A DNA stretch of 35,456 nt. Origin: a virus. Location: positions 1 to 35,456 of the IMG/VR virus record IMGVR_UViG_3300045988_035653; one strand, 5' to 3'. How positions within the stretch are numbered: the first letter of the stretch is position 1; each line of letters opens with the position of its first letter. The position numbers were made by a program, and so were the translations under genes. This document shows positions 1-35,456 of the stretch, piece by piece. The notes under the pieces were generated by a model. It did no database searches. It was not told the origin of the DNA and saw nothing but the letters and a program-made list of their open reading frames with translations.

Positions 1-55
1 CACCATGCTTAGAGACTTAACACTATCGTAACCCTCAACTAGACTGCCAAAAACA
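1..55. repeat. Terminal overlap copy 1, identical to 35402..35456 (circular assembly signature)
   Basis: caccatgcttagagacttaacactatcgtaaccctcaactagactgccaaaaaca reads identically at both window ends; unit length 35401 bp. Confidence 0.95.
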
Positions 56-1338
56 TCCCCCGACGCCGAATACACACGGTACATCCCTTCGACTTCTGAA
101 CTAGCAAGCTCACGGTTACCCTCAAGCGTTTTACCCAAATCTACGCTAGCCTTCGCAAAATCAATGTTCTTGTAGGTGTTGGCTATCTGCGCGTGGTGAT
201 AGAACGCGCCGCCAGGAACGTTACAACCTTGGAAGATGAATGGCATGCCAGCCGTTTGCGCTGCTGCCATTCCCGGGAAGACTGTGGCCGATACGGCGAA
301 GTTATCGCAGTCCGTAGCTTGAATAACTCCACGACTGCCAACTCCCGCATCCCCTGTAACGCTCCCTGAAAATGTCAGGTTTTTAACGTTTTTATATATT
401 CCAATAGGTGCCGGTGCTATTTCTACCGACGCGTCTATAACGGCGCTAGTGTTTACAAATTCAGCCATTAAGGTAATGGTTCGGTTAGCCGTAGCATGCA
501 CCATCATAGATACCTTTGAATTCTGTATAACGCTGTCGGGGTACTTCGCGCCGGATGACATTGTATAAGTCCCGCCAGGCCGTAATGTGAGTGTCCCCGC
601 GCTGGTCGCCGGGTTTATCTCCGCGCGTGAATCAACGATGGAAAGTTTAGTTTCATAGGTACCCGTAAACGTGATTTTTGCGGCTGTTGCGTCTGCCGGG
701 ACAGTAGCAGCGAACGGCTCCTTCACCAAACGTACTAGAAAGTACTGCCCTGCTGGAATGGCCAGCGTCGCGCCTACCCCTGTTCTAGTTGATGCCGTAG
801 CCGTCATGCCGTTGCCGTCACGATCTAAAACGTAGGCTTGAACCGCATACCCCGGAACATCAACCTTCAGCGTTGTTGCCGTGCCGCCCATGAATATTGG
901 GGCTTTAGTTCTCACGTAATTATTACTAACGGACTTCATAGTTTCCCAGTTAGCCCCTGATACAAAATTCAGCATCCCCTGCTCGAAGTCAGCCGCTGTT
1001 AGCACCACCGCGTCCGCTGTTGTCTGTCTCGATGCGAATTGTAATTTGCTACCAACTACGACGCTAGACCCTAGAATGTCTACGGCGGGCGAGCCGCTAG
1101 CAGGCAAAGCCGCTTCGCCTACATCTACGATCGAATCCCCTCCGATGCGTGCACCGGGAAAACCGAAGTTGCCCCTAAACAGCCAGCAAGCGCCGTCCTG
1201 CGATAATGTCTTCTCGTCGTACACGATACCGCCCACGTCGCCGATATTGACGTAACGGTCGCCTACCGCCCACGAACGAAGGGCGCGTACTCTCTTGTCG
1301 CTCCCTACTGTAATAATCTCATACTTTTTTAAACCCAT
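1..1338 (-). CDS. Tail fibre / tailspike-like protein, 5' part (codons 1-446 of a 791-aa ORF that wraps the junction and stops at 34364)
   Basis: ATG at 1338, 4 nt after the upstream stop. I checked every in-frame triplet from 1338 to 1 and found no stop. The frame joins the MVSTVNSYG ORF through the 55-bp overlap. Gly/Ala/Thr/Val-rich beta-type sequence. Confidence 0.85.
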   Translation of the reverse strand, partial: MGLKKYEIITVGSDKRVRALRSWAVGDRYVNIGDVGGIVYDEKTLSQDGACWLFRGNFGFPGARIGGDSIVDVGEAALPASGSPAVDILGSSVVVGSKLQFASRQTTADAVVLTAADFEQGMLNFVSGANWETMKSVSNNYVRTKAPIFMGGTATTLKVDVPGYAVQAYVLDRDGNGMTATASTRTGVGATLAIPAGQYFLVRLVKEPFAATVPADATAAKITFTGTYETKLSIVDSRAEINPATSAGTLTLRPGGTYTMSSGAKYPDSVIQNSKVSMMVHATANRTITLMAEFVNTSAVIDASVEIAPAPIGIYKNVKNLTFSGSVTGDAGVGSRGVIQATDCDNFAVSATVFPGMAAAQTAGMPFIFQGCNVPGGAFYHHAQIANTYKNIDFAKASVDLGKTLEGNRELASSEVEGMYRVYSASGDVFGSLVEGYDSVKSLSMV

Positions 1339-1342
1339 AACG

Positions 1343-2023
1343 TTATGATTTATAATGTTTCTTCATCTCTGCCTTTTGTTTCTCGTTCTCCTCGTGCCGC
1401 TTCGATAATGCTAACATCGCGTCCAGATAGTTGATCCGCTTCGCGTCCTCGAACGAACAAGCGAACAATTCCGACGTAGCCTGCACAAGCGTTAACACGT
1501 TCTTCGCCTCTTTGATCGGATCATCTTCCGGCGCGCTTCCCGCGTCAAATGGGAACAACCGCTTCTCTAGTCCGTCTGCCGTCTCTATCTGCTCCTTAAT
1601 GTACTTAGTCGCACAAAGCAAATGGTAGACGTTATCCGGCGCATACTCGGCTGGCTTGTGCTCGATAGGCGTACACCACTTCGTAACCTTCTCCGTTGCC
1701 GTCTCGCTCCGTCTCGCTTCGATCACCTGCCACAGTGTTACGTCCTCAATACGAGGGATACGGTACACGAGATTCCCGTTTTTTACAATAAAAGGGTCGG
1801 CCTTAGCGTACTCTGCCACCGCGTTAAGTGTCGCTGCTTGGTCAGAAGTTAGGCCGCCCTTGTAATTCGGATGCAAGTTACAAATATATTCCAATTGTTT
1901 GCGGTTGTAATACCCACAAATTTTCCACCACAATCGACGGAAAGCGTTTTTAATCTTCCCTCTCCATCCAGTTGGCGCTTGGAGTATCAGATCTTCAACA
2001 CCTATAAACTTTATTTTACTCAT
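1343..2023 (-). CDS. Hypothetical protein (226 aa from ATG; ORF open to a TTG at 2029)
   Basis: Long minus ORF between terL and the fibre gene; its ATG overlaps the stop of the 52-aa ORF. Confidence 0.7.
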   Translation of the reverse strand: MSKIKFIGVEDLILQAPTGWRGKIKNAFRRLWWKICGYYNRKQLEYICNLHPNYKGGLTSDQAATLNAVAEYAKADPFIVKNGNLVYRIPRIEDVTLWQVIEARRSETATEKVTKWCTPIEHKPAEYAPDNVYHLLCATKYIKEQIETADGLEKRLFPFDAGSAPEDDPIKEAKNVLTLVQATSELFACSFEDAKRINYLDAMLALSKRHEENEKQKAEMKKHYKS

Positions 2024-2174
2024 ATTCAATCAATTCTAGTTCTTCGTAATAATACCACTCCTCAACGTTCGATCCGTCCCATTGCACGACCACGCCTAAC
2101 ACGTCGGCCTCCGTAACCGTCCCGGTGTCCCCGGCGTAATCGTATTTAATGCGTACTCGATCGTCTACTCTCAT
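2016..2174 (-). CDS. Small hypothetical protein, 52 aa (below ORF-track cutoff)
   Basis: Hand translation MRVDDRVRIKYDYAGDTGTVTEADVLGVVVQWDGSNVEEWYYYEELELIEYE; fills the terL-downstream gap and overlaps the next start. Confidence 0.4.
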   Translation of the reverse strand: MRVDDRVRIKYDYAGDTGTVTEADVLGVVVQWDGSNVEEWYYYEELELIEYE

Positions 2175-2183
2175 GCTGCAAAT

Positions 2184-3356
2184 CTAATCATTATTTGCGT
2201 ATCTCGGCCGGTATTTACGTATAAGATAGTCAACGCCGTAACGCACAGCGTCTAATGCATGATTATAAGCGTCTATCGGCTCGTTAGTGTACGTGTCCGT
2301 TAGGTTGTCCTTGACGTAAGTGTAATTGTCTACCTCGTCCAGTACGTTCGTGCTACGCTTCGTCACGAACAGGTTGAACTGCTTCACCTGCTGGATGCCC
2401 GCCCGGATGGATCCCTTTCCTTTGATGCATGGGATCGTGTTACAGCCTAGGCCCCTTAGCTCTATAATAGACTTCTGCTCCGCGTTGTCGCATACCGTAA
2501 TCGTCCGGTCCAGTCTTTCCGCCTTAAGCCGTTCGGCGATCGTGCGGTTTAACATCTTCGTCTCGTAGCATACCTCGTCTATGTACAGGTTCATGCCCCG
2601 CATGTAGATTTTGACGATAGCGGTCGGGTCGTTCTGAAAGCCAAAATCAAGCCCTGTAACGAACTTTACGTCCTCACCCGTTAAATCCTCTGGTAGACTA
2701 TCGATCGTCTCAATTTGGGGATATACGAGGCCTTCTAACCCGCCCGTCAGCCCTTCACCGTAGACGCGCCACCAATTAGCGTCCTTGGCGTTGCGCTCTA
2801 TGGCTTCTACCTGCTGCTTGGATAGGTACGGGTTATCCTTATAGGTCGAGTGGATCGTCACGTACTTGTCGCCTGTAAAGTCTGTCTCGCCCCAGAAACG
2901 CCGCACCGGGTTGAAGTCAATGATAACCTTAATCGTGGTACGCACGTCCAGCTGCCTGAATATCTCGCGGGGCACGCGCTGCGCCTCGTTGATGAACAAT
3001 ATGTCACGGGCCGGGCCATGAACCTTCGACGCGTTGTCACACCCGAAGAACTCGATGCACACGCCCGGCTTCACCGTGTAGATCAAGTCGGACTTGTTGA
3101 GGGCGTTATCGTCCCACACCCCTTCGTCTAACAACATATTCTGAAAGTCTCGGAACATACCACGCTTGACTGCCGGGAGCGTGTCGGTAACACACGAGAT
3201 CATAAGAGGCTCGGTGCTTTCGTTAGCAACCAAATAGAGGAGCTGTAACACGCTCCACGTCTTAGATGAACGCGTACCACCTTTGCTTGCTATACCTCTT
3301 ATATAGGGGTCGCAAAACGGCCCTATCATCTTGTTAAATACATAGGTGCAATTCAT
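2184..3356 (-). CDS. terL: Terminase large subunit (PBSX/Terminase_3-like)
   Basis: Walker A-like GGTRSSKTWS, Walker B-like ILFINEAQ, C-terminal RNaseH-like nuclease acidic motifs (LDFGFQNDPTAIV, CDNAEQKSI, HALDAVRY); TAATG overlap with the upstream gene. Confidence 0.9.
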   Translation of the reverse strand: MNCTYVFNKMIGPFCDPYIRGIASKGGTRSSKTWSVLQLLYLVANESTEPLMISCVTDTLPAVKRGMFRDFQNMLLDEGVWDDNALNKSDLIYTVKPGVCIEFFGCDNASKVHGPARDILFINEAQRVPREIFRQLDVRTTIKVIIDFNPVRRFWGETDFTGDKYVTIHSTYKDNPYLSKQQVEAIERNAKDANWWRVYGEGLTGGLEGLVYPQIETIDSLPEDLTGEDVKFVTGLDFGFQNDPTAIVKIYMRGMNLYIDEVCYETKMLNRTIAERLKAERLDRTITVCDNAEQKSIIELRGLGCNTIPCIKGKGSIRAGIQQVKQFNLFVTKRSTNVLDEVDNYTYVKDNLTDTYTNEPIDAYNHALDAVRYGVDYLIRKYRPRYANND

Positions 3357-4045
3357 TACTTATCATCCTCCTTGTGATTCTTTTTAAAGTTCTTAATCGA
3401 GCTAACCTTTGCACGTACTTTCGGGTCGGTTACGTTCACGGTCAAGCCGCCCTTGATGGCTTCGCCGTTAGACGTGTAGTCCATCTGCGTTTTAATGCCC
3501 CGTAGAGCACGAACGTAGTTAGCGTCGAACTGTCCCACCGTCGCACCTTGATCGAGGTCCTGTGCGATCGCTTCGCGTATCCTGTCGATCACTGCTATGA
3601 AGTCCGCGCATATCGTTAGATCGAACTCCTTGAGGTTCTCGGCGTATGTGGAGCGTCTAGTGCTTAAGTACGTGGGATTCGCCCCAAGAAACATGCAGAA
3701 CTCGCCCTCCGATTGAAGATGCTTCTTCGGCACTTCATAGAGCGTCCCAGCCATGTTACCGGACTTTACGGCCTCTTGTGTTATAACGGGTGTAGCCTCG
3801 CACCACGCCGAGTAAATCGCGTATGCCTCCCATAGCTCTTCCGGCTCCTGCCAAACAGGCGTTCTGCCGAAGTGCGCCGTAGCGATCTGGTAGCACTTGG
3901 TGTAGTTGAACGAATCCGCCAAGTACTTGGTGGTCGCGTATGTGGGAGCTAGTTTAAAGTGGGCGTAATCCGGCCTAACCTTCTCGGGCTTTGGCAGCTG
4001 CACCGCTTCCTTAGTTTCTATAATTTCTTTCTTCTTTATAGCCAT
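3356..4045 (-). CDS. Putative terminase small subunit (229 aa from MAIKKK; ORF open to an ATG at 4189)
   Basis: Sits immediately upstream of terL and is coupled to it. A -7 box TATTTTTG lies at 4068-4075 inside the longer ORF version. The ATG at 4189 falls in a conserved non-coding repeat, where the paralogous copy reads ATC. Confidence 0.5.
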   Translation of the reverse strand: MAIKKKEIIETKEAVQLPKPEKVRPDYAHFKLAPTYATTKYLADSFNYTKCYQIATAHFGRTPVWQEPEELWEAYAIYSAWCEATPVITQEAVKSGNMAGTLYEVPKKHLQSEGEFCMFLGANPTYLSTRRSTYAENLKEFDLTICADFIAVIDRIREAIAQDLDQGATVGQFDANYVRALRGIKTQMDYTSNGEAIKGGLTVNVTDPKVRAKVSSIKNFKKNHKEDDK

Positions 4046-4067
4046 ATAATTTTTATTTACAACTCTA

Positions 4068-4075
4068 CAAAAATA
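4068..4075 (-). promoter_or_regulatory. Candidate late promoter -7 box (TATTTTTG) upstream of terS
   Basis: Matches TAnnTTTG 23 nt upstream of the ATG at 4045; no well-spaced -33 TTTG (nearest has a 13-nt spacer). Confidence 0.35.
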
Positions 4076-4164
4076 CGCTTTTTCTGCCCAAATCGCCCCA
4101 TTTATGCCTACCAAAGTTGTCTTTCCGCCCCCAAACCCCGATGAACAGGGCGTTTCAGCCCAAT

Positions 4165-4178
4165 TGTCAACGATGAAA
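4165..4178 (+). repeat. 14-bp direct repeat tgtcaacgatgaaa (second copy 4444..4457)
   Basis: Exact identity read at both positions; abuts the left edge of AT-rich element A. Confidence 0.8.
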
Positions 4179-4388
4179 AGATAAAACATAGTTTCTCTAT
4201 TATATCTAAATTAAAAAATATCATAATTTTATTATACATTAATAACAATAGTATAATATAGTTAACTATATATTCTTCTTTTAATAGTTACTCTATACTA
4301 ATCATCTTTATATCTTTGACAAATACACTATATTACAGTATAAAGTACTATAAATAAGCAAGTTAAGTGTAAAAGAAACAAATTTTAA
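4178..4388. repeat. AT-rich intergenic element, copy A (homologous to 19230..19439)
   Basis: Conserved left end aagataa.a.atagtttc.ctatta. Conserved 87-bp right block 4302-4388 versus 19353-19439, 72/87 identical by hand alignment. The interior is almost pure A/T. Confidence 0.85.
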
Positions 4389-4443
4389 CCTTTTACATCA
4401 AAAACTTGAAAAGTGCGTTCTGCGTCTTGTGAGTGCGGTCAGC

Positions 4444-4475
4444 TGTCAACGATGAAATGGAGGTGTCAAGGATGG
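4444..4475 (+). promoter_or_regulatory. Tandem TGTCAA(C/G)GATG(A/G) sites spaced 20 bp
   Basis: tgtcaacgatgaaa at 4444 and tgtcaaggatgg at 4464; a further TGTCAA at 4491 and an inverted TTGACA at 4316. Confidence 0.4.
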
Positions 4476-4495
4476 TTTCGGCTACTTTTTTGTCA

Positions 4496-4530
4496 AAAAC
4501 ACGCTTTTTAGTTAAAATACCGTTAAAATC
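4496..4530 (+). repeat. Iteron-like repeat R1 (aaaacacgctttttagttaaa core)
   Basis: The 21-bp core is identical to 4622-4642; the flanking ccgtt(t)aa(c)aatc is similar. Confidence 0.8.
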
Positions 4531-4589
4531 AAGCTTTCTCTCTAAAAAGTTTTCTCTCACAAAGTTTTTTCCGAAGCGCGTTAAATTTT

Positions 4590-4606
4590 TTAACTAAAAA
4601 GCGCGT
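4590..4606 (-). repeat. Iteron-like repeat R3, inverted copy (ttaactaaaaagcgcgt)
   Basis: Its reverse complement acgcgctttttagttaa differs by 1 nt from the R1/R2 core; forms a 17-bp stem with 4626-4642. Confidence 0.75.
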
Positions 4607-4621
4607 TAACGATTTTATACG

Positions 4622-4655
4622 AAAACACGCTTTTTAGTTAAATCCGTTTAACAAT
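4622..4655 (+). repeat. Iteron-like repeat R2, overlapping the stop codon of the 179-aa gene
   Basis: The 21-bp core is identical to R1. Confidence 0.8.
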
Positions 4656-5187
4656 CCAAGTTATACAGAACCTTCCAATCGTCCAAAATATATTTACATC
4701 TCCACTTCGCGGCCCTCTCAATCGTTTTCCATGTCAGCGTCCTACGCTCTAAAACGTCAAGCGTCCTGCTACCGTCGCAGTACATATTGACCCGGTACAG
4801 CATTGACACTTCTATCCCGTTACGGTTCAGTTCCGTGTCCTTGCTCGGGTAGATCGGGCGTTCTATATCGTCATTCTCGTACGGCCCTACGCGCTTCTTG
4901 TCCTTGTCACGGTACAGCATATTCTCTACTGTCGGTATGCGTTCCGGGTCGGTCCGTGTGTTCCTGTCGTCCCGTACTTTACTAGCCGCGTATATTATAT
5001 CCCGAAGGGCTTGACAGAACAACGATGCGTTAACCATGTGAAACGGTTTACCCTTCACCTTGAGATACTTCACATTATTAGCTTCAAGCCAGTTGAAGAT
5101 GAAAAACGCGTGTAGATTATATAACTGTGCCATCTCTTCGATAACTAGAACTCGTCTCTGTTTCTTCTTAATATATGGTGTCGGCAT
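4648..5187 (-). CDS. Putative DNA-binding protein with N-terminal excisionase/MerR-like (HTH_17-type) motif, 179 aa
   Basis: VLVIEEMAQLYNLHAFFIFNWLEANNVKYLKVKGKPFHMV fits the HTH_17 pattern; last gene of the early block, abutting the iteron cluster. Confidence 0.55.
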   Translation of the reverse strand: MPTPYIKKKQRRVLVIEEMAQLYNLHAFFIFNWLEANNVKYLKVKGKPFHMVNASLFCQALRDIIYAASKVRDDRNTRTDPERIPTVENMLYRDKDKKRVGPYENDDIERPIYPSKDTELNRNGIEVSMLYRVNMYCDGSRTLDVLERRTLTWKTIERAAKWRCKYILDDWKVLYNLDC

Positions 5188-5188
5188 A

Positions 5189-5287
5189 TTATAAATTATT
5201 TAAGATACATACTAAAATACAACCAAGCGCGATCCCTGCTGCGATCGCCAGGACCATTTGTCCCAGCATCTTCATCACTCTCTTCAT
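5189..5287 (-). CDS. Micro membrane peptide, 32 aa (not in ORF track)
   Basis: Hand translation MKRVMKMLGQMVLAIAAGIALGCILVCILNNL; ATGA overlap with the upstream stop; one hydrophobic helix. Confidence 0.35.
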   Translation of the reverse strand: MKRVMKMLGQMVLAIAAGIALGCILVCILNNL

Positions 5288-5571
5288 AGCTTCAACGCCT
5301 CCTTAAGTTCACCGATCAGGCGCAACGCCTCAACTCTTGATAAGTCCACCCGCTTCTCCGGCTCGCTCCTCCTGTAAATTGTTATGGTCGTAATCTCTTT
5401 AGCCGTACGCGGTACGCGCTCGGCGTAAACCATCACTTTATCGGGCGCGATCTTTGTAATACGTTCGCACTGCGGTTTACCCTCTTCCCCTAGGGCTGTC
5501 TTGAAACGACCTGTTGCTTTCTGCATTTCTTCTATTTCTCTCATTTCGAATAAATAATTCATATTTTCCAT
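5284..5571 (-). CDS. Hypothetical protein, 95 aa
   Basis: ATG-initiated minus ORF, tightly packed with its neighbours. Confidence 0.75.
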   Translation of the reverse strand: MENMNYLFEMREIEEMQKATGRFKTALGEEGKPQCERITKIAPDKVMVYAERVPRTAKEITTITIYRRSEPEKRVDLSRVEALRLIGELKEALKL

Positions 5572-5577
5572 AACTGT

Positions 5578-5748
5578 TTAAATTAATAACAAATTTATAA
5601 AACTTAACACAAGGGCCGCCCCTCCAAGCGCCATACACACCAAAAAGAAAAAATCTAGTAGGCGCGGCTTATCAAAAACCGCCGCCACCGCTATACCGAT
5701 AAAACTTAATGCCATTAACGCAAAAAGGGCTACTACTGCTTTTTCCAT
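5578..5748 (-). CDS. Small two-helix membrane protein, 56 aa (not in ORF track)
   Basis: Hand translation MEKAVVALFALMALSFIGIAVAAVFDKPRLLDFFFLVCMALGGAALVLSFINLLLI; fills the gap 5572-5751. Confidence 0.45.
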   Translation of the reverse strand: MEKAVVALFALMALSFIGIAVAAVFDKPRLLDFFFLVCMALGGAALVLSFINLLLI

Positions 5749-5751
5749 AAC

Positions 5752-6012
5752 TTAAAATATTAAATTGATTAAATACCTTATCAAATAGTCCAGCCCTACC
5801 ACCAGCATAACGCCGTGCCCGATCACCCCGCCAACCGCGGTTAGAAGGAAGTCCACGAAGTCCGCCCGGTTGCCGTACAAATGATCCTTTACTTCCATGC
5901 CCAAACCCACGCCCGTGGTGAAATGTGCTCCGCATATCGCGCCGAGCGGGATCGCAAATAAGAAATACTTCCAGCGATTAGACGCTTTCCACCAATTGAT
6001 TAACTTTTTCAT
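5752..6012 (-). CDS. Small membrane protein, 86 aa
   Basis: Hydrophobic segments YFLFAIPLGAICGA and LLTAVGGVIGHGVMLVVGL; ATGA coupling with the upstream gene. Confidence 0.7.
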   Translation of the reverse strand: MKKLINWWKASNRWKYFLFAIPLGAICGAHFTTGVGLGMEVKDHLYGNRADFVDFLLTAVGGVIGHGVMLVVGLDYLIRYLINLIF

Positions 6013-6212
6013 ACCTTCTTAAATATTATGTTACTACTATCTATTACATCTACGCACACCCATCTCCTAGGACACATGCACGGCTCGCCGCGCTTGTTGA
6101 ACGCGCACCCGGCGCATAGCCCGCCTTTCTTCTGTAACTCGGCTACGTATGTTACGCCTTCGTGCTCGGCCTTCTGTCCCGGCTCGAAGAATATAAGTTT
6201 TACTTTTTTCAT
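6009..6212 (-). CDS. Small Cys-rich protein, 67 aa (paralogue of 7793..8011)
   Basis: GVTYVAELQKKGGLCAGCAF...C.C....C parallels GRTYAAVEVDENVACKGCIF...C......C in the other copy. Confidence 0.7.
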   Translation of the reverse strand: MKKVKLIFFEPGQKAEHEGVTYVAELQKKGGLCAGCAFNKRGEPCMCPRRWVCVDVIDSSNIIFKKV

Positions 6213-6439
6213 ACTTTCGTAACGTTTGCGTCCATTTTCCGAGCAAACGGAACCGCGCCTATATTATAACCGTACTTTACACACTCTTCTTCAGGGATCG
6301 TGAAAAACTCTGATAACCTGTTCGGTAATACCGGATCATATATATAACTTCTTAGTTTCCTATTCAGTCCGCGATACACATATCGTACGTCGTCTACCAG
6401 TTCTACAATATCACCTACTTTGTAATTTACTGTTTCCAT
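6209..6439 (-). CDS. Hypothetical protein, 76 aa
   Basis: ATG-initiated, coupled on both sides. Confidence 0.7.
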   Translation of the reverse strand: METVNYKVGDIVELVDDVRYVYRGLNRKLRSYIYDPVLPNRLSEFFTIPEEECVKYGYNIGAVPFARKMDANVTKV

Positions 6440-7809
6440 ACTCTATATTTTTTAATTAGTTCCTTAACCATATCCATTAAACCGTTTTGCGTATCCGCTT
6501 TCCCGGTCAACGCTCCAATAACCCTTTCGTCAATTGTACCCCGCGTTATGATGTGATGGACAAACACGCTGTTCTTCTGTCCCTGCCTCCATAGCCGCGC
6601 ATTGAACTGCTGGTATAACTCCAAGCTCCAAGTAGTACCATACCATATTATACGGTTTCCTCCCTTCTGCATGTTCAGACCGTGCCCCGCGCTAGCCGGG
6701 TGTGTCACTAGGACGGGTATCTTCCCCTCGTTCCACCGGCGCACGCTATCCACGCCGTCCAGCGCTTCCGCGCCGAAACTCTTTAGGGCTTCTAGTATCC
6801 GGTGTTTCTCGTGCTGGAAGTTGTACGCCACCAGTACGGGCGACCCGTTCGCAGCTTCTATCATTTCTACCAACGTCTCTAGCTTCTCATCATGCACGGT
6901 ATGTATGTTCCGGTCTGCGTCGTAGATCGCGCCGCCAGCGAACTGCAAGAGCTTGTTTGATAGGGCGGCGGCGCTTAACGCCGTGATCTCTTCTTCCTGC
7001 ATAAGTTGTAGCACTTGGTCCTCTTCGAACTTATCGTACTGCTTCTTCACCTTTGGCGATAACTCTACGTAGTTGTTGAGGTATGTAAGTTCCGGCATAT
7101 CCAGGAAGTCCAGGGCTTTCATTGATAACGTGATGTCGGCTATCTTCTCGCCTAATACCGCCTCGGTCGTTGCAAGCGGTTTGTACTCGTACACTATACC
7201 TCCGTTCTGCGCGCCCGGTCTGAAATAGTTGGCCCGGTAATCGGTGATCGTCTTTCCCAGGCGTTGCCCGCCATCGACTAAATACATTTGCGCCCATAGG
7301 TCAATAAGTCCGTTTGGCGCGGGCGTACCCGTCAGACCCACCACCCGGCTAACACTGCGCCGGATAATCTTCGCGGCCTTGAAGCGTTTAGACTGATGGT
7401 TCTTGAAAGAGGACAACTCGTCCAGTACTAACATGTCGTACGGTACTTTAGACCCGCCCCACATTTGCAGAAGCCATACGAGATTGTCCCGGCTAACCGT
7501 GTACACGTCTGCGTCTGCACGTGCGGCGATCTCGCGTTGCTTCGCCGTGCCCTTGATGACTGACAAACGTAAATGTGAGATGTGCGCCCAGTTCTCGATC
7601 TCGTCGCCCCACGTCATTTCGGCTACACGCTTTGGCGCTACGATCAGAACCTTAGTTACCTCGAACTCGTTGATAAGATCGGCTACGGCCGTTAGCGTGC
7701 TCACCGTCTTTCCTAGTCCCATATCAAGGAACAAAGCCGCGTCGGGGTGATCCTTGATGTGCTGGACGGCGGTACGCTGATAGCCGTGTAAGTTAGTCCT
7801 CTGTAACAT
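6427..7809 (-). CDS. SNF2-family helicase/ATPase
   Basis: Motif I LDMGLGKT, motif II LVLDELSSF, C-terminal helicase motifs HPASAGHGLNMQ and ARLWRQGQ. Confidence 0.9.
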   Translation of the reverse strand: MLQRTNLHGYQRTAVQHIKDHPDAALFLDMGLGKTVSTLTAVADLINEFEVTKVLIVAPKRVAEMTWGDEIENWAHISHLRLSVIKGTAKQREIAARADADVYTVSRDNLVWLLQMWGGSKVPYDMLVLDELSSFKNHQSKRFKAAKIIRRSVSRVVGLTGTPAPNGLIDLWAQMYLVDGGQRLGKTITDYRANYFRPGAQNGGIVYEYKPLATTEAVLGEKIADITLSMKALDFLDMPELTYLNNYVELSPKVKKQYDKFEEDQVLQLMQEEEITALSAAALSNKLLQFAGGAIYDADRNIHTVHDEKLETLVEMIEAANGSPVLVAYNFQHEKHRILEALKSFGAEALDGVDSVRRWNEGKIPVLVTHPASAGHGLNMQKGGNRIIWYGTTWSLELYQQFNARLWRQGQKNSVFVHHIITRGTIDERVIGALTGKADTQNGLMDMVKELIKKYRVWKQ

Positions 7810-8011
7810 TGTTAGCCATTAATTTAAATATAACGTTCTTTCCGTCCTCTCTATTATCCGCGTCGCATTGAAACTCCGGGATATTAATCGCTGTACACTG
7901 TGGCGTATTCATGTCCCAACCAACGGTATAAAAAATGCAGCCTTTGCACGCTACGTTCTCGTCTACTTCCACCGCGGCGTACGTACGCCCGTCTACTATT
8001 ATTGTTTTCAT
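7793..8011 (-). CDS. Small Cys-rich protein, 72 aa from MKTIIVDG (paralogue of 6009..6212)
   Basis: The ATG at 8011 overlaps the TGA of the upstream gene (ATGA); shared G.TY.A.E...C.GC.F pattern. Confidence 0.65.
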   Translation of the reverse strand: MKTIIVDGRTYAAVEVDENVACKGCIFYTVGWDMNTPQCTAINIPEFQCDADNREDGKNVIFKLMANNVTED

Positions 8012-8436
8012 AAGCCCAAATCTTTTTTGTACAACATATCGAAAATATCGTCCAGTGTATACCGCTCCGGGAAACACTTAAGGACCTCGGCGATTACGTC
8101 CAGTATATCGGGGAACTTCGATTTAATCCCTAGCAAGTCTTTCACGGCTTCCGCCCGGTTGGCATTAAACACTTCGTCCTTGTAAACCTCGGCCACTGTG
8201 TCAGCCCCTTCGAACGCTACGTTGTCACCCTTGTGCAGTTCCCGGTGGCTGTACTCCCTGCGTAGTATACTGTCCGGTACTTCTGATATTAAATACTGTT
8301 GCAGGTTCTCGGGTAATTGATATATAGCTTCTCCAATCGCGTAGCCTTCTGCGGGCGTGCCCTGCGCCATCTTTGTAACCACATCGCAAAACAGTTTGAT
8401 GCGGTCTACCTTTAGTTTCTTATTGAAGTCTACCAT
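8008..8436 (-). CDS. Hypothetical protein, 142 aa
   Basis: ATG-initiated, TAATG coupling upstream. Confidence 0.75.
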   Translation of the reverse strand: MVDFNKKLKVDRIKLFCDVVTKMAQGTPAEGYAIGEAIYQLPENLQQYLISEVPDSILRREYSHRELHKGDNVAFEGADTVAEVYKDEVFNANRAEAVKDLLGIKSKFPDILDVIAEVLKCFPERYTLDDIFDMLYKKDLGL

Positions 8437-8849
8437 TATTCGATCCCTCCCTGAATTACGATTAAATCTGAAATGTTCAATGTTACCGCTTTATACCCTA
8501 GCTCGTTCGTGTAGGAGAAATCCGTATTAGCCTTAACTTCTACCATCCCGTCAGGCTTGAACTCCAGGAACCAACATGTGTAAATTGATCCGTCTTTCTG
8601 AAAAGCTAGTTCGTTGTCCAGGATTAAATCGGTAAGCTTTAAAAAATCCTCGGCTTCTTCGTATCGGCGTGCAAACAGTGTGGCTCGGTCTGTCATTGCC
8701 AGGTGAAAGCCTTTGTTATACAGGTGCACACTAAACTGTTTTTCGTTCTCGAAACTCTTCGTTTCATTTCCACACTTTGCTACAATTCTGCCATTTTGGG
8801 CTTTTGTTACTTTGAGTAATTGCCCGTTGTTGTTTCTATATACTTCCAT
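8436..8849 (-). CDS. Hypothetical protein, 137 aa
   Basis: ATG-initiated minus ORF. Confidence 0.75.
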   Translation of the reverse strand: MEVYRNNNGQLLKVTKAQNGRIVAKCGNETKSFENEKQFSVHLYNKGFHLAMTDRATLFARRYEEAEDFLKLTDLILDNELAFQKDGSIYTCWFLEFKPDGMVEVKANTDFSYTNELGYKAVTLNISDLIVIQGGIE

Positions 8850-8856
8850 GATGATC

Positions 8857-9294
8857 TTATTTATTTAGGGATTTATTAATTGCTTCCGCCATTTTCTTAA
8901 GTTCGCCCCTAGAGACGTTAACGTCGAATTGCCCTCCGTGGCTGTGGATCATCCAAACCGCAGTAAATTTAGAATATTGCGCGGTGTTATCCCCGGGGTT
9001 GTTAAGGTTTACAACTTCTCTAAGGCTTGATGGCTTGTACTCCGCAAGGCTTAAGAGCGTCTTAACCGCCGCGTCCGCGTCGCCTAATGCTATATTCATT
9101 TCTATGGAATTTGTTCCGGCTGCTTGTCCGGTGATCTGATACGTTACCGCGTCGCCCTTCGTTACCTCTACGATCTTACAAACTCCTAGACGGAAAGACT
9201 TAAGCGTTTTTAAACTGCCTGATGCGGTTGATACTTGCGCCATTGCGCTAACTGATAATAAAACTACTGCTAAAATACTTACTAACTTTTTCAT
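8857..9294 (-). CDS. Secreted protein with signal peptide, 145 aa from MKKLVSILAVVLLSVSAMAQ
   Basis: Classical n-h-c signal peptide ending AMA-Q; own promoter 40 nt upstream. Confidence 0.7.
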   Translation of the reverse strand: MKKLVSILAVVLLSVSAMAQVSTASGSLKTLKSFRLGVCKIVEVTKGDAVTYQITGQAAGTNSIEMNIALGDADAAVKTLLSLAEYKPSSLREVVNLNNPGDNTAQYSKFTAVWMIHSHGGQFDVNVSRGELKKMAEAINKSLNK

Positions 9295-9333
9295 GATTCT
9301 AATTTTTAAATGATTTATTTCCTTTTGACATTT

Positions 9334-9364
9334 CAAAGATACGACTACTTATCGGACTACCAAA
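9334..9364 (-). promoter_or_regulatory. Bacteroidota-type promoter (TTTG-19 nt-TATCTTTG)
   Basis: The minus strand reads TTTGGTAGTCCGATAAGTAGTCGTATCTTTG; the 33-bp core 9314-9346 is identical to 11326-11358. Confidence 0.75.
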
Positions 9365-9409
9365 ATATAGGGCAAACTCTTAACTTTGATTTGCATTAAA
9401 CGCTCTTAG

Positions 9410-9718
9410 TTAACGTCCGTTAACATAGAAGTCTATTAATTCCTTCAAATCGTTGTACTCGTCAGGGTTCGACACTACTCGTACATTGAAGTCAAGTGCG
9501 GCGATCCGATCGAGTATAACGCGCTGTACCGGTCTAGGCTTGCAGCCCGTAGACTTGAATTCAACAAAGATAACCGTTCCACCCGGTAACAGGTACATCC
9601 GATCCGGAAGCCCGTTAATAAATTGGGACAGCAATTTGATTGCCATCCCTCCTTTACTCTCGACGTACTTAGACATAGTACGCTCGAATACCTTTTCGCT
9701 AGTTTCCGTTGACTTCAT
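9410..9718 (-). CDS. VRR-NUC domain nuclease
   Basis: GLPDRMYLLPGGTVIFVEFKSTGCKPRPVQ matches the VRR-NUC G.PD...E.K...Q signature; 102 aa. Confidence 0.8.
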   Translation of the reverse strand: MKSTETSEKVFERTMSKYVESKGGMAIKLLSQFINGLPDRMYLLPGGTVIFVEFKSTGCKPRPVQRVILDRIAALDFNVRVVSNPDEYNDLKELIDFYVNGR

Positions 9719-9968
9719 CCGACGGTATATTAATGTTCATTGTCGAACTGTTAGCCACTTTACACGCCTGCCTTAATGCTACGAAATTCTTCCGGGCTGT
9801 GGTTGCTTCTGTCCATGTAAGAAGGGCGCACCCTTCTATATCGCCCCATTGGTCGCTAGCCTTGTCATACACTTGCAGCTTAAACCGTCCACAAAAATCT
9901 CCTGTGTACTTGTCCGGTGTTATGCGCGTTGCGCCGTCCCTTGATTTTAATTTTTTCTTGTTACTCAT
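9699..9968 (-). CDS. Hypothetical protein, 89 aa
   Basis: ATG-initiated, overlaps its neighbours by 8 and 20 nt. Confidence 0.7.
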   Translation of the reverse strand: MSNKKKLKSRDGATRITPDKYTGDFCGRFKLQVYDKASDQWGDIEGCALLTWTEATTARKNFVALRQACKVANSSTMNINIPSDEVNGN

Positions 9969-10428
9969 TGCTGTATTCCTTTAATAAAATTTCTAGTTCT
10001 TTCTTTAATAGGCTCATCTCTCTCATCGTGGTACGGGACGTGAAAAAATCCCTTGTTCCGTCATCGTCGAACATTTGGCGCATAACGTGTTTGTAATCCT
10101 CATAATTGTCCCACTCTTCCGGGTGGAATGGAGAGCGCGCAAACACCACTACTATCTTTTCGTCTGCGTACGTGTGCACTTTCCACGCGTTCGTATTCCG
10201 AACCATCCACTCAAAGATAACATCTAATTGGTTACGCGTGAGACGCAAACCACCCACGCCGATTGTCAGCAAAATAAGGTTAGGAGAAACTCTCCCTTCT
10301 CTTAGGTCCCGTGTAATTTTGGCCTTCAGGCCTTGTTCAAAACTCTCCATACAATAAAATTTTATAAGTTTAATTGGATAATATGCGGCGATCATTATAA
10401 GCGCCACCGCTAATATAATATACATCAT
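9961..10428 (-). CDS. Membrane-anchored hypothetical protein, 155 aa
   Basis: N-terminal helix MMYIILAVALIMIAAYYPI. Confidence 0.7.
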   Translation of the reverse strand: MMYIILAVALIMIAAYYPIKLIKFYCMESFEQGLKAKITRDLREGRVSPNLILLTIGVGGLRLTRNQLDVIFEWMVRNTNAWKVHTYADEKIVVVFARSPFHPEEWDNYEDYKHVMRQMFDDDGTRDFFTSRTTMREMSLLKKELEILLKEYSNE

Positions 10429-10619
10429 TCCTTTGTTACATAAGTTAGATTAACCCGCTTAACCGTAAATCCCATTCGGGTCTGACACTCGGCGATATAC
10501 CGCCGTTCCGCTTCTAAATCCCCTACCATGTATATCCCTAGTTCGTCCGATACCTCGGCGTAGTCTCTTACAATAGTTCCCGTTGTGGTTACTATATTGG
10601 CTCTTAGTATCTGTATCAT
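10425..10619 (-). CDS. Hypothetical protein, 64 aa from MIQILRAN (ORF open to a TTG at 10670)
   Basis: First ATG at 10619; ATGA coupling downstream. Confidence 0.55.
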   Translation of the reverse strand: MIQILRANIVTTTGTIVRDYAEVSDELGIYMVGDLEAERRYIAECQTRMGFTVKRVNLTYVTKE

Positions 10620-10623
10620 AGCT

Positions 10624-10710
10624 TTAAATGTTAGTTGTCGGCTCGCAGCACAACAAAATGAATAATACAAACAGGATCGCCCAAAACGTGTAAATTATAA
10701 ATTGTTTCAT
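10624..10710 (-). CDS. Possible micro membrane peptide, 28 aa
   Basis: Hand translation MKQFIIYTFWAILFVLFILLCCEPTTNI; competes with the TTG-extended version of the next ORF. Confidence 0.3.
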   Translation of the reverse strand: MKQFIIYTFWAILFVLFILLCCEPTTNI

Positions 10711-10726
10711 ATCTTTTTAGTGTTAT

Positions 10727-10744
10727 GGCGGGTGCTACCCCGCC
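10727..10744 (-). terminator. GC hairpin GGCGGG-6 nt-CCCGCC just downstream of the 93-aa gene
   Basis: Perfect 6-bp GC stem 10 nt after the stop at 10754; no U-tract on the minus strand. Confidence 0.35.
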
Positions 10745-10753
10745 GGGTTAACT

Positions 10754-11035
10754 TTATAATGTTATGTCTATTCTACAATTATTGCCGGATTTGGTGCTAG
10801 TCACACGCCCAGATAATTCGGGGAATCCGGATACTATATCCTCGACAGTGGAAAGTATAATCACATTGTCAGTAGTTCCCGCTGATCTTTTCAACCAATC
10901 GTATTGCGCGCCGGTTTGGGGGAACAGTGTGCGGGTGTTATGGGAGTGGCTTCTAGGCTCGTAACGTACTACTAAACCTTGTTGCGCTAACTTATTTCCT
11001 AATTCAATTACTTCTTCTTTGCTAAATTTTTTCAT
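10754..11035 (-). CDS. Hypothetical protein, 93 aa
   Basis: ATG-initiated minus ORF. Confidence 0.7.
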   Translation of the reverse strand: MKKFSKEEVIELGNKLAQQGLVVRYEPRSHSHNTRTLFPQTGAQYDWLKRSAGTTDNVIILSTVEDIVSGFPELSGRVTSTKSGNNCRIDITL

Positions 11036-11047
11036 GATCTTAAATAT

Positions 11048-11305
11048 TTATTTGGTTATGCGTTCAAACAGAGCTTTTGCATAGAAATGATTATTTGAAC
11101 GGTTGAATTTACCGGAGTAAACGAAGTACTTTAAATCCTCCATTAAATCGTTATCTCTGAACCATGAAATCATTTTAACTAGTCTCACGGTATTCTCTTC
11201 CACGATCTTGCTGTCGGCTATACAGCCGTTTGCTACGTTACTCATTGCAATAACCGTTGTTTCGAAAAGTCTTAATCCTGCTACTTTAATTTCTTGGGTT
11301 GTCAT
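11048..11305 (-). CDS. Hypothetical protein, 85 aa
   Basis: ATG-initiated; preceded by a duplicated promoter cassette. Confidence 0.7.
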   Translation of the reverse strand: MTTQEIKVAGLRLFETTVIAMSNVANGCIADSKIVEENTVRLVKMISWFRDNDLMEDLKYFVYSGKFNRSNNHFYAKALFERITK

Positions 11306-11345
11306 ATTCTTTAATTTTTAATTGGTTTATTTCCTTTTGACATTT

Positions 11346-11376
11346 CAAAGATACGACTTAATTACGAACTACCAAA
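11346..11376 (-). promoter_or_regulatory. Bacteroidota-type promoter (TTTG-19 nt-TATCTTTG), duplicate of the 9334..9364 cassette
   Basis: The minus strand reads TTTGGTAGTTCGTAATTAAGTCGTATCTTTG; leader nearly identical to the 9296-9333 leader. Confidence 0.75.
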
Positions 11377-11405
11377 ACTTTTCTCAAAAAACTTTAGTAT
11401 ATTAA

Positions 11406-11443
11406 CAAAAATAAAGTCTCGCGTATCACTACGAAAGACTTTT
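11406..11443 (-). terminator. Intrinsic terminator after the primase-helicase gene
   Basis: The minus strand reads AAAGTCTTTCGTAGTGATACGCGAGACTTT followed by ATTTTTG; 7-bp outer stem plus 4-bp inner stem. Confidence 0.6.
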
Positions 11444-11512
11444 TAACTGAAAAACCACCCTAAAAGTATTAACCTTAAAAATTAGAAAAGAAAGTATTGT
11501 TTTAATTCGGTA

Positions 11513-13903
11513 TCACAAAGATAGTAATTTTTTGCTTTCCTCGCTACCTTTACGGATATAAACTACTTGTCGGCCGTATAATTTAGTTCTATTTAACTTT
11601 CCTTTGTACCATCCGCCTAATTGTCTCATAGCCGCTGCAAGTTCGCGCCCTTTCGCACTTGAATAATCTTCTTTCCGGCGCCCCAAAGCATCTACCCAAA
11701 GCTCCATCAAACAGAACGTATTTTTTTGAACCGTCCCAACCTCTTCCAGCGATCCGGCCAGGAAGTCAGCGCGTTGTTGTTCGGTGCGGTCTTCATAGTC
11801 AGCCGGGAAAAGCGTATTTACATAGTTCTCTATAATACCTACTAGCGGGCTTTCTTCTGTAAATTCTTCACGTCCCTCGTTGGCGATCGCTTCAGCTTCG
11901 TCAGACAAAACAAGGCTTTCACCCAACATGTACAGCTCCATTGCTTCCGCCCAAAGTTGGTCTACCACTGCCTCGAAAGACTTTTCAAACAGCTTATGAG
12001 TGTTCTTGTTTGCGCGTACCTCGATAGGAAAGAAACGGCGGTTTCCGGTCTTGTCCTTCAAAAACTCATCGTCGTTTGTAGACCCGAAAAATACGCATTG
12101 TCTACGGTGTGTTTTTACCCGGCGGGCGTATGCGCTACGATATGTGTCTTCCCGCTTGCTTATGAAGTTCTTCGTGGCTTCCACGTCCGAACGGCGAAGG
12201 GCTGACAACTCGGCTAGCTCCACGATCCAGGCGTGTTGTATCGCTTCGTATGCTTTTTGCCCAGATACGTCGGTTAATGAGTCATTAAACCAACCTTTTG
12301 AAAGGGACTGTATAAGCGTGGACTTTCCCGCGCCCTGTCCTGAATACATAACCAGCGCCGTATCAAATTTTCGGCCCGGCTCGTAAACTCTAGTAACAGC
12401 TGCAACCAGCATTTTACGGAACGCTTCGGAAACGTATATGCTAGGCTCTGCGCCCATGTATTCAACTAAGAAATTATCAATACGTTTCACACCGTCCCAC
12501 CTTTGCGCCTCTAGATATTTTTTGATAGGATGGAAAGCATTTTCGCTGCAGACCTTTTCCAACGCGTCGTTTAATTTGCTGTCATTATAAATACCGTGCA
12601 AATCCTCTATACGTCCACGGATAATCGCTACGGCGGTATCGTCTAACATGTCGCCCTTCTTGATGTCTTTCGAGAAGAACGGAGTACGGGTGTACACAAT
12701 CGTGTCAAGAAACAAGTCGTATGCTAGCAGATCATTTAACAGCGGGTCGCACTTGAAGGCGTTAACAAAGTTGCGAACGGTACACAATTTATCACCCTTC
12801 TTATCCAAGTCCCAAACCAGCTCCGCGGCGGTCTGCGCGTCCCCTTTAACCTCGTCTGTGTACTCCGCGAAGTCGGCTAGATCATCGTCCACGGCTACCA
12901 TATCTTTAACGCACTCTTTATCGGCGCAAATTAGCTTGTTCATCTCGCGGGTGCTGTCTTCCTTACCCAGGTGCCCGAACTTGTGCACACGTACCAAATC
13001 ATAAGCATTATAAGCGTGTCCATCTCCGATCGGGTCGGTCGAGTGGTGCGAGAAGCATAGTACATCGTCGTACACAACTAGGCCGGCCGCGCCTGATCCA
13101 AGAGCGTAGGTATACCGTCCGTTGTCTACTTCTGTGTAAACGTCCGATAGATATTTCTCTATGGCTGCCGGGATCGTGTACGAGCGGCAAAACGCGCCTA
13201 CCAAGCCCTCTTTGTCTCTAGGGTCTTTTGCCATCTCTTTACTAATAACGGCACGGGTATCGCGTTCCGTATCGGAGTGGAATGCCCATTTGCGCACGTC
13301 GCGCCATTCTTCATTATCTCCGTACAAACCTATTAGATATTCCGCGCTGATCGGTTCGCCTTCGAACACTTCGAATAGTCCGGTTTGATCTTTGGAAAGG
13401 GATTGCCAGTACATCATGCGTTCCGGTTGAAATGTCGTTTTATCAAATAGATCGATACCTAACAACTCGGCTACTTTGCGCGCCGCGGCTTCGTACATAG
13501 TAACGTCTGTAACCTCTTCTTTGAAAGGCATGATAAGACGGTAACGGCGTGATCCGGGGCGGTCTGATCTAGTAGTATAAATAGCTGCTGCCACGCCCGG
13601 AAAACGATCCGCAAAATCGAACGGGAATAAATCATCTCCGAAGTCTACGTCTAATGTAATCATAGATCGGGACATAACGGCCTTCTTAAGGCGTTGCGCG
13701 CCAGACAACTCGCCAGCCATGAATCCGCCCACGTCCTTCAACGACGATTTAGCGGGCTTGTCCAGTCTATCGAACTCGCGTACCGTTTCGTTAGTGATAA
13801 CGGGCGTCCCTAGTCTTTCCAAAAATGCTTCCCAAGTCATACGTACGGCTTTCCACTTCAACGAAGCCGAAGAACCTGCAAGCGATAAGGTGTATTTTTC
13901 CAT
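11513..13903 (-). CDS. Primase-helicase: N-terminal AEP/prim-pol-like domain fused to a VirE-family P-loop NTPase
   Basis: SMITLDVDFGDD (DxD), central/C-terminal ALVMYSGQGAGKSTLIQSL Walker A, VIVELAEL Walker B-like; 796 aa. Confidence 0.85.
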   Translation of the reverse strand: MEKYTLSLAGSSASLKWKAVRMTWEAFLERLGTPVITNETVREFDRLDKPAKSSLKDVGGFMAGELSGAQRLKKAVMSRSMITLDVDFGDDLFPFDFADRFPGVAAAIYTTRSDRPGSRRYRLIMPFKEEVTDVTMYEAAARKVAELLGIDLFDKTTFQPERMMYWQSLSKDQTGLFEVFEGEPISAEYLIGLYGDNEEWRDVRKWAFHSDTERDTRAVISKEMAKDPRDKEGLVGAFCRSYTIPAAIEKYLSDVYTEVDNGRYTYALGSGAAGLVVYDDVLCFSHHSTDPIGDGHAYNAYDLVRVHKFGHLGKEDSTREMNKLICADKECVKDMVAVDDDLADFAEYTDEVKGDAQTAAELVWDLDKKGDKLCTVRNFVNAFKCDPLLNDLLAYDLFLDTIVYTRTPFFSKDIKKGDMLDDTAVAIIRGRIEDLHGIYNDSKLNDALEKVCSENAFHPIKKYLEAQRWDGVKRIDNFLVEYMGAEPSIYVSEAFRKMLVAAVTRVYEPGRKFDTALVMYSGQGAGKSTLIQSLSKGWFNDSLTDVSGQKAYEAIQHAWIVELAELSALRRSDVEATKNFISKREDTYRSAYARRVKTHRRQCVFFGSTNDDEFLKDKTGNRRFFPIEVRANKNTHKLFEKSFEAVVDQLWAEAMELYMLGESLVLSDEAEAIANEGREEFTEESPLVGIIENYVNTLFPADYEDRTEQQRADFLAGSLEEVGTVQKNTFCLMELWVDALGRRKEDYSSAKGRELAAAMRQLGGWYKGKLNRTKLYGRQVVYIRKGSEESKKLLSL

Positions 13904-13908
13904 GTTAA

Positions 13909-15909
13909 TTAATCTTTCTTATAATATTTACTAGTGAATCCTTCTGCCTTCAACGGAATACCGAAAGCATCCGCCCATTTTGGTGTAGCTGCCATAGCTT
14001 CGCAAATCTCACTTAGCGATACGGTCGGCTCGCCAAAAACATCTAGTGGTACCTCGTTTACCGTTTCGTCGTGAATATGTCCCACGATTTTAACAGCCGG
14101 GTAACGTTTTACAATCTCTTGCATGCCATACGCCAATAGGTCGCGGCTTACTGCCTGCGTGATATTCTCGGTTAGCTTTCCGCCGTACGTGTCTAGGTCG
14201 GCCCATTTTCCGGTAAGGTCTTGACCTTTGTACGTTATAACCTCCCTGTCTCGTCCGTGTACGCTTTTCGTAGCGATCCGGCAAAACGGATAAAACAAAC
14301 GACGGCCCGAAGGTAATAAAATTGCTAGAGAATTGTTTTCTTTAAACCATTGAAATGTACAAACGTGTACGCCGTACCGGATAACCTCCACGTCTTTCTT
14401 GTTACGAATACAGAGTTTAGCACGGCTGTCTAGGGCTTCCCAAAATTCAACTATGCGCGGAGAAGCGGCACGCCATCTCAATATAATATCCTTGTACAAC
14501 GCCGGGTCAATCGCCTTTTCATAGTCCATCGTAGACATAGCGCCCACCCAACCGCCATAGCCTAATGCAAGTTCGGTTACTTTACCCTGTTGGCGATAAT
14601 GAGTACCTTTTCCGCATTGATCCTCGGGCAAGCTAAATGTCATACTTGCAGACACTACGTATATATCTTTCCCGTTGCGGAATGCGTTGATACGCCAATC
14701 TTCACGACACAGGCACGCCAGTACGCGGGCTTCAATGGCCGAATAGTCGGCGACATGGAATGTAGTGCCCTCGGGGGCTACAAACGTTGTTCTGATAAGC
14801 TGCGATAACGTGTCAGGTACATTTCCCCAGAACAGTTCGAAGTCCTGCAAACCCATGTGCTTAACGTTATCACGTGCGCCGTCCAGGTCGTTTATATAGT
14901 TACGTGGTAGGTTCTGCATTTGGACAAGTCTACCGGCCCAACGTCCGGTACGGCCCGCGCCATAGAAACGGTACAAGCCGTGTACGCGTCCGTCGAAGCA
15001 CACGCAATTGCGCATCGCTGTATATTTGGCGTTGCTCGTCTTGTTTATGATCTTCCGGGCGTTCAAAACCTCGTCTACTCGTTCATTGTCGCACTCCTGC
15101 ATAATCTCCTCTATGCCCTCTTTGCGGAATGAATCGAAAGACTTTCCGGTATTGATTAGAACAAAGTCCTTAAGTTGCATTGTAGACTTAAGAGAGGATA
15201 TGCCGTACTTCGTCTTAATACGGTTTTTCAATTCGTTGCAAAATTCCTCGTTGAGAGCGTCCGCCCGTTCCGCTAGTTCCATGTCTACGGCGATACCGTT
15301 GTCGTTAATGTCTTGATCCAGTCTATACAGGTCTATTTCCGACTGTGGGAACTTACAATAGTCTAGGCGCGCCAGTACTTCACGTTCTGAAAGAATGTCG
15401 TAACGTAGGTAGTCTATAAATTCCTCCCATTTATCGGGATAATCTCTCGGATCATTCTGGTACCCTTCCGGGTCCGCTTTGGTCGGCTTCTGCGGTTGGC
15501 AGAAGAATTTTATAAGGGCTAGCCCTGTACCCTTCTTGCCCTCTTTCAAATCCAGCGCCTTAGAAAGGTTTCCCAGGCTCTCCGGGAATCCGGCGTATAA
15601 CGCCATAGTTGCGGTACACAGGAAACGTTCCGCCGGGATATTAGTGCCGTACGCCATTAAACACAACCGTTCAAACTGCGCGTTATGCGCCACGATCGTA
15701 TATTGCGTATCGAGAAGCAAGTTCACGAAGTCCGTAAACTGCTCGTAGGCATCTGATCTAGTCATATCAATAATATTAACGTCTCCGTCTTCGATCGCGT
15801 AACCGATAAGAAGTATCTCGAAGTCGGGCGATTGCGTGTATCTATACGCTCCGCCGCTCTTAATGTCCTCGCTGGAAAATGTTTCAAAATCTATATAAAT
15901 TGGTTTCAT
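13909..15909 (-). CDS. Family A DNA polymerase with 3'-5' exonuclease domain (666 aa from MKPIYIDFETF)
   Basis: Exo motifs IDFETFS, HNAQFERLCL, YLRYDILSE. Pol motifs ADYSAIEARVLA (A), RQQGKVTELALGYGG (B), HIHDETV (C). The GTG start at 15957 lies inside a hairpin. Confidence 0.92.
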   Translation of the reverse strand: MKPIYIDFETFSSEDIKSGGAYRYTQSPDFEILLIGYAIEDGDVNIIDMTRSDAYEQFTDFVNLLLDTQYTIVAHNAQFERLCLMAYGTNIPAERFLCTATMALYAGFPESLGNLSKALDLKEGKKGTGLALIKFFCQPQKPTKADPEGYQNDPRDYPDKWEEFIDYLRYDILSEREVLARLDYCKFPQSEIDLYRLDQDINDNGIAVDMELAERADALNEEFCNELKNRIKTKYGISSLKSTMQLKDFVLINTGKSFDSFRKEGIEEIMQECDNERVDEVLNARKIINKTSNAKYTAMRNCVCFDGRVHGLYRFYGAGRTGRWAGRLVQMQNLPRNYINDLDGARDNVKHMGLQDFELFWGNVPDTLSQLIRTTFVAPEGTTFHVADYSAIEARVLACLCREDWRINAFRNGKDIYVVSASMTFSLPEDQCGKGTHYRQQGKVTELALGYGGWVGAMSTMDYEKAIDPALYKDIILRWRAASPRIVEFWEALDSRAKLCIRNKKDVEVIRYGVHVCTFQWFKENNSLAILLPSGRRLFYPFCRIATKSVHGRDREVITYKGQDLTGKWADLDTYGGKLTENITQAVSRDLLAYGMQEIVKRYPAVKIVGHIHDETVNEVPLDVFGEPTVSLSEICEAMAATPKWADAFGIPLKAEGFTSKYYKKD

Positions 15910-15931
15910 GTTTTTAGGGGTTTTAAAAGTT

Positions 15932-15963
15932 AAAGCCGCGCCGCTTCTACTCGGCACGGCTTT
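15932..15963 (-). terminator. Strong GC hairpin (12-bp stem) between the SSB and polymerase genes; terminator/attenuator
   Basis: The minus strand reads AAAGCCGUGCCG-AGUAGAAG-CGGCGCGGCUUU then AACUUUU; one G-U pair. Confidence 0.65.
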
Positions 15964-16038
15964 GGAAAATCATTTTACACCTGTTTTAACGAGATTGATT
16001 AATAATTAATTTAATTGTTTATACTTGAAATAATTGTT

Positions 16039-16605
16039 TTAGTTGAAGTCTGCCAGACTGTCGTTTTCATCGCTCAAATCTTCGAAGTCGTTGACGCTTG
16101 ATCCGCCGTCCAGTCTATCATCATCGGTTACTTTCTGTATCCCGTTCAATCCGGCTGTGATACCGCGGTTGTCGGCGCTCATATTGTAACCGTAAATTGA
16201 GATGGAAGCTACTCCCCAAGAACCGGAATACATATCTTCCTTCACTGTGATCGGGCGTTTACCTTTGTCAATTACAATCGGTTGTCCATGTTCCTCTTTT
16301 CTTTTCGCTGTGATGTAATAACATCCTTCATACCCGGCTTGTCCTTCTTTCTCCGGCGCATCACCATCCCGTAACGGGCTTTTGTAATTTGCGGGTACTT
16401 GTCCCTTGAATTTCGGGTCTCTTGAAAAATAATCCTGCGCTTCTGCCTTAACCGCGTCATTGATTTGCTTAATCAAAGCCGTATCAGTTTTGGGGATCAA
16501 CAAAGTTACACTGTAATGATATTCACCTACGCCTTGATACTGTTCTGCCTCGAAAACTCTTACATAAGAGAAACGTACGTTTTTTAAGATCAATTTTCTA
16601 CTCAT
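16039..16605 (-). CDS. Single-stranded DNA-binding protein (DUF2815-like)
   Basis: N-terminus LILKNVRFSYVRVFEAEQY...YSVTLLIPK and acidic C-terminal tip DFEDLSDENDSLADFN; sits between the nuclease and polymerase genes, as in known DUF2800/DUF2815/PolA modules. Confidence 0.75.
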   Translation of the reverse strand: MSRKLILKNVRFSYVRVFEAEQYQGVGEYHYSVTLLIPKTDTALIKQINDAVKAEAQDYFSRDPKFKGQVPANYKSPLRDGDAPEKEGQAGYEGCYYITAKRKEEHGQPIVIDKGKRPITVKEDMYSGSWGVASISIYGYNMSADNRGITAGLNGIQKVTDDDRLDGGSSVNDFEDLSDENDSLADFN

Positions 16606-16645
16606 AATTTTTAAGATTTTAATTTGTTATTTTTCTAACACGGTT

Positions 16646-16675
16646 CAAAGATATTGCTTTATTTTAAACTTCAAA
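16646..16675 (-). promoter_or_regulatory. Bacteroidota-type promoter upstream of the SSB gene (TTTG-18 nt-TATCTTTG)
   Basis: The minus strand reads TTTGAAGTTTAAAATAAAGCAATATCTTTG, 41 nt from the ATG at 16605. Confidence 0.7.
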
Positions 16676-16711
16676 CCGTTTATACATTCTTTAATTGTTT
16701 TTTAACTTCTG

Positions 16712-17875
16712 TTAGCCTTCGATGTCAAAGTCGCATAGCGGGCTATACTCCACACCCTTAGCGGATTCCGGTACTAGTTTCGGCGCGCCGGGTCGTGATT
16801 CGATCGCGTCTCCAAATCTCGCGCTAAACACTTTTTTACCCAACAGTTTTTCAAGATCGCCAATACCTTTTAGCTTGATGTTTAGTACCTCGTCCTCTAG
16901 GAACTCGTTTAGGAGTGCTTGGCGTATCTTTGCCTCGTCCTTGATAACTCGGCTTGACCGTCCGGCTACTAACTTGTAGCCCTCCCATTTATGCCCCTGT
17001 ATTGCTCTATCGTAAACGTACTTATTAACTGATTCGATCCAGCTCTTATACGTGCCGATCTTACCGATAAGGTCGGTTACTTCTTCGTCAGACAATAGAA
17101 GAGGCTCGGGCTTTTCGTCGAAGTCTGCAAGTATGGCATCCCGTTGCGCCCTGCATTGGGCCTTAACCGGACAAAATCCGCACCAATTCCCAATAACCTG
17201 TTTTCCTTTGCCCTGTATTGCTGCTTTTGCGGCCGGTTTCAGGACTTTTTCCGCCCAGTCGAGTAATTCACCCTTCGACATCTCAAACGTGTCGTAGTGG
17301 TCTAATCTGACTTGTGCTATTGTCATTCGGATATTGGTTATGACCTTTGATGCCGCCGCCTTCAAAGCTCCCAAAGCATATAACATCATTTGTTCGTTGT
17401 GATCAGCGGTCACCTTAACGCCGGCGCCGTACTTCAAATCTATAATGTGTATCGTCTTGTCAGATACTAGTGTTACGTCTACCGATCCGAACGAATCCGG
17501 CGCGTAATCGGTAATGTCTACTTTACGCTCTAGGAACATTTCGCTTAACCCGTCTGCTTTCTGCATCTCGTAATTTTCACCGATAATGTAATCGCAATAA
17601 TCGCGAATGTAATTTGCCATGTCAATACTAAACAGCGGGTTTTTAAGGTGTTCATCCTTGATTGGCAGGGCTTCGTCTATGATCGGATCATATATGCCTT
17701 CTAGGTATTGGGTCAAAGCGTGTTCGGCTATTTCGTGGGCTAGTGTGCCCTCTTCGGCGTAAACGCTTGACTTGCTTCCGGCAGCTTCCGCTAGTAGCGC
17801 CGATGGAGTACAATGAATCCATCGTTTCGCGCTACTCGGCGATAAAATCGCGTGGTCTCTATCTGCGTGTCCCAT
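16712..17875 (-). CDS. PD-(D/E)XK nuclease, DUF2800/Cas4-like with Cys cluster
   Basis: N-terminal HAILSPSSAKRWIHCTPS, IIDLKYG core, CGFCPVKAQC cysteine cluster. Confidence 0.8.
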   Translation of the reverse strand: MGHADRDHAILSPSSAKRWIHCTPSALLAEAAGSKSSVYAEEGTLAHEIAEHALTQYLEGIYDPIIDEALPIKDEHLKNPLFSIDMANYIRDYCDYIIGENYEMQKADGLSEMFLERKVDITDYAPDSFGSVDVTLVSDKTIHIIDLKYGAGVKVTADHNEQMMLYALGALKAAASKVITNIRMTIAQVRLDHYDTFEMSKGELLDWAEKVLKPAAKAAIQGKGKQVIGNWCGFCPVKAQCRAQRDAILADFDEKPEPLLLSDEEVTDLIGKIGTYKSWIESVNKYVYDRAIQGHKWEGYKLVAGRSSRVIKDEAKIRQALLNEFLEDEVLNIKLKGIGDLEKLLGKKVFSARFGDAIESRPGAPKLVPESAKGVEYSPLCDFDIEG

Positions 17876-18477
17876 TATAGACGGCTTGAAATGTATGCAA
17901 CAAAATCGCTAAACATCTCTTCCTTCAACGTCGGGAAACTAGACGCGCCTACGCTTTCAAAAGCTTCCTGTACAATCGGGCGTTTCTTAGCGTTTAGAGC
18001 CTTCATAGCCCAGGACTTACAGTCGTCGATAGTATAAGACGCTGCATCCGTTTTAGGTTCTGCTGGTGCAGGCTCTTCAACCTTTGCAGGCTCTTCTGCT
18101 GGTGCAGGCTCTGCTGCTGGTGCTGGCTCTTCTGCTGGTGCAGGTGCTTCTGCTGGTGCAGGTGCTTCTGCTGGTGCAGGTGCTTCTGCTGGTGCAGGCT
18201 CTTCGATCGGTGCAGGCTCTTCTGCTGGTGCAGGCTTCGCGGCTCGTTTAGCACGGGTCTTGGCGCGTTCAGATTCTACGATCTCGGCCACTGTTTTAGG
18301 CTTCTCTTCGCTCTTCACCTTTGTTGCTTCTACAACTTCATCCGCCAACTTGTCAAGATCGGTTTTACGTTCCGTTACTTCCGGTATGGCTTCGCCCGCC
18401 AATTCGCGCAAATAGATAGACGTTGCTAACAAAAATTCTCTACTCTCATTTCCGATTAATTCGATTACTACTTTCAT
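17875..18477 (-). CDS. Pro/Ala/Glu-repeat linker protein with folded N- and C-terminal ends, 200 aa
   Basis: Ten in-phase 18-bp units encode (E/A)(E/A)PAPA; coupled to both neighbours. Confidence 0.75.
   Translation of the reverse strand: MKVVIELIGNESREFLLATSIYLRELAGEAIPEVTERKTDLDKLADEVVEATKVKSEEKPKTVAEIVESERAKTRAKRAAKPAPAEEPAPIEEPAPAEAPAPAEAPAPAEAPAPAEEPAPAAEPAPAEEPAKVEEPAPAEPKTDAASYTIDDCKSWAMKALNAKKRPIVQEAFESVGASSFPTLKEEMFSDFVAYISSRL
18061..18240. repeat. Tandem 18-bp repeat array (10 units, 3 perfect: tgctggtgcaggtgcttc at 18133-18186)
   Basis: Counted directly; in frame within the 17875..18477 CDS. Confidence 0.9.
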
Positions 18478-18653
18478 TTTTTCTTAAAATTAAAAATTGT
18501 TTCTAATAGTTCATTTTTGCTCACTCTGATTCTGCCCGTCCCATTCTCGTACCGGGTGAGTTTTCCGGCGTTGAGCTGGTAGCGTATTGCGTTTTCGGTG
18601 CACTCCGCTAACCGGGCGGCTTCCGCCACTGTGATAAGTTCTACTTTTTCCAT
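18474..18653 (-). CDS. Small excisionase/MerR-like HTH DNA-binding protein, 59 aa (below ORF-track cutoff)
   Basis: Hand translation MEKVELITVAEAARLAECTENAIRYQLNAGKLTRYENGTGRIRVSKNELLETIFNFKKK; its TGA overlaps the ATG of the next gene. Confidence 0.6.
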   Translation of the reverse strand: MEKVELITVAEAARLAECTENAIRYQLNAGKLTRYENGTGRIRVSKNELLETIFNFKKK

Positions 18654-18967
18654 TTCATCTTTTCGTTAAATTTAAAATTCAATTTGTCAGACGTTCGATA
18701 AGTTTGTACGTGATCGGAATAAGCGGCGCGCCGGGCTTGCTCGAAAATAGTTTCGTAACGTTTGGCGTGTGGAATTATAAAGCCCTGGATTTTATACTTA
18801 AACTTTTTTCCGGCTTCTTCTTCTCGTTGCAAGTATTCGAACACCATTTTCGAACTGCCCGGATAGCCGTATAGCATTGTAGCCTCGCCTATAGTTTTGC
18901 ACGCCGTAATCCTTTCCCGTATAATCTTATAAAAGAACGCTTCTAACTTATAAATGTCTATTGCCAT
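18641..18967 (-). CDS. Hypothetical early protein, 108 aa (first gene after the early promoter)
   Basis: ATG-initiated; 77 nt downstream of the promoter -7 box. Confidence 0.7.
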   Translation of the reverse strand: MAIDIYKLEAFFYKIIRERITACKTIGEATMLYGYPGSSKMVFEYLQREEEAGKKFKYKIQGFIIPHAKRYETIFEQARRAAYSDHVQTYRTSDKLNFKFNEKMKWKK

Positions 18968-19043
18968 ATCTAGTAATGTTTATTACGATTCTCCGATCTC
19001 GGAATAGTTCAACAAATTTAGTTGGTTTCTCATTTCGATGTTA

Positions 19044-19073
19044 CAAAGGTACAGCTTTATTTTGAACTACAAA
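19044..19073 (-). promoter_or_regulatory. Bacteroidota-type early promoter (TTTG-18 nt-TACCTTTG)
   Basis: The minus strand reads TTTGTAGTTCAAAATAAAGCTGTACCTTTG; the spacer resembles the SSB promoter (AAAATAAAGC). Confidence 0.65.
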
Positions 19074-19229
19074 ACTATTTCCCAAAAAACTTTAGTAATT
19101 TAACTCTGATTAACTGTTTTGAAGGTTTGATAACAGTGTCAATGAAGAATAGCCCTTTTTCAACGTATGTTTCCACCCTTAACTGCGTGCGTATCAGTTA
19201 GTTAAGTGGCAAAAACGGGTGAAGTGTCT

Positions 19230-19439
19230 AAGATAAGAGATAGTTTCCCTATTAGTTTATATTTAAATATTTCTATAAATTCATTCACATATTAATTCAT
19301 ATATTTACATATTTTATAGATTATATTACTATTTCATTCTTATCTCTATATAACATCTTTCCATCTTTGACAAATGATATATATTATATGATAAAGTACT
19401 ATAAATAAGCGAGTTAGGTGTGATAGATACAAATTTTAA
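19230..19439. repeat. AT-rich intergenic element, copy B (homologous to 4178..4388)
   Basis: Same conserved ends and same length (210 versus 211 bp) as copy A. Confidence 0.85.
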
Positions 19440-19452
19440 TCATTCACAAGCA

Positions 19453-19483
19453 AAAACGCCAACTCGTTAAGAATCAGCGTTTT
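19453..19483 (-). terminator. Weak hairpin AAAACGC-17 nt-GCGTTTT after the lysis cassette
   Basis: 7-bp stem about 50 nt downstream of the stop at 19534, followed by a U-rich tract on the minus strand. Confidence 0.3.
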
Positions 19484-19533
19484 AAGTTTTCAAGTGTGAA
19501 AGATGGAAGTGCATTTATAAAAGATGAAAAGCA

Positions 19534-20121
19534 TTATTTGTCGAATTCTGCCGAAAATTTTACATGTATTTTAGATTTCGGGTTTTTATTCGATACGGTT
19601 ATCGTTTGTTTCGGTTTTCCGATCCGGAAGAATAAAAATCTCTTTTGTTTTACTGATCCGATCACGTCGATCGTGTCGATACTGCTAGATTTTATAATTG
19701 TAGTGTCTGGTTTGGATTCAACTTGTATATCATTCCACCCATCGAAATAGTGCGCAAATCGGTTTTCTTTGTTCCCGTCCCGGTATTCTGTCTTAACCAC
19801 GGTGTCCACCTTGGTAACTGTCTCGGCGCGTGTCGCATTCTTTAATTCCCTTATCTTTATTCCCGCCTCGCGTACCTTATTATATAGATCGGCGTTATAT
19901 AGTTCCAGCTCGTCCTTCTCTAGTTTTAACTGCCTAGCCTGTTCCGCATAATCGCCCGCCGTAGTCTTGAACGCTACGGCCTCGGTGTTAAGCGCGGTGA
20001 GGTTGTTTTCCTGCCTTTCTAGCTCTTTTCTCTGCTTTTGTACTGTCTTGTACGATGCATACAACAAAATGGCAAGAAGGACCGCTAAACACACCAATAT
20101 CTTATCTAATGTTATTTTCAT
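19534..20121 (-). CDS. Membrane-anchored coiled-coil protein, spanin-like lysis accessory (function tentative)
   Basis: N-terminal helix ILVCLAVLLAILLYASY, heptad-rich segment; ATGA-coupled to the endolysin gene. Confidence 0.6.
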   Translation of the reverse strand: MKITLDKILVCLAVLLAILLYASYKTVQKQRKELERQENNLTALNTEAVAFKTTAGDYAEQARQLKLEKDELELYNADLYNKVREAGIKIRELKNATRAETVTKVDTVVKTEYRDGNKENRFAHYFDGWNDIQVESKPDTTIIKSSSIDTIDVIGSVKQKRFLFFRIGKPKQTITVSNKNPKSKIHVKFSAEFDK

Positions 20122-20516
20122 AGGTGCAGTATTTGACGTTTCACGTTGTTCTTATCGTATGAGATATGCACCCATGAAAAATTCTTCTCATCGATAAGCT
20201 GGCAATACGGTAAATTGAGTTTTTGCGCCAGTTCAAAGAGTTTCTTGTTCTCCTGTTTGCTTCCCGCTGTAATGTCCGCCGCTTGTCCCTTCATGTGCTG
20301 CGACGTTTTAGAGCCTTTCACCGCCGCGTTTAGGACGGGCGATCTGTACCCGCTATTAACTCGGATCGGTTTGCCGTACGCGTCCCGTAATGGGTCTAGC
20401 ACGTTATTGACTAGCTGTTTCAGATTCTCCGCTGCTTCCGGTGTCGGATCGTTGTTGATCTTCTTCGCCGCCGCTGTCGTTGACGCGGTTAGCTCTTGGA
20501 TTGTGAAGTTTCGCAT
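20118..20516 (-). CDS. Endolysin, peptidase M15 (VanY/M15_3-like L-alanyl-D-glutamate or D-Ala-D-Ala peptidase)
   Basis: SGYRSPVLNAAVKGSKTSQHMKGQAADI (H-x6-D zinc ligands) and WVHISY. Confidence 0.85.
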   Translation of the reverse strand: MRNFTIQELTASTTAAAKKINNDPTPEAAENLKQLVNNVLDPLRDAYGKPIRVNSGYRSPVLNAAVKGSKTSQHMKGQAADITAGSKQENKKLFELAQKLNLPYCQLIDEKNFSWVHISYDKNNVKRQILHL

Positions 20517-20934
20517 TTTTCAAATTTTTTATAAAGTCCGAATATTTAGTATTAATCAGTATATCCAGTACAGCGATAAATTCGTTATCCGGTTGGATCT
20601 TTTTAAAGTTACGAATAATATTCTTAGAATACACCAGCGCGAAAAGCGTTGTAAGTAATCGTAATAAGTCCGTATAGTTCCCTGCCGGCTCAATAAGCCG
20701 TGCGGCTGCTGCTGTGAATAGAATCACGATCGCCGCGATAGCGTACTCAAAGAAGGCGTGGAAAGCCTTTTTATGGCTGTATTTTTCACCGGCCCTTAAA
20801 CCCGCGATAAGTCCTACTATGAAATTTAATGTGCCGAATAAGATTATAAGGACGAAGAAAGTCATCACATCGTTAGTAACTGTTAGCAAGAAAGCTAGAG
20901 ACGCGACACGCGCCGTATCAAAAACTCCATCCAT
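20404..20934 (-). CDS. Holin-like multi-pass membrane protein (176 aa from MDGVFD; ORF open to 20976)
   Basis: 3-4 hydrophobic helices, FIVGLIAGLRAGEKYSHKK motif, charged C-terminal tail; TAATG coupling at 20934. Confidence 0.6.
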   Translation of the reverse strand: MDGVFDTARVASLAFLLTVTNDVMTFFVLIILFGTLNFIVGLIAGLRAGEKYSHKKAFHAFFEYAIAAIVILFTAAAARLIEPAGNYTDLLRLLTTLFALVYSKNIIRNFKKIQPDNEFIAVLDILINTKYSDFIKNLKNAKLHNPRANRVNDSGGEEDQQRSDTGSSGESETASQ

Positions 20935-21371
20935 TATTTTATCAAACATATCCGTGATTGTACCCTGTGTGAACATTCCTCTTTAATCAGTCCGGCGGTT
21001 TTAAACGCCTTGATTAACGGGACTATAAATAAATCAGCTTTTCCGCGTTCCGCCTCAAAACGCCTCGCTTTGTTATCATCGGCTAGAACGTAGCTGCCGC
21101 CATAGTTTTGTATTTTTAGGCCGCTCGCCGTGCTCTGCTGCTCGCTTGTCTGCAAGTAGCGCGCAAAGGCATAGTAGCATAATACTTTATTAGCTCCTGT
21201 ACGCGCCGGTGTATCACCTAGGTATTCCGGCGGTATCTCTTCATACGATCGTTTGAGCTGCGGCGACATGTCGAGCATATCGGCTTCATAAAAAGCTTTT
21301 TCGATGTCGCTATCTTTAACGTCCTTTGCGATCGTAAACAAATCTCGTAGTAATTGGATCGGGTATGCCAT
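20934..21371 (-). CDS. Hypothetical virion-module protein, 145 aa
   Basis: ATG-initiated, between the portal and holin genes. Confidence 0.7.
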   Translation of the reverse strand: MAYPIQLLRDLFTIAKDVKDSDIEKAFYEADMLDMSPQLKRSYEEIPPEYLGDTPARTGANKVLCYYAFARYLQTSEQQSTASGLKIQNYGGSYVLADDNKARRFEAERGKADLFIVPLIKAFKTAGLIKEECSHRVQSRICLIK

Positions 21372-21372
21372 A

Positions 21373-22521
21373 TTAATCTGTTATTACTTGGTCGGCGGGT
21401 GTAGCCACATCGCCTTCCAAATCGTTTTTAATCTTAGTTAGTTCCGGGTCTATGTCGAATATATAGGCTAGATCGCGGGAAATCTTATCACGGACACGCG
21501 CCAATGAACGGCGGTAAACGCGTTGCATCTCCTTAACCACTTCACCCGATGCGTTCGAAAAGCTGATCAATGATGAATCAATAAGCGGGATCGGAATGGT
21601 GAAACAAGAAATAGCGATGTCTTTCCGCAACGGCTCGCAATACGATTTGTACAGGTCGGAATCAATAGGTGTTCCGATTTGATCCACCCGGATAAAGGGT
21701 TTCTCCGTAATACCTACGTTCTCGTCCCTTACTGTGAGAACCGCGCCGGTTCCTTCTACTCCCATCATTTCGGTAATAGCATCGCGGAAATCGTTTTGCT
21801 CCTGATCGCTTTGAAACATCCCATGTGATACGACGCTACAAGCGTGGAATCCGCGCGCTAGAACGTTCTCAACGTACAACGCATTCCCGTGTTCGGCTCC
21901 CATTTCGGGCTGTACCGCGTGAAACGGGCTGATAGGATAAGGGCGACGGTTTGAGAAGTTGGCGTAATAGAGTTGTCCCGGATGGTTTTCAATGCCTCCG
22001 TACTCTTCGCACTCCTTCCAAAAGTTTTTAGGGTTGAAGTTCGGATAAACTACGCCCGTCTTTACGTTCGTGTCCTTCAGCATCTCACGTTCCCAGTTAT
22101 CGAATACGCGCCATTTCCGCACGATCGAATCCCGTTTGTAGTCTTCGTTGAGAACGGCACGAACGTAACCGAACGGCACGGGATAGCAGTACAAGGGGCG
22201 ACCATCGCCGCCGTATTGTACTATTAACGCGTAACCCCTATATCTTGGTATCTCGTCCGCTACGAACTCCAAAACGTCGTTCATGTCCTGTCCGTGCTCG
22301 TTGGTTCTCGCTGCAAATTCTTCGTTAACGAACCCTTCGCAAATGATGTTTTCCTTCGCTTTGTCGCAACACGCCGTAGCGGTCTTGCTAGCGTCGATAA
22401 GATTTGCGATACGTTGCGGGTATAGATTATCTACATCGTAACTAACCACCCCTTCAGAAGTACGGGGCACTAAATTCAGTGCCCTACGTACTATTAACTC
22501 TATTTTCTTTGCTGCGATCAT
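21373..22521 (-). CDS. Putative portal protein, 382 aa
   Basis: Pattern resembles HK97-family portals: YRGYALIV..., PISPFHAV, MMGVEGTGAVL, CFTIPIPLI. By-eye call only. Confidence 0.55.
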   Translation of the reverse strand: MIAAKKIELIVRRALNLVPRTSEGVVSYDVDNLYPQRIANLIDASKTATACCDKAKENIICEGFVNEEFAARTNEHGQDMNDVLEFVADEIPRYRGYALIVQYGGDGRPLYCYPVPFGYVRAVLNEDYKRDSIVRKWRVFDNWEREMLKDTNVKTGVVYPNFNPKNFWKECEEYGGIENHPGQLYYANFSNRRPYPISPFHAVQPEMGAEHGNALYVENVLARGFHACSVVSHGMFQSDQEQNDFRDAITEMMGVEGTGAVLTVRDENVGITEKPFIRVDQIGTPIDSDLYKSYCEPLRKDIAISCFTIPIPLIDSSLISFSNASGEVVKEMQRVYRRSLARVRDKISRDLAYIFDIDPELTKIKNDLEGDVATPADQVITD

Positions 22522-22538
22522 TGATTTACATTTTTATA

Positions 22539-23030
22539 TTATTCTTCGAACTCCTTAAGACCCTCGGCGGCTTCCGCTTCTGCTGCTGCTGCCTTGTTTG
22601 CTGCTCTAGTAGCCGCCGCCTTTTTAGCCGCTTCACTACGTTTAGCTGCTGCGATCTCTTCTTCTTCTGTCAGCTCCGGTTCACCTTCTACAGGCGCTTC
22701 CGGCGAGAACGGGTCGTCTCCTGTTTCGGGAATTGTAACCGCTTCCGCCTGTAAGTCTATAAAATAGTCCTTGTAATTCTCGTTTGCTTCCATGAACTCC
22801 ATGGCCTTCTCGTCGCTCGTATTAAATGCGCGGTATACTCGTCCATCTTCAATCGAGTTGATGAATAGTCCCGGCTTCATCACGTAGCGGGTGTGCTGTC
22901 CTGTCAAATAACGTTCTTCATACCAACGTTGCGCAAACAGGCGGTCTGCACCGCACACAATATCCAATTTTAGATTAGTCATTGTTTGGCACAATGCCAC
23001 GATTTGCCCTATATCTGTAATTTTTTCCAT
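22539..23030 (-). CDS. Hypothetical protein with acidic/Ala-Lys-rich C-terminal tail, 163 aa
   Basis: ATG-initiated minus ORF. Confidence 0.7.
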   Translation of the reverse strand: MEKITDIGQIVALCQTMTNLKLDIVCGADRLFAQRWYEERYLTGQHTRYVMKPGLFINSIEDGRVYRAFNTSDEKAMEFMEANENYKDYFIDLQAEAVTIPETGDDPFSPEAPVEGEPELTEEEEIAAAKRSEAAKKAAATRAANKAAAAEAEAAEGLKEFEE

Positions 23031-23052
23031 CTTTTAAACTGTTTTAATTTTA

Positions 23053-23592
23053 TTAAACTTTCGGTATCTTCAGACCGTCGTACGCTGCTTTCGCGATCAT
23101 TACCAACATGTCACCCGTTGACGCTTCCGGCGTTTTAAGTGTCACCGTTGAAATACCGCCCGTACTCGAATCGGTCGCGAAATCTGAAGCTTCCAAACCA
23201 CAAAAAGCGCCCGCTAAATAATAGTTACCTGATTTAGACTTTAGCGCTACTCTAAAATTGCCCTTCAGAAGGCTCGTTAACGCCGAACGGTACGCGGTAC
23301 TATCCATAGAGGTCATAACCTTAATAACGACGCTTTGGTCTTCCGCCGCGGGTACTGTATCGTTTGCCTTAATTGCTTCCTGGTACATTACGGAGTTGTT
23401 AACAGAGTTAACTATGTACCCCTTTTTCCCTGTTATCATCGTGATTGTCCCAACCCCGGCGGATTCTGAAATCGTAGAGATGTCCGAAGAGTTTATAATA
23501 ATCGCTTCATCTATTTCACCCGTTCCGCCAGTTAATACAAAATTAGCGCAATCAAATGTAATATCACTATCTAGTTTTTTTAAACATGCCAT
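23053..23592 (-). CDS. Paralogous 180-aa structural protein, copy 3 (tail tube or capsid accessory; unknown)
   Basis: MACLKKL N-terminus and shared GG(F/I)(T/S)TVT.KTP segment with copies 1-2. Confidence 0.8.
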   Translation of the reverse strand: MACLKKLDSDITFDCANFVLTGGTGEIDEAIIINSSDISTISESAGVGTITMITGKKGYIVNSVNNSVMYQEAIKANDTVPAAEDQSVVIKVMTSMDSTAYRSALTSLLKGNFRVALKSKSGNYYLAGAFCGLEASDFATDSSTGGISTVTLKTPEASTGDMLVMIAKAAYDGLKIPKV

Positions 23593-23605
23593 ATAAGCTC
23601 CTCCC

Positions 23606-24139
23606 TTATGATTCTGTTACGATCGCCGCGGCTCTCAATGTGTTATAACTAGCATCCGCAAAGCTTAGACGGGTCTCGCCGATAACATTTTCCGATGTGG
23701 ATAACGTGATGGTAGTAAAACCGCCGTTCGCGTTCATATCCTCCGAAATAGCAGTAGCGCCCAAACCATAATTATACCCGTATGCCCGAATTCTTCCGGC
23801 TTTAGTTTTGACAAGTGCCAGGAACGTACCGTTTAAAATCTGATTTACAATCACAGTTCCGTTTGCGTCTCCCTGATACAGTGTGAACGTAACCGCCTGC
23901 GTCAATGCTGTTGGCGCGTTGTCGTTCTCCTTGATTTCTTCCGTGGCGTTTACACCCTTCTTGTTACTCTCAACCAACACGGCTTTAGCGCCAGCGGCTA
24001 ACGTTATAGTAGCAACCCCGGCTGCTATACTCTTTGACGCAATATCGGCAAAATTGATAAGAAGCATTTCGGCTACGCCTGTCGCCCCTCCGTCGCAATC
24101 AACTAAGATCGCCTTATTTAATTTATTTAAGCATCCCAT
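23606..24139 (-). CDS. Paralogous 180-aa structural protein, copy 2 (177 aa from MGCLNKL)
   Basis: The ATG at 24139 lies 1 nt after the copy-1 stop; aligns with copy 1 at LNKAI, AEM.LINF, ITL..GAK, FTLY, GGFTT.T, IGE.R. Confidence 0.8.
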   Translation of the reverse strand: MGCLNKLNKAILVDCDGGATGVAEMLLINFADIASKSIAAGVATITLAAGAKAVLVESNKKGVNATEEIKENDNAPTALTQAVTFTLYQGDANGTVIVNQILNGTFLALVKTKAGRIRAYGYNYGLGATAISEDMNANGGFTTITLSTSENVIGETRLSFADASYNTLRAAAIVTES

Positions 24140-24140
24140 A

Positions 24141-24677
24141 TTATACAAGTTTTGCGGCTGTGATCGTTGTCCACGCTGCCAAAGTGATTGTTATTCTATT
24201 CTCTCCTATAGCATCGTCCGGCGTTTTAATCGTTACCGTAGTAAACCCGCCTGCCGTGTTAGAATCCGTATCAGCTTGGGAAATTTCAAGCCCACATTTA
24301 TACCCCGCCATGATGGGGGTTGAGTTAATATCGTTCAATTTGATAGCCGCCATGAAACGCCCGGATAACAATGCCGACATAATTGTATTAACTACAACTC
24401 CGTCTTTATTATAAAGGGTGAACATAACGGACTGATCCAGTCCTGCCGAAACATCCGATAACTTCAATGCTTCTGTCAATTTCGCGCCGTTCTTGTAGCA
24501 TTCAACCGGGACTGTCTTTGCCCCCGATTTTAATGTTATCGCCGTGATATAATTGTTAGCGTCGATGGTGGACGCGGTTACGTCGTCAAAGTTAATCAGA
24601 TACATTTCAGCGATACCTACGCTACCAGGTTGGCAGGCGTAGGTAATTGCTTTATTTAATGTCTTTATACAAGCCAT
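24141..24677 (-). CDS. Paralogous 180-aa structural protein, copy 1
   Basis: MACIKTL N-terminus; immediately downstream of the capsid gene. Confidence 0.8.
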   Translation of the reverse strand: MACIKTLNKAITYACQPGSVGIAEMYLINFDDVTASTIDANNYITAITLKSGAKTVPVECYKNGAKLTEALKLSDVSAGLDQSVMFTLYNKDGVVVNTIMSALLSGRFMAAIKLNDINSTPIMAGYKCGLEISQADTDSNTAGGFTTVTIKTPDDAIGENRITITLAAWTTITAAKLV

Positions 24678-24696
24678 TTAAACTTTGTTTTAATTA

Positions 24697-25653
24697 TTAA
24701 ACACCTGCTGCGGTGCACAATTTCATATATCCCGGAACTGCTAGCATTGCATCTGCTGCAAAAACTGTAGTACTGTAATACTTACGGTCTTTAGCGTCAC
24801 GGATGAACGGATCAATAGTCAGACTTGCATCTTCCAAAGCCAATTGAATGTTAGTTTTTGGTGAGAAAGCAATGAAGGACTGAACTGTCAAGGCGTCACC
24901 CTTGGCACTGTTAGACACGTGTCTCAACTCGTTCAACTTGTAACCTTCGAAGTAGTACGCCGGTTTGCCATCCTCAAAATTAGCCTGTGCCAAATGGTTA
25001 TCTTTAGCTTCTACCAAGTCCTTGTAAGCGCGCATAATGTTACTAGATACATAGAACTCTGATTCGTCCAATTGGTCCGGGCGTTGGTTGTCGATACACC
25101 ATTTCAGACACTCCAAAACGTTTGCGCCTGCGCCTGATGGAACAAGAGCCTTAATTGATTCGGTTGATGCCTGCATCTGCTTGATGATACCGCCGTTTTT
25201 AAACACCGTGTACACACCCGCTGTATCACTTGTTTTCAGACCGTCCAACCATACGAGACGTAGCATATCAGCCTCAAGAACTTTCAAAATTTCGTTCTGC
25301 ATGAACGCTGCCAACTGTGTTTGATCGAAATCAGCCGAAAGGTGAACGCCCTTTGCAACCATTTTGCCCCACAAGTCTTGCAGACAAACCACGATAGGCA
25401 ACTCAATCTGTGCGTGATCGTAGTATTTAACGCTATCGTTAAGAGAGCTATACTTGTATTCGCTATCACAACCCGCTGAACGTCTTACCGCTTTGTCTGT
25501 CGCGGTGAATGTCAAGATAGGCTTGCCCTTTTCAATACCCGCCAACACTGTTACGCCGTTGGACAATTCGCCTTCCAGCCCCAGCGTCAAGGAAATAACA
25601 TCGGCCAGACTGTCGATATTCAATTTGTTTAAATCGCTAAATGTAAATGCCAT
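24697..25653 (-). CDS. Putative major capsid protein, 318 aa
   Basis: Position directly after the protease/scaffold gene, size and composition typical of HK97-fold capsids. No motif-level proof. Confidence 0.6.
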   Translation of the reverse strand: MAFTFSDLNKLNIDSLADVISLTLGLEGELSNGVTVLAGIEKGKPILTFTATDKAVRRSAGCDSEYKYSSLNDSVKYYDHAQIELPIVVCLQDLWGKMVAKGVHLSADFDQTQLAAFMQNEILKVLEADMLRLVWLDGLKTSDTAGVYTVFKNGGIIKQMQASTESIKALVPSGAGANVLECLKWCIDNQRPDQLDESEFYVSSNIMRAYKDLVEAKDNHLAQANFEDGKPAYYFEGYKLNELRHVSNSAKGDALTVQSFIAFSPKTNIQLALEDASLTIDPFIRDAKDRKYYSTTVFAADAMLAVPGYMKLCTAAGV

Positions 25654-25673
25654 AATTTTAATGTTTTAGTAGA

Positions 25674-26702
25674 TTAATATTTGAATTTTTTACGCATTTC
25701 TGCCGCGGCCTTCTGAACCTCTTCGCGGCTCAATTTTGTTTCGGTCTTGATTTCGGTCTTAAGCTCGGTTTTTGCTGCTGCGGGTGCGCCTGTACGCTTG
25801 TTTAGTTGCGTTTTGAGGTCAGACACGGTTTTCTTCAACTCGGTAACCTCTTTGCGGATCGCTGCAAGTTCTTCCGGGGTAGGGGTTTTCTTTTTGTCCT
25901 CGCCTTCCTCTTCCGGCTTTTCTTCCTCGGTTGCTAACTCTTCCGGCTTTTCTTCCTCGGGCTTAGCTTCGCTTTCCACTTCTTTAACGTCGGAAATCTT
26001 TCCGGCTACGACTGATATGATCATGTCCTCGCCTTCACCAATCGAAATGTAATAATCGCCGTCCTCTACGGGTTTACCCTCGGCGTCCTGTACTTCGTCA
26101 CCTAGAGCCGCCTGCTCGCCCTGCGCGATAATAACAAGCTCTTTTCCTTCTTTGGTTGTGACGGTTTCCCTAGCCAGCTTAGTAGACTTAACCAGCTCGG
26201 CTAATTTTGTCCAAAATTTACTCATTGATAATTTGTTTAAATTGTTATTAAATAAAGAACTAGTAGCCGCGGGAAGTCCCACCAAATCGGCACTAAATAA
26301 TTCTCTTACTTCCGTTACGGTTGCGGTTTGCGATTCTTCGTCCAACTGTTTAACATCAGACTGATTAACCGATACACCTAGTAGCTCCGGCTCCTTCTCG
26401 ATCATGGCGACCATAAAATTATATTCGCTAGGATACGCACTTTCCAAAGCTTCCGACATAATTAGGTCGGCATAAACGGCATTTTCGTCGTGCGTGAAGT
26501 TAGCGAAATGTCCTATGTACCCGTCTAGCAAGTCCGTACCGTTGTGCGTACGACGTGCGTGAATAGGCCGGGAATTACCTAAAGCCACTAGAGACGGGAA
26601 AGCACTAGCAGAGATGACTAATTTATAAGCCTTTCCCCCTTCTTCATAGTAGTTTGCGGTTTCCCCGGCTTCTATAATGCGTAATTTTTCAAATATTTTC
26701 AT
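25674..26702 (-). CDS. Putative prohead protease fused to an acidic coiled-coil scaffold region, 342 aa
   Basis: N-terminal IHARRTHNG...GYIGHF...LLGVSVNQ resembles the S78/U35 His/Ser layout; C-terminal EEKPEE-rich coiled coil. Confidence 0.5.
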   Translation of the reverse strand: MKIFEKLRIIEAGETANYYEEGGKAYKLVISASAFPSLVALGNSRPIHARRTHNGTDLLDGYIGHFANFTHDENAVYADLIMSEALESAYPSEYNFMVAMIEKEPELLGVSVNQSDVKQLDEESQTATVTEVRELFSADLVGLPAATSSLFNNNLNKLSMSKFWTKLAELVKSTKLARETVTTKEGKELVIIAQGEQAALGDEVQDAEGKPVEDGDYYISIGEGEDMIISVVAGKISDVKEVESEAKPEEEKPEELATEEEKPEEEGEDKKKTPTPEELAAIRKEVTELKKTVSDLKTQLNKRTGAPAAAKTELKTEIKTETKLSREEVQKAAAEMRKKFKY

Positions 26703-26722
26703 ATATTACTGTATTATTGGTA

Positions 26723-26749
26723 CAAAGATATATTATTTAACGGCACAAA
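26723..26749 (-). promoter_or_regulatory. Candidate internal late promoter (-7 TATCTTTG) ahead of the head genes
   Basis: TATCTTTG lies 21 nt upstream of the ATG at 26702; the nearest TTTG has only a 15-nt spacer. Confidence 0.45.
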
Positions 26750-26760
26750 GCCGCGGCTTT
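26747..26760. other. Perfect 14-bp palindrome AAAGCCGCGGCTTT after the tape-measure stop
   Basis: Read directly; shares AAAGCCGCG with the 15932-15963 hairpin; weak hairpin or protein binding site. Confidence 0.4.
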
Positions 26761-26769
26761 ACCTATGAT

Positions 26770-29283
26770 TTATAGGCTAGCCGCTACCTGTACACTATTA
26801 TATTGTTGTTGACCCTCGTCTATGTCGGTAACTGCCACCTGTGGAGCGGGGACGCTAGCCACTGAATCGTACATAATTGCCGCTAATTTCCGCAAACTAT
26901 CGTTTGACAGGCTGAAATTACTAGGTAACTGCATACTTGCACCGCCGCCTACGTCGATCTTCCCACCGTTTGCGTACCGGTACACACCCGAAGAACCGAA
27001 CGAGCGCCCTCCGTACTCCATGTTAAGGGCTGATAACGCGTTGATCGCGCCGGACGCTTTCCGGTTCAAAATATACACATTCTCTCCGCCCTCGGCCTCG
27101 AATTGTTGCCCGTTTGATCCGGTGAACGTTACGCCGCCCGCCGCATGGCTAGCTCCGTAAATCTGTCCGCCCTTCGCATATTTCCGCACACTTGTATTGA
27201 TCTTAGTGTCCGGCTCTTTAGTCTTGTTGATGCTCATAACGTTCTTCATACCCGCCGCCACTACGATAGCCGCCTGCGCGATACCCCAGATGCCGCCCTG
27301 CGCCAAAGCTTTAGACGCACCTAGATAAGTATTGATAAGCGCCTGCGCCGTGGCAAATGCTTTGCCCGCTGCGCTCTCTTCGCCCAGTAAGCTAGAGAGT
27401 TGTCCGGCTGTGCCCGCCGCCATCTCTAATTGCGCGTTATAGTATTTGCGTCTTACCTCGTCCTTCATGAGTTCGAAACGCTCGGTTATGGCGGTTGTTT
27501 CCGCTCCGATATTTTCCGCGTTCGCGATCTCTAGAGCCTTCATAGCGTCCAACCGGGTTATTTGGTTGTCTAGGTCGTTTTGCAGCTTTATGTCCGCTAA
27601 TGCGCGTTCATTCTCTAAGTTTAGAGCGTCCGCGGCTTTCTTCTCTTCTACCCTCCGATCTGCGTCGGCTTTAACTTCCGTCTCGAATTGCAGATTCAGA
27701 GCGCGAACGTTATTCAGGTATTCCTGTTCAGTTATGAGCTTTTGATCTCTCTTAAACTTTTCCAATGCGATCTGCTCGTTAATCACATGTTGCGTCTCCT
27801 CTATCGAAGTTTTACCCGTCCGTAATTGGTTCTCGGCTATCTCTAGCTCCATCTTCTTGACACTCTGTTCGTACGCCTTGATCGTTTCCTCTTGCGCCTT
27901 CTTGAGTACTTCGGCTTGCTTCTTTACTGCTTCGGCTTCTGCTTTTGTCGCTGCCTCTGCCGCCTTTTTCTTTTTCTCCGCCGCTGCCTTAGCGCCTGCT
28001 ACCTGTTTGTCCCGTTCTGATTTTTCGAGGCCCGTCATTTGCCCGATTAGTTCTTTCTCCTGCGTGGCATAACTCGCTTTCGCGGCTTCCAGTGCCGCGA
28101 GGGCTTCCTGTTCTTTCCGGTAGTCCTCATCGCTTGTATAGCCTAATTGGTTCTCGGCTTTGATCTGCTTGTATTTGGAGTTAAGTACCGCCAGCTCCAA
28201 ATCACGTATGATATGCAATTTCTCTGCGGCCTCCTTTAGCAGTTCCGTTCTCTCCGCGGTGGTCTTGTTCTGATCCGCCGCCAAAGTCTTAAGTTCCGCT
28301 AGTTCCCTCTTCATTCGTGCCATTGGGACAAGCGCCTTAGTTTCCTCCTGATAAATACGCTGTGTTTCGCCCGCCAGCCGTGCGCCTTCATCTGCCGCCC
28401 GCTTCGTCTCTTCACTGATTAGTCCCAGTTTATCCAATAGCCATGTAACGGCTTTAGCAATGTTCTCAAGCACGAACGCCACGCCCTTGAATAGATCGGT
28501 TATCCAGTCCAACAACCGCCCGAGAATGACCTTAAAAGGGGCAAACGCCGCTTGCAGGCTAGTCGCTAACTCGCTGTTACGCTTCATCAGCTTCTCGATA
28601 ATCCCGATAAGAGTTAACACGATAGACACGACAAAAATAATAGGGTTCGCCTTTAACGCCGCGTTGAACGCCTGCACCCCGGTGATGCCGCTTTTCATCT
28701 GTCCCACCAGCGCACCAGTGCCTCCGGTTAACCCTTGAGTTTGCAATATGCCGTCCTTGACGCTCTCCGCGTAATTACCGACGTTACGGCGGTTGTCGCC
28801 TACCGCCTTTTCCATTTCCTTCAGCTTGTCCGATAACGCCTTGGTCTGCTCGGTTAGGTCTTGTCCTTCCTTACTGGTAGTCCGTTGCGCCTCGCTCATC
28901 TTGTTCAGCTCCGTGGTGTTTTGCGCCAACTGTGCACGCAAAGCGTTAACGCTCGTAGCCTCATTGTCTAATAGCGTTTTGGTGCTTTTGATCTCGGCGT
29001 TATTCTTTTTGTTCGCCTCGGTATTGTCTAGGATAGCCTTTTGCGTCTCAATCAGAGACTTGTTCAGCTTCTTAACAGTCGCGTCGTACTTGTCTTGTTG
29101 CACAAGCCCGTCCGCGTAGTTCTGGTTTAGCGCGTCCAGCTCCTTCTTCTCGGAGGCGTACGCCGCTTGCAAATCCTTTTTAGTCTTTGCAAGGGACATA
29201 CTCTTAGCTATTAACGCATCCAGCCCCTTTTCGGCTTCTGACGTGCCGAAATTAAGGTCTAATAATGTTACTTGATCCGCCAT
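26770..29283 (-). CDS. Tape measure protein, 837 aa
   Basis: Long coiled-coil (Ala/Lys/Glu/Gln-rich) with central hydrophobic segments PIIFVVSIVLTLIGII and a Gly-rich C-terminus. Confidence 0.8.
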   Translation of the reverse strand: MADQVTLLDLNFGTSEAEKGLDALIAKSMSLAKTKKDLQAAYASEKKELDALNQNYADGLVQQDKYDATVKKLNKSLIETQKAILDNTEANKKNNAEIKSTKTLLDNEATSVNALRAQLAQNTTELNKMSEAQRTTSKEGQDLTEQTKALSDKLKEMEKAVGDNRRNVGNYAESVKDGILQTQGLTGGTGALVGQMKSGITGVQAFNAALKANPIIFVVSIVLTLIGIIEKLMKRNSELATSLQAAFAPFKVILGRLLDWITDLFKGVAFVLENIAKAVTWLLDKLGLISEETKRAADEGARLAGETQRIYQEETKALVPMARMKRELAELKTLAADQNKTTAERTELLKEAAEKLHIIRDLELAVLNSKYKQIKAENQLGYTSDEDYRKEQEALAALEAAKASYATQEKELIGQMTGLEKSERDKQVAGAKAAAEKKKKAAEAATKAEAEAVKKQAEVLKKAQEETIKAYEQSVKKMELEIAENQLRTGKTSIEETQHVINEQIALEKFKRDQKLITEQEYLNNVRALNLQFETEVKADADRRVEEKKAADALNLENERALADIKLQNDLDNQITRLDAMKALEIANAENIGAETTAITERFELMKDEVRRKYYNAQLEMAAGTAGQLSSLLGEESAAGKAFATAQALINTYLGASKALAQGGIWGIAQAAIVVAAGMKNVMSINKTKEPDTKINTSVRKYAKGGQIYGASHAAGGVTFTGSNGQQFEAEGGENVYILNRKASGAINALSALNMEYGGRSFGSSGVYRYANGGKIDVGGGASMQLPSNFSLSNDSLRKLAAIMYDSVASVPAPQVAVTDIDEGQQQYNSVQVAASL

Positions 29284-29289
29284 ATTAAT

Positions 29290-31035
29290 TTACTTTAAAT
29301 CCATTTTGTACAAAGATAGCTTACAATTCCCGGTTGCTACGTCATATTCGCCTAGAGATTTGATGTAGAAGTAGCTGTTTAGCTGCGAAAAGTAGTATGC
29401 ATCCCCCAATCGTAGGTTTTCAACGTCCGCGTATTCTAGTTGCGCTTTGATTTTAACCTGCACGCGGGACCGGAACATACGGAAATGTCTGTTTATATAC
29501 GGGTAATAGATGCTTTTTACAAACGTATAATAGTAGCTATAATTGTTAGGTTTGGCGAACGCTGCGGTTAGCCCCATGATCGGGAATACCCGGTTATTAT
29601 ATGAGAACTTAACAGATGATTTGTAAGCGTCCTTAACGGGTGTTACCGTTCCCAGGCCGTTGGAGTAACTGAATTTTTCCGAACCGATCGTACAAACGTA
29701 TTGGTCCGCGAATTCGTCAGGAACGTCTACGGTTTCAACGCTACGTAGTTTGTCACTCCAATCGTGTACACGTGCCCATGCCATCGATGTACCGTCCCGT
29801 AGGTCTGCATCTACTATCGGCTCGATACGTAACGTACCGTTGCGGTAAATCTTCCTCCAATGCCATGCCGTGCACATGTCGTCCACTATGTTTTTTACGT
29901 CCGTGTACGGAAAATCGATGGCTACATTAGCGACTGAATCGTATTGCGGCTTGATGGCCGCATCAAACACCGCCTGCCCCGCTCCGCATCTTATCAGCTC
30001 CTCCGGGTCGTAGCCGTCCGGGAATCTGAAATAGTCCGTACGGGTTACGCCTCCGATAGTCGCCGCCAGTTGCATATAGGCATCCTGTTTAGGATAAACC
30101 GTCATTTGCGCATTATTCTCCGTAACGTAAATCCAGATGCGGTCGGTTATGCTCCCGTAGTAAGACATTGACCGCCCTACCCCCGATACTGCACCACGTA
30201 ACTGAATAGTAGGCTTGGTAGTCGGTATTGTGTCCCCCTTGTATTCTACGATCATTTGGAACTGCTGGTTCTCTCCTGCCGATATAAGGAATCCCGCGGG
30301 GCTTCCCCCCGTACGGTTGCCAAAGTACGAAGCGTACATGTAAATTTGTGAGTTATCCAGCACAACCGCCGCGGTGTTCGGATACTTATACCCCCCGCGT
30401 CCCTTGGTGCTGCCTTTAGGTAGAAACTTCACCGTTCCCGTCGCTACGTTGTCCTGCCATGTGATATTACCGCGTGCGCAAACCATGGTAGGCGCTAATA
30501 CGGCTGCGTCTTCCGGTTGAGGAAGCAAGCCGCCTGGGTTGTAAAACGGGTTGATCGGTGGAAACGTTATTTGCGGAAAGTCCACGTACTCACGGACTAT
30601 CTTTGCAAGGTTGGCGGCGCTTAAGTTTATACCGCCGTCCTTCACTAGGCTAAAATCGGGTAATGTCGATATAGGCTTGCTCACGTCTGACCACTTGTCC
30701 GTACTCTCTATCAAGTTTATAGTATACTCCGTTTCAGTCGCCGACACCTTCGCGTAAAACTGTGTAGGCTCGTCGGACACATAAGCGTAATACTTGAACG
30801 GTATAGACGATACCAGAACCTCGGCTACGTAATACTCACAGTTAAGCAAGCCTTTGTTCAGCCCTATAAATGTCCGGTCATTGTCCGGCGTTCTCGGCAC
30901 TTTTATCGACGCGCTGAACGCGACACTGTCCCCGGTCATAGTAACCGGGGAAATGTTGTTTAATGTGATTTTGACCGTTGCGTTATCTAAACCGTCTATG
31001 TCGTAACCGTTAACTCTTAATGATACTATTTTCAT
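29290..31035 (-). CDS. Tail protein, distal-tail-protein-like N-terminus, 581 aa
   Basis: MKIVSLRVNGYDIDGLDNATVKITL... resembles siphovirus Dit N-termini. By-eye call only. Confidence 0.45.
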   Translation of the reverse strand: MKIVSLRVNGYDIDGLDNATVKITLNNISPVTMTGDSVAFSASIKVPRTPDNDRTFIGLNKGLLNCEYYVAEVLVSSIPFKYYAYVSDEPTQFYAKVSATETEYTINLIESTDKWSDVSKPISTLPDFSLVKDGGINLSAANLAKIVREYVDFPQITFPPINPFYNPGGLLPQPEDAAVLAPTMVCARGNITWQDNVATGTVKFLPKGSTKGRGGYKYPNTAAVVLDNSQIYMYASYFGNRTGGSPAGFLISAGENQQFQMIVEYKGDTIPTTKPTIQLRGAVSGVGRSMSYYGSITDRIWIYVTENNAQMTVYPKQDAYMQLAATIGGVTRTDYFRFPDGYDPEELIRCGAGQAVFDAAIKPQYDSVANVAIDFPYTDVKNIVDDMCTAWHWRKIYRNGTLRIEPIVDADLRDGTSMAWARVHDWSDKLRSVETVDVPDEFADQYVCTIGSEKFSYSNGLGTVTPVKDAYKSSVKFSYNNRVFPIMGLTAAFAKPNNYSYYYTFVKSIYYPYINRHFRMFRSRVQVKIKAQLEYADVENLRLGDAYYFSQLNSYFYIKSLGEYDVATGNCKLSLYKMDLK

Positions 31036-31036
31036 C

Positions 31037-33529
31037 TTATCCCTCCTGTGTGATTAAACAAATCGCGATCTCGTTTGTAACTGTATTTTTGATTCTTAGC
31101 TCCCCTGTCCGTGCTGCTCCCGGGTTCGGTGTATCGTATTTAACACCTATGGCAGTTTGTCCGGGCTCTCCTAATGCAGGCGTAACGGATACCCAGCTAG
31201 GCGCGCTACCCATAGTCCAACCATTTTCAGATGTTGCCACCGCAGGCACAATAGATCCCGTCCCGGCTTTAGGGCCTGAAATACGTAACGGGGTTATGCC
31301 GATTGAAGTGGGCGTGCCCGTTTGGTTAACGGTAACTACCGCTATCTCCTCGGTTAAGTCATTATAGAACGTTATTGTTCCGGTTCTCGCGTCGTTACTC
31401 GTGTTGTCTGCGATCGTTAACGTTACGGCGGTTGTTCCGTTGGCTCCTGTAGATACGCTTCGGGCGATCCACGTATCACGCTGCGCCACAACCCAGCTGC
31501 CAACTGATGTAACGTCCACAGTTACCGGGTGTGTTAGATAGTCTACGTTAAACGTACTGGGGCTGGTGGATATATTACCCGAAATCCCGGCCTGCGTTAC
31601 GCTGAAACTATTTTGAACCGACGGATTCACAGTGCTACGGTATGTTATATTCGCTGATCTCGGCGCTCCGGTATTTGCTTGTAAATTAAAATTACAATTA
31701 ATGGCATACCCGGCATCACCTGTTAAATTTATAGGAACTGCCCATGTAGGATACTCCACACATCGCCAAGACGTATCAGAATTCATTTGTCTTAATAGAA
31801 TCGACGGATTTGCTCCTGCTGAAACTATAGTAGGTTCCGGGTTAAATACTATACTAGCCTTCGATTGGTTTATTGATACGTTGTACGTAGCCGACCCCGC
31901 CAAACTCTTCAGGACTATGTTGCCCGTTCTAGCCTCGCCAGGGTTGGCGGCTACCGTCGCGGTGAGATTAGACGTACCCGCAGTACCATTGAACCTATTA
32001 ACAGACACACCGATTTGCGCGGTTGTCGCGTCCGATGGTGCAATATCCGACAACGGAGCTTTTTGCATTCTAAAAATAGCATAGACCGCCCCGGGTATAT
32101 TTACGGTTTTAGTTTGGTCTGCCCCCGATACTAGATTATTCCCTGCAATAAGTTTCATATCAGCGTCGAAAGCATACATAATTACATTGTATCCGGGGAC
32201 AAATGCCTTTATAAATACTGGTTTACCATAAACGGGCACGGGGTTTTTTGATCTTATATAACTGTTAGACGCAAATTTCGTGTCCTCGTATGGTGTACCA
32301 ACCGCGCCCGCTAGCCCGCCTTGCTCGAAATCGTCCGCTGTTAATGTAACCGCTTCCCCCGCCGATAACCATGCCGGTGTGCTCTGTACTTCCCATGCCG
32401 CGTTACTGTATATGCTGTTAACCAGTCCTTCCGCATACGCCGCGCCGACCGTCCACGGGTTTTTCTGCGCGCTAAACGCGATAGACGGTGTAGGCGGTTG
32501 GTCCGGTGCTAACGGGAACATGTAGTTATCCTGTAGTTCCGTGGTCTTGAACCGTACCTGCTGCCTGTACGTCTTAGTACTGTTTGACCAGCGTGCCCCT
32601 GTGTCGCCCGAAACTTCCGCCTTGAAGCGTTTAGACTGGTATTGGTTTATACCCGGTATGTTCAACTCGAACACGACATTAGACGATACCAACAACTCTT
32701 GGTACACGTTATACCACTCTTCGCCGTACTCTAGATTTATAGTTAGCTCCGCTTGTTCTGTGACACCGCCGCGCCCTCTGATAGGGGTGAACTTGTTAGA
32801 CCAAAAGTAGTCCTTAAATGCAGCCCAAAACCACTGACCATTGCGCATGTTCCATCTAGCGCGCAAAGCGCATTGAAGCCCGGTATCGTAAACAACGTCA
32901 GACATTAGACGATCTTCATAGTTAATCACCTGATCCAGTCCGGACCCCCAAACGTTTTTAATAGTAAGCTTTTTGATATACGTTATATCGATAGTGTTCC
33001 CCAGTACATAGGTAGTAGGGAAGATCGCCGAACCAGGCGCGCCCGTTACGGGTTCAACCTCAACGGAAAGCGCATCAGACGGGTGTATAGAGTACGGGAA
33101 GTAGATGTCCAGCTTCTGACCCGGTATGCGCGGTTTGGGCGGTTGCGGAAGCGCGCCATCAACGCCTAGCGTGTCCCAATACGTTTCGTCACAATGGAAT
33201 ACGGGTATGATGGTCCTAGTCGCTATATCAGTACTCCAAAACTCGATTAGCTGCTGGGGAAACCACGGTGTACCCTCTGACTCGTTACGGTCGGCGCGCC
33301 TAATTAACGGAGCGGCAAATGACAGGTCTACGTCTACGCCGTATTGTTGGTATGGCAAAGATATTGTTTTTCGGATCGCACCACCTTCCCGTACGATTAT
33401 ATTTACGGGCTCGTTGGTTCCCGTTGTCACCCTCGCCATTAGCGGGCGGGTAGCCCACACGGGTAATTGCCCGTCATAGGTTTGGCCGTCGGTTAGTGTT
33501 ACATCTGCTATCGGTATGTATATATTCAT
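31037..33529 (-). CDS. Tail/baseplate protein with C-terminal array of four BACON-like Ig domains, 830 aa
   Basis: Four repeats of W..........W.......G......(N).....(A)R(T/S)(G/A).I.......V.Q.G, ending VSINQS, FSVTQAG, VTVNQTG, CLITQEG. Confidence 0.75.
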   Translation of the reverse strand: MNIYIPIADVTLTDGQTYDGQLPVWATRPLMARVTTGTNEPVNIIVREGGAIRKTISLPYQQYGVDVDLSFAAPLIRRADRNESEGTPWFPQQLIEFWSTDIATRTIIPVFHCDETYWDTLGVDGALPQPPKPRIPGQKLDIYFPYSIHPSDALSVEVEPVTGAPGSAIFPTTYVLGNTIDITYIKKLTIKNVWGSGLDQVINYEDRLMSDVVYDTGLQCALRARWNMRNGQWFWAAFKDYFWSNKFTPIRGRGGVTEQAELTINLEYGEEWYNVYQELLVSSNVVFELNIPGINQYQSKRFKAEVSGDTGARWSNSTKTYRQQVRFKTTELQDNYMFPLAPDQPPTPSIAFSAQKNPWTVGAAYAEGLVNSIYSNAAWEVQSTPAWLSAGEAVTLTADDFEQGGLAGAVGTPYEDTKFASNSYIRSKNPVPVYGKPVFIKAFVPGYNVIMYAFDADMKLIAGNNLVSGADQTKTVNIPGAVYAIFRMQKAPLSDIAPSDATTAQIGVSVNRFNGTAGTSNLTATVAANPGEARTGNIVLKSLAGSATYNVSINQSKASIVFNPEPTIVSAGANPSILLRQMNSDTSWRCVEYPTWAVPINLTGDAGYAINCNFNLQANTGAPRSANITYRSTVNPSVQNSFSVTQAGISGNISTSPSTFNVDYLTHPVTVDVTSVGSWVVAQRDTWIARSVSTGANGTTAVTLTIADNTSNDARTGTITFYNDLTEEIAVVTVNQTGTPTSIGITPLRISGPKAGTGSIVPAVATSENGWTMGSAPSWVSVTPALGEPGQTAIGVKYDTPNPGAARTGELRIKNTVTNEIAICLITQEG

Positions 33530-33976
33530 CTATTTAATATTTAAAGTGTCAATAATAGCATATTTAATTATAGTTACTATCTCGTTTTGCAACTTCAAGA
33601 CCCTTGCAGGGTTGAGTACGTCCGATACTACCCCGCCGGGGTTGTGACTGTTCGGTACCTTGATCCCGGACTCGCCGATAGCCTTCGCGATCGGATAAGC
33701 CGCGCTTAACGGTATGTTCGCGCCTTGCTTGTTCTTGTCCTCGATCCATTTGCGTATGATCCACAACGGCGGACGTTTGCCCGCAATGCGTCCACCTTCC
33801 ATAGCGCCCACATAACGCGGTGCGGTTATCTTAGCGTTATTGCCGCTTACAACCAACTTAAGCTCCTTGGCAAAGTTACCGGATGCCATAAGCCCTTTAG
33901 CCTTGTACGAGGCTTCTATGTCGTCCCGTAGCTTAGTTAGTATGACTTCTATTTCCAACATCGCGTTACGTGCCAT
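33530..33976 (-). CDS. Hypothetical virion protein, 148 aa
   Basis: ATG-initiated, abuts its neighbours with no gap. Confidence 0.7.
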   Translation of the reverse strand: MARNAMLEIEVILTKLRDDIEASYKAKGLMASGNFAKELKLVVSGNNAKITAPRYVGAMEGGRIAGKRPPLWIIRKWIEDKNKQGANIPLSAAYPIAKAIGESGIKVPNSHNPGGVVSDVLNPARVLKLQNEIVTIIKYAIIDTLNIK

Positions 33977-34374
33977 TATTCAGATAGATTAAGTGTTATC
34001 TCCCATCCTGATTTGGGACTGTCATAAATGTTTTGACGTTTAACCACTGCCGCGCCCTCGGACTCATAGAGGCAAACCGCCTTCTTCGCTATGTCTGTAA
34101 TAACGGTGAACGTCCGATCTAGTACGTCGATCTCGGACGAGCTGTCACTTTCGTAGTGCGAAGTCCCCAGCACCTGTATAAGCACGGTGATCGAGAACGC
34201 CTCGGCGGAGTAGTCGTTATAGTCCTGCCTTCCTCCGGGCACATCAACAAAGATAAAATCACCCGTTATATCGTTTGCCAGTCGATTACGTGTAGATTCA
34301 TCTCCGAAGAATACGGGAAGCGCGTGTTGCGCCCCCCATGTTCCAACCTGATCTAGTATCCCTTTAAAAGTCAT
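33976..34374 (-). CDS. Hypothetical virion protein, 132 aa
   Basis: ATG-initiated; overlaps the fibre gene end by 11 nt. Confidence 0.7.
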   Translation of the reverse strand: MTFKGILDQVGTWGAQHALPVFFGDESTRNRLANDITGDFIFVDVPGGRQDYNDYSAEAFSITVLIQVLGTSHYESDSSSEIDVLDRTFTVITDIAKKAVCLYESEGAAVVKRQNIYDSPKSGWEITLNLSE

Positions 34375-35407
34375 ATTGCGTTTTTACGTTATTATCGTAC
34401 TCGGGCGCGTTATGGTTGTCAATCACGCGTTTACCTGTCCATGTTTTAATAGATGTAGACACGTAACCACCGCATAGAGTTATGTCCCCAATCGGTGAAA
34501 TCGAGTTGTTTATCACTGCATTATCTTTAATAGTAACCGCGCCAATACCCGCACCTGATAAACCGCCCGCCGCTGTTATTGTAGCGTTATCACTCATAAC
34601 CAAAGTAGGAGAAACAGACCTAAGTTCCCCTAGCACCTTTGAATTGTCATACATAAACACCTTAAGACCAGTAAGCGGTAGTGTCGCAATAGAATTGTAC
34701 ACTGCGTTACCCTCCATAACAAGGGCTGCAAATGTTTGTACGTTTTCGGAAGTCTTGGTACATAGCGTGTTATCCTTCATGTAGGCGTACCCGTTTACAG
34801 CCATTCCCGACATAATGGCGTTTCCACCGAAGTAGCCCGATCCGACTACACCAGCATTAACGAGTGTAGCGTTATCCTCTACTCTGATGTTGCCCTTCAT
34901 GTTAACCGCCGTTGCCCCTGTGTTCACGATCTTACAACCGTTGTACACCGTTACGGTTACGCCTGCAAGGTCTTCCGGTGTTATCGCGCTGTCGTTAGAT
35001 TTTCTAAACAGTAAATAACAACGATCGTTAGCATTTGCTACTGTGAGTTCCCCAGAAGTCCATCCCGGCGATAACGTTATAATCTTGTTATTACGGTCTG
35101 TGATGATTGGGCTACATTGAATCCCGTTGGGTATTCCGCTAACTTTCAAACCTTCTGCGCGATTCAACCGGAAATACGTGTTAGACCGTACACGCGTAGT
35201 ACTGGCTGTAGATCCTGTAATCGTTTCGCCGATAGCCGAAGTGTTAAAACCCCCTTGTACCGCACGCGGCTGAACGTTCAGAACCTGTTCCAATTGATGG
35301 CTACGTACTTTGCTGCCAAACACGTTTGTACCTGCGAAGTCAAACAGACCGTTAAAATACGCGTCCTTGTAAATGGTTGTACCATAAGAGTTTACGGTGC
35401 TCACCAT
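34364..35407 (-). CDS. Tail fibre / tailspike-like protein, 3' part (internal Met445 to the stop of the 791-aa wrapped ORF)
   Basis: The frame stays open upstream of 35407 to the window end and continues into 1338..1. The C-terminal part has short beta-helix-like repeats (NATLVNAG, DNATITAAG, DNAVINNS). Confidence 0.85.
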   Translation of the reverse strand: MVSTVNSYGTTIYKDAYFNGLFDFAGTNVFGSKVRSHQLEQVLNVQPRAVQGGFNTSAIGETITGSTASTTRVRSNTYFRLNRAEGLKVSGIPNGIQCSPIITDRNNKIITLSPGWTSGELTVANANDRCYLLFRKSNDSAITPEDLAGVTVTVYNGCKIVNTGATAVNMKGNIRVEDNATLVNAGVVGSGYFGGNAIMSGMAVNGYAYMKDNTLCTKTSENVQTFAALVMEGNAVYNSIATLPLTGLKVFMYDNSKVLGELRSVSPTLVMSDNATITAAGGLSGAGIGAVTIKDNAVINNSISPIGDITLCGGYVSTSIKTWTGKRVIDNHNAPEYDNNVKTQYDF

Positions 35408-35456
35408 GCTTAGAGACTTAACACTATCGTAACCCTCAACTAGACTGCCAAAAACA
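35402..35456. repeat. Terminal overlap copy 2, identical to 1..55
   Basis: Exact 55-bp identity with window start. Confidence 0.95.

Follow-up and report, generated by a model that had tools for sequence, protein, structure and literature searches.

What is the function of two homologous, AT-rich, non-coding elements that sit at the boundaries between the transcription units of a phage genome? The window, that is, the whole stretch of 35,456 nucleotides that was analyzed, represents a circular, 35.4-kb phage of Bacteroides ovatus in which every gene lies on the minus strand; given a 55-nt terminal overlap, the genome circle measures 35,401 bp. One of the elements, copy A, is flanked by the last early gene (4648-5187) and terS (start at 4045), and the other, copy B, by the last gene of the lysis cassette (19534-20121) and the first early gene (18641-18967). 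All other gaps free of minus-strand open reading frames span at most 207 bp, in agreement with the first-pass annotation, which had described the elements as marking the operon boundaries and occupying the only two long non-coding gaps of the genome.

Position and anatomy of the twin elements

Smith-Waterman local alignment of the two intergenic regions paired 4178-4405 with 19230-19457 (228 nt each) at a score of 161, as compared to 26 on average and at most 41 for shuffled controls and to 29 for the reverse complement. A repeat search recovered 4292-4404 and 19343-19455 at 78% identity, the right block (4302-4388 versus 19353-19439) is identical at 72 of 87 positions without gaps, and the left end aagataa.a.atagtttc.ctatta is common to both copies in the alignment. 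The elements had initially been delimited as 4178-4388 and 19230-19439; these coordinates, the homology, the shared left end and the conserved block are all borne out, but the homology continues for ~17 nt further right and the functional unit is wider. The AT-rich interior is likewise as first described, with a core GC content of 13-14% over 110 nt in each copy. The lowest-GC 110-nt window overlapping the core of copy A (4176-4285) has 13% GC, with 10 C versus 4 G on the plus strand, and that covering the core of copy B (19250-19359) has 14% GC, with 13 C versus 2 G on the same strand. No other 200-nt windows of the genome are as poor in GC as the two that contain the cores (0.175 and 0.22). 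Each copy is built from arrayed repeats of a short motif, TGT[AC]AAnGA[TA], hereafter iteron, together with two conserved boxes and the AT-rich core, arranged as follows.

4165..4184, plus strand: left iterons of copy A, TGTCAACGATGAA (4165-4177) and a degenerate second one, GAAAAGATAA (4175-4184), both pointing toward the AT core
4188..4203, plus strand: box L of copy A, ATAGTTTCTCTATTAT
4199..4302, unstranded: AT-rich core of copy A, a putative DNA-unwinding element
4303..4321, minus strand: two adjacent inverted iterons of copy A, CATCTTTAT and ATCTTTGACA; minus-strand reading TGTCAAAGAT
4339..4367, plus strand: box R of copy A, TATAAAGTACTATAAATAAGCAAGTTAAG
4368..4397, unstranded: inverted iteron pair of copy A, TGTAAAAGAA and CTTTTACA, separated by 12 nt
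4444..4476, plus strand: two direct iterons of copy A, TGTCAACGATGAA and TGTCAAGGATGGT, at a spacing of 20 bp
19137..19149, plus strand: outlying left iteron of copy B, TGTCAATGAAGAA
19225..19243, plus strand: left iterons of copy B, TGTCTAAGAT and a degenerate AAGAGATAG
19240..19255, plus strand: box L of copy B, ATAGTTTCCCTATTAG
19256..19353, unstranded: AT-rich core of copy B
19354..19372, minus strand: two adjacent inverted iterons of copy B, CATCTTTCC and ATCTTTGACA; minus-strand reading TGTCAAAGATGGA
19390..19418, plus strand: box R of copy B, GATAAAGTACTATAAATAAGCGAGTTAGG
19419..19448, unstranded: inverted iteron pair of copy B, TGTGATAGAT and CATTCACA, separated by 12 nt
19495..19528, plus strand: two direct iterons of copy B, TGTGAAAGATGGA and TATAAAAGATGAA, at a spacing of 21 bp

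The conserved ends of both elements are copies of this one repeated 10-nt motif, which the two elements, 15,051 bp apart, have in common. The genome contains seven matches to TGT[AC]AA.GA[TA], all seven within the 1.17 kb of the two gaps. When up to one mismatch to TGTMAANGATGRA is allowed, nine matches are obtained against 0.52 expected, a number reached in none of 100 shuffles, and seven of the nine fall in the two gaps. Counting degenerate instances, iterons number at least seven in copy A and at least seven in copy B, and, since the flanking motif copies belong to each element, the functional unit extends beyond the region of homology, to approximately 4165-4476 for copy A and 19137-19528 for copy B. 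In both copies, adjacent iteron pairs in opposite orientation bracket the lowest-GC DNA of the genome, with the forward pair at 4165-4184 and the reverse pair at 4303-4321 in copy A, and at 19225-19243 and 19354-19372, respectively, in copy B. The second left-side iteron, degenerate in this phage, is intact in the relative L246, whose clean tandem iterons made it possible to recognize the degenerate instance in copy A. The cleanest layout is indeed that of L246, in which two forward copies of GTAAAAGATG, an AT core of ~110 bp and two reverse copies follow one another. The inverted pair at 19419..19448 differs from its counterpart in copy A by a double change, from A-T to G-C. The string atctttgacaaat noted in the first-pass annotation corresponds to the inverted iterons of copy A at 4303..4321. 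Gap A also harbors repeats of its own (4498-4642 and 4536-4568), and a weak hairpin specific to copy B, AAAACGC-N17-GCGTTTT (19453-19483), may mark the end of the late operon.

Promoters and other signals were also sought in and around the elements. Bacteroides primary-sigma promoters (-33 TTTG / -7 TAnnTTTG) were defined as TAnnTTTG with TTTG ~19 nt upstream, kept in both copies, and no such conserved paired boxes were found within the elements. The sole TAnnTTTG inside them, at 4311-4318 on the plus strand, has no -33 TTTG; its equivalent is CATCTTTG in copy B and, in the consensus of copy A, CATCTTTT. A TTGACA-17-TATAAA match on the plus strand of copy A was discarded as well, as it reads GATAAA in copy B and the consensus is not one used by Bacteroides. 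Canonical Bacteroides promoters lie outside the elements, at 19051, 16653, 11353 and 9341 on the minus strand, and the early promoter is a separate element ~180 bp from copy B. A terminator scan returned none in either gap, and the window contains no tRNA or tmRNA genes. Cumulative GC skew falls steadily without inflection at either copy, and is uninformative because all genes are co-oriented. An 18-nt tandem repeat occupies 18022-18270, and most records of these phages start inside it; the record starts were considered as DNA termini and rejected, being assembly breaks within this repeat.

Conservation of the pair across phage lineages

A search for the pair in relatives, proposed as a check in the first-pass annotation, yielded two places matching the element in 19 of 19 GenBank relatives. 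Among approximately two dozen IMG/VR loci with both gaps complete, A-B alignment scores ranged from 48 to 296, with the exception of L238 and L239, in which the matches stem from a different repeat. Each of the more distant lineages examined retains both elements at these two junctions, with a motif of its own. These motifs are concentrated in the two gaps: ATCTATCC in BF1-3 and SJC25 (9/12 and 10/12 genomic copies, respectively), ATGCACAG in BU241P2 (7/8), GTCGGAAC in BV674P5 (8/8) and TAAACAAT in the marine Croceibacter phage P2559Y (14/19), whose pair aligns with a score of 180 against a shuffled maximum of 35. Conservation of this kind implies a sequence-specific function, and the first-pass annotation is judged right on this point.

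The boxes at the core edges are the parts of the element that recur between lineages. Box L corresponds to a TTTC(C)CTATA box present at this core edge in every lineage (TA.AGGGAAA on the gene-sense strand), and a CTATAA..AGC.AGTTAG-type box equivalent to box R recurs in other lineages. Depending on the lineage, 100 to 170 nt separate the boxes, and only the short boxes can be aligned between lineages. Among close relatives, nucleotide diversity in gap A reaches its minimum at box R (0.068 at 4320-4359), matched only by 4480-4519 (0.064), and in the core of copy B positions 19280-19319 form the least variable stretch among relatives (0.031).

Within genomes, A-B scores range from 75 to 320 in six lineages (33 in PM682P3), whereas copies at the same junction in different lineages score 13-40. 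Because the copies within a genome are far more alike than copies at the same junction across lineages, these alignments indicate that copies A and B evolve in concert. The first-pass annotation had overlooked this pattern, as well as the wider family with lineage-specific motifs, the identity of the element ends as motif copies and the separate nature of the early promoter. The literature search found no pertinent description of elements, origins or regulatory DNA of these Bacteroides phages.

A candidate initiator and the resemblance to known origins

Iteron arrays around an AT-rich core call attention to one gene product.

11513..13903, minus strand: gene for a 796-aa primase-helicase (Pri-Rep), the proposed iteron-binding initiator

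The N-terminal region of Pri-Rep is a primase; it is followed by a VapE-type helicase with homology to SaPI1 Rep and by 85 fast-evolving residues at the C-terminus. Residues 386-711 match SaPI1 Rep1 (PDB 7PDS) with E = 2.4e-72, and the Pfam VapE-like domain is detected at 1.4e-75. At all evolutionary distances compared, these 85 residues are less conserved than the rest of the protein, with identities of 0.95 versus 0.96/0.98, 0.75 versus 0.87/0.90, 0.58 versus 0.72/0.79 and 0.51 versus 0.72/0.74, as would be expected of a specificity domain. An AF2 model of residues 552-796, built on a shallow alignment, has low confidence (mean pLDDT 50), and its last ~60 residues, at pLDDT 70-76, adopt a strand-helix-helix-strand-strand arrangement. 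The top Foldseek matches of this C-terminal model are mostly winged-helix DNA-binding domains, at non-significant values (E of at least 0.1); a query with the C-terminal fragment returned only 10 fragments and no match to a solved structure.

The phage encodes other plausible binders, namely a 59-aa HTH_17 protein and the 179-aa last early protein, the N-terminus of which resembles the BldC/RacA winged HTH (probability 0.82-0.85, not significant). In a covariation analysis of eight genomes, all candidates (first early protein, HTH protein, Pri-Rep C-terminal domain, last early protein and TerS) diverge together, and the analysis hence has no power to single out Pri-Rep as the binder. The twin elements lie ~5.3 kb upstream and ~7 kb downstream of pri-rep. 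An origin beside pri-rep was considered and rejected: the gap after the gene (11306-11512) contains a promoter-family repeat only and no iterons, and the similarity seen there in L238-L240 is due to a different leader/promoter repeat.

In the origins of SaPIs, 6-12 short iterons are arranged around a central AT-rich region, each side carrying two or more iterons that point opposite to those of the other; a C-terminal winged-helix domain of Rep recognizes the iterons, and SaPI5 encodes a pri-rep fusion (PMC9371898). The twin elements share with them the multiple short iterons, the central AT-rich region and the two or more opposed iterons on either side, and Pri-Rep resembles SaPI Rep in being a VapE-type helicase initiator with an upstream primase and in its variable C-terminal region; the iteron sequences are lineage-specific in both systems. 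The first-pass annotation had been unable to assign the elements to a known class; their anatomy, however, matches that of SaPI Rep-type iteron origins. Several differences separate the two systems. The SaPI origin is single and directly 3' of rep, whereas the phage has two copies at transcription-unit junctions, away from pri-rep; its iterons measure ~10 nt rather than 5-6 nt; it carries additional conserved core-edge boxes, TTTCCCTATA and CTATAAATAAGC.AGTTAG; and it is a lytic-type siphophage of a Bacteroidota host, SaPIs being satellites.

An element of like design is found in Enterococcus phage AE4_2, whose Pri-Rep is 37% identical over its full length. It comprises 12 of the 27 GGATAC sites of that phage, with opposed tandem pairs around a TATATA-rich core of ~70 bp, and lies directly 3' of pri-rep, the SaPI position, away from an operon junction. 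This origin-like element, for which no description was found in the literature searched, differs from those studied here in being single, in adjoining pri-rep and in belonging to a temperate Firmicutes phage.

The alpha protein of P4 is organized as primase, helicase and C-terminal winged helix (PMC2777425). Its ori and crr offer a parallel in that two separated cis elements with the same iteron are read by one multifunctional protein. P4 replication reportedly needs both ori and crr. The alpha protein differs, however, in its DnaG-type primase and SF3 helicase, and ori and crr differ structurally from each other, whereas the copies in this phage are near-replicas that evolve in concert. RK2 oriV and lambda ori also combine iterons and an AT-rich unwinding element with an initiator encoded by the replicon itself, and to that extent resemble the twin elements. 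These plasmid and lambdoid origins differ from the twin elements in their longer iterons (17-22 bp), which mostly form direct repeats to one side of the unwinding element, and in their dependence on host DnaA, DnaB and DnaC; lambda ori is located inside the O gene.

Since iteron arrays flank the AT-rich core of each copy and an initiator helicase of the SaPI Rep type is encoded by the phage itself, we infer, with a probability of roughly 0.55, that the twin elements are duplicated Rep-type iteron origins, or one origin and a cis-acting auxiliary copy. Among the functions listed in the first-pass annotation, the iteron arrays and the helicase thus favor duplicated origins or unwinding elements with a binding platform for a phage protein. 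In this mechanism, the variable C-terminal domain of Pri-Rep would bind the iteron copies, and the protein would assemble on both flanks of the core, melt it, load itself there and prime synthesis. Of this scheme, the layout of the elements, the motif enrichment, their retention as a pair, the lineage-specific motifs and the Rep homology are observed, and iteron binding by Pri-Rep, core melting and origin activity are proposed. Duplication at two junctions and homogenization of the copies suggest that both are needed and read by one protein. The copies may each fire as an origin, or may cooperate as P4 ori and crr do.

Alternative readings and implications

Placement at the operon junctions counts against the origin reading, as it is equally expected of a transcriptional element. 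The motif arrays may be operators for a phage regulator, such as the 59-aa HTH_17 or the 179-aa last early protein, acting at both junctions, for example in early shut-off or in activation or insulation of the late operon, with the AT core as a bendable spacer; we regard this, the main rival, as on the unlikely side. The copies do lie at the ends and starts of transcription units, 100-180 bp upstream of Bacteroides-type -7 boxes (4075-4068 and 19051-19044 on the gene strand), and the late promoter, with its poor -33 element, may depend on an activator. BldC and RacA bind cooperatively to repeat arrays, and the phage encodes small Xis/MerR-like HTH proteins as well as, just upstream of copy A, the 179-aa protein with its non-significant BldC/RacA likeness; the corresponding gene ahead of terS in AE4_2 carries a sigma-factor annotation. 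Lineage-specific motifs would be compatible with any DNA-binding protein that co-evolves with them. Elements and promoters, however, are unequally spaced (~105 versus ~180 bp), with further variation between lineages, and neither strand of the conserved block carries a canonical Bacteroides promoter. Converging motif pairs around a 100-130-bp core of 13-14% GC are the usual layout of an origin and unusual for an operator, and AE4_2 carries the same design directly after pri-rep, off the operon junction. A role as pac sites bound by the small terminase would agree with the location of copy A directly upstream of terS, the classical place for pac, with the P22 gp3/headful type of TerS, and with the organization of pac regions such as that of SPP1, in which repeated TerS-binding boxes surround bendable DNA. 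A headful pac site should nonetheless be single and in or next to terS, while copy B lies 15 kb away beside the early genes and is kept in every lineage no less strictly than copy A, with no evident use for a second pac site; the A-specific repeats mentioned above are better pac candidates, and this function is deemed highly improbable for the twin elements.

Equally improbable is that the right block encodes a small RNA, as suggested in the first-pass annotation, or a cis-acting RNA of the lambda nut or HK022 put antiterminator type, one per operon. Twin elements heading two operons recall nutL/nutR and putL/putR, and an 8-bp hairpin, TGTAAAAG-N14-CTTTTACA, is kept in 82.7% of cells with one covarying pair (AU, CG, GC, GU) and a covariation score of 0.060 versus 0.030 when shuffled, a value reached by 4 of 500 shuffles. 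The arms of this hairpin, however, are two inverted iterons, and its apparent covariation is hence equally expected of paired protein sites. The RNAalifold consensus is essentially absent (-0.1 kcal/mol on the plus and -5.7 on the minus strand), the elements lie upstream rather than downstream of the mapped promoter motifs, and the variable spacing of the boxes, with lineages unalignable beyond them, speaks against a conserved transcript. Rfam searches gave no match over the whole window at gathering thresholds; with E up to 1, gap B gave nothing and gap A only sub-threshold miRNA-type hairpins at 4467-4654, almost wholly outside the twin element, so that the elements themselves have no match at either setting. 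Scarcely credible, finally, are a small, MITE-like mobile element with target-site duplications and a chance similarity of AT-rich DNA. The perfect 13-nt direct repeat TGTCAACGATGAA that brackets copy A (4165 and 4444) could be read as such a duplication, but it is one of many motif copies, and its equivalents around copy B differ from each other. Across all lineages, gut Bacteroides phages and the marine Croceibacter phage included, the elements stay at two fixed syntenic positions, and no related copy was found in the bacterial genome collection: among five exact 19-mer matches, only L252 gave a BLAST match to the window, of 25 nt. Chance is further countered by an A-B likeness far above that of shuffled controls.

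Returning to the origin reading, a more elaborate version of it is speculative and rather doubtful. Rather than redundant origins, the elements would form an obligatory, symmetrical pair, bridged by Pri-Rep through looping in the manner of P4 ori and crr. The loop would split the circular genome into an early and a late domain and tie the firing of the origin to the point where one transcription unit gives way to the next. Repeated gene conversion would keep the copies matched to the fast-evolving recognition domain, and primase would start at the TA.AGGGAAA box, which is universally conserved at the edge of the core.

Siphophages of 35-38 kb such as this one are among the phages of human-gut Bacteroides, Phocaeicola and Parabacteroides that are most often isolated and assembled. 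If the twin elements are indeed Rep-type origins, concrete origin coordinates would become available for the whole phage family, and the self-loading helicase origin model of SaPIs would extend from Firmicutes satellites to Bacteroidota phages. The arrangement would be unusual, with two origin-like copies at the only two transcription-unit junctions; the pair persists from gut phages to a marine Croceibacter phage, its copies remaining alike in each genome through concerted evolution as the motif shifts between lineages. The elements are candidates for phage-based Bacteroides vectors and for phage engineering, and the pairing of lineage motif and initiator C-terminal domain could predict replication incompatibility or cross-activation between co-infecting phages.

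Related elements in the two long intergenic gaps

The first and last 55 nt of the window are identical, so that the contig is a circle of 35,401 bp, and its minus strand carries every long ORF. Its nearest relatives are 19 cultured siphophages of Bacteroides ovatus, koreensis and kribbi; one of these, BO1, supplied the annotation from which the gene order was taken. Along the gene strand, the late block comprises terS, terL, tail and head genes, portal and lysis genes, and ends at gap B; the early block then runs through genes for an HTH protein, a DUF2800 nuclease, a DUF2815 single-strand-binding protein, PolA, a primase-helicase, VRR-NUC, an SNF2 helicase and methylases to gap A, after which terS is reached again.

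Features of the window discussed here
4046-4647: gap A
4178-4405: copy A of the AT-rich element
4258-4271: perfect 14-bp palindrome TATAGTTAACTATA, within the AT core of copy A
4498-4517, 4588-4607 (inverted) and 4624-4642: AACACGCTTTTTAGTTAAA copies, in the part of gap A unshared with gap B (4487-4642)
4536-4568: two adjacent TTCTCTC..AAAGTTT copies, gap A
4648-5187, minus strand: last early gene, 179-aa protein
9320-9394, 11332-11406, 16646-16675 and 19030-19104, minus strand: promoter-family repeats of 30-75 nt
11306-11512: gap after pri-rep
11513-13903, minus strand: pri-rep, encoding the 796-aa primase-helicase Pri-Rep
17875-18477, minus strand: ORF for a 200-aa early protein
18022-18270: at least 10 tandem 18-nt units within that ORF, encoding a (P/E)APAE(E/A) repeat
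18968-19533: gap B
19230-19457: copy B of the element

As the first-pass annotation had claimed, gaps A and B are the only long intergenic regions; no other non-coding stretch exceeds 207 bp. Their best local alignment pairs copy A with copy B at a score of 161, against a maximum of 41 in shuffles and 29 in the opposite orientation, and the proposed homology is real. The 87-bp right block is indeed identical at 72 of 87 positions, and the near-pure A/T interior (13-14% GC) provides the two windows of lowest GC in the genome. The conserved ends are also present, but they are copies of one repeated motif. The original observation is thus confirmed and extended; no earlier description of these elements was found in the literature searched.

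A mechanically called ORF (3356-4189, minus strand) begins within the left end of copy A. The terS gene itself probably starts at 4045, and a TAttTTTG box precedes this start at 4075-4068. The region of BO1 (L001) equivalent to gap A is entered by two annotated genes, terS (15520-16287) and one for a 34-aa "hypothetical protein" (16284-16388); both the extension and the small ORF are probably over-calls. The records of several GenBank relatives start at the position equivalent to the 18-nt tandem repeat, suggestive of assembly breaks at this site.

Anatomy of the elements

The motif TGTMAANGATGRA, allowing at most one mismatch, occurs nine times in the genome (0.52 expected), seven of these inside the two gaps, where all seven occurrences of the stricter TGT[AC]AA.GA[TA] also lie. 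Each element has the same organization.

Parts of each element, in plus-strand order
Part 1: one or two forward motif copies
Part 2: box L, TTTC(C)CTAT
Part 3: AT core, about 100 nt long, in which C far outnumbers G
Part 4: two adjacent reverse motif copies, CATCTTTnn and ATCTTTGACA
Part 5: box R, TATAAAGTACTATAAATAAGCnAGTTAGG, strongly conserved
Part 6: inverted motif pair, TGTAAAAG-N14-CTTTTACA
Part 7: two further forward copies, 20-21 bp apart, about 45 nt beyond the inverted pair

In a relative with an 87% identical primase-helicase (L246), the motif takes the clean form GTAAAAGATG, and the two forward copies, AT core and two reverse copies are evident. Among close relatives the motif positions are the variable parts (nucleotide diversity about 0.2), constraint being strongest at box R in copy A (0.068) and in part of the copy B core (0.031). 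The palindrome is kept in the relatives' copy-A sequences and absent from copy B. The three AACACGCTTTTTAGTTAAA copies form 19-20-bp inverted repeats, and phage BC679P1 carries five copies of a similar motif, CTCTCAAA, in gap A and one in gap B; candidate roles for the repeats specific to gap A are a terminator, sites for a late regulator, and pac or TerS sites.

Conservation and concerted evolution of the pair

Two places matching the element were found in all 19 GenBank relatives, and about 30 IMG/VR contigs carry it. Six distant phages with the gene layout of the window and primase-helicases 38-69% identical were also examined. Each has homologous copies in the two corresponding gaps (BC679P1, 320; BF1-3, 75; SJC25, 82; BU241P2, 268; BV674P5, 211; PM682P3, 33; shuffle maxima 24-33). 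Their elements cannot be aligned with those of the window, each lineage having its own repeated motif, almost confined to the two gaps: ATCTATCC in BF1-3 and SJC25 (9/12 and 10/12 genomic copies, respectively), ATGCACAG in BU241P2 (7/8) and GTCGGAAC in BV674P5 (8/8). Among 80 IMG/VR loci retrieved via the primase-helicase, roughly two dozen hold both complete gaps, with A-B scores of 48-296 except in L238 and L239, whose matches were discounted as a different leader repeat. An AT core, with box L at its edge (TA.AGGGAAA on the gene strand), is found in all lineages and a box R of the type CTATAA..AGC.AGTTAG in most, the boxes being spaced 100-170 nt apart. The marine Flavobacteriia phage P2559Y of Croceibacter (L253; protein 39% identical) has twin elements at these junctions too, one preceding terS and the other following the lysis genes (42739-43153 plus 1-239, and 23622-23951; score 180 versus 35 in shuffles), which hold 14 of the 19 genomic copies of its iteron TAAACAAT. 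Pairing is therefore an old feature, one that extends beyond gut phages.

Within genomes, the A-B score is 75-320 for six lineages and 33 for PM682P3, whereas same-junction copies from different lineages score 13-40, equivalent to background. At short distance the relationship is reversed (BF1-3 versus SJC25: A-A 232, A-B 70). This pattern implies occasional homogenisation of copies A and B, their re-duplication, or constraint by a shared protein specificity.

Repeats of another kind occur in SJC25 (L163, 20488-21332), with three tandem units of about 120 nt in gap B downstream of the early promoter, and in L238 (3088-3214 and 12708-12832), with GAAAGGGAAAG..TGAAAAGTGAAAGGGA units of about 120 nt in gap B and after pri-rep, downstream of early promoters. 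They are unrelated to the iteron elements and may represent RNA elements, either 5' leaders or of the antitermination type.

Putative function and competing readings

The likely reader of the motif is Pri-Rep, which combines an N-terminus with primase-type PHROG matches and a VapE-type helicase domain (Pfam, 1.4e-75), and matches SaPI1 Rep1 over residues 386-711 (PDB 7PDS, E = 2.4e-72). Its last 85 residues diverge faster than the remainder at every evolutionary distance sampled, as expected for a specificity domain. The model of the C-terminal 245 residues is poor (pLDDT 50), with a strand-helix-helix-strand-strand order in the last 60 or so; the top Foldseek matches to it, none of them significant, are mostly winged-helix domains, among them those of plasmid Rep initiators and ORC subunits. 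P4 alpha needs both ori and crr, and duplication at two distant sites is a point of likeness to that system. The order of functions is another, since alpha comprises primase, helicase and then winged helix (PMC2777425).

SaPI Reps are self-loading helicase-initiators whose C-terminal winged helix reads 5-6-nt iterons; their origins hold 6-12 iterons around an AT-rich centre, with at least two per side in opposite orientation, and in SaPI5 pri and rep are fused (PMC9371898). The twin elements fit this description with the exception of adjacency to rep: neither copy adjoins pri-rep, the gap after which contains only a promoter-family repeat, and the elements are therefore better termed Rep-type origin-like, a variant rather than plain members of the SaPI class. 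Enterococcus phage AE4_2 (L254) encodes a Pri-Rep homologue with 37% identity along its full length, and the 330-bp gap directly after this gene (14660-14990) contains 12 of the 27 genomic GGATAC sites, the genome's one cluster of this kind. They form tandem pairs in both orientations, the last two flanking a TATATA-rich core of about 70 bp. This array, unannotated in the record, is a SaPI-like origin candidate in both position and design, the latter shared with the twin elements.

On anatomy, homology and comparison, the best-supported reading, to which we assign a probability of roughly 0.55, is that the elements are two Rep-dependent replication origins of the iteron type, or one origin with an auxiliary site. 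A promoter role was rejected, as the canonical Bacteroides promoters (TTTG, 18-19 nt, TAnnTTTG; 19051, 16653, 11353 and 9341 on the gene strand, with a weaker one at 4075) sit outside the elements, 105-180 bp away. Each canonical promoter belongs to a promoter-family repeat and closely precedes the next gene's start codon; these repeats look like early and middle promoters, distinct from the twin elements. The suggestion of small-RNA genes did not hold up, with neither a known RNA family matching the elements nor a consensus fold; the sole hairpin is made up of two motif copies in inverted orientation, and the single covarying pair in it could therefore reflect either an RNA stem or paired protein sites. 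A mobile element was likewise rejected, given the same two junctions throughout and no related copy in the bacterial genome collection.

The main rival is that the elements are operator arrays for a regulator of early and late transcription. Their location at the junctions fits, the late promoter appears weak, and the phage encodes an HTH_17 protein as well as the 179-aa protein. The gene for the latter lies immediately upstream of copy A, and the N-terminus of the protein model is similar to the winged HTH of BldC and RacA (probability 0.82-0.85, E 0.4-0.7); the AE4_2 gene in the equivalent position, just before terS, is annotated as a sigma factor. Against such arrays stand the very AT-rich core between converging motif pairs, the variable distance to promoters and an AE4_2 element that is not at an operon junction. 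Covariation over eight genomes does not separate the candidate binding proteins. The 179-aa protein has no Pfam or PHROG match and, across 108 homologues, is unusually variable in the clade of B. ovatus phages (64-94% identity); in its AF2 model (pLDDT 71), an N-terminal domain similar to the MerR-like winged HTH is joined to a four-stranded beta domain. A pac role is unlikely, given the distance of copy B from terS and the presence of repeats specific to gap A. Origin and transcriptional functions need not be mutually exclusive: transcription could activate or protect an origin that is sited where one transcript ends and the next begins.
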